From Gracilinanus agilis (taxonomy: Eukaryota), in contig NC_058130.1 in assembly GCF_016433145.1 (NCBI RefSeq), forward strand, positions 45,002,834 to 45,066,833: 64,000 nt of DNA, in the 5' to 3' direction. Below are positions 1 through 64,000 of this stretch, piece by piece. The notes beneath the pieces were generated by a model. It ran no database searches. It saw only the letters and a list, made by a program, of their open reading frames with translations, and had not been told where the DNA came from. The translations under genes and the position numbers were made by a program. The stretch's first letter is position 1. Each line of letters starts with the position of its first letter.

Positions 1-410
1 TCATCTCAGATGTGTTTCTTATAAATGACATATAGTAGGATTCTGATTTTTAATTTACTCTGCTATCCACTTCCATTTTATGGGTGAGTTCTTCTCATTC
101 ACATTTACAGGTATGATTACCAAAGATGTGTTCTGCTACATCTTCTTTTATTGTTTTGATCCTGATCTTTTTCCTTTCACTCTGTTCCTCCTCACCAATA
201 TTTTGCTTTTCATCATCTCCCCACTTCTTTCTCCATCCTACTACTACCCCCTTCCTTTGTCTTATTCCCTTACTACTTCTCTCATTTATCAATCATTTAA
301 AATATTTATCTAACTATATGCTTGCTATTATCTAGTTTTCTTTAGGTCTTATATTTTTCTTATCAATATAGGGTATATTGTATTCACTTATCTCCTTGAA
401 GAAATATCTG
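1..410 (-). mobile_element. Old marsupial LINE-1 fragment (ORF2 endonuclease N-terminus / inter-ORF region)
   Basis: 1-140 resembles 53095-53230 (shared cttccattttatgggtgag core), whose minus strand translates to the L1 endonuclease start. Truncated by the window edge. Confidence 0.7.
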
Positions 411-466
411 TTGATTTGGGAATTATAAAAATTAGAAATCCCATTTTTAATTTGGAAGCTTAAAGT

Positions 467-528
467 ATGTACATATATATACATACATAGATGTGTATAT
501 ATATGTATATATATGTATATATATATAC
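467..528. repeat. (TA)n/(TACA)n microsatellite
   Basis: Direct reading. Confidence 0.9.
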
Positions 529-529
529 T

Positions 530-655
530 TTCTTCCTCTGTAAATCTGTAAATTGGGGGAAATAATAGCATTTCCTTTAAGGGTTGTTGTAAGGATCAAC
601 TGAGAATACATATAAAGCACTTTATAAACCTTAATCCATTCTACAAGTACAAATT
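530..655 (+). mobile_element. MIR/CORE-SINE 3' half
   Basis: ctgtaaat..gggggaaataatagc..agggttgttgtaaggatcaa..aaagcactttataaacctta matches the MIR core and tail. Confidence 0.7.
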
Positions 656-869
656 AATATAGTAATATCATTCTTGTTTCTCATCTTCATACATACTACT
701 TCACTGGCTTCCATCGATATTAGTTGTCTCCTTGGATGTTAGATTAATATATTTTCTAGACTACTAGGACTTTATTTACACATCTGAAATCATATGTATT
801 GTATAGAGACACTTTAATATTTCAAGGAAACTTGACTTTGTCAGTATAGGTCATCCATCTTTGACATAG

Positions 870-1055
870 ACAGGAGCTCTTCTAGTACTCGGTGAATGGT
901 TTTAATTATTTTTACTTCAGTTTAATTTCATTGGTTCCTTGTATAAGTGTGTGTATGTTTCATGCATTTAAAAACATGATTCTCAGAAGGGATCCATAGG
1001 CTTTACCAAATTCCCTACCTGGTCCATGAAAGTAAAAGGGTAGAAACCCATGTCC
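870..1055. mobile_element. Ancient hAT-type DNA transposon terminal fragment (MER/MamRep class)
   Basis: tgcatttaaaaacatgattctcagaagggatccataggc..ggtccatga..aaagggtagaaaccc resembles recalled hAT termini. Exact family not assigned. Confidence 0.5.
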
Positions 1056-1318
1056 TTGAACCAATTTGGGGATGAGTCTCTGAATTAGCTGGAATGACGT
1101 TGTATCCTGTATTCAAAGCTTTTTTTTCACCTTGGGAAAATTGTAATTAAGATAGTACAAGAGAGCCTTTTCCCCAGGGGGCAGAATTTAGAGGGTGCCC
1201 TTTGTCAGAGCAGAAAAAGCAGAGTATTACACTCAATTTGTATGAATAACCATTTTAAATAATATGCTACTAAATGACATGCTGGAGTCACCTCCTTCTT
1301 CTCTCAGTGCCCTCTCCC

Positions 1319-1426
1319 CAGCTAGTGCCCTTGATCTTCTGTCTTGTCAAGAAGTGTCCTATTCCTTTTTTTCCCCTTGGGAATAGGACACTTCTTGATA
1401 AGACAGAAAATTAGGGGAACTAGCTG
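1319..1426 (+). ncRNA. Long near-perfect hairpin (candidate miRNA/hpRNA precursor or palindromic repeat remnant)
   Basis: Arms 1319-1365 and 1380-1426 pair with no bulge: 42 Watson-Crick, 3 G-U, 2 mismatches; 14-nt loop. The structure is certain; its function is unproven. Confidence 0.45.
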
Positions 1427-2169
1427 ATTGGTCAAATGTATAGTACTTGCTCCCAGTTCAGAAATGCCTAGGTAGCCCTCTTCCTCTTGATAAGACTTAC
1501 AAGAGTTTATTTTCTGTAGGAGTAACCTTTGCAAACTCAAGTGCACCCCCACATAAACAATGAAACATGTCTTTGATGCCTGGATACATCAGACATATCT
1601 TTAAAGATAATTTAAAAATATATAAGGATTTGTGATTTCATAAAGATAGAGACTCTGAATAAAGGATTTCTTTTCCCTGTGTGTAGATCAATACATTCTA
1701 GGCAGCTTAGAACCTCAGATAGCTGCCTGTGTCATGGAGCTATAATGTGACTTATACGAAGTCACACAACCTGTTTCCCAAAAGCAGAACTTGAAACCAG
1801 TTCTTCTGTAATCTGAATCCAGCTCTCTATCCAGATGTGATACATGTTTCTTCCTGTGACACTGAAAGAGTAATTGGCTTATTGAGAGACTTGAAAGCAA
1901 TGACACTAAACAAGACAGAGGTGTAACATCTTAGAGAAGGCAGAGATCTGAATTTCAGACTCTTGAAGGGGAAACGATTTGGTCACAATCAAAGACCTAT
2001 GTAGTATTGGAGTGTGGCCATAGACTATGGTCCCTGGAGCCTGGTCTAGTCCTGTTTCTATCAGATGCCACAATAGAACTGAGAGAATTCTTAACATTTT
2101 ACCTTTCTGATCTTCAGAAATATTTCATGTATTAATAGATTATTAATTACATTTGTGTTGTGTGCCAGT

Positions 2170-2366
2170 GTGTTAGAGGAAGAGAAAGAAAAGGGAAGAA
2201 AAGAGAAAGAGAGGAGAAAAAAGGAGGAAGAGGAAATAAGGTTAAGGAAGAGAGGAGAGGGAGAGAGAGACAGACAGAGGGAGACAGAGAGAGTCAGAGA
2301 CAGAGAGAGAGAAAATGAAAGAGAGAGACAGAAATTGTAAAAAAGAGACAGAGACAGACAGAGATA
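2170..2366. repeat. Polypurine (GA-rich) simple repeat
   Basis: AGG/GAGA/GACA units. Explains spurious ORFs 2155..2340 and 2091..2372. Confidence 0.9.
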
Positions 2367-4498
2367 AGTCATAAGGGCTATTTTGGAGCATCAACTCATC
2401 CATAAATCAGGCTAGAAAATACATTTTCCACCTTTATTTTTATCTGCTCCTTTTTTCAACAACTTTATCTTATATCTTTTTTATATTTTTATTTTTAATG
2501 ACAGTGTACTTTTAAGTTTTTTTTAATATTAGGGCTTCATTGGTCAGTGGACTAAATTCCTGGAGAGAGCACACCATTCGAATTCCCTTGCTCAATAGTA
2601 AGAATGATCAAAATAAGGGAAAGACAATTATTTTGAAGATTCTAACTCTATTACCCCTTCATTTAATAACTTATTGCCCCTTCAGTTTGCTATCAAACTT
2701 TGGATGGGTTGCCATTTTAACCCCTAAACGACAGCTCTACAATTGCTGTAGTTCATAATTACGTAGATATAAATTGAAAGCTCAGGAAAGCTAATATTTT
2801 AATCCCACAGAAGCAATTTTGTTGGCCTGCAAAATAGTACCTGGAGTTCTAGGATTTTTTTCTTTCTTTTTTTTCACTTTCAGAGGATCTCAACATTGAA
2901 TTTAAAAATATGTCAGAGCTCCTTTCGGGGCAAAAACATCTGCTAGAGTAATCTAATAAAAGAAAATCAGGTAAAGATGAGGTCTTTGACATATGCACTG
3001 CTGTAACTATACTTGAACAGCTCCAACCAGGTTTCTTTAGACATATTGTTAGCTGGAACAGTTTCGTGTGGAAATAGCAGTTGGAGAGGGGCAGCCACCA
3101 TCTTCCTAGGGGATTATCCTGCTTGCCCTGAATCACCCCAGGAGCCATGTGTAAAGTGGTCCTTTCATTCTTTCTTTTTTATTATGCATTATACATATGA
3201 GCTACAGGCTGATCTCTCTTCCCTGAGCCATGTAGCAGGACTTCCAAACTTGGGCTCAGGTATGAATCTGATGATCTTAGCCCTAGAAATCTAAATCATT
3301 TATATTTCTATTGAAGCAATTTTTCCTTGAAATTGGAGAAGAAAGGGAGATAAGATGCCAGCAGGAATATAATTTTATTTTTAAAAAATATTTCTCTTCA
3401 TGATCCCCCTTCTCTGATCTACTTCCTCCTGGGTTGATTCTAAGCTGCCCATGCACACCAGCAATGTTCTTTCTTAATCTAATCCCTTCTTATCTCTCTT
3501 ACCATTTTTAACCTAAACTATGACCTATTATGTTTTCTTGAATGGTCCTTGGAATTCTCAGTATGCATCATATCCTTACCAGTAGCTGGTAGTGCCTTCT
3601 TTAATGCCCGATCTATAACAACTTACTCAGCGGAGATAATAAATCTTCCCAAAAAGCAAAGGCAGTGATTTGGGTCTATAGGGAGCATCACCAAATTTAG
3701 CTAGCCTGGTCTGTCTGGAGCCATCTTATCAAAGCACAAGCAAAGGGCTTGGTGCTCTGGGGACCCTGCTGGAGAGATTGACCACACTAGGGAGTTACAA
3801 TGGATTATAGACCCATACCTTTCAACAATATGGCTTGATTTTAACCATTAGCACAATAATAATAATGACAATGATAACAACATTTTTATATAGATAGATA
3901 TTTTTTCTTTGTGACCAAAGTAGAGTACCATATACACATTTAATGAATCATTCAATGTAAATTGTCTTCTTTTATGAACTCAGGCAAAAACATCCTCTTC
4001 ATTCAAAAATATACTGCTGTATAATATGATACATCTTGTTTTAAGGAAGAGATTCTGGATATCTATGTCAGGCTATGAGACTATAGCTAGCTCTACTCTC
4101 CAAATAATGTTATAGACATGTATAATTGGAAAAAGGTGCTAAATTTCAGGTGGAGGATATTAAAAATAAAGATATAATTTTTTCCCTATGAAAGTTCAAG
4201 GACTCCCTTAAATCTATTCACATATTCCTTGATTAAACCTCTAATATCAGAGGTAGGGGAATTAGGGAAGAAAGATATATGAGCAAGTTTTGTTTGTCTG
4301 GCTCAGAGGTAGATAAAAGATTAGTCACAAACTTGCCTTTCCTGTTCTGTTAACTTTGGCAATAGTTGCTTTGAATTTTGGAAACACTGGTTTAAAGATT
4401 TGATGACGAAGATTTCCTGTTCATTCATGGCCCCTTTGTAAGGTCTGCTGTCGAGTAGGATCCTGACCCATCCAGATTAATTGTTTTGTTTTGCTTAA

Positions 4499-4699
4499 GT
4501 TTTTTTAAACCCTTACCTTCTGTCTTGGAGTCAATACTGTGTATTGGCTCCAAGGCAGAAGAGTGGTAAGGGTAGGCAATGGGGGTCAAGTGACTTGCCC
4601 AGGGTCACACAGCTGGGAAGTGACTGAGGCCAGATTTGAACCTAGGACCTCCCATCTCTAGGCCTGGCTCTCAATCCACTGAGCTACCCAGCTGCCCCC
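4499..4699 (-). mobile_element. Full-length young SINE1_Mdo-type SINE
   Basis: Minus strand has a tRNA-like head with A box TAGCTCAGTGG and B box GGTTCAAATCT, CORE gtgtgaccctgggcaagtcactt and an A tail. Flanking duplication ttgcttaa at 4491-4498 and 4700-4707. Confidence 0.95.
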
Positions 4700-4754
4700 T
4701 TGCTTAATTTTTAAAATGTATTTGATTAAATGTTTCCATGTTATGTCTAAAACA

Positions 4755-6080
4755 TTTTAATAATAATTTAAAAATTGATTTCTAAACCCTTTCCTTTCCT
4801 CCCACCACCTTGAAAAGATAACCAATTTGATATCAATTATCCATGTGAAGTCATGTAAGACATATTTCCAAAAAAGCTTGTAAAAAAAGAACAAAAATAA
4901 AACAAAAGAATAAGTGTAGAGTAAGAAAAACCATGCTTCAATCTGCATTCAGAGTTCATAATTTCTTTTCCTGGAGGTATAGCATCATGGACTCTTTGGA
5001 GTTGTCTTGGATCATTGTCTTGATCAGAGTAGCTCTTTCATAATGGATCATCCTAACATTATTGCTATTAATTATGTGCAGTGTTCTCCTGGTTCTGCTC
5101 ACTCCATTTTCTGTGTGTTTACATAATTCTTCTAAAGTTTTTTGTTTTCTGAAAGCATCCTGCTCTTCAGTCCTTGTACTACAATAGTATTCCATCACAA
5201 TCATATACCACAACTTGTTCAGCCATCCTCCAGTTTAGAAATCTTGGGTATCACAAAAAAAGAACCATTATAAATATTTTTTGTGCAAATAGGTCCTTTT
5301 CCCTTTTCTTTGATCTCTTTGAGATATAGACTTTGGAATGGTATTGCTGGGTCAAAGAGTAAACACAATTTTATAGCTTCTTGGGAATACTCCCACCCTG
5401 TTTTCTATAATGGTTAGACTAGTTCACAACTTCACCCACAGTGCAATAGTGACCCACATTTTTCCACATCTCCTCTAGCATTTTTCATTTTCCTTTTTTG
5501 TCATTTTAGACAATTTGGTAGGTGTGTAGTAGTATCTCAGAGTAGCTTTACTAGTATTTCTCTCATTAGTAGTGACTTAGAAGTAATTTTTTAATGTGAC
5601 TATTGAAAATTTTGATTTCTTCTTCTGAAAACTAGTTGTTCATATCCTGTGATCATTTATCACCTGGGAAATGACTTGTATTTTTGTTAATTTGGCTCAC
5701 TTCCCTATCTATTTGAGAAATGAGACCTTTATCAGAGAAACTGATTTAATAATTTTTCCCATTTTCTATTTTCCTTCTAATTTTGACTAAACTACTATTA
5801 TTTACAAAATTCAAAGTTATCCTTTTTAATATTTCATAGTACTTTCTATCGTTTCATTTTAAACTTTTTCCATATCCATATATCTGACAGCATATTTTTC
5901 TATGCTCCCCTAATTTACTTATGATATTTTCCTTTATATCTAAGTCATTTATCCTTTTTGACCTTACTTTGGTATACAGTGTGATATTATGATCTATGCC
6001 TTGTTTCTGCCAACCTGCTTTCCAGTTTTCCAAACAATTTCGTGAAGTGATGAGTTCTTCCTCTAAAGTCTGGATCTTTG
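4755..6080 (-). mobile_element. 5'-truncated LINE-1 (ORF2 C-terminus + 3' UTR), decayed
   Basis: ORF 5854..6117 (NCLENWKAGWQKQGID..YTKVRSKRINDLDIK) and ORF 4956..5213 (WYMIVMEYYC..SRTRRTL) match L1 ORF2 C-terminal motifs. Confidence 0.92.
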
Positions 6081-7898
6081 CCACTGAGACTGATTGTGAA
6101 GTGAAGCAGCCACACACAATACTTTTACATCTATCCAGCTCACTTTGCTCAAATAGAAATAGATTAACTGTGAGCCGAATTAAAACATGCCAGTGCTAGA
6201 TGGCATACACTGAAGTATTTTCTAGCTCGTTATCTTTATCTCTGCTCTCATTTTTAGCCTAGGTTATCACCAGTTGGATAGCTATGGTTAGTGCTACCAA
6301 AAGCCACAGTTCCTAAAAATGACATATCCATTTTTTTGTTACTTTGAACTGGGGCTGATTTTTTAAAAATTGATTTCCCATCCATAATCAGGTAAGTGAC
6401 CTTAAATCAAAGTAACTTGATGCAAGTTATCAGCACTGCCCTGGAAAATATGCAAACTCTGTATTCTTTTTAAAAATACCAAATAATTTGAGCATTAAAG
6501 GTAAATAATAGTTGATCATTATATCTACAAGATTACAGAAAGGCAGAATAATATGAGAGCTACAGAGCTGGTCTTAGCAAAAAGACCACTGTTTAGTGCT
6601 TGTCTTTGGCATATGATGGCCATAGGACCAAATTCAATAACTTCACTCCTCCTTATTCCATATAGCTCTCTAGTACTCTCTGTTTTAGGAGATCTTCCCA
6701 AATATCCCTGAGGTGCATCTGTAAAGTATTTTAAAAACTCAAATCCATATATAAATATTTGCATATTATAAATCATAACATTATTAGCAAGAATGTCTTT
6801 TGGAAGACAGAAAGCTAGCCCTAATGACAGGAAGGCCATATTTAAGTCCTCTATCTATTTTATTCTGAACAAATTGTGTAACTTCTTATTGCCCTAGGAA
6901 ATTGTCAACACTATAAATTATAGAAATGGTACAGATTTGCCTTGATAGAAGAAGTTTCATCTTCTGGAAATTCTGAATATCATTGAAATAGCAGAATCCC
7001 TATCAGTATCTCCCCCAAGAACCCATAAATAATCACCTAAGAATTATTTTGGAATTAAGCATCACCTAATATATGACCATAGATTTGAAGATAAAAAAGA
7101 CTCTAACGGCCTTAAATCCAAACCCATCTTGTTACAGATAAGGAAACTGAGGCACAAGGAAATTAAGCTATTCACAATCTATTTTTAATTTTTAATTTAT
7201 GTATGCGTAATTATTTTCTTCCCAACCAGCATGAAAACTACTTATGGGTAGGAATTGTTTCATATATATTTTCAGTACCTAGCAAATTACAGGGCATTTA
7301 ATAAATAGAAACTGATTCATTAAATGATTGCTAGATAATAATTGCCAGAATTCTGACTAGAATCTAGAAAATCTTGTGCCAAATCTAATATCCTTATAGC
7401 ACAAAATACTGCCTCCCTAAAATATCAATGCTGATCCCCTAAAATAAAATTTTATTATATTTTACTTTTTTATATAAAATAGAAATTCAAAAAGCATTCT
7501 AAAAGTATTCATATTTAATGTTGTAGAGATGATGACATAGGTTAATTGTACCAATGTACCTGGGCATACCTGATGCACAGTTAGTACCTTCCAATATATA
7601 GTACATATAGTTCATGGGAAAAAAATTATTCATGCTTCTTTTGTACAAGATCAAACAAGAGAAAACTAACTCACAAGGGGTTATTTTGAGAAAAATGGGA
7701 AGAAATTTACATTTTGTATACAATTAATAATCTTAAGTGTTTTGAACTGCAATACATATCCAAGAGGTAAAAAAATAAGTTTTGATTTTCTTGGTTGCAA
7801 ATAAGACTAGAAAATAAAGAAAAATGACTTTGAACATGTTTAACCAATTGTGGTTTAAATTCTGAGAAAGCTAGAATTAACAGCAAGATTTCTTTTGG

Positions 7899-7915
7899 AC
7901 ACACACACACATACA

Positions 7916-7982
<67 letters not shown>
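7899..7982. repeat. (CA)n followed by (TA)n microsatellite
   Basis: Direct reading. Source of the CVCVCV run in ORF 7707..8177. Confidence 0.97.
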
Positions 7983-8574
7983 AGAATCTTTCACAAAATT
8001 GGTATGATATGGATGTTGATGTAAAATATATGAGAATATCTGATGTATACTTTTAGGACACATATTGATCAGTGTCTGGACACAACAAAATAAAACATGT
8101 TGAAATAAGGAAAAGGGATAGAAGATGGAAACTCCTGGAAAGGTCCTTACATGGAGAATCAAGGGAGAGGAACTCATTATATCTCTGAACTATCAAAGGT
8201 TTGAAATTAGAAAATCATAGCATGTCAAGCCTGCAAGAGACCTTATAAAATATCAAGACTAATCCCTTCTTTAACAGATGAGGAAACTGATAGCCCATTG
8301 GTCAGTGGATCTTACTTGCTTCAGTGCTCAGGATCTCAGTTCTTTACAGTTCATCAGTAGTTTGTTTTTTAATTTCTAAAATGGGCATAAACTCCATCTT
8401 CTTTCTTAACTATAAGTACATGAGATTTGTTGTGAAGATCTTTTGAACAAATGACTAGAAAGTGTTAATTTAAAAAAAGCTATTTTATTTTTTCATTTCT
8501 TCTCTATGTGAAATAACTAAATCTTCAGTGAAAATCTCAATGTTAAACATAACAACAAACAGGAGATAAATATT

Positions 8575-8760
8575 TGACTCCTTATAGAATCATACATTTT
8601 GAGTTAGGAGGAAATTTAGAGAGTATTAAATTAAACCCCCTCATCTTACAGATAAGAAAATTTCCTCCCAGAGAAACTTAAATGACCTGACTAAGGTCAC
8701 ATAGGTTGTGAGTTTAAGAGGTGGGATTTGAATACTGGACTTTGGACTCCAAATAAAGTT
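8575..8760 (-). mobile_element. MIR/CORE-SINE
   Basis: cccctcatcttacagataagaaaat..aaatgacctgactaaggtcacatag..gggatttgaa, the antisense MIR core. Confidence 0.75.
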
Positions 8761-9849
8761 CTCTTTCTGTCTCTCCACATTCCCATTTCCCTCCCCACTC
8801 AACTTTAAGAAATAAAATATTAACAAAATTGGCAAATTAAAAGATGATTATTCATTCTACAAAAGGAATAATTTACAAATTGATATCTTATGAGATTACT
8901 CAATATAGCCACCTGTTCTGATATTATTAAATTAAAATATAATTTATAAGAATTCTATTTGCCTGCTATTTTTCAGAAGCTTATACCTTCTTAAAAATGA
9001 GGCCTGCTCACTATATCACATGCAATATCTAAATTTCAAGTTTTATTTTATATGTTTCGATGCCTATATGTGTACACCTGTTCATGTACACATATATTAA
9101 AGCTAGATTTTTTTAAAATCAGCCTCTAATTTACTCATGACATTTGTAACAAGGGATGGTAACAAATATGTTGTTTCAAATATTCTTCAGTGATACTAGA
9201 TAATAATTCTTATTTGAACTTTTCTGAATGGAAATCATAAAATTATAACCCCCAACAATTATTTTCTGTAATTTCCAGTGGTGAGTTTCTGCTGAGGCAT
9301 TTTGGCATTGATGTCCCAAGAGTTACGGGTCTCCTGAGACCAATTACAAAGGTTCAGAAGGTTGTTTTTATTTCCCTTGCTCCTGATGCCTTTTTAATGA
9401 GGCCTCCCAGTAAACAGAAAGTATGATGCTTTCCTGTTGTATTCCTGTCTGCCGCCTTCAAACATTTATTACTAATACAGCTGGGAAATGATTTATAAAT
9501 TAAATATTAGGAAAATGTACTTTAGGAAAAAAAGTAGTTAGGGGATATAATTTATAATTCTCATTTAGGGGAAAATCATGCCAGTAGTTTGCTAATGGAA
9601 GTGTGCTGAGAGTCGCTCTTGGAAACTCTGCAGTGGTTTATGTAATAAATAGAGATAATAGATGAGGGGGAGTTTGCAGTGGATGTATTTGGGCATGTGG
9701 TTCGTTCTAATAAAATGTGAACATAAAAGAAGCCAATTTGTTTTTAGACTGACCTATAGAATATTGGGGAAAATAATAAGATAAAAGAAAAACTACTTCT
9801 AAGGGCTGAGTGATACCTCAGAAGACTTTTTGCAGTAAACAAAGTCCAT

Positions 9850-10050
9850 ATGCACCATCATTAGAGGGATTATTGGTTTTGAGTCTACATTTGGCGCTTA
9901 ATTCCTATAGTGTGACTTTGAATAAGCCACTTCATCTTTCCAATAAGTTTCTTCATCTGGAAAATGGGGAGATAAAACTTTTATTACCTAATTAGTGTTA
10001 TGAAAGGTTTAAATTATTTGTAAACAGTAAGACCCTTTGTAAACAAAGGT
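9850..10050 (+). mobile_element. MIR/CORE-SINE
   Basis: tagtgtgactttgaataagccacttcatc..gtttcttcatctggaaaatggggagataa. Confidence 0.7.
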
Positions 10051-10419
10051 TGTTGTTACTAATGATAAATATTTCAGCAATATCTCTACTATCGGCCAGA
10101 ATTATTTTAAAGAGTCCTATTGCCCATGGAGATATCTTAGGTGGATTTGTGCCACTCAGTTGCCCTTAGAATTATCTGTAACATTAAGAATTTGAAGAAC
10201 TTCCTGTCATCTTTGATCTTAATTGCCTGAGATACTTAGAGATGAAATAGTTTTCTAAGGTTCATAGTATTTTAGTATAATTTTTGGATTGAAGAGGATG
10301 TATATTGAAGTTTTTCTACCTGTTGGTTTTTGACTATGTGAACTAACTTGTCCCTTGGGTAATTTAGGGATAATAAACTTGCTGATTTGTTTAGTCATAA
10401 ATAGAACCTCTTCAAACTC

Positions 10420-10830
10420 TAGTAACAATAGAATCACAGATTTAAAGGTAAAAGATACTAGGATTCATCTGATCCAATCATCTCATAATAAAAATTAAGA
10501 ACTGGATTCCCAAAGAGGATACATAATTTGCCCAAGATCCTTGAAATAAAGTGATAGAACCAGAATTCATAGAATCATAGATGGATTGTGACCTTAAAAG
10601 TTTTTTGGCCTAACCCATTCCTTTCACATTTGAGGATCTGATGCCTGAAGTTTAAGTGATTGGCACAAAATTGCACATGTAGTATGTAGCAGATCTAAGA
10701 TAGCAATCCAAGTTTCCTGGCTCCAGATTCAGCATTCTTTCCAATGATTTATGATTCACTCAGGTAGTAAATGTCAGCAAATGAGGAAAGCATTTGAATC
10801 CAGACCTTTCTACTCTTAGACCCATCAATC
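10420..10830 (-). mobile_element. Cluster of MIR/MIR3 fragments
   Basis: Repeated agaatcatagat..aaag..acct..atc..ccaa..ctcat and aagtgatt..gcacaaaatt..cacat motifs. Confidence 0.65.
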
Positions 10831-11282
10831 TATCTACTATTATGCCAAAAATTTATATTTAGAACATCTTTTATCTAAGAAACATTAAATAAGCACCAGT
10901 AATTTTATTTATCAAAACAGACTGGATAATTTATTCTAAACTTCATCTCACATTCTGGGAAGGATATGAATTGATAAAATGTTAGAATTGCATCAAATGG
11001 TAATTATTTTACAGATGAAATAATTGTGAGTAAGGGGGAGCAATACATTTATCTAAGGTCCCATCATTAATTAGAGGCAGGCTCAGGACCAGTAAATCCA
11101 GCTTTCCAGGACTCAGTTTCCCTAACCAAAATAGTCTTTCTTCTCTCTAATAGTGATTGATATGACATGACATGAATTTTTCCTTGAATTCCATAAGGGT
11201 GGAATTGTAGCATTAATGGAAGATTTTAGCAATTCTTTTTCCATATTAGGAACATACTTTTCGAGTTTTAAGAAAACTGTTG

Positions 11283-11450
11283 AGGGAAATTAAGTGGTTT
11301 GGAGAGCCAGGTCTAGAGACTAGAGGTCCTGGATTCAAATCTGGCCTCAGACGAGTCACTTAACCCTCTTTGCCTAGCCCTTACTACTCTTCTACTTTAG
11401 AACCAAAATATAATGTTGATTCTAAACTGGAATGTAAGAGTTTTTATTAA
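11283..11450 (+). mobile_element. SINE1_Mdo-type SINE with ~25-nt internal deletion
   Basis: gagagccaggtctagagac..aggtcctggattcaaatctggcctcagac joins directly to gagtcacttaaccc; the acttcctagctgtgtgaccctgggc segment seen in other copies is missing. Confidence 0.85.
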
Positions 11451-13087
11451 GAATTAAATAATGAATTCTGTTCTTGAAAGTTTTTTAAATAGGATTAATT
11501 CCTTTAAATTACTTTTACTCATTTATAATTTTTTCTCTACTTACAGATTAATTTTCTATAATAATTTTAATGAGCTCAAAAACTAAACTATATTTAGGCC
11601 AGTTCTTTTCTAAGTGGGATTGTGTCTTTGTTGCAACAGTAAAATTAACACTGATATTTGTTCTTCATGCTTCATATCTTTATGGCTAATATTTATTTTC
11701 AGATCCCATTTCAATGTCACTTTGATTCTATTTCTTGAAGGAAGCTTTGAGGCCACACTTTCTTACTAATTTCAGAGAGTACAGCTGGCCTTGTATAATA
11801 ATATCCATCCTCCTGAATCTGATAGGGAATATTTTCATTGTATAAATGTAACAGCTAAGACATCTAAAGTCTGTCCTTTGATATTTTGATGTCCCAAAAG
11901 ATCAGTATCATTAAAGATAATTCACTTATATGACTTTGTTCGTGACCTCTAAAATTCACCCCATGATTAGTGGATCACATTTGGACAATTCAAAGATATT
12001 TAGTCATTTAATATTTAATATGTAACATTGGGAGCTAAATCTAAGACCCAGCTTAGTGCATGAAATAGTTGTGTTTGCAAGTAGCAATCTTGTCATGTGA
12101 GGAATAAACTGTAACAAATGATTAATTATAGATATTAATCAAATTTGAAACTATGCTTTTTTACATTATTTTATTTTGCTGGATGTTGCCTTGAAACTGG
12201 AGTCAATTGTATGGAGTACTGGGCTTGACCTGAGAAAGACCTGGATTCAAATGTAGTCTATTATTGTTTCTATTTACTTGATCATTCAGTTCATGTAATT
12301 TAAATGTGCCTCAGCCTGAGGACTTAAATCTCTTAAACTCCCCAGCATCTATCCTGCAGCTCTTGATATTGACCAAATCATCATGAAAAGATGCAATACT
12401 ACTAAATTACTCCTTTAAGTGACTATTCAGTAATAGTGATAAGTGCATATTCTGAACAATTCTTATACCAGTGCTTACAATGTAGAATGAACAGAAACTC
12501 ACAAAAAGCTATATAGTTTTGAGATAAAACTCCTTACAGTAGCAGCACAATAATTCCCAAAGAATTCCATCTTCTAACAATCTCTTGAAATTAATGAATA
12601 AAGACAAAAGCCTTCTATTCATCCATCCTTGCCACATCAGTCGGTGAAGATAGAAAATGATATAAAATTAATCCTCTCTCTTGACAGTTGTAAAATAGTA
12701 ATCCTACATTTTTATCCTCTCAAACTACATCAGAAGATTTTTTATTCTCATATTTTCATATTCTCTTGTATCAACCCATATATAGTGGGATCAGTTTCAT
12801 TTTGTAAGTCAAAATAAGCCTGCTGTACAAAGTCAGTATGGGTTATTGGAATTTGGGAGAAGGCAACAATTGTGAAATTTTTTTATGACATGTTTTCAAT
12901 ATTATTACTTTAAAAAGTATGCCCTTGATTGAATATATGTGTCTTACCTCCCTTCAACCTCTTTTCTCTATTTAAGTATTAAAGATGTCCTGTCATATAG
13001 TCTTTAGAGGTGAAATAATTATTTGGTTTCCCATAAATAACTAAAATACAGAAGATAATGGTTCTATAGTATTCAGAAAGTCCTTAT

Positions 13088-13847
13088 TGAAAGGGGGAAA
13101 TTTGGATAAACTGTAGGGTCAGAGTGAGAATACAGAAATGTGCTGGTTGCAAAAAAGAGAATGTAAGAGGGAAGCTCAGAATTCTCAGGCACTTTTCTGA
13201 GGTTCCGGACTGACAGTTGGGGAGAGAGTAAAGAGGTGGTGAAGAAGTCAACAGCTTTTGATCTTAGCTCTCTCCTGATCCAGTGTGAGACCTATCCAAA
13301 TCATCTACTCTGGTTCCTATTATCCCTGATCTATCCCAGACATTGAAGTAACTTCTATCGACCTCTCAAGAAGAAGAATTATCAGTCATCTGGACTTCTG
13401 AGTTACCTCAGTGGGCTTTGCCTACAATCTGGGGTCACTTGGTCACTTCTGGTATGAGTTCCTAATTCAAAAGTTATCTCTGGTTTTCACCAAAGACTGT
13501 ATTTGACTGGAATTAGCCAATGGTAGCTAGACAGGACAGTGGGAATTTAGGCAGAGAGATAGGTAGCCCCAACCCTGTTGGGTACCGAAGCGACCTTTTG
13601 CAAAGTCAGTGGTCTGGGAAAGGTAGAACCTTATTAGTTATAGAGAATCTCTGAACCCTCCATCCTTACCTAATCCAAATTATCATTTATAATAAACCTG
13701 TTACTGTTTGAAAGCTAGAGGTCAGATTACGTGTTTAAGAGTCTCATGACAGAGAGTAGCCATCTTGCTCTCTATGGCTGGGAGGATTCATCACCAACAG
13801 ACTTGAGGTTCATCCAACCCAGTTACAGATCAAATTACCATCTTACA
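13088..13847 (+). mobile_element. Solo endogenous-retrovirus LTR (760 bp)
   Basis: TG..CA termini (TGAAAG / CTTACA, imperfect inverted), 4-bp target-site duplication TTAT at 13084-13087 and 13848-13851, AATAAA at 13691-13696, composition distinct from the flanks. A 4-bp TSD is typical of ERV1-class elements. Confidence 0.8.
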
Positions 13848-14596
13848 TTATTAAATGTTTATTGTCTATCTGTGTACTTAACAAAAATACTATAGTCCTA
13901 TTAATGATAATCTTTTGCTAAGTGATGAGGATTCTACTGAAGCAAGAATAGTCTGTGCCTTCAAGGAGATCACTATCTAACAGGAGAGAGAAAGAAAGTA
14001 AAAGATCATTTATTAAGTACCTACCATGTGACAGTTATTATGCCAAACTCTTTACAAATATCTCATTTGATAAGAGAGAATAGTTAATTTACTACACAGC
14101 ATTATTACTCATGTTCTTTAATAATAATGTTTAGCACTTATATGTAGCTTTTAATGGTTTTCAAAGTTCTTTACATAAATAACTTAATTTGATCCTTGAA
14201 CAATGCTGTAAGAGAGATGCTGTATTTATCTCCATTTTACAGATGAGGAAAATGAGAATTAACCTTTTCTTCAGGAATATTTTTAATTTTCTTGTGTTTG
14301 TTTGCTTTTTTTTTACTTGTGTATATTCAGTGTGACTCTTCTCTATCCATAGATGTTCTCACTGAATTTTAGCTGAATTTTCTCATTAAAAATGATCATC
14401 TCTTCAAAGCCAATCTCTTTCTTGGTTAAATTTTAAGCTCCAATCAACTAGTGTGTTAAAATAGAATCCATAAATATTTATCAGGTGCCTACTATGTGCA
14501 GAGCACAGTGGTGTTTTTGTCGAGTGTTTTCATTTATAACTGATTCTTTGTGACACCATCCGTTACTCTAGCTTTTTACATAGATGAAACCACAGA

Positions 14597-14768
14597 TGAA
14601 GCTGAGAGGCATAGTGGATAGAGTGCCCAGCCTGGATTTAGAAATACCTGAGTTCAAAAATAGCCTCAGATACTTACTAACTGAGTGACCCTGGGCAAGT
14701 CACTTTCATGTTATTTACCTCAGTCTCCTCATCTAAAAAATGAGCTGGAGAAAGAAATGCAAGTATCC
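14597..14768 (+). mobile_element. MAR1-type CORE-SINE (partial)
   Basis: gcatagtggatagagtg..cctgagttcaaa..gcctcagatacttactaac..gaccctgggcaagtcact..atgagctggagaaagaaatg. Confidence 0.85.
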
Positions 14769-14774
14769 AACTAG

Positions 14775-14975
14775 CTCACCAGGGGACAGAAAAAATACAA
14801 TATACGCAATACATGCTTAAGGTTAATCAGTTTCTTCATCCCTTTTGTAAGTCTAGACAATCAACAAAACAATAAAACAAGGCCTGATTTCTATCATTTG
14901 CAGATTTGAGGTGCAAATACTCACAATGAAAATTTAATAATCACTTGTACCAATTCATAAGAGCTGATGCCTGTG
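14775..14975. mobile_element. MER63-like (hAT-Blackjack) non-autonomous DNA transposon
   Basis: aagtctagacaatcaacaaaacaataaa..cctgattt..gaggtgcaaatactcacaatgaaaatttaa matches my recall of the MER63 consensus. Confidence 0.75.
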
Positions 14976-15439
14976 TCCTTATTTGCTTTCATACTGCTGT
15001 GCTTTAAAAACGTTCTTATGCTTAGTTTTTATAGTATTAATTTCCTATTTACTTTTGAGTTCTTACCTAGCCTTTCTAAATCATATCATGATCTTGCCTT
15101 TAGTGGCTTCTCAATTTCCCACCCAAGTTCAATTATTATTGTTGTTTCTAATTTTATATGAACAAGAAAACCAAAATTCTGACAATTAAAAGTAAAACAA
15201 GCTCTTGTTTAACTGCTTAGTCTCATGAGATCCTGGTTGATCACTCTCTCTCACTCTCTATTTTTCTCTATCTCCTCCTCTTCTCTCCCTCTTAGTATTA
15301 TTCTTACTTAATATTAGTAATCTTTCCCTACTTTGTTCATTCAAGCCAATGTCTGACATTGTACTTACTCAGTGGTTATTGACTTGAGAAAAATTGGATG
15401 AAGCCATTTTGAGGAAAATGATAGTCAACTATTAAAAAA

Positions 15440-16190
15440 TAAAACCGTTCTAATAAAGCAGTGAGATCTAGGTTGAGTTTAGATAGCTCAAAGTTTGTAG
15501 TAGACTCATCTAGCATTCTTGTATGATGACTTCCTCTGGCATCATTTGGTAGGATCCCAGTGAGAACATAGAAAGAGTTTGATGGATAATGCAGACTTAG
15601 TTTTGGCAAGCAGAAATACAACAAGAGGGCTGAAGTGAAGGATAGAAAATAATACAGGACTGAATTGTTTAACTATATAGACTAGAAATGAGTAGAGAAG
15701 AAAGTGAAGGCAGATGGGTGATGATTGGTAGGGTAGGAGTGGATGAAACCCAATAAAGTTAAAAAAAACAGGTTTATAGCAGGAAGAGTGAGGCAAGGGA
15801 AGAAACAGAAAGATAAGAGGGTGATTAGATCAGAAAGAGGACTGTTGTGAGTCCTTTTGGCAAAAATAAGCACGTCTGTCTATACATGAGGTAGAGTGAA
15901 GATGGAGATCACATGAGTTCAGAACCAGGAGGCCAGTATACTTGAAGAGATGTCCCTATGCATTTAGAATTTACCAACTTTAGGGACAAAGGTGAAGAGA
16001 GAAATACTGTGAGGTCTGTGAAAAAAAAGAGAAAAATTGGCCTGAAGATCAATTGACAATTGCAAATAGGATCAGGATGAGGTGATATAAATGGATTGTG
16101 TAAGTTCCAATAGAAGAAAGAACACTGAGTAATGTTGGGAAAGAGAGGATTTGGAAATCACCGAGAAATTAGGAGTAAACATCAATTGGA
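15440..16190 (-). mobile_element. Highly decayed LINE-2-like fragment
   Basis: Long purine-rich plus strand typical of antisense L2. No intact motif recovered. Confidence 0.45.
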
Positions 16191-16245
16191 TAATAAATAA
16201 GGGATACGTTTTTAAGTTTAAATTACCAATTCCCTTGTCTCATAA

Positions 16246-16270
16246 TGTGTGTGTGTGTGTGTGTGTGTGT
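16246..16270. repeat. (GT)n microsatellite
   Basis: Direct reading. Confidence 0.95.
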
Positions 16271-18361
16271 TTGAGTTTGCAGGTCAGGTAATGAGAACAG
16301 GTAGATTCAATAATGGAAAACTTGGGAAGAAACACATTGTCTTCTAGAAAGAATCAGGTTTCCTGCAATTCAAGAGAAGATAGGAAGCAAAAAAAAAAAA
16401 GAAATCCAAGGCAAAGGGAAGTTTATTAAGAATAGATTGGAAATCCAAAAGTTAATTATGAAAATTTGATTGGTAAATAAGTGGAATACTTGTCTCTTTC
16501 ATTACTCCCCAGTAGTCATTATTATGGTCGGAGCATTTTTTTCTTTGCCTTTTTCTGTATAGTCATATCAGCATTGAGAAGGAAATCAATGAGCCATCTT
16601 CTTCTTCCATGTGTTACAGTTTACATTGCCATTTATCAATGATTGATTAACTACTTTGAGATAAATGCAGACCCAGCAAGACCATAAAGACTTTCCTTAT
16701 GCTCTTCTTTCAAAAGTCCTTCCTTTGTCTCCCAATTGTTACATTAAAGATTCCTTATTGCTGCCCTTCTTGGGTCACTCGTCCATCCTTAAACACCCAA
16801 GCTTCTGTATCTTTCCCGATCATTTTTTGGTGTTGTTATCCAAAATTTTGTTATCCAAAATCCACATTTGTCTCTTACTCCTTAAATCATCCAAAGCAAA
16901 TTTTACGATCCAGTTTTCATGTGGATTTCACATTCACCTTTCATCATCTGGATATTTTTGGTTATATTTTTTTTTTCAGTTTTTATTTCCCCCATTCATC
17001 ATACAGTTGAGTCCCATTATAATACAAATGTCATATTTGTAGATCTACAACACCTCATATAGTAGAAAAGGTGCAACACAGCTCAAGTTTTATACAGAAT
17101 GCGTGATTGGCCCTTCAATATAACAATCACTATGTATATGTATATGGGTACATATATATGCATGTAAAATTTATGATATCATAAATTCTTACGAATAAGA
17201 TTCCACTTTTGACATCCTTGTAAGATTTGCTATTCTTATAATGTAATGCACAAATGAGATTTTTGCTTTGCTTATTTTCTGCAGCTGGCATTAACTTGGA
17301 TCTATATGTTGTTTCCTTATTTAGCTCTTTTACCTCTGATTTAGCTGCAAGAATTTAATAAAAGCAACCAGAGAAGGGTAGTTACTTTGATTACACACAA
17401 AGAAATACTCAAGAGTTTAAATTACTTCAACAATAACCTTGATTGAATCACATTCAATGACTAATTTTCGGAATTCAGATAGTCCAGTCTCAGAACATCA
17501 AGAGGAAATTTACATTTTCTCTTGGAATTCCAAACCCTTTAAATGTTGGGAAAATGTTTTCCATTGGGAGGTGTGATGGGTTTGGGAATAATTAGCTTAG
17601 AGGCCAGGAGCAATGCAGAGTTATTTAGATATGTCTGAATTTTATTTACATAGGCTTCTGAAGAAAGAGTAATAACCAAGTTAAATGTAGGCTTTAAAAA
17701 AAAGTTATCATTAATTTTCATTCCTAAGTAACCTACAATGTTTAAGAAATTCTTATGATGCGACATTTTGTGTATTTAATTTGAATGGAGCTTTCGTCCA
17801 AGAATGTAGCATTTTTAGAATAAAACTCTGTAAAGTAATAGATAAATATCAATTTCAGGTTATAGATCATCAATTGAAAACTAAAGGGGAGATGAGAAGC
17901 TGTTTAGCCTGATGGTCTTATTTTACATATGAGATACTGTTGGCGTAGGCCAGTAGATCATATAGGTAGTAAATGTAGGAGACGTAGTTTTAACTCAGGT
18001 CTGATGATTTCAGGGCCAGTATTCTTCCCACTGTCCCAGCTATCATTATTTTATGATTATTATTAGCACGATAAATGACTCTATGGCTCTGAATAGGTCG
18101 GATGGAGATAGGGCATTGAACTATTTCACTGGAATATGCAGGCAGCTTTTGATGGTGTAGATGCCTTCCACCAATGCAGAGCTGTCCTTTTGCAATTAAT
18201 AGCTTTAAAGTGTTTCTTGGGAAACTGAGAAATTAATAAATTTGACTATAGTCACCCAATTAGTATAGATCAGAAACAGAATCTTTGAACTCAATTCTTC
18301 CAGAGTACACAAGGCCTTCTATTTATTCAATATATATGATATTGTCTCTCAATAAAAATAT

Positions 18362-18624
18362 TTGTTGTTGTTGTTGTTCAGTTGTTTCAGTCTTTTCCAA
18401 CACTTCATGACCATTTTTAGGACTTTTCTTTGCCAAGATATTAGAGTTGTTTGCCATTTCCTTCTCCAGCTCATTTTACAAATGAGGAAATGGAGGCATA
18501 AGTTTAAGTGACTTGTCCAGGGTTAAACAACTAGTAAATTTCTGAGGCTAGGTTTGAAGTCATGAAGAAGTCTTCTTGATCCTAAGCCCATATGATCTAT
18601 CCACCATATTGCCTAGCTATCCCA
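18362..18624 (-). mobile_element. MAR1-type SINE
   Basis: (gtt)n tail, ttgccatttccttctccagctcattttacaaatgaggaaa, CORE and head in antisense. Confidence 0.9.
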
Positions 18625-18654
18625 AAACCTGTCCAAGGATAAGTTCCTCCAAGT

Positions 18655-18912
18655 ACTCTTTGTTTTTCCAGTCATTTTCAGTCATGTCTCTTCTGACCCC
18701 ATTTATAGTTTTCTTAGCAAAGATAGTAAAAGTGGTTTACCATTTTCTTCTCCAGCTCATTTTACAGATGAGGAAGCTGAGGCAAGCAGGGTTAAGTGAC
18801 TTTCCCAGGATCTCACAGCTAATAAGTATCTGAAGCCAAATTTGAACTCAGGAAGATGAATCTTTCTGACTTTGGCACAGCTGTCTATCTGCTGTGTCAC
18901 TTATCTGCCCCC
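18655..18912 (-). mobile_element. MAR1-type SINE (tandem with the previous copy)
   Basis: cagtcatgtc..gaccccatt..ttcttctccagctcattttacagatgaggaagctgaggc..gggttaagtgactt. Confidence 0.9.
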
Positions 18913-19630
18913 ACAAATAAACATACAGATGGCACTAATCCTTCTACTAGAATTCGTATCCTGCATCAATGCATCCATTTGTTAATATGGAATTCTCAAA
19001 TACAATTCTTCTCTTTTAGGCAAATATCTATTTAATAGAAGCCAAATGCTTCCCTTTATAATACCTACTTGGTAGTTGTTATACAAGTGCATTGCTATCG
19101 GCAGAAAATAGACATATAACTATAAATGGGTGAAAATAGACATTAGCAGCAACTGGGATTTGTCTAAATTTAATATTTCCTTGACTAAGGCCTGCCATTC
19201 TTAGGACAACATGAAACCAGTCTTTGATAAAGGACACAGATAAATTATTTCAATAATTTAATGTGAATAGCACTGAATATCTGCTCTGTGCCAAGCACTC
19301 TGGAAGGCACTGGGGATAATAAAAAGATTAAAAGAAAATACTTGAGCCTCCTCTACTGCAGCATTTGGTGTAAAAAGACAGGTATTATATAATCCAGAGC
19401 TACAACAACATTACCCACGCTAAGTGATTAACTGAATGAATGAAATGTAATTCCAAGAAATTCCAAGAAAGGAAACAGTCTTTATTACTCAAGGAATCAA
19501 GGAAGGAAGGCTTTATGGAAGAGAAAAAAGTTTATTTGTCATTTTTTAAAAATTCTTATATTAGATATATGTATCTACACATTGATACATATATGTTAGA
19601 TATATGTATCTATATTGATACATGTCTGTG

Positions 19631-19778
19631 TATCAATACTATGTATCATTTCCAAGGTAGAAGAGCAATAAGACTGGGCAATGGGGGTTAAGTGACTTGT
19701 CCCAAGGAACATTCAACCAGGACGTATCTGAGGCCATGTTGGAATCCAGAACTTTCTGTCAGATCTACCTAGCTGTCT
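19631..19778 (-). mobile_element. SINE1_Mdo-type fragment
   Basis: tccaaggtagaagagcaataag..ggcaatgggggttaagtgacttg. Confidence 0.75.
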
Positions 19779-22630
19779 AAATTTTTATTCTTCCTGAAGA
19801 AGGGACCAGAAGTCAAGAGATAGATATGGGTGAAGGAGGACATTCTAATCTTAAAGAATGGTTTGAATAAAGATATAGAGTAAGGAACAATTGGAGTCCA
19901 TATACAAAATGGTGACTAGTTCAGTCAATATATAGGATAGTTTTTAGGGGGTACAAGGATGGATCTATTAGTTAATTAATTAGTAATCTATTATTTATTA
20001 AAGGAGTATAAAGTTAATGATGATCTATTTGGAAAACAATTCGACAGCACTACTGGTATTTCTCTCTGACATATTATGACTTCTCAAGTGATATCATGGA
20101 GGTTCTCCACAATGCTGACTGTTACTCCCTTGTTTCCCATTCAGGCTACGAGAGCTCACTCTCTTTTGCCTGGACTGTGATCTTTGCCTTTCTCAGCAGA
20201 AGGGCTGGATCCAGGAGTGAGCGACACTCTTTTTGCACATATTGATTGTGCTGGTTCACAAAAGCCTTGTAATGTTTTACCTGGAGGTCTCTGACTGAGA
20301 GGGTCATAATGGCTACGGCCTCCCAGTAATCTAGATGAATTATACAGAACTGCAGTTTATAGATCAGCTTTGCAATTGTGTGGAATTTCATTGGGCTTAA
20401 CCAGGTGTGTTAAATTGTGAGGAGCCGTTATAAAGTCATAACGTCTTCAAGGACACGGGATGGGACAGGTCATTTAAAAAGACACTGGCGAGAAATACAT
20501 TCTGTTTAGTCTGATATTCAGCCTAACAAAGATCTGTAATTCAGACAATTTGTTTGGATGTTGTGTTGTTCTCCTGTCTGTTTTCTCTCCCACGCTGTTA
20601 CAAATCTGATGTTCAAAGTTCCCAGGAGCTCTATAAGAGCTGCGGATAAATATCAGCCCTTCCCATTCATATATGACTGTTTCCTCGCTCTAAGTTCCTC
20701 AAACGTCATCACTGTTGGGAAAACAAATGAAGCAACAACAGCGATGACAATAATGATAACAATGACAGTGACAGGGATAGAAACCATATCTATGACAATT
20801 ATTCTATAATGTGTAATGTTTTAATTAATTAAATTAATAAGAAACCACGACAAATAAATTAATAATTAATTGAATGGTTCTATCATAAATTAATTTTAAA
20901 AGACATATATTCTATAATAATTAAATTATAAAAAACTCCCATGTGAGAAAACTTCCTCTCTGAATGCACGGTAACACTTTGTCTTCAAGTGAAGATATTA
21001 GAATATTTTTTCTTGCAAATGTCTTGCCAGAGACCAATGTGTGTCAGAGGCAAGACGGAAACCAAGTTTTCATGGCTTTGAGGCCATTGAACTGAGTTAA
21101 TGATAATTATCATCATTTCCCCCTCAGTGACTCATTTTACTTGTCCATAATCCCTCATCCACAAGCATTTTTGAACTCGAGTATTGTCTAAACTTAAGTT
21201 ATTGGGGCCAGTGATGTTTTTATTATTAATTACTTGTATCAATTATTACTATTATTTAACTATAATTACCATTGGCTACTGTTTATTATCAATATCTTAA
21301 TTATTATTATTAATAATTGACTTTTCTTTATATAAGTTGCAGAGCAAGTGCTAATCTCCATTGGTAGGGTGAGCTTCTTTACTGAGATTTCTCCAAACCA
21401 ATTAAATCACAAATGATGATGATGATAAAAATTTCATACTTCAAGATTCACAAAGTTCTTTACATGCATCGTGTTCTCTTATTCTCACTAAAAATAGATG
21501 CCACAGGTACCATTATCACCATTCAGGTGAGGAAACTTCCTTAATTCTCTTTTCTTTCCACCGCTCCCTTCTAGCACCTGTTTTAGGAATGCCTCTGTGT
21601 GCCTTTTGACCCACTGTCCATATAACAGGATATTTCATTCCCTTGCAGACCTTGGGCAAGTAGAACTGAATTTTTACTCAGGAGGGATTGGATCATGTCC
21701 TGGTTAAGGGCCTTGAGCCAAAGCCAAATCAAGTCTTCCTGAAGGAGGCATGAGGGGATGGGATGTTCTCTGCAAAGGGCAGCAAGAAGAATGGTATTGC
21801 TGGATCATCGAGTATGTGGATGGGATGAAAGTATAAAAAGCCAAAACTCAGAAGGTGCCAGAAAATCTTTTTATGTGATAAAAGACCTTCATTTTATGGT
21901 GGCCTTACCTGCAAAGCAATCCCACATAGAGAACTTCTAGAACACTCTTAAAACAAGGAATCAATGTCCTACTTACAAGGCTTTAGTATTCTAGCCTGGC
22001 ATAGAACATTCCAATTTTAAACTTACCAATTTATCTTGAGGCCAAGTTCAGAAATGCTAGCTTAAATCCACCATAGTTTCACTAGGAAAACTTGGGCAAG
22101 TCTCTTAACCTTTGTTCCCCTCCATTTCCCTCATATTAATAACCCATTAACTGACCCCTTGGGGCTGTTGGGAAAGCTAAGTCATAATATATGATTATAA
22201 GAATCCCTAAAAATAATATATAGGGTATTAGACATATGCTAAGTAAGACATACGGTTCAGAGCACAACTCTGCCCTCATTCTGGGTATTAAAATTAACCA
22301 CTAAATCATTAAGTAAAATAGATTCATTCCCCCTTTCCTGCATTGGCATTAGGAGAGGGTAGTAAATATTTTCATTTTATTCTCATTATGGAGACTTAGG
22401 TGTAATGGAGTCAGTACACAGCTATAATTTTGCAACAGAATTTGAGGATATTAATAACTGATGATAAAGGTGAACATAAAGGAAAAACAAGATAGAATAA
22501 TAAGCTTTTAAAAAACATACTCAGTAACAGTAAAAGAAATCAGAGTTTGTTATGCGTAACCAGAATAAATATAATATAGTGCCTTATGCATATTACAAAA
22601 GCCAGGCATTTTGATGATGGAATACTTTTA

Positions 22631-23077
22631 TTTTTGTGTGTGTGTGTTTTATTTCTGAAATTTTCTTAACATTGATATTTATTTTTTAGAAAAGTTAACA
22701 TGGTTACATAATTCATGCTCTTACTTTCCCCTTGATCCCCCGAACTCCCCCCCCAACATGGCTGATGCACATTTCCACTGGTTTTAACATGTGTCATTGA
22801 TCAAGACCTATTTCCAAATTGTTGATAGTTGCACTGGTGTGGTAGTTTCGAGTCCACATCCCCAATCATGTCCGCCTCAACCCATGTGTTCAAGCAGTTG
22901 TTTTTCTTCTATTTCCACTCCTGTAGTTCCTCCTCTGAATGTGGGTAGCATCTTTTCCATAAATCCCTCAGAATTGTCCTGGGTCATTGCAGTGCTGCTA
23001 ATACAGAAGTCCATTATATTCTATTTTACTATAGTGTATTGGTCTCTGTGTACAACGTTCTTCTGGCTCTGCTCCTT
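22631..23077 (-). mobile_element. 5'-truncated young L1 (3' UTR) with 16-bp TSD
   Basis: TGATGGAATACTTTTA at 22615-22630 and 23078-23093. The pre-insertion site reads TTT/AAAA, the canonical L1 endonuclease site. Body is marsupial L1 3' UTR. Confidence 0.93.
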
Positions 23078-23826
23078 TGATGGAATACTTTTAAATATAA
23101 ATCTCTAGCACACTCTGAAGGAAGGACAAATTGGAAATATCAACTGTCCTTATTGTGATTGCATGTATGCAAACATGTGGACATTTGGACTGGAGGAGTC
23201 TAATTTTCAATTTTTCTGTATTTTAGTCCCTCATCACGCTATTATTTCTAGGTATAAAATGATGCTGGAAGGCACTGAGAAGTTAAATTGAAATTAGTTG
23301 GCCTAACTTATACAGGGAGTATGTAGCAAAGGCAGAGCTTGAACTCAAGTCTTTCTGACTCTAGGTATGGCAAGTCAATTCTCTATCATTACTCTATACT
23401 GCCTTTCATAAATAAATTATATAGAGAGATAGCCACATTTCTGCATATAGACATGCGTGCTGACTTTCCCATATTATCTCTAGTAGAGTTGAGCCCATGA
23501 TTCTAGCAGCATAGGTAATTCACAGTGACGAAACTTCCCCCACCAACGTGTATGAACAACTGCTTTGTCAAGGACCATACCATCAGTGTGAGAAAAAGGA
23601 CCTGTGTTCAAGTCTCCCTGACTCCAAGCCTGGCACTCAGTTTCATATCACAGCACGTCTCCCAGAGTAGAAGCACTAGAAAGGTTGACTATCATTTTTG
23701 TATGCACTTCTATGCATTTATCACAATACTTGTTTCAGTAATAAATTAATAAATATTTGTTGATCAGTTGGCTGTTCCTTATCTATATAGAACATTTTAT
23801 TATCTTCAGCAGAAAACTATGGTTAG

Positions 23827-23950
23827 AATCTGGCCTTAGACACTTCCTAGCTGTGTGACCCTGGGCAAGTCACTTGACCCCCATTGCCCACTCTTACCAC
23901 TCTTCCACCAAGGAGCCAATACACAGAAGTTAAGGGTTTAAAAAAAAGAA
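23827..23950 (+). mobile_element. 5'-truncated SINE1_Mdo-type variant
   Basis: aatctggccttagacacttcctagctgtgtgaccctgggcaagtcacttgacccccattgccc..ggagccaatacacagaagttaagggtttaaaa, with a shortened 3' segment. Confidence 0.9.
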
Positions 23951-23954
23951 ACCT

Positions 23955-24150
23955 ACAGTCAGGAAATGTTTAACCCTGGGAGAAAAATGTACCCACGCCA
24001 CACTTTTAATCTTTATATGATTTACTCACATTAAGTCTGGACAAAGCAATAAATTAAATGTGTGGCATTTCACCTTTCTAAGATGTACGTACTCGCCCAA
24101 AATTTAACAATTGCTCGGAGTCATTTCAAACTGGCTCTAGCACACTCCTA
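23955..24150. mobile_element. Second MER63-like hAT element
   Basis: aaatgtttaac..aaaaatgtac..cacacttttaa..aagtctggacaa..aaaatttaacaattgctc..aactggctctagcacac; similar to 14775-14975. Confidence 0.65.
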
Positions 24151-25656
24151 GTTTTTATTCATGTATCATTTAGGTTTAGAATATACAAAATTTTTGCCCC
24201 ATCTAAGTATATATAACTCTTAGAAAGAATATTTTAGCATGTTGTACCCAGATCTCCGCTCTCATTGAGGTTTTGTTCTTTTCTGAGAGCCAGACTTTTT
24301 TTAAACAGAGTGCAGGTTGTCGGAGACACATCTTTAATCACCTTATTTCAGGTTTGATGTCAGGATGAAATGAGATACTCATAAGTTATTGAGTATTTTA
24401 AAAAAGGAAGTTTTCTTTATCCTAAAAGCAAAAATATGCAAGAAGAACACAACAGCACTTTGTCACTCTTGTTTCTGCCCCTCACCCAGCACCCTGATCT
24501 GGAAACATCCCTCGTCAATAAGTTATCAGATATTGGTCACTCCCAAAGTGTTAGCCATCCATCTAGTCGGAGATTCAGACTGTATCCCTCAGAGTCCCTG
24601 GATGATTGGGAAGCTGTTAGCAAAGCCAGAACCCAGTAAGCCGCAAGGGCAACTTTGTCTTAGGTAAAGTCTCCCCATGTTGTATATGGGAAGGAAGAAG
24701 CTACATGGAGGAAATCTTAATCCTAAATCATAAGGATTCTCTCTGGTCCCTGATATTTAGATTGCTAGTGGACACAACCTCCACTTATCTTCTGTTTCCC
24801 ACAGATGTTCATTTTCCTGAACCCATTTTTTTTATTATTGTAGAGTCTTTTTTTCAGGCATTTCTTATTCATAGTTACTTCATTTGCAGTTTTCTAGAGA
24901 AAGATCCTGGAGTGGTTTTCCATGTTCTTTCCCAGTTCATCTTATTTAAGTATGAAAAAACTAAGGCAAACAAAATTAAGTGACTTGCCCAAGGTCACAC
25001 AGATAATAAATATCCAAGGTCAGATTTAAAATGAGGAAGAGACATATTCCTGACTCTTGGCCTCTATAGAACTCTATTTACCATAAAACCTTACTGCACT
25101 TTAGTAGACTTTTAATGTCCAGAGATACTACAATTTTATATCTAATAACTGGGCACTGTCTCTCATTAAATCTTGACTTTTTCTCCAATAAAAGATAAAT
25201 AGTGAATTTGCTTGAGGTGGAATTATTTCAGTGTGATATCTCATTTGCTAGAATCCTATACCTGAAGAATTATCTATTGCATTACAAATTATCAACTATT
25301 ACCTTATTGTGTCACTTGAAATAGAGTAGAATTTGGCATAAAGATAGTTTTCCCGGGCCTGATCTCAAGAGGTTTTACAGTTTAGCATTTAATTGTTCTC
25401 TAATGGTTTCATATATATTAACTGCTATTCACATAGCTATTTAAAGTTTGCAAAGCATTTTACATGCATTATCTCATTTCAGTCTTAGAATAACCCCATA
25501 ATTATTATAATCCCCATTTTTTCCAGATGTGGAAACTGAGGTTCAGAGAAATTCGACTGGATGACTTTTTTACTTGTCTATATAACTTCCCGCAAGTTAT
25601 AATTCTCTCTAAGCCTCAATTTCCTTATGTGTAAGAAGAAGAGGGATGGACCAGAT

Positions 25657-25878
25657 CAAAGGTATCAAAACACCAACTTATGGCCCAAAGTACAACTGAC
25701 TTTACTCTCAAGGCACCAGAAATATATTAAAGCACAAGTGGGAAATGTTTAACAAAATAAATAAAAATATAGAACATAGATAAAGTCTGTACGTGGCTCC
25801 CCAAGTCAATAAGTAGTTCACAGGGCTCTTTATACAAGGTTTAGTTGTGCCAATCACTTTTCAATTTTGATACCACTA
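25657..25878. mobile_element. hAT-type MITE (222 bp) inserted inside a MIR
   Basis: Terminal inverted repeats caaaggtatcaaaa / ttttgataccacta and a degenerate 8-bp TSD gaccagat / ggctaaat (5/8). The MIR sequence resumes on the other side. Confidence 0.7.
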
Positions 25879-26829
25879 GGCTAAATGACTTTGAAGTCCT
25901 CTTCCTGCTTAAGATCTATGTTTCTATATGTTTTACTCTGAAGTTGTATAAATTTACATGTAATGATCATTCATTTAACTCATATCTAATCATATGTAAG
26001 GACAAAAATGAACAATGAAAATTAATCATAGGAAGGAGGTCATGAAAAATATATCTCTGATGATTTTCCTTTATTCTGGGCATTCTGGACATATATCTAT
26101 TGTTAGGCAGAGTAATAGGCTCAATGATCTTTGGAAAAAAATTTAAATATCTATTCTAAAAATATTGACATAATCTATAACTTTTATGTTAGGTGTAGAT
26201 TATGTTAGGCAAAAGAGTTTCACTAACTAGGAAGCAAAGATACTTTATAGCAAAAACCTTTGCACAAATTAATAGAAAAATGTATATTTTAACTATAGAG
26301 GATTCTACATGTGTTATAAAATAGAATATATCATAAATAATGACAAAATTTAAGAATAGTAATTATTATACACCAAATTCCCTCTTAGATTAAGTCCAAA
26401 TGCTTTCAATGGTTTCATATAATTTAATTGTTTCTGAATGTTTCCTTCATCTTTACTCTCTTCTTTTCCCAGAAATAAATACCACAAACCAGAGCAACTA
26501 CCACATAACAGCCTAGCAGCAGACTTTTCCAATTTCACTCTCTACTTATTCTGTTCTTTTCAACAAACTGCTAAAAGTTATCTCCCTTAAGCACTGATCT
26601 TGCTATGCCAATTCTTTTCTCAAAACCATGAATTATTTTTTTCTTTCTTCCAAGTAATGCCCATACTCCTTACTTAAATTAACATTCAAGGCTCTGCCCA
26701 GTTTGATGCCTTGCTATCTCTCCCATTTAATCTATTGTTCTTCTCCACATATTCTTTTTCTTCAGGTGTGTCAGTATGCACTCTGTAGTTTCTCACCTAA
26801 TTGTTTTCCATTGCTATTTTTTATGTCCG

Positions 26830-28070
26830 GAACTTTACCAGTGACCATGTTGACAATAACATTTCCATTTATCCAACAATGAAGACAATTATTAATTAGT
26901 ACATCCAATTGTGTTACCCTATAATCTATATTTCTTCATTTTCCTCAAAAGGATTATTTCAAATATTACATTAAAAATGCTTTGCTAAGATCTAGCTAAA
27001 CTTTATTCATAGCATTCCCCTATCCATCAGTTTAGTAATCCTTTCAAAAAAGGAAATAGGATTAACCTAGCTTGACCACAACACATTGCTGACCTATATT
27101 AAGCTTTCAGTCTACTAAGAACACCAAATAATTTTCATGTCAACTGATGTCTACTCATACTTCCCCATTATCACAACTGTGATGTTTTTTGTAACTTTGT
27201 AATCATTCACGAGACCATTTTTTACCCTACCAAATCTCATCTTATTAGATTCAGCCCAGAATTTTCAATATTCTAGCCTGTGCACTGTGAGCAACACCTC
27301 CCAGCTTTGTGACATCTTCATATTTGATAGGCATACAATTTATACCTCTAATCACAATAATAATAAAGCATATTAAATGTTGGCCCACTTTACTAGTGAC
27401 CATATGGATAATAAACAATACTATTAATCTATTCATAAATGCATTTATTAATCCACATTTCTGTATTACCATGCCATTCATATACCTTCACCTTTTAGAT
27501 GAAGAAGGATATAAAATAATTATTTGATATTCTTGACATAAATACTTTTTTCCCAAAAAATCTATATAAGCTAAAACCAGAGTATTCCCCTTATCAACCA
27601 GTTTAGTAATCCTTTCAAAAAAGGAAATGAGGTTAGTCTGGCATGACCTATTCTTGATGAAAACATGCTGGCTCTTTGTAATTGCTATTTCCTTTTGTTG
27701 TTAAGCAATCATTTTTTTTAGATCCAATTTAGAAGTTTTCCAAGAAGTGGAGTCAAGCTAGCTGTCCAATAGTTCATAGAAAATATTCTGTTATCTTTTT
27801 TTGAAAATCAGGACATTTTCCTTTCCAAACTTGTGATACTTCTTCTATTTTCTGTGATCTTTCAAATATTGCTGACAGAGGATCAGGACTAATATCTTCC
27901 ATTGATTTTAAGACCTGAGGATGCAATTCATCTGTGCCAGAAGAATTGAATTCATCTGGGATAGCTAGGTATTCTCTTACTATATTCTTATTAATCTTGG
28001 CCAAAAACTCCATATTCTTCAGTTTTTAGTTCTGCTCTTTCCAATCCAAAGGTCATTCTGCTTTGCAGAG
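26830..28070 (-). mobile_element. CR1/L3 LINE ORF2 fragments (reverse transcriptase region), decayed and partly repeated
   Basis: ORF 27774..28013 (VREYL..SGTDELHPQVLK..PLSAIFERS) and ORF 27251..27481 (IKYEDVTKLGG, cf. CR1 KFADDTKLGG). Confidence 0.9.
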
Positions 28071-29284
28071 AAAACAGAAACACTATAACTATTGAAGGGC
28101 TGTGTCTTCATCCTGATGGCAGTGACTATTGACTATTATCTCCTCAACCCTAAGCAAAATGGCATATTCCTTCAATGACCCTCCTTTTCTCTCACCCTAA
28201 CAAAACAAAACAAAGAAAGGAACAAAAAACCTCATAATTTATGTTGTCATTTGTTTCCCTTAAGTAGACACTGTTCATTTTGAGGTATAGAATTCCTCGC
28301 AGTATTTTATGGGACCCAGGACAGTCATCTATTTATCTTATACTAATTTTCCTTATTTGAATTTTCTCTTTTTATGATTTATACATGTATATGTAAATAT
28401 GAATAACTATGCATATAGGACTTATTTGCCTAAACACGCACATAATACATATGAAAGTGAATGCATATCAATATTCTTATAAAACTTATGTATATACACA
28501 TGTAGAGTCATATATATATATTGCTCATATCTTTATGTAATTTTTATCTGTGTATCTGTTTACCTATATCTTATCTAGATGGGGATGGGATGAGAGAGGA
28601 GAGAGAAAGAATCCCTCCTGGTTGACTTCTGCAGTATTTTTGTCTTTGGAATTCTTCCTCTCTTTCCTCTGCTTTTTTTTTTTTTTTACAATATCTATAG
28701 GATTTCATACTGTCCCCAGATTTCTTCTCCTCTGTCACAAATTCTAAAATGGAGAGGTGCCTTCTTCTCCTTAATGTTAAGATCCAGCCAAGAAATCAGT
28801 TCCTTTCTTTTAAAGAGAATGAAATACTGAATAGAATATCCATTTGTTTAAATACCATTTGAAAACTATAATTATCAGTAAGGCAAGTCAAAAATTGTTA
28901 GCTACTCTGCTTTCAGTATATGCTCCAGTGAATTTCTGAATAACTGCTCCTAGTCCACTTCCATCATTACTATATCATGCCTCTGTGCCAGGCTATAGAT
29001 CTATTTCCCAAACTCTTTATCTATTTCTTATTTCCATACAGGTGACCTATATTATATTCCAATGGCACTATCTCCTATTTGACTCTCTTTTTTCACCCAA
29101 ATACTCTCATTGTTTCCACCACTGATTCTCGGATTTACTTATATGAGAAGGGCTTCTAAAGTCATAGGATAGCCATGAGTTTCCTTCTATCAAATATCAA
29201 TGATAAATAAAAGATCCATTTTGTATCCTTGTATTAGACCTCTTTTTTTCCTAAATTTTTTTAGCATTTATGTATAGACTTTTG

Positions 29285-29637
29285 AAGAGACAGCTAGATG
29301 GTTTAGTAAATGGAGTGCTGGACCTGGAGTCAGAAAGACATGAGTTTAAAACTACTCTCAAACACTTAGCTGTATGACCCTGAGCAAGTCATTTAACCTC
29401 TGCCCAGGGTTCAGCTAAATGGCTTAGAGTATAAAGAACTAGATCTGTAGTCAGGAAGACCTAAGTTCAAATCTGGCCTCAGATATTTACTAGCTGTGTG
29501 ACCCTGGACAAATCTCTTAGCTTCTGTTTGCATTAATCCACTAGAGAAGAAAATGAGAAATTACTACAATATTTTTGCCAAGAAAATTCCAGAAAGGGTC
29601 ACAAAGAGGTAGACAAAATTAACCAATTGAACAACAT
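29285..29637 (+). mobile_element. MIR head fragment followed by a MAR1-type SINE
   Basis: Two consecutive cagctagatgg / cagctaaatgg heads. The second has CORE and the MAR1 tail (atttttgccaagaaaa..gggtcacaaagag..aacaac). Confidence 0.85.
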
Positions 29638-30907
29638 TTTTGAAGACTAATGTTATACTGAACTCTTGGACTTTGTCTCCTATAAATTTCTGTGTGTCTA
29701 AGCTACTATTAGTCCTTTGTGGCTTCTCTATGTATCATATAAATTAGAGAATATAGAAACTGTCTCCTCGCTCTTTATCTTTATTAGTTGGAAGTTCTTT
29801 GGTTTAGATTTGCAAAACACATGGTAAATATATTCTTACAAGGAGATGTATTCCACCTTTATGCCAAAATTTCATCAACTTTGCCATGAACCAGAAAGCT
29901 AATACCAACTTTTTACCAGTTCTTTAATGCCAAAATGCTTTTTCATTTCAATATCTTTTGTCTTAAATGAACAATATAACTGAAAATACAACCTGTGCCC
30001 CTTTAGCTGTTGGTTTCTAGCCCAAATTTTCACAATTATTAACCACACTTTTGAGGTTACTTTTAGAGCTGTCAGTTGTGCCCACATGATCCACCAGAAG
30101 AGGAGAACTGTCATCCATTTAGTATGTCACAGAAGACTTTTATGTTAGTTCTTGCATATATACTCTCAGAAGACAGACAGTAGACCTCTATCATATTTTT
30201 TAGCTCAACAGGTACATATCTAAGTAGTTCTGAGCAGGAAATTAGCAAATAATTCTGTTCTCTTCTTCCATCCCTTAAAAGATCTCACATAACAATTTGG
30301 ATATTCTCTATCATCCTTGGGAAAACAAACAAACTTTGGTATTTTCTCTTCAGAGAATTCACTTCTTTTCTCTTTAGGGAGAGCCTGAAATCTGCTTTTA
30401 AGTTCTAATTGTACAGTTGTTCTTTTCCTTCCCTTCCTCTTCTGCATAACAGTCTTCTATTTTCCAACATCCTTACAAAGGTCAAGTCTTTCATCCTCAA
30501 TATTGTAGCTCTTTCATTTTCATTGAAGCTATACTTATGTTTCTTTTAGGATCTTTGAAGGTATACTTACATCTCTTTTTAGGATGAGTGAGGGCACTCA
30601 TTCTTTAAAAAAACCAACAACAAAAAAACTAACAGAAAATCCTGATATGGAGAAAGATTCTTTGAGTTCCTTTCCTTTCTCATTCAGGAAAATGATCAGC
30701 CTACATTTAAAACACAGATAGCAATTTTGATTAAATTAATTTGTATTAAATCTCTACCTAATCATTGCAAGTCAACTATTCTGGCCACTCTTCTATGAAA
30801 TTTTCCATGATCCTTCTTCCCCATACAACTCTCATAGCACTTTGCCTGAAGCTTTTTTAGGCATTACTATATATTATAGGGTTTTGTCCAGCAAGTAGAC
30901 AATGAAT

Positions 30908-31412
30908 ATTTTTTTAAAATGTCTGGATTATACTAAATGTATTATCACCCAAATCATATTTCCATATTATTCTTTTTTACAAGTGAATAATATTACATAA
31001 CCAAAATCCCCAAACATATACCCAAATAAACAAGTGATAAATCATATGCTTTCATCTGCATTCCGACTCCAACAGTTTTTTCCTCTGGACATGGATGCCA
31101 TTGTTTTTCATAAGTTCCTCAAAATAGTCCTATATCATTGCATTGCTGTTAGTAGTGAAGTCTATCAACTATAATCCTTCCATAATATTTCAGTTACTGT
31201 GTATCATGTTCTCCTGGTTCTGCTCATTTCTTCTGCATCAGTTCACATAGGCCTTTCCAGCTCTTTCTGAAATAATCCTGTTCATCATTCTTTATAGTAC
31301 AATAGTATTACATCCTCATTGTATATCACAAATTGTTCAGTCATTTCCACAAATGAGGAGTATCTCTTTCATTTCCAATTCTTTTGTCACCAGAAAAAGA
31401 ATCTAGTAAATG
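30908..31412 (-). mobile_element. LINE-1 3' end (ORF2 tail + 3' UTR)
   Basis: ctcctggttctgctcat..gcatcagttcacatagg..acaatagtattacat is similar to the L1 at 4960-5290. Confidence 0.9.
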
Positions 31413-34400
31413 AAAAAGAAAGAATTAAAAAATGTTGTGATGAATATGGAAGATAACAAAGGAAAACTTCCTCACCAGAAAATGTTTTGTTTATTAATTT
31501 CTTTATTTTCTTACTTAAAAATGAGGTCAACAAATCTATTTGAATCTCTGCTATCAATTTACTACTGTGCTTGTCTCCTAAATCCTTCAATTCATTAATT
31601 TATATGCCTATTTACTTCACATCTGTGTTGTTTTGGGGATCAAATTAATCATAATGCTCTTTATGAGAGAAACATGCATCAGGAAAGGAAAATACATCTT
31701 CATGTGATTATGAAAGTAAAAGAATTTGAATGTTTCATCTTTCAAATATATGCAGGTGCAATTTATTGGTATAGTAACCATAACTATGGGCAAGAACTCT
31801 TCTAAATTGCAATTCCAGGACCATGTCAGAATTTAACTAATCAAACGAGGGTCAGAGCTCAATATTCACTGCCTCACTTCTGTTGAAGGTCTCAACTGTA
31901 GTGATAAGTCTCACAGATCACCTTGTCCTGTATCATCATGTAGATTAGAAAAGATAATTAGAAAAAAAAACTTTTGCTTAGTTTTCTGCTTTAAGAAGAG
32001 ACATCATTCTGTAATTTCTTTTGACTCTTTTTGGATCCCCAGGTCTTACCAATGCCTGAAACATAGTAGGTGTTTAATAAATATCAGTTGACTGATTGAT
32101 ATAAGGCCACTTTTGTAGTAAAAAAAAACCTAGGTTAAAACAGACAAATCACTTAACCTCTAAGTGCCACCCCAAACAACTCTCTAAGATTTGGCTGTGT
32201 ATGAGTTATGAATATTAGTATAGATATATTCACCTAAATGTCTATATATGTACCATTATTTATACAGGGTTTCCCAAAATTCTATGTTCACTTTTAAGCT
32301 ATTAAAGCTTATGGACTTTTCCATTTAAATTACAAAATGTTTTCCTAATAGTCATGTGAGTTTAGTGATAAAAACATGATGACCTGCATTTCAAAGAAGA
32401 AAGAATTTTTTTTTGCCTCAGCATATACATTTGCATTTATTGAATTTCTGAGCCCACAATATACTAGCATCTTTGGTTGTCATGTCAACTTTTATACAAG
32501 AAGAAAGAATTTTAAAGAAGTAAGGACTTGCTCAAGGGCTCTGGCTAGTAAATAGCAGAGTAAGGACTGAAACTCAGGTAGTACAGAGTTTGTGTTTGTT
32601 TTGCTAATTCATGCTTCCTTAGAATAGCAACAGAACTAAAGCATATATTCAGTAGGCCATTCACCAAAAGTTTATTAAGCATCAAATGTATTTAAGGAAC
32701 TGTGCTTGGCTCTTAAGACACAAAGATAAAAATGAAAAATTTCCTCCTTTAAAAGAACTTGCATTTTATTGGGGAGAAATATAATGTATATGAAGTAATA
32801 AAAATAATTTCTAGAGGCAGTCAGTGTTAACAATTAGGGAGGTCATAAAAGGTGTCATGAAGAAAGGGACACCTGATCTCTGCTTTAAATTAAAACTGTA
32901 TCTATTTCAAGCAAGTTTTTATTATTTGGATATAATACTGTATTCTTAATTGCCTAAATTCTTCTGATCAAGTTTACAGGTAACAGGTGAGAGACACTTT
33001 GCAAAGCCAATGAATATTGATTTTCATTCATTTCTCAGCTACGCCATTCAGCCATTCAGATAAGCACATAGTTACATTGAATCACATGTGTATATTTTAC
33101 CTATACAGTAGTATAGGGCACAGGAAGGGATCCCGAGCAAAAGAAATATGTATAGTCAAATGTTCTCAGCGGAATCACTGTAGCCTTATTTTTCTCTTCC
33201 ATTTAAACAATTATATCATCATATTAAGCACATCTTTTTAGAAATAGATTATTTTAAAGTCTGAGATACTTCAGGGTCAGGAAAGTAAATTATGCCCCCA
33301 TGTCCCCCACTGTCCTGTATGTATATTATATATAAAATATATATTGCATACATGCATGAACTATGCTATTGATAATAGAGCGGATAGCCAATAATGACTC
33401 ATTCATAACAAATGGTGCCCTCCAAATACAATAACCCAAGTCATTTTTATTATAAAAATGTTGACCATATACAAAAGGAAATTATGGAAAATCAATAAAA
33501 CATTGTTCAGATCTCGAACGTCGATTTCATGAGAAATATAACCTAAGTATCCACTGGATCCCAAATGAGCTGTGTCCTCCAACATATAAGCTTATAGTAA
33601 AGCAGCCCAGCATGTGAAGATCTATTTTTGAATGTGTGCTTAAAGACAACTAATACCTGGCATAGAACTTATGAATACCTGATAAATATCTGAAAGCCTA
33701 AATTATTAGGACTTTTTCTGCAGACAAATCTCCCAATGAGGTAGAAGAAAATGCAGACAAATCTCTCCTCCCTTTTGTCATAAAGTTTTTGAAAAGAAGA
33801 GCATTTTATTGGACTCCATGGTTATCTATAATTTATGCAAGATGATAACACTGTACTCTCAGAGATATTATGCAAAAGAGAAAGAAAAAGTTTCCACCAT
33901 TTCTTTCTGGAAAACACTTTCTCCTTGTTTGCCTCATTCTGAAATGTGTCTGCCTGAGCATGATCAATGTTCATTAAGTGCAGTAAAGTGACAGGTACAC
34001 AGAATGGCCCAGAATGTTTGTGTATCTCAGCTTCCCATAATGAATAAATGGACCATCGGCTCCCAAACACAGCTGTGCCATCCATAACTCTGGATTTGAC
34101 ACTTGACTGCCCTTAGGAGTCTGTTTGTCAAAAAGAGTCCATTTGAAAAAAATGGCAAAGAAATCACTTGTAAAGCTTTTTGGAAGGCCGTTAAAGAGAA
34201 GATGCTTGGGTTCACCAATTCTCACAGTCAGATTTATTTGAGATGAATCAATTATTTATTCTATGGGTTATCAGTTTGTTACCCTGTGAGTTCACTCAAA
34301 GTTCATTTTATGAAAGGAAAAGAGAGGCATTGTTCTGCACTCTATCAGAAATATGAAATCAGCTTGAAGAAGAAGGACCAGCACAATTCTCTACAGCTAA

Positions 34401-36939
34401 TGTGGTTCAGAAAGGAAATTCTGCTGTCATCAAAAATCCAGCACTGGATGGCAAGAGGTGACTAGGATGATAAAATCACTGTAAGGGACTGTGGTTTCAT
34501 TTGGGAGAAACAGCCTGTATCATCATCTGATGATCATAGCCTAGGCTGGAGGCTATCTTTCAATGACAAATGTTCCTTGTTAGCCATAGTTCCCGACATG
34601 ATGGAAAGCAAAACATCACCAACTCCATGATGTCGTTCAGGCCTCCTTATCAGTTTAGGGAGAAAAGACTCCTTTCATTTCCCAGAGTTCTTAGAATGAA
34701 GAAATTGGTATTTGGGTAGGGAGTGAGCATCTGTGTATGTGTGTGGGGGAATTAACATTAAAATAGTAAGCTAGAGAGTAGGTGATGCTACTGATCAGAT
34801 CTATGAGCCCCACTGCATTCACTTAACCCCCAGCAACTCCAACGAAGCAGAGACAGTATGAACAATCCCCCCACAATTATCTTGAAAATCTCCTGAACAG
34901 GTCTTCAAATTCATATATTCAGATATATATCTACCCGCCCATCCATCCATATACATCCATTTATCTAATTTTCCATTTGTCTGTTTGTCTGGTCATAGAT
35001 TTAGTGTTTGAAGGACTTAAGAGGTTCATAAATGAAAAACTGAGCCAATCATCTATTAATAGAGGCTAAATACCTGTTAAGAAATACCCACACCCCCCCC
35101 ACACACACACTTTCAACTATACTGCTAAAAACCAGCAAGAAACTGCTTGAACTAAAAACATTAGCAATTATGAACACTTAAACATATAGCAAAGAAGTGG
35201 ATCATCCAAAACCAAAATTATCTTATAGTTGTTTTTTTTCTCTCCAGTGAAGGTGAAGAGGGAAGCAGAGAAAACAAATGCTACTTAATTGAAAAAAAAT
35301 TAGAATGCATAATAATTTGAAACATTAGTGGCAAAATTGCCCATATCCCCCTCATTAATTAAGTTTCTTAGTTTTGACTCAGAATAAGAAGTATTTATTA
35401 CTGAAATCTCAGCATATACAATTTATTTTCTTCTAAAGAATAATTATTGGCAATAATGATAATAAAATCTAGTATTTATAAAGCACTTTGAGGTTAGTAA
35501 AATATATTACAAAATTATTTCCTTTTATCTTCAACCTGGGAGGTAGATTCTATTATTAATCCCATTTTACAGAGTAACAAACTAAAGCAGAGTAACAAAC
35601 TGAATGGCTTTCCTAGAGTCACCCAGAGGACTTGGAACTCAGATCTTTCTGACTGCAGGTCCAGCATTCTAATGCACCATTAATAACAAATTGAACATGG
35701 TAACAGCTTCATGTAAGATTTTCCAGCCTCCCTTTCTGGCCTCTCCAATCTATTCTCCCTATTGTTGACAGACTAATATTGCATAGGTAGATATCTGTCC
35801 ATGTTATTCCTCTGCTCAAAAGTCTCTCATAGCTTTTTGTTATTTACCTAATATTCATGCTACTTATGGTACCTGGACCAGTCCACCTTCTTGTCTTTAC
35901 CTTAAAAGTTCTTCTTACCCATTTTTAAGCCTGTTTTCAAAAGCTAAGTTCTGTTAGAAGCCTTTCTCAGTTCCTTCCCACCCTCCTCTTATTAATAAAT
36001 CCCTCTTCTTGGGGGAGTATTGTGTAGTGCATAAAATCAGGAGAACCCTGGTCCAAATATTTGCTCCAATGTTAATCAGATATATTAGTTGATTTCTCTG
36101 AATTTTTGCCATTTCAGGATAAAAATAACTCTAGTATTTGTCACACCCACAGGATTGTTGTGAAGCTTAAGTAAGACTATTTCACAAATGTAGAGCTATA
36201 TAGGGAAACTAAAGTTCAGGAACTTTAAGTGAATGGGTCACAAAACTCATGTCTTATTGATTCTAAGGCCAGGACCATATCCATCAGCTTTGCTTAAATT
36301 CATAACTAAATTCTAGTTCTTATTTATTAGATTTTATGTTATATTTTGTCATATAAACCTCTAATGTCCATACCTCATACATTAATATTGTAAATTAGAG
36401 TTGTTTATACTCTATGGCCACCCCTCTCCTGGGTAAAGTTCCATGAAATCAAAGATCATACATTTTCTAAGTTGTCTATCATCTTCAGACTTGTCCCAAT
36501 TCTTTCTACATAGTAAGTAATTAATAAATATCTATTCAATGAATCAATAAATTTTTAAAGGGAAAGAAAGCTTATAGGGCACCTCATTTAACTCTTGTCA
36601 TTTTTTTTAAAGGTCTAGAAAATTCTGTAATTTGTCTAAGGTTCTCAGTGGTATATGCTGGGGCAAAAATTCAAACTCAGGTGTCCTACTCCAAATAAAA
36701 TACTGCATCCACTTACAGAATTACAAGATTTCATTGTGAGAGGGTCTATTATACATTTTTAAGTTTATCATTTGTAAACGTAGATTGTGGCTTAATGGGT
36801 AACCTCTTAGTGCATTCAAGTCAGAGGATTGCCTTTGTGTTATTTAACTGTCAAACCAGAATTTGTATGTAAATGATTACCCAAATAAATGTTTTGTTTT
36901 TGAAGAAATGAAGTCAAAATGAGTTATATCGCTCCTTTC

Positions 36940-37190
36940 AGTTGTTTAGTCACTTTTTTTTCAGTCGTGTCTGACTGTGACCCCATTTGGGCTTTTCCTG
37001 GCAACAATACTGGGGTGGTTTGCCATTTGTTTCTTCATTTTTTTCAGATGAGGAAACTGAGGTAAATAGAGTTAAGTGAGTTGCCTAGAATCATATACCT
37101 GGTAAGTATCTGAAAACAGTTTTGAACACAGGAAGATGAGTTGCATTGAATCCAGGCATGACCCTCTATCCACTGTACCACCGAGCTTCC
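36940..37190 (-). mobile_element. MAR1-type SINE
   Basis: cagtcgtgtctgactgtgaccccatttggg..ggtttgccattt..cagatgaggaaactgagg. Confidence 0.9.
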
Positions 37191-38264
37191 ACTTGGCCTT
37201 CTTAAATCTAGTTAGAACATTTTTACTTCCTCTGCCTATGTATGAGTGGATGTGTGTCTTTGTATTTGCAGAATGATCTCTTTGGCATTTCTAATATCTT
37301 ATCCAAAAATTATAAATTCCTGCACTGATCTTGGTCAAGGATGGCATTCCTAACTCAGAGCCTGACTAATGCTACAGGAAAACAGTGTGATGTCCTTTCC
37401 ATCTCTTCATGCATTCCCTAAATATTTTTTAACATTGTACTTTCCGAAGTTCCATTTCTTTCTATCTGCCTCACAATTAGTTACATGACTCATTATTTTT
37501 TTTCTTAAATTTGTACAAAATTGTATGTCTATGGTCCCAGTTATATAATCCCAAATCATTTTAAAGATGGAGTTCCATTGATTAATGGAACCTATTTTAA
37601 AGTAATTGCCTTCATTATGTAAGAACAATTTTGTTAGAATTAATCAAAAGTGAGGGTGACCAGGTCCTTCCTTGGATCAATAAGAGCCATTGAATGATAG
37701 ACTTAATCACATCCTAAGGAATTAAAGGAAGAAGATAGGGCCTATAACTGGACAGGCAGGAGCAGTGTTAAAGTTGGCCAGTAGAAGAGGAGGGAGATAT
37801 GGAGGGAGATCATTTGCTCTACAGACTTCTCTAGAGCAAAAACTCAGGCAGAGAAAAGTCCAAAGTAATGTCAGACTCTCCCAGTTTCCCCTATTGGTGC
37901 CTATCTATTCACAGACCATTATAATAAAAAATGCTGTTCAGTTGCCAAAAAGTTTCCAAGAAAGCTCAATTTTGCTACATCTATAAGAGGTAGATATAAA
38001 TGTAAACAAAGATTGTTCAAAGTAATAAAATGGGAGATTCTTCCAACACTTTTGCACAAGTTCAGGCTATATAAGGAATTTACACCCTCTTGACCTTCAT
38101 CTCTTAGAATGTTTACCTTTTTCCAATTCAGTTTATGTGTCATCTATTATAGAAATCCTTTCCTGATGCCTCTGAAGTTAGTATTTTTTGATTTGAAAAA
38201 TTGAACAAAGATGTCAATCTCTGCCTAAATGTCTGGAATTTTCCTAACTGGGAACTCAAAGATC

Positions 38265-38468
38265 ATTATAAAAGTTATAAAAATTATAAATTATAAAATT
38301 ATAAATTTAAGTATACATACTTTCATTATTCTATATTTAATTAATTAAATTATAGATTATATGATTTAACTAAATTATATAGTATAATTTAACTAATTAA
38401 ATTATATTGTATATAATTTAAATATATAATTTTAAATATATAAATTATAAAAGTTATAAAAATTATAA
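38265..38468. repeat. AT-rich low-complexity tract bounded by a perfect 25-bp direct repeat
   Basis: ATTATAAAAGTTATAAAAATTATAA at 38265-38289 and 38444-38468. Confidence 0.9.
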
Positions 38469-38494
38469 CTTTTTCATCTGAAATAAATACCATA

Positions 38495-38695
38495 AGAAAC
38501 AGGTGGCTAAGTGGACTGAGAGTCAGGCCTGAAGATGGGAGGTCCTGCATTCTAATTTGACGTCAGATACTCCCTTACTGTGTGATACTAGGCAAGTCAC
38601 TTAACTCTAATTGCCTAGCTCTTACTTCTCTTTTGCCTTGGAACCAATACTTAGTCTTAATTCCAAGATGGAAGAGAAAGGTTAAAAAATAAATA
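38495..38695 (+). mobile_element. SINE1_Mdo-type SINE (older copy)
   Basis: aggtggctaagtggactgagagtcaggcc..gatgggaggtcctg..ggcaagtcacttaac..ccttggaaccaatac..A tail. Confidence 0.9.
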
Positions 38696-40194
38696 ACAAC
38701 ATAAAATACCCTAATGCTAAAAAAAAGTAACAATCTGGACCTTTGGGAGCAGTATGTGCCTTTAGATTGACTTTATATTGTAGGAATTTAACTTTTCTGG
38801 TCTATTTCAATAAGCATTCATTAAGCTTTTGCTATCTGTCAAACTTTCCATCCTACTGGGGGTGATACAATATATGAACAAGGAACTATATACCTGATCA
38901 TTTGAAGAGAAGGAAAAAAAATACTATCTGCAGAGGCATCAGGAAAGGATTTCTATAATAGATGACACATAAACTGAATTGGAAAAAGGTAGACATTCTA
39001 AGTGATGAAGGTCAAGAGGGTATAAATTCCATATATAGCCTGAACTTGTGCAAAGGTGTTGGAAGAATCTCCCATTTTATTACTTTGCAAACCCTTTTAA
39101 ATTGAGGCATACAATGTGCCTGAAATTTCAGTTTGGGTGTTTTAAAGTATTTTAGTTACATGTAGATATTTTTAAAATATGAAAATACATTCCATTTGCA
39201 AACCTCTTTCACCTTTTCTCTGCTTTCTACTGGAATTCACACTTAACTCCAAATGTTACACAGGCTAGGACCTAATATTTATCTTACTAACCGTCTCAGA
39301 TATATTTTAAGAGCAATGAGTTTCTCAGTCATCATTTCTAATGAGCAAAGAGGAGACACAAACCTAACTCTCAGAATGCTTAATTGGGCTTTTTCGTGAT
39401 TTGTGGTCAGGAATCACTTGAGCGGAGGAAAAAGTTGAGCCCAAATCAATGATGAGTACACTTTTTACGCATAATTTTAGAAAATAAAAATTCTAGAAGC
39501 CTAGCCAGATTGCCTCCCTGAAACATGAATGTGAAGAGAATGAAAATAATATTTGCATTTCCATTAAAGGGGCAAAATCAATTTATTCCTTTTTTCCTCA
39601 AAAACGTGGTAAATGGATGTTTGTCATGGGTCTAGATGTAGATGTTATGCAAAACCCTTTATAGTGTGAAATTTACAACATGTATCTGCAAAGTGACATA
39701 AAAAACATTCACTGTGATTTGAGAGCGACTCAATTATATCTGCGCCTTTTGCAGGCTTTTCTTTTCTTTCTTTATTTTCTTGAGTCTTTACAAATAACAT
39801 TTCACATATGGATGGCAATGGGCTTAGAGCTAAGAAAGTTGACTCTTGCCAGGTCTATGTGATGCGAATTGAAGCATTCAGGGTAATTCAGCATACAGAA
39901 CTGGTATTTGCCTCTTACATATTGATATTTTAAATGAAATCATCATTTACTTTCTATATGATTGCTTCAAATTTTACTCTTTTACAGCCCCCACTCCACA
40001 TTTCTCCCATTTGCTTGTGTTGACTATTTAGAAGTAAAGCTAGAGTTAGCCTTATTTGGACCTCTGTGGCTTCACTGCTTCAGGGTGATGGGGTTCTGGT
40101 AGGATTTGGACATTCCGCTTCAAGGAAGGAGCTCAGGGGAATAAAAGCACACCAGTTATTTAAAATCTCTCTTTTTCTCCTGAGTCTTGCATAG

Positions 40195-40930
40195 TGATGA
40201 TAGAATCACAGAACCTCTGTTTTTGGAAGGAACCTCAGAGACTATTTTATTCAAACTCTGTAGGAAGAAAACTTCCTTCTCCAACAAAACTAAAAAGTAG
40301 TCATTAAATATTTGCTTATAGATTTAAAGTGAAATGGAATTCACTTTGGGTGGCTTACACTCTAGTCATTAGGATTTCCCACTTCAATATCAAGCTAAAA
40401 TGTTCCTCTTTAAAACTCCCACCGATTCTTTTACTCCTTGAGATTAAGAAAAATAATCTTAGTTTAGTATCACTCTTTTTTTAAAAATTAATTTTATTGA
40501 TTAATTAAGACAATTTTACATGGTTACATGATTCATATTCTTTCTCTCCCCCTTTTTCAAGGACTAATTGCCATGATTTCTCTCCTATCTAGACATTTTC
40601 TAATTTGTCTGTGTTCTTTCTAAAAGATGGCACCCAAAACACAATGTCAGAGTTCAGACATGGTCAGCCCAGGGCACAGAGCAACAGAATTATTTCCTCC
40701 CTATTCTTGGTCACCAGGTATTTCAGAATGCACTTCAAGATCCCATCTTTCATATTACTTCTTGGTAATTAGCAGCAATCCACAAATAGTGACCTTTGCA
40801 ATGACAAAACAAAGGTGGACTGAGCTCATTAGTTCATTAGTCCTTTGGAGAGATAATTCTCACTTTGATTTTCTCTTTATAATCATTAATTACCAACTGA
40901 TCTTTCAGACATATCACTTAATTGGAAATT
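40195..40930 (-). mobile_element. CR1/L3 3' region interrupted by a very short L1 3' tail (~40477-40556)
   Basis: L3 motifs ggaaggaacctcagag..tcc and gatggcacccaaaac..ttcagacatggtc..cagggcacag. Inserted ttttacatggttacatgattcat is the L1 3' UTR terminus (cf. 22690-22720). Confidence 0.75.
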
Positions 40931-41584
40931 TCCAAAGTATTGATTATGGAAAGATCACAGGAAGTGGAGCAGAGGGAAGAGAAGACAGATGAGCTCTGTG
41001 TTCTATTTTAGAAGAGCTCATTATTTTTTCTGAGTGAATTGTATCCCTGTAAGACATAGAAAGATGGAAGCTATTTTATTTTTAATTATTATTATATGTA
41101 GACAGCTGGGTGGCTCAGAGTTTATATTATATCTGATAATCCTAGAGTCATGAAGGGCAGAGGTCAAGTATGGGCTCTTACTCCCTGGGTGATTCATGAG
41201 AAATCACTTATCCACTATTTGCTTCTGTTTCCTTTTAGGTAAAATGGAAATAATAATAGCACTTACTTCCCAGGATTTTTCTATCTAATGAGATACTAAT
41301 GGGAAAGCAGTTAGCACAGTGCCTAGAACACAGTAAAAACTATATAAATGTTATCTGTCATCATCATCATTATTATAATTAGCAATTTCACTAGTAATTA
41401 ATAATTAATTTACTTGTAATTAAGTAGTAATTAATAATAAGCAACTTTATCAACAATATAATTAGTAATTAATGTTAATAATTTCAATAGAGGGAAAAAG
41501 AAAATTTTAAATTCAGAGAAACAATAGCAGTACATAATTATCTTTTCAGTGACAACCTAAATATACAGTATTTTTTGTAGTATG

Positions 41585-41812
41585 GAATATATAATGTATA
41601 TATTCTAAATTATGTTATATAATATGTTATATATAATTTTATATATAGTACATATGCAGGCATATTCCCACATATGATTCTTAATATTTTATATATATAT
41701 ATAAGATATATATGCATATAATATAAATATATTTTGTTTCGTTGTTTGTATGTGCATATATTTGTATATGTATATATATATATGTATTTATATGTATGCA
41801 TCTTGTACATAA
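41585..41812. repeat. TA-rich simple repeat
   Basis: Direct reading. Explains ORF 41610..41810. Confidence 0.9.
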
Positions 41813-41870
41813 GATGTATCTCGAACCAATATTTTTCTAGGTCTAACCTTGATTATTACAGATAAGTTGC

Positions 41871-42071
41871 TTTTTCATTTTTAAACCTTACCTTCCATCT
41901 TAAGTATCAATATCAAGGGTTGGTTCCAAAGCAAAAAAAAAGCAATAAGGGCTAGAAAATGGGGCTCAAGTGACATGCCCAGGGTCACACAGCTAGGAAG
42001 TTTCTGAGGCCAGATTTGAACCCAGGACCTCTCATCTCTAGGTCTGGCTCTCAATCCTCTAAGCCACCTAC
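41871..42071 (-). mobile_element. SINE1_Mdo-type SINE
   Basis: tttaaaccttaccttcc..cccagggtcacacagctaggaag..gaggccagatttgaacccaggacctc..ggctctcaatc. Confidence 0.92.
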
Positions 42072-42542
42072 TTAAACTCAGCAGATGTGTTAAATGAGAG
42101 TTAAATCAGATGAGTTTCCAGACCAATGAAACATATTTATCTCCTTATCTTATATAAAATTTTAAACATTTCTGCATGACTTATTTAGAATGAAACCATA
42201 TCAACAATGTTGCTTCTCTCAAGCAATTTGCCTAGTAGGGTATTTATTCAATGCATTTTAATAAAATAAATTGAATAATGGCCAGAAACTTCCTTTTCTG
42301 CTATTTCTTGGGATACTGTCATTTAAATGATCAATCAATTAATCAACCAACAAACATCAAATTTGTTAACTTTAAGTACAATTCTAGAAACTAGTTTACA
42401 GTGACAAAAATGAAACAGTCCTTGACCTCAAGGAAATAAAATTAGAAATTTACCTACAGCAAATCATCCCATATATTTCATACTGGAAGAGGCCTCCAAG
42501 GTTAACTTGTACACTTTTGTTTTGTTTTATTTTATTTGTTCA

Positions 42543-42742
42543 TTTTTTAAACCCTTACCTTCTGTCTTAGAACCAATACAGTGTATTGGTATCAATACAG
42601 AAGAGTGGTGAGAGCTAGACAATGGGGGTCAAGTGACTTGCCTAGGGTAACACAGCTAAGAAGTGTCTGAGGTCAAGTTTGAACCCAGGACCTCCCATAT
42701 CTGGGTCTGACTCTCAATCCACTGAGCTACTCAGCTGCCGCC
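42543..42742 (-). mobile_element. SINE1_Mdo-type SINE, full length
   Basis: Collinear with 4499-4699 from tail to head. Confidence 0.94.
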
Positions 42743-42861
42743 TATAAATTTTTATTTTAGAGAAAAGGAAATGGAATCTAGCCTAGGCTAAATGACTTTG
42801 CCAAGGTCCCAGAGGTAGTAAGAGGAAGAGGTAAGTCAAGGTTTATTCAGGAATAAAATAT

Positions 42862-43017
42862 CTTTTCTTTTTTTATTAATTTTTTTATTTTTAGAAAAAT
42901 TTTCCACCTCACCCTCTCAAATTCCACCTCCCCCATAGCTAACTCACATTTCCACTGGTTTTAACGTGTCATCAATCAAGACTTATTTACATATTATTGA
43001 TAGTTGCATTGGTGGGG
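42862..43017 (-). mobile_element. Very short L1 3' insertion with 15-bp TSD
   Basis: TCAGGAATAAAATAT at 42847-42861 and 43018-43032. Body is homologous to 22660-22845 with a ~30-nt internal gap. Confidence 0.92.
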
Positions 43018-43727
43018 TCAGGAATAAAATATGAAAAAATGCCTTCATATAATCCTCTGGCTCTGGTTTGGGACAGTGAGTGTACCTGGTCTTACTTTCC
43101 TTTTCTGTAAAATGAAGATGTAAACTTGATTATTTCTAAGGCCTCACCTAGTTCTAAATCTCCAATCGTACAAAACTATTGAATTACTAAATTCTCTCAC
43201 TCTCCCTGATTTTCAATTCATCTTTCTTCTTTTCTTTGTTATCTGTACCTATTTTGTATTCTGTTTTTGTCCCTAAGTGGATGTCAGTGGTTTTATTCTT
43301 ACATGTTACAAAAGGCTTTCTCTAGTTATCAATGTTCTACAATCTACCACACCTCATGCCCACCATATTTAACATGTTGTATCTCTGAAAATGACATGTA
43401 GAACTAGTTAGTAAACGCACCAACTTCAAACACACATAGCAACCATGTTTTCTTTTCTATCACTGGATTCCGTCTAAATCACATGAAAGGGATTGTTATA
43501 TAATAATTATTTTAATAAATAAGCACTTATCAAGTGCTTAATATCTACCAGACACTGAAATGAGCCTGGGGATTTCAAGGAAAATGAAAATGACCCATAT
43601 CCTTTAGAAGCTTAGAGGCTAATGAGAAATATGAAATACAAATGGAATGATGTGCCTACAAGGTATACACAATGTCAATGGAAGGTAATTCCAGAGGAAA
43701 GGCCCTAAAAAGGAAGCTTCTTAGAGA

Positions 43728-43925
43728 GAAGTAGCTAGATGGCTTAATGGATGGAGAGTCAGCCCTAGAGAATAGAGGGCCTGGGTTCCAATCTGGCCTT
43801 AGCCACTTCCTAATTGAAGGTCCTTGGGCAAGTCATTTAATGTCCTTTATCTAGCTCTTATCATTCTTCTGTCTTGGAACCAAAACTCAGCATTGCTTCT
43901 CAGTTGGAAGCTAAGGATGTAAAAA
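43728..43925 (+). mobile_element. SINE1_Mdo-type SINE (older copy)
   Basis: tagctagatggcttaatggatggagagtcag..gggttccaatctggcc..gggcaagtcattt..ttctgtcttggaacc. Confidence 0.88.
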
Positions 43926-44346
43926 GGGGGTGGAAAAAAGTAAGCCAAGAGGCTGACTGGAACCTGTGAATTTTGGAGAATCCACATTGCCTTACTGGTC
44001 ATCCTGAGTCCCTTATTTACTGAATAACTTGACAGCTGTCTCTTTCAATTGTGAGATGGGTAGGGGTTTAGAGGAAGTGTTAATGCTAATGATAGAATCT
44101 GTGCTTAAAGTAACTCAGGTGTCGGGAGATATATGAGAAGGCATTCTAGTAATTCTACACTGTTATAGTGACTTCCCTTGAGTTTAAGTTCTTTTTTCTC
44201 ATTTCTTGGGCATTATTGAAGTAATCCTGAAAATAGCCATGTGAGATAATAACACTAGCATCTCACAAACTCACAGAGTAGGAAATGAGTAAATCACTTC
44301 TTTCTATATCCAGATTTTGGTCATTGAAAGATTCAGGACCAGAACT

Positions 44347-44885
44347 GGTTGGTTGTGCTTCTTTGTACATGAAAAGGACCAAAATTACATCACTGGTGAT
44401 GTTTTTGACTCTTGAATGAATTGGATTTATGTGAGACAAAATTGCACAAAGTTGATGGCTTCACTCTGTGTTCAAGAGTCCACAGAGTCAAGTAGCAAAA
44501 GTCAAGATGACTGGTGATGGCTTGGGGTGCAATGGATGATCTTGACTTATTCAGTGTCTACAAGATCTGAGCATACCACAGCATTCACTTCTGCCACCTT
44601 TGTGGCTGCTGGAACAAATCTTTCTCATCTATCCTTCCATCAGGAGAGTCCTCACAAACCTGGAGTAGACATCCCCTAACTCACTGACAGATTTGAGGCT
44701 CTTTGGTTACCCCTCCTGCCAAGACAGTTTACCAGGTTGTGGCTACTGTTCATGCTCCTGGTTCTTGGAGCCACACAAAAGAACTAGGTGGCAAATGGAC
44801 ACCAAAGGAGGGAAGCCCTGAGAAGGGCTTGGTCAGCTTTCACAAAAGAGGTGCTATTTTTCCCACAATACCCAGAACACTCCCA
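44347..44885 (+). mobile_element. RTE-derived marsupial element (WALLSI4 / RTE 5' region-like)
   Basis: aggaccaaaattacatcac..gaattggattt..ttcttggagccac..tggacaccaaagg..agccctgagaagggcttgg..agaggtgcta matches my recall of the marsupial RTE 5' UTR. Confidence 0.75.
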
Positions 44886-45848
44886 AATATAGGTCTTTTA
44901 ATGTGTATCCCATCCTCTGTCTCTTCCACTCTCCAACAGTAGCTTAGGTTGCACTCATTGATTGTGCAAAATATGACCACTTTTAACTCTCTATTCAGCA
45001 AATAATAAAGAATGGCTGAAATGCCAAGAAGGGACTGGATGAATCCATGAGGCACAGTAAGAGCCCTGTTAGTTAGACAAGAGGAGTGCCGTGTGCATCA
45101 ATAACTCTAGATGTATTACTACATGAGGAAAACCAAGTTTGACATTTTCAAGGGAAAAGAGGGAACCCATTAAAACAAAGGCAAAAACAAAGGTACATTT
45201 CTAGTGAATCAATGCAACCTATTACAATGGCAGAAAAGAGCAAAGCCATCTGTCTTTATTCTATACTAATACCAAGATGAAACATTTCTATAGGTAGATT
45301 TTTAAGCCAAATGGGGAAAAAATGCCAACCTTTGAGGTACTCTCCTTCACATGTTCTATTCTGCTAAAGAAGTAAGCAATTAATAGGGAATGAGACTTTT
45401 TATTCTTGCAGTAGCTTTAAATGATATTCTTATAGGAACAAAGAGCTACTTGGGTAAGCAGTGGGACAGTCACCAAAAGTTGCCTTTAGCTAAAGAGCCT
45501 AACTGGATTATAGTACTCTAGATTAGGTATGAAAATGAAGGGGAACTTAAAGCACACATCCATCTCATTTTGCAGATGAGGAAACTGAGACCAAGGGAAT
45601 CTTAAATGGTTTTTCTAAGGATCTGCAAATCATAAATGGAAGCACTAGAATTTGAACCTAAGTGTTTTTTACTCCATATTAGTAAATCTTGCCATTAAGC
45701 TAATCAATTGTCCAACAAAGACTTACTATGTACTATGCATTGAAATTAAAAAAAGAAAGTCCTTACCTTGGAGGAGTTTACATTCAATTGGTGGGAATTG
45801 TTTATATGAATAAGAATATATACAAAAATGAGTCCTACAATTCTTTTT

Positions 45849-46105
45849 GGAACAATTAGGTGGCCCAGTGGATGGAGTACCGGACTTGGAATCAGAAAGA
45901 TTCATCTTCATGAGTTCAAATCTAGCCTCAGACATTTACTAGCTATGTGAGCCTGGGTAGGTCATTTAACCTTATTTGCCTCAGTTTCCACATATGTAGA
46001 ATAAATTGGAGAAATAAATAACAAAACCATTCTACTATTTTTACCAAGAAATCCTTAAATGGGGTTTTGAAGGGTCAGGCATGATTGTGACCAAAAAAAA
46101 ACAAC
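45849..46105 (+). mobile_element. MAR1-type SINE
   Basis: aggtggcccagtggatggagt..gagttcaaatctagcctcagacatttactagc..tttttaccaagaaa..aacaac. Confidence 0.9.
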
Positions 46106-48152
46106 AGATCTTTATAATAATCAGGACAAATATAGTGATGTGGACTGGACATTAAATTTTACCAGTATAGGGATATTTCCATGAGGAAAGCCTTCCTTTG
46201 AAGTATATTCAATGCCAGTTTCTTAAGCCACTGAGATATTAAGTAACCTGCCAATATCCTAGAATCAATGTGTCAGAGATAGGACTTGAATCAAGACCTT
46301 CCTAGATCCCAAACCAGCTCACTATTTTCTATGCTATGCTGCTCTCAAAGTCATATAAAATCAATTAATTCATTAAGCATTTATTAAATTGGTTTTAGGA
46401 ACTGGGTTAGGCCCTGAGTGTACAAAGACAAAAATTACATCATTCCTTTCTTCCTTCAGTGAGCTTATGGTCTATCAAGAGAAGACAACATGTATATACG
46501 TAGGCATTTGGAAAAATAAACACAAGGCAATCTGGGGAGTGTGTGCTAGATGATCAGGAATAACTTAATGTCAAAGATAGAAAGGATGGGAACTTAGGTC
46601 TATGTAACCCCACTTCAGATTTTGGGGAGATTTTTGTCCCCTCAGATTCCCTTTCCCCCTGATAATATCATGCTACATATGTCAAGAATAAAATATCAGC
46701 CATAATTATGCTTAAAAACTATCTTTGGTATCTACAGGTGATGTTTAAGAATATATGTCTCCCAAAACATATGCTTAGTTAAATTTTAAATTGTATGTAT
46801 ATATATGCTGCATCCTAGTTTCTTTGTAAAAAGATCATTAAAAAATATCTGTCTGATAATTCAGAACTTGGGCCACATTCCAACTTGGAAGATTTTGCTC
46901 TCTTTTTACTTATAATTAGTCTTTGGTTTAATTTTAAAATGGTACCTGGTACCATTTTTGTTCTTGTTTAGGAAAAAAAAAAAAGCAAAAGGAAAACAAA
47001 TCTCTTTAGTTCTATCTAAACAAAGGCTCAAAGGTAAACAAAAGTATTTGGAGGGAAAGATAGAGAAATTCTCTTCTAAAGACATGTGTATATTCAAACA
47101 TTTTCAAAAACTACTCATTAAAAAATGGACCATGCCAAAATTTATGGATTTCTAATGAATTATACAAGTACCTAATAAGAGTTGACTGAAGTACTTAATT
47201 TAAACTGAGAACTTGTATTCAAATTCTGAGTCTGTTAATTACCAGTTGTATGACCTTAAGCAAGTCACACTTTTTTTTCCCTTTCTGGCTTTCAGGACTC
47301 TCATTTATAAAATTAAATCTTTTAACTCAGTGACCATAAGGGTCCTCTCTAGCTCTAAATTAAGAACTTGCAATCTTATGACCTCTTTATACCTTATTTG
47401 TAAAATGGGGTGGTTGAACTCAATGATGTCCCTTACAGATGTAGAGCTTGCTTTATATGTCCTAGGATGGTCAGCAAATGAGCTCCCCTTCCCTTATGGC
47501 TAAACAATATAGACTTGTCTCTTTCCTCCCTAAATCAGCTATCAGCTGAAATCTAGCAGACATCTACAGCCTTTACCTATAGAAATATGCCTTGTATGAA
47601 GGGCTGTTTCTTCAAGATTCTTTGTAGAAGGGCTTAGGATCATTTACATAAGAGAGTGATAAAAGAGATAAATGGTCAGAAAGAAGAACTGCCTTTGTAG
47701 AGGCAGAAATATGGGAGAAAAGGTTTCATTTGGGGGAACCTGTCTCTTCACGATAATTGATGAATTAGTTTCATTCTGGTTACCAGTGACCCATCCAGCA
47801 GAGAATAGGAAATGGTGCAAAAAAATGAATGTTATAGCCTCATTTGTCATGCAGAACTGGTGCTTTCTCACCATCTATGCAAGTCATGTGCATTTCCTTC
47901 CATTCTCTTCTCATGAAACCATTCATCCATTTCCCTAGATTATCTTTCTTTCAGGTTAACCATGGTAATGTGGCTACACATTTAATGATATCTTAAGACT
48001 AACTTCTTTAAGGGTCAAGCCCTCTGTTTCAAGATGTCTTCTTGGATTTCCATTGGAAGAATCCCCACTATTGAACAATCTCAGTATTAAAAAACTTGCA
48101 GTTTTACAATGAGGAAAATTGAGTCTGTCTGTATGTGGTACTATAAATGAAT

Positions 48153-48167
48153 GTGCCATCTAGTGGG
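48153..48167 (-). promoter_or_regulatory. CTCF core motif
   Basis: Minus strand CCCACTAGATGGCAC fits the CTCF consensus CCASYAGRKGGCRS at all positions. Occupancy unknown. Confidence 0.6.
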
Positions 48168-49764
48168 CATTTGCTGTTGGTGGGACCATTAAATAGATAT
48201 ATATCTATTTAATGGTCTCAATATGTAATATATACATATTAAAGAAGTCAGGAATCCAGTGTGAGAGGTGGTACATTGTGGTTAGACAGCTGACCCTGAA
48301 TTTATAGAATGGTAAGACCATAGCACTAGAGCTGAAAAGGACCCTAGAGCCAAAGAAGTCAAACTCTCTAATTATAGAAATGAGGAAACTGAGGTCGGTA
48401 GATGACATACCCAAAAGTCACACAAAGAAAGTAAGTCTGAGAAGTGGGATTGGACCTCAGGTTGGCAGATTCCAAAGTCAGTGCTTGACCTAAGGCATTA
48501 AGCCTCATCTCTGACAAAATATTGGGGTGGATGACCATGGGCAAGTCTCTTAATCATGTGGCACCCCAGGCAACTCCATATAAGTTGTAGAAGATCTACC
48601 TATCTGTGATGGCAAAGAGATTTTTTTATTATGGAAGTTTCTCATACTGCTGAAAAAGGTCCAAGAAAAACTAAAATTAAATTAAAATCTATAAATGATC
48701 TTGTCTGTTAGAATCTGATAAGATCACTGACATATACTTCTAAAAATTAGTCTTCACTGATATGATTGTCAGCATTTCTCCCTCATAGATCGTCCCTTCT
48801 AGCTTCAGGTCAGGAGCCACCTGCTAGATGCTGACCTCTTTCTGGATACGCTCTACTCCCATGTTCCCAGGGCCAAACACAACTGACAGTATAAAATAGG
48901 ACAGGCAACAGCTAGTATCTGCCAAGCATGAGTTTTCCACACTGCTAGCTAGTGCCACTCCTGCTGGCATTCTGATCTCCAAGCCTCTGGACTTGGCCTT
49001 CCTAGACCTATGCTGCCTGTTTGTACCTCCCATGGTCATTAAATGATTTCCATTGTTGTGTCTTTTTGTATCTTTCATCTTTGATACCTATGAAAATGTT
49101 ACTTAGCCATTTCTTTGCCCTTCCACCAACTTAGTTCTACATATGTGTCTCAGTTTCTAGATCCCTAAAAACTGGATCAATCTATATATATTAAAAAAAA
49201 AACATGATGAATAACCTGTCCTACATTTACCGGAAACCGTAACAACACAGGACACAAAAACTGAGTTTGTTCACCCAAATATGTTTTTTATTTGGATTTC
49301 ATTTTTTTCCATTAATTAATTTTTGGGGGCTGGTTACTTTGATATTCTCTTAATTTTCCCCCTAAATCTTAGAGGTAAGGAGTTTGTAATGGCCAGTTCC
49401 AATTTTCAGGAATGAGCTTAATTGAAGATGTTTGTCATATTTGGATTCAGAACTCCTTATCCTTCAGTGAGCCTCATCAAACAGGAACCTGCCTCCTGTG
49501 GTAGATGACAATGATGGTTACAAGGACTTATATTCAATAAAATAAAAGAAGTGAGCTCCCAGTAAAAATATCATGGAGGAACCACACCTTCTGGTTTCTA
49601 ATGCTTTGGGCATTTTTATTAGCTTACACAAAACTTTGTCTGGCATGCCAGCTTAGGGCATAGAAATGGTCACTGATGTTCACTGGATTTTATTAGAGGA
49701 ATGAACTTCGGAGGCCATGTGTGGATTTACATCCAAGCTAGAAATTTAAATATGTCCCCTTCAA

Positions 49765-49995
49765 GGGCAGCTAGGTAGTGCAGTGGATACGGTGCTGGGC
49801 CTGGAATCAAGAAGACTCAGCCTCCCCAGATCAAATGTAACCTCGATACTAATGATGCAATCTCAGGCAAGTCAATCCTGTTGGCCTCAGTTTCCTCTTC
49901 TGTAAAATGAACTGGAGAATAAAATGGCAAATCTCTTCATTTTCTTTGCCAAGAAAACCCTAAAATAATCCCAAAGAGACAGTAATGAAAAAAAG
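49765..49995 (+). mobile_element. MAR1-type SINE
   Basis: gggcagctaggtagtgcagtggata..gcctcagtttcctc..ctggagaa..tttgccaagaaaaccc. Confidence 0.9.
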
Positions 49996-50004
49996 TTCCC
50001 CTCT

Positions 50005-50007
<3 letters not shown>

Positions 50008-50050
<43 letters not shown>
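50008..50050. repeat. (CA)n(TA)n microsatellite
   Basis: Direct reading. Confidence 0.96.
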
Positions 50051-50644
50051 AAACAAGTGTCCAGCTTTTAACTGATGACCATTACTACTTCCCAAAGCAT
50101 ACCATTCCATGTTTGGACAGCTCTAATTGTTTGTAAGTTTGGTCTTCAATTATCAAAGTTAGGCCAAAAAGGATGTCATTAACAAATAATTTTTCCAGAG
50201 GAACACACTCAACAGCACCCATAAAGGGAAATGGAATATGTTCATATACTGCTGACTTCCCCATAAATGAATTCTATAGAGGGTTGGCAATCCTATATGA
50301 GTTTCTGAATGAAGAGGTGCCTTGTGCTCCCTCTTTCTATAGAGAGCAAGAAGGGGTCTTGGCACTGCTTAGGCATTCCCAGGTGCTTGATACTGATGGC
50401 CAATTTTATATCTACAATGCTCTGCTAAATCTAAAATATACTTTAAGGTAGACAAAAAAAAAGATGTCCTGTTATATGGTGGTCACTGAAGATTTTCTAC
50501 TCTCTGAGCAGCACTGGTGTGATCACTTACAAATATATGAAAAATAATTACATCAAAAATGAACAATATTCCTGACATATAAGCACTAGCACTGTGATTT
50601 ATAAATTTCCAAGGTGATTTTTGTAGCAATATTTGAAACTAATG

Positions 50645-50750
50645 TTTGTTTATTCTTTCTTTCTTTCCTTTCTTCTTTCCTTTTCCTTCCTTCATTGTCT
50701 TTGCTTCCCTTCTTTCCTTTCCTAATTTCTTCCTCCTTCCTACTTTCCTC
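50645..50750. repeat. Polypyrimidine (CTTT/CCTT) tract
   Basis: Direct reading. Confidence 0.85.
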
Positions 50751-52371
50751 CTTGTGAAACACAACACAAATATTACCTAAATATTTCTCTTCTGTTTTAA
50801 AAATGACAATTCTTTCTTTCAAGGAAAAGAATATTATTCTGCCATTACGATTTTCACACACATCTCAAGAACAGATGTTTCTATTTTAACTTTAGAGGTT
50901 ATAAAACTCCTAAGTCCCTTCATTTTTAAATCAGAATAATAATAATAATTAGATTTCAATTTAAACTTTATAAAGTTTTTTTCCTCACAAAAACCTCTTG
51001 AGGCAGGCAAAATGAGAATTATCATCTTCATTTTCCATTGGAGAAGGTGAAGACTGAGAGGTTAGATGACTTTCTCACAATCCCACTATTAATTGAGTAC
51101 CTATATCCATATTTGACTAACTACATGATATCAGCATATTTAAGTGCCCTGGTACTATTCATTTTGGTAGGCTCACTGGCATGGATACTTTCTCTTTGAT
51201 TGGGATAACCAAAAGCAATTTTATTAGTATTTAAGACTAGACTTTCCTTTTTTTTTTTTTTTTTTTGGTAAGAAATACCAAGAAGATATAGAATAGGAAA
51301 TGATTCTGTTATGTTAGTAGAGTTCAAGATGAGTGATTGAGAATTTTCCTCCTATCATATGGTAAAAGTAATGACAAGGGGAATATATGATAGGAAGAAA
51401 AGATGGGCTTGTTATGGGGCAATGGTACGGGATAACAGCTATATAGTCACATTACTACACTCAACTGCTTGTAATATTAGGAGACAGCAAAAAACAAAAA
51501 AACAAACATCTAAAACATTGAGGAGATACCCTTACATAAAAATGTAGTATAACAAAGGTGTGATTTGGATAAATAGAAATGGATTGGAATCTGTACCATT
51601 GGAGTGAATTCCCACATTGATGCACCTTGCAGATCCATTTGAGCCTTCATGAATAGAATGATTGCTGGACTCAGAATCATAGAATCAAATTCAATTCCCT
51701 GCTTACTTTTGTACTACCCATATAATATTTGGCAAAGCACTCAAGCTCTGGGGTATTTTTTTAAAATCTGTAAAATAAGAATGTGGGACTATTGTTTTTT
51801 CCGTTGCTCATTGTTTTGATACGGTTGAGTCCTTTATTGAAAAGGATATAAATGAGATGAGCTCAGGAAAAGGGAAGGCATTTTGTTTGCTGATATTGAG
51901 ACCTTGTTTCTTTGCTACTTATCACCTAGAGGTGTGAAAGTGTCCTCTTGTCACCCTGGAATGCCAATGATTGATATTAGTGTCCACAGACAGAATGTCA
52001 TACATATGTTAGGGCAAGAAGCACATTGCTAACTCACAGATAAACAAACATGATGTTAATATGACTTGAATACAAATTCTATTTCCCCTGTGTCATAGCC
52101 TATCTTGCTTAGGAGAGTTTGGTGGCTGTCCTATTAAACTGGTATTTTCTCATAAAGAGCTGCTTTTATTCATACCAATTATTCTCTTATTTCTACCCTA
52201 CTATTCTTCACTCAAATTCAGTAAACTCTAGTTATCCTTAGGTGCATATATATTAGCATTTCTTCCATGAAGTAAATTGAGAATCTGACTCAGAGATGAT
52301 ATCTAAGGGAGAAACACCTCCTGTTATAAATATAGGTACACCACTGACTTAGAACCAATGCTTATATGAGG

Positions 52372-52372
52372 A

Positions 52373-52420
<48 letters not shown>

Positions 52421-52438
52421 GTATGTATGTATGTATAT
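52372..52438. repeat. (GT)(TA)n(TATG)n compound microsatellite
   Basis: Direct reading. Confidence 0.95.
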
Positions 52439-52714
52439 TCAATTGGGGATTGGTTGAACAAAGTGCAGCATAGGATTGTGATGGAGTACTATTGTTCTAC
52501 AAGAAATGGTGAGAGGTTGCTTTCAGAAAGAAAAAAATAAATAGCAAGACCTATATGATGCAAAGTAATCAAAGTGATGCACAGTAACAGGATTGTAGTA
52601 ATGATGATCAGCTGTAAAAGACTTGGTTACTCTGATCTTGCTATTTATTTTTTCTTTTATCAATTGTAGACTCTTACTTTTATAAATTTTACTCAGTTTC
52701 CTTTTTATTCCTAG

Positions 52715-53402
52715 AAAAATAACCTAGCTTTCCATACTTCACTGCAGTGCTATTTTCAAAATGAAGCATTGTTTATATTCATAGCAAAGGGTTGAAAGAA
52801 CCTATGTGTATTCATTGTGTGTGTTATTTGAGAAATTAAGCTTTTATTGGAAAAATTTGCCCTTAAATGTTGATATTATTTTATCATCTCTGGTACCATT
52901 TAGCAAAATGCTATTTCCTGTTTACCTCTTTTAATTGGTTTATTTTTGCTTTTGTCTCATCTGAGATCAGTATTGCTATTCCTCATTTTTTATATATATA
53001 TATGCATATATATATATGTACATATATATGTATTTTAAATTCATTTGAACCTTAATAGATTCTATCTCAGCCCTCTCTTCTAACTCTGTGTATATATGTT
53101 TCAAGTGTGTCTCCTGTAAACAACATATTGTTGGATTCTCATTTCTATTCCATTCTGCTATCTGCTTCCATTTTATGGGTGAGCTCATTCCATTTCCATA
53201 CAGTGATGATTACTAATTGTATTTCCCTCAATCTTTTCTTCTTTTTCTTTTTTCTCTCTCATTTTATCCTGTCTCTCCTTAAAAGTCTGTTTTATTTTTG
53301 ATGCTTTCCCTTTTATTACCCCTCCATATCTCTTATTCCCTTTTCCTCCTATTTTATGGGGTAAGATAGATTTTTATATCAAAATGATGGCATGTGTATG
53401 TA

Positions 53403-53437
<35 letters not shown>

Positions 53438-54597
53438 GGTTGTTATGTGCACTTGTGTATATTCTTTCTTTGAAATAATTCTTTTCAGAATATATATTTA
53501 TATCTATCTATTATCATAATATATCAACTTAAGGGTATCTATCTATCTATCTATCTATACATATACGTATATTTTTTCTTTCTCTGAACCAATTCCATAG
53601 AGTGAGGTTCAAGCATTGCTTTGTATCCCTCCCCATCTTCCTCTCCAATATAAACATTCTTCTTTGTATGAGAAAAATTTCCCCTTTCTATCTCCCCCCT
53701 TCTCCCTTCTCCTCATCATTTCTTTAGTTTTTAGAGATTATCTCAACATAATTGATGACTTCTAACTGTTCTACTGATGATAAAGTTCTTAGGAGTTACA
53801 TGTATCATTTTCCCATATTGGAATGGAAATAATTTAGCTTTCTTGCATCCCTTATGATTGCTCTGTCACATTTACTTTTTCATGCTTCTCTTCAGTCTTT
53901 TGTTTAGATTAAAACAACAATAAAAGACAATAATGGTATATTTTTTATAATATTAGTTGGTAAAATGACTTACATGTTTTATCTTATTTAGTTCTCATCA
54001 CAACACAGGGAAGGGCTATTCTTATCCTCCCCTTCCTGATGAGGAAACTGAGTCTGAGAGAAGCATCTTACCAGGAGTCAAATGGCTACTAAGTGTCTGA
54101 GGTGAGATCTAAAATCTCATCTCCATAATTCCAAGTCTAGAATTCTTTAGGCTCTACTTGTTTCCTCTGAGATGAATGAATGGAGGTTAACACTTAGTTG
54201 AAAAGAAAATACTGGGGCTTCTAAGAACAGTGGCATATACAGTTAGTGATGACATGTGTTAATGATATTTTTATCACGTACAGAGGCCAGACCTGGCTTA
54301 CACTGTACAAACCAAGAAAATGATTGCATCTAGAAGGGCAAGTCGCATTTAAAGAGCTCTTTATCGCTATATTAAACAACAGATGAAAAGTGGGGCACTC
54401 TTTGCAGCTTCAGACTAGGAGAAGAGAATAACAATCTCTGTTCTATCCTTACTTGATGTCAGTTATTCGATAGCAGAGGAGTGTTTTAAGTGCCAAAGAG
54501 AAAAATAACCGAGCTTTCCACACTACAGTGCAAGGCTGTTTTCAAAATGATGCTTTATCTGTGTTCACAGCAAAGGGTAGTGAGAACCTATGTGTAA

Positions 54598-54600
<3 letters not shown>
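52715..54600 (+). repeat. Dispersed direct duplication: 52715-52814 vs 54501-54600
   Basis: 81/100 identical, ungapped, offset 1786 bp. Confidence 0.9.
52860..53900 (-). mobile_element. Internal LINE-1 fragment (ORF1 end, inter-ORF, ORF2 endonuclease start)
   Basis: ORF 52976..53188 MSSPIKWKQIAEW..NPTICCLQETHLK is the L1 endonuclease N-terminal motif. Contains (GT)n at 53407-53435 and (TCTA)n near 53540. Confidence 0.9.

Positions 54601-54644
<44 letters not shown>
54600..54644. repeat. (TG)n microsatellite
   Basis: Direct reading. Starts at the end of the duplicated block. Confidence 0.97.
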
Positions 54645-54646
<2 letters not shown>

Positions 54647-55769
54647 GGGATTAAAATCCTTGAACACAAAAATTTCTTTTAGTATTGATCATCCCTGAAT
54701 ACATCCAAATGTATACTCCTATTAGAGAGGCAGAGCTGGGACTTTAGGGGTTATCTCATCTATCCTTCTAATTTTACAGTTGAGGAATGAAAGTCTTAGA
54801 GAAGGTAAGTGACTTAGCCAAAGTCACATAAATAGTAAGTACGAAAGCCTGAGCCTTGGACCTGTGGAGAATTCTTCACCATGGAGCCTGCTTTCATACT
54901 ATTTATTATATGCCTGCTATATTCCAACCACTGTGCTAGGTATGAGACCTATACAAAAAAAGTCAAATGGACATTGCTCTCAAGGAGATGTTCCAAAGGG
55001 TGGAAACAATCTGTTCCCAGAATATATGTAAAATAGATAACAAAACTAATGAGAGAGTGTAAAGATATCACTAACAACCAATAGGATCAGGAAAAGTCTA
55101 ATGTAGGAGAGAGCACTAGGCATTCCAAGATAAAATAGGGAGTAAGGAGAGCATCTCAGTCCCAGGGGATTGCCTGTGCAAAGAAGTGAAGGCAGAAGAT
55201 GGAATACCGTACATAGGGAATAACAGGTAGGACCATCTGTCTGGGGCAGACTGTGTAAAGGGAGGGGATACACAAATGTACTAGAAAGATCAATTAGTGG
55301 CAGATTGTGCAGGGCTTAAATAAAAAATAAGATATTTTATTTTATCTCAGACATATGGATAAACAAACAAACAAAAACGGGGTACACATGAAGCCGTGTG
55401 CACCTGCCCCTGTTTTATGCTTTTGTTTTTTAATATACAAATAAATTCAATATGCAACTTGCAAAAGTCATATAGCTTTTCAATTTTTTTTGTTTGTTTT
55501 GGGGTTTCTGTTTTGTTTTTGCTTTTGTTTTTTGCTACCATTGTCTTCTGCCTGACAGGTGAATAGAATGTGCTCTTATTTCATTACAGTATTATAATAT
55601 TCCTCAAGAAGCCAAGTGGTAGACTGGTTAGAGTCATGGGTTTTAGAATCAGAGAATCCTGAGTTTAAATGTGACTTTCAACACTTAGTAGCTATGTGCA
55701 CTGGGTAGGCCTCAGTTTTCTCACTATAAAACGTAGTAGGGCAAAATGATCCCCTAAGACTGATTTCTA

Positions 55770-56032
55770 GGGGCAGCTAGGTGTCTCAGGAGAGAAAATG
55801 CTACAACTTGAGTCAATAAAATCTGAGTTCAAGTCCATCCTCATACGTGCCCTAGCTATGTGATCTTGAACAAGTCTCTTAACTTCTGTCTCCCTCCCTT
55901 ACTTCAACTCTAAAATGGATATGGCAATACTGCTTACATCCTAGGATTTCTGTGAAGATAAAATGAGATGATATTTGCAAAGTATTTAGTACAGTGCCTC
56001 ATACAAAATAGATGCTTAATAAATACTTTCTC
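55770..56032 (+). mobile_element. Full-length MIR-type CORE-SINE
   Basis: ggggcagctagg..ctgagttcaagtcc..tagctatgtgatcttgaacaagtc..gtgaagataaaatgagatg..agtacagtgcct..gcttaataaat. Confidence 0.88.
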
Positions 56033-56344
56033 CCCTTCTAAATGTTCACCATGGTCCACTGCCTTTTTCACTTTCAATGGGGAAACATTCCCTGTTTCTT
56101 GGCCAGTCTCCAGGTACTAAAAATCTTAATTTTCCAAAGACATCTTTGTTTTTTTTCTTGTCTGCTCCTTGTCAAGTCTCCAAAGCTACTCAACCAAGAC
56201 CATTCACATTCCAAGGTACTTTTCTATAGACCAAAGCTTGCTTCTCAATTTCCAGTAATTTTTTCTGGCCATCACATAGGAAAATCCCTCCTTATTCCCT
56301 GCCACATTTTTTTCCTTATCTTTGCTTTGGTTCTTCCCTCAATC

Positions 56345-56990
56345 ATTAGTTAGTCATTCAATACACATTTATTAATCACTTACTATTGGCTAATACTGAC
56401 CAGGTGATGGGAAATGATTTAGTCCTTGCTTCCAATCACAAGGACAATATACATATCTCTAAGTAGACATAAAATGTATGGAAAAGAGTCATTGACAGCT
56501 GAGGGATAAATTGACATCATTATATAAGATGGTGCTTGGGATTAGTTTCAGAAAAAGATTCTAAGAGATGGGAGAAAGGAGGGGGTATATATTAGAGACT
56601 AAGGTCAGCCAGGGAAAAGGTACAGAAATGGGAAATAGAATGTCTTCTGTGATGAGCAGCAAGAAGACCAATTGGACTTATTTAAGAGAATTTGAAAAGG
56701 AGTAGTAATATACAACAAGTCAGGAAAGGTCTTTTGGAAATGCAAATTTGTTTGTTAAGAAGGGCAGATCCTATTATTGATAAAACAGTGAGCTACCAGA
56801 ATATATTGATAAGAAAATAACATGGCCAGACCCAACCTTGAGCAAGATCACTTAGCTCTGTGGAGAACAGCAAAGGGGAGAAAAATCAATGAGGAAATTA
56901 TGGGAGATGATGCTGGCCTAAACCAAGATGGTGGCTGTGCCAGAGTAGAGCAAGGGAATAATGATATATACTTGCAGATAGAATTTGCCC
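56345..56990 (-). mobile_element. LINE-2 3' region
   Basis: cattcaatacacatttattaatcacttactat is the antisense L2 terminus, followed by purine-rich L2 body. Confidence 0.6.
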
Positions 56991-59900
56991 TGGTTTTGTT
57001 TGTGGCTTTCCATGGCTTTCCATTTCTCAGTCAGGTGCCTAAATATCTCATCCGAGCTAGAGTCTTGCCAAGTCCAAGTATCTCAAAGACCTCTAACTGA
57101 GTCTGGGCTACAACAGCTCTAGGCTTTCTAGTCTTTTGCCTGAATTCTTTCTTCAGGAATCTCTAACAGAATTCAAGTTACTTTTCTATGCCTTTAATGG
57201 TTGCTAATAATAAAGTGTGTTAAAAACTGGGATCCCTTGAGCTTTGCTAACCAACTCTTGGGATAATTACTCTTCTCTAGAGACCTCAAAGAGCACTTTC
57301 TCCTTCCTGCCAAAAAACTATTTACAGCACCTCTCTTTGAAATATTAAATGAATTAACATATTAAATTAATGAGGTAGTATTGTATAATGAATAGCAAGT
57401 GGACCTCAGAACCAGAATGTCCTGGCTTCAGGACTCCCATCTGAAATACATTGTTTATATGATTCTTATCCTCTCAGTTCTGGAGGCAATTCTCTAAATC
57501 TATGTTACAGAAAAGGTGCCGAACTTCATTGATAAAGAGAGTTTTCCCATCTTGGTGTCTTATGGACCAATAAAAATCACAAGTTTATTTCCTCTCCCAG
57601 GTCTTGTCCTCTCTCCTGACTTTATCCCAACACTGTTGTTATCATTAAGGTATGCCTTTTATAGTTTTCTCTACCCCTCTAAGACAATGAATTGAAGTCT
57701 TAAAACTGATTTTTCCCTAGTCTTCCATCTTGCTATTGTAGCACTACCCCACATAAACTCTTCACCACCAACCTCTGCTCCAACTTTTCCCCATTTTTAC
57801 AATGAGAATTGCTCAGAATGGATCAATTATAAAATTGACATCTGGCTCTTAATGGATATTTCACACTGGCCAATAAAAGCCAGTGGCTGCTCCTTCATCA
57901 TGGGAAGAAATGAGGAAGATTTCCTGTCATCTCTCTCAAAGTTTTTGGCCCTATGCAGTACCACCTCTTTCAAAGGTGAGAAGATGCCCAGCAGAATTAG
58001 TCTTGATTTATTTGTCATACTACTATGCCCATGCCCAGAACCCATTTGGGGAACAGTGGAGGGGTAGGGTTAGAGATAGAAAACAGAACTCAGTTTTTTC
58101 TTATTTAATTTATTTTTTTTTACATGTTGATACAATTCCGGAGATTCAGATTACCCCCCCCATCTGTATGGCATGGCTTATATGATAAAACCAGGGATTG
58201 TACTGATGTGCCTGGAGAGGAACCCTGACACTTCATAACTTGTGGCTGACATTGCAAGAGAGTCAACAGATAAAGACTCAACAAACATAGAGAGAAATGG
58301 TGACTAGCCTTAAGACATACAGATGGATTAGTACAAACCAAAGCCTTAGTCAGTCCAACACATGACCATCCACAGACATGCTCTCTCCCCAAGAATTGTT
58401 CAGCTTTGCTAAACCTAGTCCAAGCTAATCCAATCCAATCCAAACCAATGCAATTACTAAGTGTCAAATGATACTCTAGAAATTGCTGATTCTACCATAA
58501 AACCCCACAAGTGCCTGTTATCAAGAGCTGATAGTCTATATCAGAATTCACCTAAATAGTAAAGACAAAGTTCTAAAGGTTATTTCAAATATAAACCTCC
58601 AGAATATTCATCTAGATCCATGTCTGTGCTAACATAAGGCTGTCTTTAGATCTATTAGTGTGACACTTCTTTCCAAGCAAAAAAGCAACCATATTAAAGG
58701 AACCATGCTTCATCCCTGAAAGACCTTCTCACAGGGATCAAAGAATGGGGCTATGAAAGCAAGACAGCCTTTGTACATACTCCCAATGGAGTGTGATGTT
58801 TGTGGCAGGTCAGCTCTCAGAGAATGGAAAATTGATGGTCAAGGGCTGTGTGATTTTCAGGATCATCAGCTGAAAGATGGCTTTATCAGCCTGCAGCAGA
58901 TAGATCAGCTTACATAGAGAGAGCACAGAAATGATCTTGGGTTGGGAGATGGAATGGGCTGGAAGGAGAGCAGGCACATTTGGATCTGAGAGAAAAATTT
59001 GGAGCCCAACACACAGAAATAAAAGTTTAGTTTATTCAAAGATAGAAGGTAACCCAAAGCTTAAGACAGATTACTGAATAAAACAATGAGAAGTTGAAGA
59101 AAACTTCCTCAAGAAAAAAAGTTTCTTATATATTTATATGTGTGTATATATAGAAATGGATACATGTAAATATTTGAACTTATTGAGTTCATTTATATTT
59201 ATTTTATAATAATTAAATGTCATTTCCAGAGTTTTTGAAAAATAAAAATAATTGATACATATTTCTTGGTTTCCTATTTCTTTCATTTATCTACATTTTC
59301 TATTAATTAAAAAATAGGTTCCTTTTCTGCAGTGAGAAGAAACTTGAGAATGATTTTAATTACATTAAGAATACTGTGCCATGAAACAAATAAATGTGGA
59401 TTAGGAAAGTTGATTAGATATAATCAGTTATACCAATAATAACAATAAAGAAAACTCCTGAAGTAAAGAGATCCTTGTGACCTTGAATACAGGTATTATT
59501 ACTATATGAAGATTGTTTGACTTTAATTTTTATTAATGTAGATAATGGCTTACATGAGCCTTATGGAGGCATTATGGGCACTCTAAAATTTAATTAGATT
59601 TTTAGAGCTTCAGTTAATGTCTTTTTTTTGGATTATACAATCCAGGGGCATCACCAGCAGGCTTCAGCCCTTTTGTTTCTAAAACCTTGAAACCATTTTA
59701 GATCTTTGTATTTTCATTTCAAAGAAGTAGCAAACCATATAAATTAGCAAACATTAGTGTTTTTTATAAATGTACTATTTATATACATAAAGTATATCAT
59801 AATTTTTATTTTAAAATTTCAGTGATTTTTTTCTTTTCAATTATATTGTTGCTTTCTTCCTTATAATTATGAATTCTATAATTCCACATATGATCACATT

Positions 59901-60257
59901 CCCAGAAAATTATTTAAATCCCCTCCTTTAAAAGCTAGGTGTTTTTTCCTTGATGTTACATTCTGAAAAAAAAATTTAAATACAAGTTATTTTTGTTGAA
60001 GTGTCCATGAGCTTCATGATTTTTTCATTTTTATGTTCTCTAAATTGCTATGTTCTGATCACATTAGTGATATTGCAAGAACTCGAGTAAGTACTTTACA
60101 GAACAAAATACTTTAAGGAAGAATTTTGTCAACTTCTCTTTGCCACTACCCCAGGAGTCTACCTCAACCTTTATACACTTAACTGGTTCTCTCACTTCCT
60201 TTGGGGTCCCCTGACCTATATCCTAACTCACTTCCCTGTTCCATCTCTTCCCAATAG

Positions 60258-60281
60258 TATATATATATATATATATATATA
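60258..60281. repeat. (TA)n microsatellite
   Basis: Direct reading. Confidence 0.95.
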
Positions 60282-61807
60282 CCATTTTATTAGCAGAAAT
60301 GTTTTATACTTAAACATTAAATGAAATTTAGTAAAAAAAATCACACATTAAAAGAAATGTGTTGCTGTCTTAATGTTGGTAGAAGAGCATGAAATTAGAG
60401 TTGGGCTTTGCTGATATATTGACTGCTTTATTTAAAGTGATTTTTAAAAATTTTTTCATCATAACAGATGAAATTCAGGTGTGCTGTGGGAAGACGTATT
60501 TTATGAGGTGACAAAATTCATATGGAAACAATGAATATCAAAAGATGTTAAATTAGCACACAAAGGCACTTATTTCTAAATAAGCAATTCTGTCAAAATA
60601 AGTTAATTAAAGTCACTATTCCAAATAGTTGGTAAATTATGTAATTTTGGTCAGATTTTGGCAAATCAGTTTCAGACCAGAAAATTCCAACAGTGAAAAT
60701 AAGTCATTCTTACAAATTTTGTAGCTCTTTTATTCTTAAATCACATTAATTTGTCAATATCACCCTGTTCCATAAATCCATCCCTAATAACAAAGAGTAA
60801 AAATTAAAGAGAAAAACAAAGGCAAGAAAGAAAAATCAATCCAATTCCTCAAATGTATCTGCCAGTGTATGCAATATCCCATACACATAAACTTGGACCT
60901 CTGCAATGGAGAAAAGTAAATTTTCTCAACTCTTCTCTAATGTCTTGCTTAGTGTTTATAATTATAAAACATTTGATTCCATTTTATTTTTCTCATGATT
61001 CTATTTCATCATTGTTTATATTATTCATTCATTTTTTATATTTATTTATATTGTTAATTTATATTTTAGGTTCTTCTGACATTTATCTGCATCAGTTATC
61101 CCATAACTCTTTGGATTCTTCCTATGTACAAAATTTTAGTATTGATGAATGTGGATAAAAGCCATTTTGAATAATAATTTTGGAAACACTTGATTAGTAT
61201 CAATTTTATATGACCTTTGCCTGATGGGCATAGTAGCCTTCTATAAAAGTACACCCAAGAAAATTGAGAAAGTAAGAGTATGTAGGTGTCAAGGAGGCAG
61301 CTGTCACTGGTTTTTGACCCTGAGTCATCATTAGGCAGCACTATGATGGACTCTTAGCCCAAGTCCTTAGACACTTTGAAGCACAAGCTGCTACATAAGA
61401 CTCTGATGGACACAGAAAATGTAAGAGAACCCAAAGATAGACTGGGAATGCCTGTCAGTGAACCGGAGTTTTCAGTGTCAAAGTTTATCCACATTTACCA
61501 CTCATCTGCCTCTCTTGAATGATAGCTTAGAGGCAGCCCAGCATTCCAGAATTTGAAGTCTGGAGGACAGGGATTCAAATCCTTCCTCTAATACTTCCTT
61601 CCTGTGTGATCTTTGCGGAATCATTTAATCTCTCTAGATTTAGTTTCTTATCTTGATATGATTGTTGGGAAGATCAAAAGAGACAAGTCAGGTAAACCAA
61701 TTTGCAGGTTTTGAAGCACTATATAAGCAGGAACTATTATTTTTATTTCACCTGCCACCTAGGTAGCTATATAGCCATTAGATGCCATTTAAAGAGCACT
61801 GACCCAA

Positions 61808-62012
61808 GGGCAGCTAAGTGGCTCAGTAGATAAGGAGCCAGTCCTGGAGACAGGAGTTCTAGTGTTTAAATCTGGCCTCAGACATATCCTAACTGTATGA
61901 CCCTGGGCAAGTCACTTTACCCCCATTGCCTAGTTCCTACTGCTCTTCTGTCTTGGAACCAATACTTAATATTCATTCAAAGAGAAAACATAAAGATGTT
62001 TTTTAAAAAAAA
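61808..62012 (+). mobile_element. SINE1_Mdo-type SINE, full length
   Basis: gggcagctaagtggctcagtaga..aaatctggcctcagac..gaccctgggcaagtcact..cccattgcctag..cttggaaccaatac..A tail. Confidence 0.93.
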
Positions 62013-62341
62013 CACCATCCCAGAAATTCTAGTTCTCTCTGGGTTTACCTTTTGTTGTTTGAAGTATCAGAATGGCAGAAAGATTGATGCCTCCATTAGA
62101 AATATTAATAGCCATTGTTGCTCCTTTACTCCCATAATTCAATTGCTCTCCCTCCATGATTGTGGTGACAATTAAACTGTGCCTTTTGTATTGTGAATGA
62201 TTATATGTTCTGTCCTTTCACTGCAACAATAAGCACTACTGGCTTTCTCGTGCCTCTAAATGCCTCCCAGAAAGGAGGAAGAAAGACCCTTCAGGTCTAG
62301 TAATTATATGAGGACTCTAATTATTCTGCGTCTTTATTTAT

Positions 62342-62585
62342 CTTTTTGTTGTTGTTCAGTCATTTTGGCTGTGTCTGGTTTTCATGATCTCATTTAGAGT
62401 TTCCTTAGGAAAGATACTAGAGTCGTTTGCCATTTCCTTCTCCAGCTAATTTTACAGATGAAGAAACTGAGGGAGAGTTAAATGACTTTCCCAGGGTCAC
62501 ATAGCTAAGTGTCTGAGACCATATCTGAATTTAGGAAGAAGAATCTTCCTTACACCACCCAGTGCTTTATCCACTGTGCCACCCC
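62342..62585 (-). mobile_element. MAR1-type SINE
   Basis: (gtt)n tail, ttgccatttccttctccagct..ttttacagatgaagaaactgagg..cccagggtcacatag. Confidence 0.9.
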
Positions 62586-64000
62586 TTGATTTATCTAAGC
62601 TTGACCATCAATGATCTATAACACTGGTTTGATCTGGCTTTACTCATGGTACAGACCAGTATACCTAAAGCTGCCTTTACACTCCCTTCCATGAATATAG
62701 GTAAGACTGAATAGATCTAACAAATAATCTCTCTAAGCCACAGTATGTCCAGCTCCAGAATGAACGATTTGAATTAGATCACCTCCAAGGCCCCTTCCTG
62801 TGTTCAGGGAGGGTCAGTTTCCTCAAGGGAATTGGCCCACTGATTTCTGCCGCTCCAATTCCTCAAGCAGTAGAGTCTGGAAACAGATTATAATAGTCCT
62901 GTTCAGCTAGATATGCAAATTTATGCTGTACAATACATTTAATTATTTTCTCTACTGGGTCTTTGTAATTATTCAGAATGTTCATTTTAGTGAAAAAATG
63001 ATATACGGTGAGGTAGATGTTAACAGATCATAAGATCTGATGTGTTTTGAAAAGGAATTATAATGATAAATGACAGTGACCTAATTTGTAGAACAATCTT
63101 CCTGCATAAAATAATCCACTAATTTGTAATTATGTGATTAACTCACTAAGAAAAAAAAAGTCAATCAACTCAGAATCATAAAATTACAGAACCCTAAAAT
63201 GACTCAGAGTTTGAAATCAGTCTGTTCTCTTCAGTGAATTTTTTTATATGAATTCCAAATACAAGAAAAATTGGAAGGTTTCTCCCCCTTCTTCCCCTAT
63301 TCACAGAAGAATAAAGTTCATTTAATTTCATTAAAATGAAAACTAGGACAAAAGCAAACTACTTATCTGTGCAATAATTATCAGAAGCTTTAGAGGAATT
63401 AGGGATGTAGTGGCTAAAAGATATTTAGGACAGTAGTGGTCATTAGAGTTCAAAAGAATTTTGAAAGAAAACAAGAGTATTGACACAAATCATATGAGAA
63501 AAATTAGGGAATAGTTACAAAATGAATGCCTGACTTGATGGTCTTTGGAACAAAGGGAAAAAACATATTACATGTACTGAAGCAGACCTTTCGGTTAAAT
63601 GCCAAACAAGAAATGTGATAATTAACAGACTTGGGGAATCCATGTCTTTATCTCACAACTTTCCTAAGAAAAAACGCAAGTATTTTGATGATTGAACTCC
63701 TAGAGAAAATCCTATTTGTTGCTTAACATTTATGTGCCTAGCAAATGAAAATTAATATAGAAATCATCCCTGAAAAAAAGCCTACCAATTCTTACATGAT
63801 GAAGCATAGTACCATTCACTTAGCTTTTTCATATACTTGTAAAATGTTAGAATTAAAAGGGACCTCATGGATCATCTATTCCAAACCATATCTAAAAAAG
63901 ATTCACTTTTATTTCATGCCCAACAAGTTATACAGAATTTTACTCAAGATATGAGGTGACAGAAATATGAGTAGGCACTTATTAATGGGATAAAAAAATC

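What the first reader, a model, noticed from the sequence alone, without database searches (positions are those of the whole stretch)
1319..1426. Bulge-free 47-bp hairpin in unique sequence: candidate unannotated miRNA/hpRNA locus
Seen: position i pairs with 2745-i throughout (1319-1365 with 1380-1426), giving 42 WC pairs, 3 G-U and 2 mismatches around a 14-nt pyrimidine loop. The inner 29 bp (TTCTGTCTTGTCAAGAAGTGTCCTATTCC) have a single G-U. It lies outside any repeat I recognise. Three non-WC positions are G-U on the plus strand versus one on the minus strand, weakly favouring a plus-strand RNA. Knowledge: canonical pri-miRNA stems are ~35 bp, so this is slightly long, and fold-back duplications or palindromic DNA-transposon relics are a known source of young miRNAs. 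Inference: a marsupial-specific small-RNA precursor, a cruciform-forming palindrome, or a MITE relic.
Basis: partly seen in the sequence, partly recalled or inferred. Interest (0 to 1): 0.7.

Follow-up and report, generated by a model that had tools for sequence, protein, structure and literature searches.

The report
Single-copy fold-back hairpin, probably a copying error
A real 47-base-pair hairpin sits in unique DNA of this opossum-like genome. It looks like a one-off replication error that wrote a neighbouring stretch backwards, and nothing available here shows that it makes a microRNA.

Summary
Arms 1319-1365 and 1380-1426 pair without gaps: 42 Watson-Crick pairs, 3 G-U and 2 mismatches on the + strand, around a 14-nt pyrimidine loop. 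The fold is far beyond chance (RNA z = -12.4 on +, -9.5 on -).

- **Not a repeat family.** At 80% likeness or more, a second read set covers the hairpin with one contig at single-copy depth. A repeat fragment 300 bp upstream piles up hundreds-fold in the same run. No target-site duplication abuts the arms, so a MITE is unlikely.
- **No sign of a microRNA.** No Rfam family reaches its threshold. The stem is about 12 bp longer than the 35-bp optimum. The basal UG, apical UGU and a well-placed CNNC are absent on both strands. The window has no CpG island and no recognisable gene. The one polymorphism seen (G1415A) breaks a pair without compensation. The 3:1 G-U strand bias is not significant.
- **Best reading (about 0.7).** This is a lineage-specific inverted duplication made by replication template switching, now drifting neutrally. 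Composition suggests the 3' arm is the inserted copy.
- **What was not tested.** No RNA run was available, so expression is untested. In primates about 1% of such hairpins are annotated miRNA loci.

Earlier follow-ups in this scan reached the same class for two other hairpins in this genome.

The parts
1319..1365 (+). 5' arm of the inverted repeat (47 nt). Probably the original sequence, since it continues the pyrimidine-rich tract that starts at about 1271.
   Evidence: Searches give the pair table. One search gives 64% pyrimidine, like the 5' flank (69%) and the loop (93%).
1366..1379 (+). 14-nt loop TTTTTTTCCCCTTG. A U1366-G1379 pair can shorten it to 12 nt in RNA. The T7 run would stop RNA polymerase III on the + strand.
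   Evidence: Sequence; folds.
1380..1426 (+). 3' arm (47 nt). Probably the inserted reverse-complement copy: purine-rich and a compositional break from its surroundings. It carries the polymorphic site 1415 (G in the window, A in run X1).
   Evidence: One search gives 34% pyrimidine against 70% for 1271-1379. table 3 shows the G1415A change.
1271..1379 (+). Pyrimidine-rich tract (70% C+T, in the top 1.4% of 109-nt windows in the 64 kb). It holds the 5' flank, the 5' arm and the loop, and ends exactly where the 3' arm begins. This is context used to guess which arm is the copy.

Best explanation
The hairpin is a single-copy, lineage-specific inverted duplication. During replication or repair of a pyrimidine-rich stretch, the growing strand left its template and copied about 47 nt of the adjacent sequence backwards. 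It either folded back on itself or used the opposite strand, then returned to the correct template. This is a template-switch mutation, and it creates both arms of a gapless hairpin in one event.

The 3' arm (1380-1426) is probably the new copy. Since then the arms have picked up five point differences (four transitions and one transversion), and one more is segregating. That pattern fits neutral drift. Both strands would fold if transcribed, and the duplex could in principle feed Drosha or Dicer, but nothing here indicates that it does.

Shown: the structure, its sharp ends, its uniqueness, the lack of a target-site duplication, and the lack of any family match. Inferred: the template-switch mechanism, which arm is the copy, the age, and the lack of function.
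For: - **Anatomy.** Pairing is gapless (i pairs with 2745-i) over 47 bp, and it drops abruptly to random outside 1319/1426.
- **Copy number.** There is no second copy in the window. In run X1, at 80% likeness or more, one contig spans the hairpin at depth 24.1. The same run piles up to depth 7,700-9,000 on a 55-nt repeat piece at 958-1012, so short repeats would have been detected.
- **No insertion signature.** No direct repeat of any length abuts the arms.
- **Polarity.** The pyrimidine tract 1271-1379 ends exactly at the start of the purine-rich 3' arm.
- **Drift.** The five arm differences are mostly transitions. G1415A in X1 turns C1330-G1415 into C-A with no change at 1330. One difference in 108 nt matches the flank rate of 7 in 1,138 nt.
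- **Published mechanism.** Template switching makes whole perfect hairpins in one step. More than 31,000 new RNA stems and 6,054 miRNA-sized ones were inferred in genic regions of the primate lineage (PMC10710096).
- **Other inverted copies nearby.** The same window holds a 182-nt pair at 38008/38916 and a 40-bp palindrome at 48181.
Against: No outgroup sequence lacking the copy could be obtained. The defining test of a template-switch mutation, ancestral state against derived state, was therefore not run.

Organism B (runs X2, X3) has no contig at 80% or more over the whole unique region 1029-1545, so it says nothing either way.

The differences cluster in the outer 18 bp (4 of 5, hypergeometric p = 0.06). 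This could mean selection or conversion keeps the inner 29 bp paired, or it could be chance. No RNA data were available, so lack of function is assumed from indirect signs and base rates.
Confidence: 0.7

Rival explanations
1. The hairpin is a young, lineage-specific small-RNA gene. It is transcribed by RNA polymerase II as part of a longer RNA and cut by Drosha/Dicer, or by Dicer alone as an endogenous short hairpin. It yields 21-23-nt RNAs. This is compatible with a template-switch birth.
For: The hairpin is very stable on both strands, with a loop of 12-14 nt. Generic sub-threshold matches to miRNA covariance models reflect hairpin shape only: MIR7504 scores 44.8 bits against a gathering score of 83, and mir-605 scores 39.9 against 98. 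Template-switch hairpins are a documented source of new miRNAs, including 18 MirGeneDB genes in primates.
Against: - No Rfam family reaches threshold, and the arm 17-mers appear in no searchable paper.
- The stem is 47-48 bp against a strong preference for 35 bp.
- There is no basal UG and no apical UGU/GUG. The only CNNC is 24 nt (+) or 32 nt (-) beyond the stem.
- The 64 kb holds no CpG island, its CpG observed/expected ratio is 0.10, the ten longest ORFs have no Pfam domain, and no host gene was recognised.
- The segregating G1415A change breaks a pair.
- Only 0.9% of suitable template-switch hairpins in genic regions are miRBase loci.
- No RNA run holds the locus. That is weak evidence, because few runs are served.
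Confidence: 0.06
2. The hairpin is a relic of a short palindromic DNA transposon (MITE), consisting almost entirely of its two terminal inverted repeats.
For: The size (108 bp) and architecture resemble MADE1-type MITEs. The arms begin with CAG, as many hAT ends do; this is from memory and was not tested against Dfam.
Against: The element is single copy at 80% likeness or more in a roughly 24x read set that readily shows other repeats. Arms only about 10% apart imply a young element, so sibling copies should be at least about 85% alike and visible. No TA, TTAA, 3-bp, 8-bp or other direct repeat flanks the arms. There is no other copy in 64 kb.
Confidence: 0.05
3. The hairpin works as a DNA element. 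It would be a cruciform-forming palindrome that binds a protein, or that affects replication or recombination.
For: The single-stranded DNA fold is -39 kcal/mol, z -12.4.
Against: A 14-nt spacer disfavours cruciform extrusion; this is general knowledge and was not tested. The palindrome is intact in two data sets with no deletion or rearrangement joint. The arms are accumulating mismatches. The setting is AT-rich, CpG-poor and gene-poor.
Confidence: 0.03

Closest known systems
Template-switch mutation (TSM) hairpins (Loytynoja and Goldman 2017, from memory; Monttinen et al. 2023, PMC10710096)
   Same: A gapless reverse-complement copy of immediately adjacent sequence, longer than the 15-nt minimum used in that work. 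It creates a complete near-perfect stem in unique sequence with sharp ends and no insertion signature, and it gathers point mutations afterwards.
   Different: The ancestral, pre-event state is not available here, so the event is inferred from anatomy alone. At 47 nt the copy is longer than the 28-nt example described for hsa-mir-4713, though events of up to 83 nt are reported in that paper.
TSM-born young miRNA genes such as hsa-mir-4713, hsa-mir-576 and mmu-mir-3086
   Same: The same kind of hairpin origin, and lineage-restricted.
   Different: Those genes have small-RNA read stacks, and 89% lie in introns or near promoters. Here no expression data, host gene or promoter could be shown, and the stem exceeds the 35-bp optimum.
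MADE1-type palindromic MITEs (source of the miR-548 family; from memory)
   Same: A hairpin of about 80-110 bp made of two long inverted repeats and a short loop.
   Different: MITEs are multi-copy and flanked by target-site duplications. This element is single copy and has none.
Two other hairpins in this genome judged template-switch products by earlier follow-ups (s1-153909 at the S100A13 locus, s1-153817 in P3H1 intron 4)
   Same: Near-perfect inverted repeats of 60-70 bp scale in unique sequence of the same genome. The same conclusion was reached and no function was shown.
   Different: Those lie in or next to named genes, and one was reported absent from five other marsupials. Here no gene context or outgroup could be obtained. 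These are unchecked AI notes, not independent evidence.

Membership tests
Animal miRNA precursor | Small-RNA reads of about 22 nt in precise 5p/3p stacks with 2-nt 3' overhangs | not testable with these tools
Animal miRNA precursor | Stem of about 35 bp with an unstructured apical loop of 10 nt or more | tested here: inconclusive
   The loop of 12-14 nt fits. The stem of 47-48 bp is about 12 bp too long and has no bulges (the 35-bp preference is quoted in PMC10710096).
Animal miRNA precursor | Membership of a described miRNA family (covariance model at or above the gathering score) | tested here: not met
   The best Rfam hits are MIR7504 at 44.8 bits (gathering 83), MIR8007 at 43.5 (195) and mir-605 at 39.9 (98). 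The whole window gives 0 hits at gathering threshold. miRBase and MirGeneDB themselves could not be searched.
Animal miRNA precursor | Microprocessor-enhancing motifs (basal UG, apical UGU/GUG, CNNC about 17 nt past the cut); these are supportive rather than obligatory | tested here: not met
   None is in position on either strand. The nearest CNNC lies 24 nt (+) or 32 nt (-) beyond the stem end.
Animal miRNA precursor | Conservation of pairing in relatives through compensatory change | tested here: inconclusive
   The only comparison is run X1. G1415A breaks C1330-G1415 without compensation. Organism B has no alignable locus.
MITE / palindromic DNA-transposon relic | Many dispersed copies in the genome | tested here: not met
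   One contig at single-copy depth 24.1 over 1217-1592 at 80% likeness or more, against depth 7,700-9,000 over the repeat at 935-1028. No further copy in the window.
MITE / palindromic DNA-transposon relic | Target-site duplication flanking the terminal inverted repeats | tested here: not met
   The flanks are ...CCTCTCCC and ATTGGTCA..., with no direct repeat of 2-8 bp abutting the arms. The only 5-mers found lie 23 or more nt away.
MITE / palindromic DNA-transposon relic | Terminal sequence matching a known transposon superfamily consensus | not testable with these tools
   No Dfam or Repbase library is available.
Template-switch mutation (inverted templated duplication) | An inverted fragment of 15 nt or more that is the gapless reverse complement of nearby sequence | tested here: met
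   47 nt, 42 WC pairs plus 5 later differences, 14 nt from its template.
Template-switch mutation (inverted templated duplication) | Parent/child comparison: the ancestral sequence lacks the inverted copy, and one event explains a cluster of 5 or more differences | not testable with these tools
   No outgroup locus was obtained. Organism B is not alignable, and the metagenome scan for the arm found nothing.
Template-switch mutation (inverted templated duplication) | Unique, non-repeat, non-low-complexity context | tested here: met
   Single-copy depth. The arms are complex sequence, and no tandem or simple repeat is involved.

The most novel reading that the evidence does not exclude
The hairpin is a species- or genus-specific small-RNA gene caught soon after its birth by template switching. 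It would be a 47-bp, almost bulge-free duplex processed mainly by Dicer (endogenous short-hairpin or siRNA-like) and not as a canonical miRNA, in a marsupial. The outer stem would be decaying freely while the inner 29 bp are kept paired.
Probability: 0.04. Interest if true: 0.45.

Novelty: new member of a known kind. Interest (0 to 1): 0.15.

Why it matters
Taken as read here, this is one more example of a common mutation class. Template switching supplies ready-made hairpins, the raw material from which a small minority of new miRNAs arise. Its value is mainly as a catalogue entry. Together with two earlier cases in this genome and two further inverted copies in this window, it suggests such events are frequent in this marsupial. 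A genome-wide census could then be compared with the primate figures. It would matter more only if small-RNA data showed processing.

Tried and rejected
- **Rfam.** Searches at permissive and gathering thresholds gave only sub-threshold, shape-driven matches to unrelated miRNA families, including plant ones. These were rejected as homology.
- **Literature.** A full-text search for 17-mers of both arms, as RNA and as DNA, gave 0 papers. The supplements of the two main opossum miRNA papers (PMC3530682, PMC5741053) are not held as text, so no comparison with published opossum miRNA lists was possible.
- **Metagenome contigs.** A scan for the arm, in the hope of host contamination from relatives, gave 0 hits.
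- **Gene context.** The ten longest ORFs of the window have no Pfam domain, and there is no CpG island. Earlier scan notes give no gene for this window. The host gene is therefore unknown.
- **Bacterial-type promoter/terminator scan.** Irrelevant to a mammalian genome; it found nothing.
- **Organism B runs.** No alignable locus. A 990-to-1609 joint in one contig each has only 24 letters on its shorter side and no cover beyond. It was treated as a repeat copy, not as an empty orthologous site.
- **G-U strand bias as evidence for a + strand RNA.** Rejected, p = 0.63.
- **Assembly artefact.** Rejected, because an independent contig with 7 differences from the window spans the hairpin.

Full report
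**Observation**

The repeat finder reports arms 1319-1365 and 1380-1426, 47 nt, 89% complementary, 14 nt apart. A position-by-position table gives 42 Watson-Crick pairs, three G-U pairs (1331/1414, 1333/1412, 1346/1399) and two mismatches (G1327/A1418, C1336/A1409) on the + strand. The - strand has one G-U and four mismatches. The inner 29 bp contain a single G-U.

Outside 1319/1426, complementarity falls at once to background: 2 of the next 18 symmetric positions pair.

| Fold | Strand | MFE (kcal/mol) | z-score |
|---|---|---|---|
| RNA, 1300-1445 (146 nt) | + | -78.7 | -12.35 |
| RNA, 1300-1445 (146 nt) | - | -67.8 | -9.49 |
| DNA, hairpin alone | + | -39 | -12.4 |

The helix also survives intact in a 600-nt context. 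In the whole 64 kb it is the only tight hairpin of complex sequence, apart from a 40-bp spacer-less palindrome at 48181-48220.

**Is it a repeat?**

No. The 29-nt core occurs only in the two arms, allowing up to 3 mismatches. A sensitive self-BLAST of 1050-1800 against the window finds only the hairpin's own self-match.

The one DNA holder among public runs is X1 (organism A, about 24x). It was laid on 700-2100 at 80% likeness or more. A single contig (record 8) spans 963-2100 with 7 substitutions and 1 indel, and depth over 1217-1592 is 24.1 throughout, which is the single-copy level. The same run stacks to depth 7,700-9,000 on a 55-nt repeat piece at 958-1012. Short repeated pieces are therefore detected when they exist.

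This shows three things:
- The palindrome is not an artefact of the reference assembly.
- It is present in a second, non-identical genome copy.
- It has no siblings at 80% or more.

The arms differ from each other by only about 10%. Sibling copies of a transposon family of that age would be well above 80% alike, so a MITE is unlikely. No target-site duplication of any length abuts the arms: the flanks are ...CCTCTCCC and ATTGGTCA....

**Is it a known or likely small-RNA gene?**

- **Family matches.** Rfam 15 gives only sub-threshold, shape-driven matches: MIR7504 at 44.8 bits against a gathering score of 83, MIR8007 at 43.5 against 195, and mir-605 at 39.9 against 98. The whole window has no match at gathering threshold.
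- **Literature.** Arm 17-mers occur in no searchable paper. The supplements of the two main opossum miRNA surveys are not held. miRBase and MirGeneDB were therefore not really tested.
- **Stem length.** The stem is 47-48 bp with no bulge, against a strong preference for a 35-bp stem (PMC10710096).
- **Processing motifs.** Neither strand has a basal UG, an apical UGU/GUG or a CNNC at the expected distance.
- **Polymerase III.** On the + strand the loop holds a T7 run, which would terminate RNA polymerase III.
- **Genomic setting.** The window has no CpG island (193 CpG observed against 1,911 expected), 31-39% G+C, and no Pfam domain in its ten longest ORFs. No promoter or host gene can be named.
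- **Polymorphism.** The only difference inside the hairpin, G1415A in X1, turns the C1330-G1415 pair into C-A with nothing changed at 1330. One difference in 108 nt equals the flank rate of 7 in 1,138.
- **Strand bias.** Three of four transition differences falling on one strand gives two-sided p = 0.63.
- **Expression.** No RNA run holds the locus. That is weak evidence, since few runs are served and short RNAs are easily lost. Expression is therefore untested.

**How it most likely arose**

A gapless reverse-complement copy with sharp ends, 14 nt from its template, in unique sequence and without an insertion signature, is the anatomy expected of a template-switch mutation. The nascent strand leaves its template, is extended briefly on itself or on the opposite strand, and then returns. 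This writes both arms of a perfect hairpin in one event (PMC10710096, Fig. 1 legend).

Composition gives a hint of polarity. Positions 1271-1379 (5' flank, 5' arm and loop) form a 70% pyrimidine tract, in the top 1.4% of 109-nt windows in the 64 kb. The tract ends exactly where the 34%-pyrimidine 3' arm starts. The 3' arm is therefore probably the inserted copy.

The five arm differences (K = 0.115) correspond to roughly 8-56 million years at 2.2e-9 per site per year. That rate is from memory, and the interval is Poisson only. The estimate would be wrong if the copy was imperfect from the start, or if conversion homogenises the arms.

Four of the five differences lie in the outer 18 bp (hypergeometric p = 0.06). 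This is not significant, but it is the one feature that could hint at maintenance of the inner stem.

**Comparison with what is known**

In the primate lineage, 53,666 putative template-switch events were inferred in genic regions. Of these, 31,007 created a new RNA stem and 6,054 were of miRNA size. Only 0.9% of those 6,054 are annotated miRNA loci, and these are strongly enriched in sense-strand introns or near promoters.

That base rate, combined with the negative indicators above, puts the small-RNA-gene reading at about 5%. Earlier follow-ups in this scan reached the same class for two other hairpins in this genome (s1-153909, s1-153817). Those are unchecked AI notes. They show only that the kind recurs, not that this case is right.

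**Limits**

The defining test of a template-switch event was not possible, because no outgroup lacking the copy could be obtained. Organism B (X2, X3) has no contig at 80% or more over 1029-1545, and a metagenome scan found nothing. Dfam, miRBase, MirGeneDB, genome annotation and small-RNA reads were not available.

**Verdict**

This is an ordinary new instance of a known mutation class, and interest is low.

Noticed in passing
window 38008-38189 and 38916-39097: A 182-nt inverted repeat, 94-96% complementary, with arms 726 nt apart. The arms have no other copy in the window. The spacer holds interspersed-repeat matches and its own internal inverted structure at about 38270-38473.
   Followed up: partly
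window 48181-48220: A spacer-less 40-bp palindrome (GGGACCATTAAATAGATATA / TATCTATTTAATGGTCTC), 96-97% self-complementary and unique in the window. It may be another small inverted copying event.
   Followed up: partly
window 935-1028 (core 958-1012), perhaps diverged to about 1055: A fragment of a high-copy interspersed repeat. Summed contig depth is 7,700-9,000 against 24 for single-copy sequence in X1. It is equally abundant in organism B (X2, X3), so the family is shared by both species. The family was not identified because no Dfam library is available.
   Followed up: no
window 1306-1313 and 1324-1331: The 8-mer AGTGCCCT occurs in the 5' flank and again inside the 5' arm. Two of the five arm differences (1327, 1331) fall in the second copy. 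This may be a later micro-conversion or slippage, or chance.
   Followed up: no
window 990 / 1609 (runs X2, X3): One contig in each organism-B run joins 990 to 1609, skipping 618 nt that include the hairpin. Only 24 letters lie on the shorter side and 1640-1780 is not covered. It is probably a repeat copy and not an empty orthologous site.
   Followed up: no
whole window: Extreme CpG depletion (193 observed against 1,911 expected, ratio 0.10), 31-39% G+C, no CpG island, no Rfam family at threshold, and no Pfam domain in the ten longest ORFs. The window looks like a gene-poor or deep-intronic AT-rich region.
   Followed up: partly
window 2160-2380 and 463-534: A purine-rich GA/GACA low-complexity tract (2160-2380) and a TA/TG simple repeat (463-534). 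The second accounts for several of the 'inverted repeats' listed near the finding.
   Followed up: no
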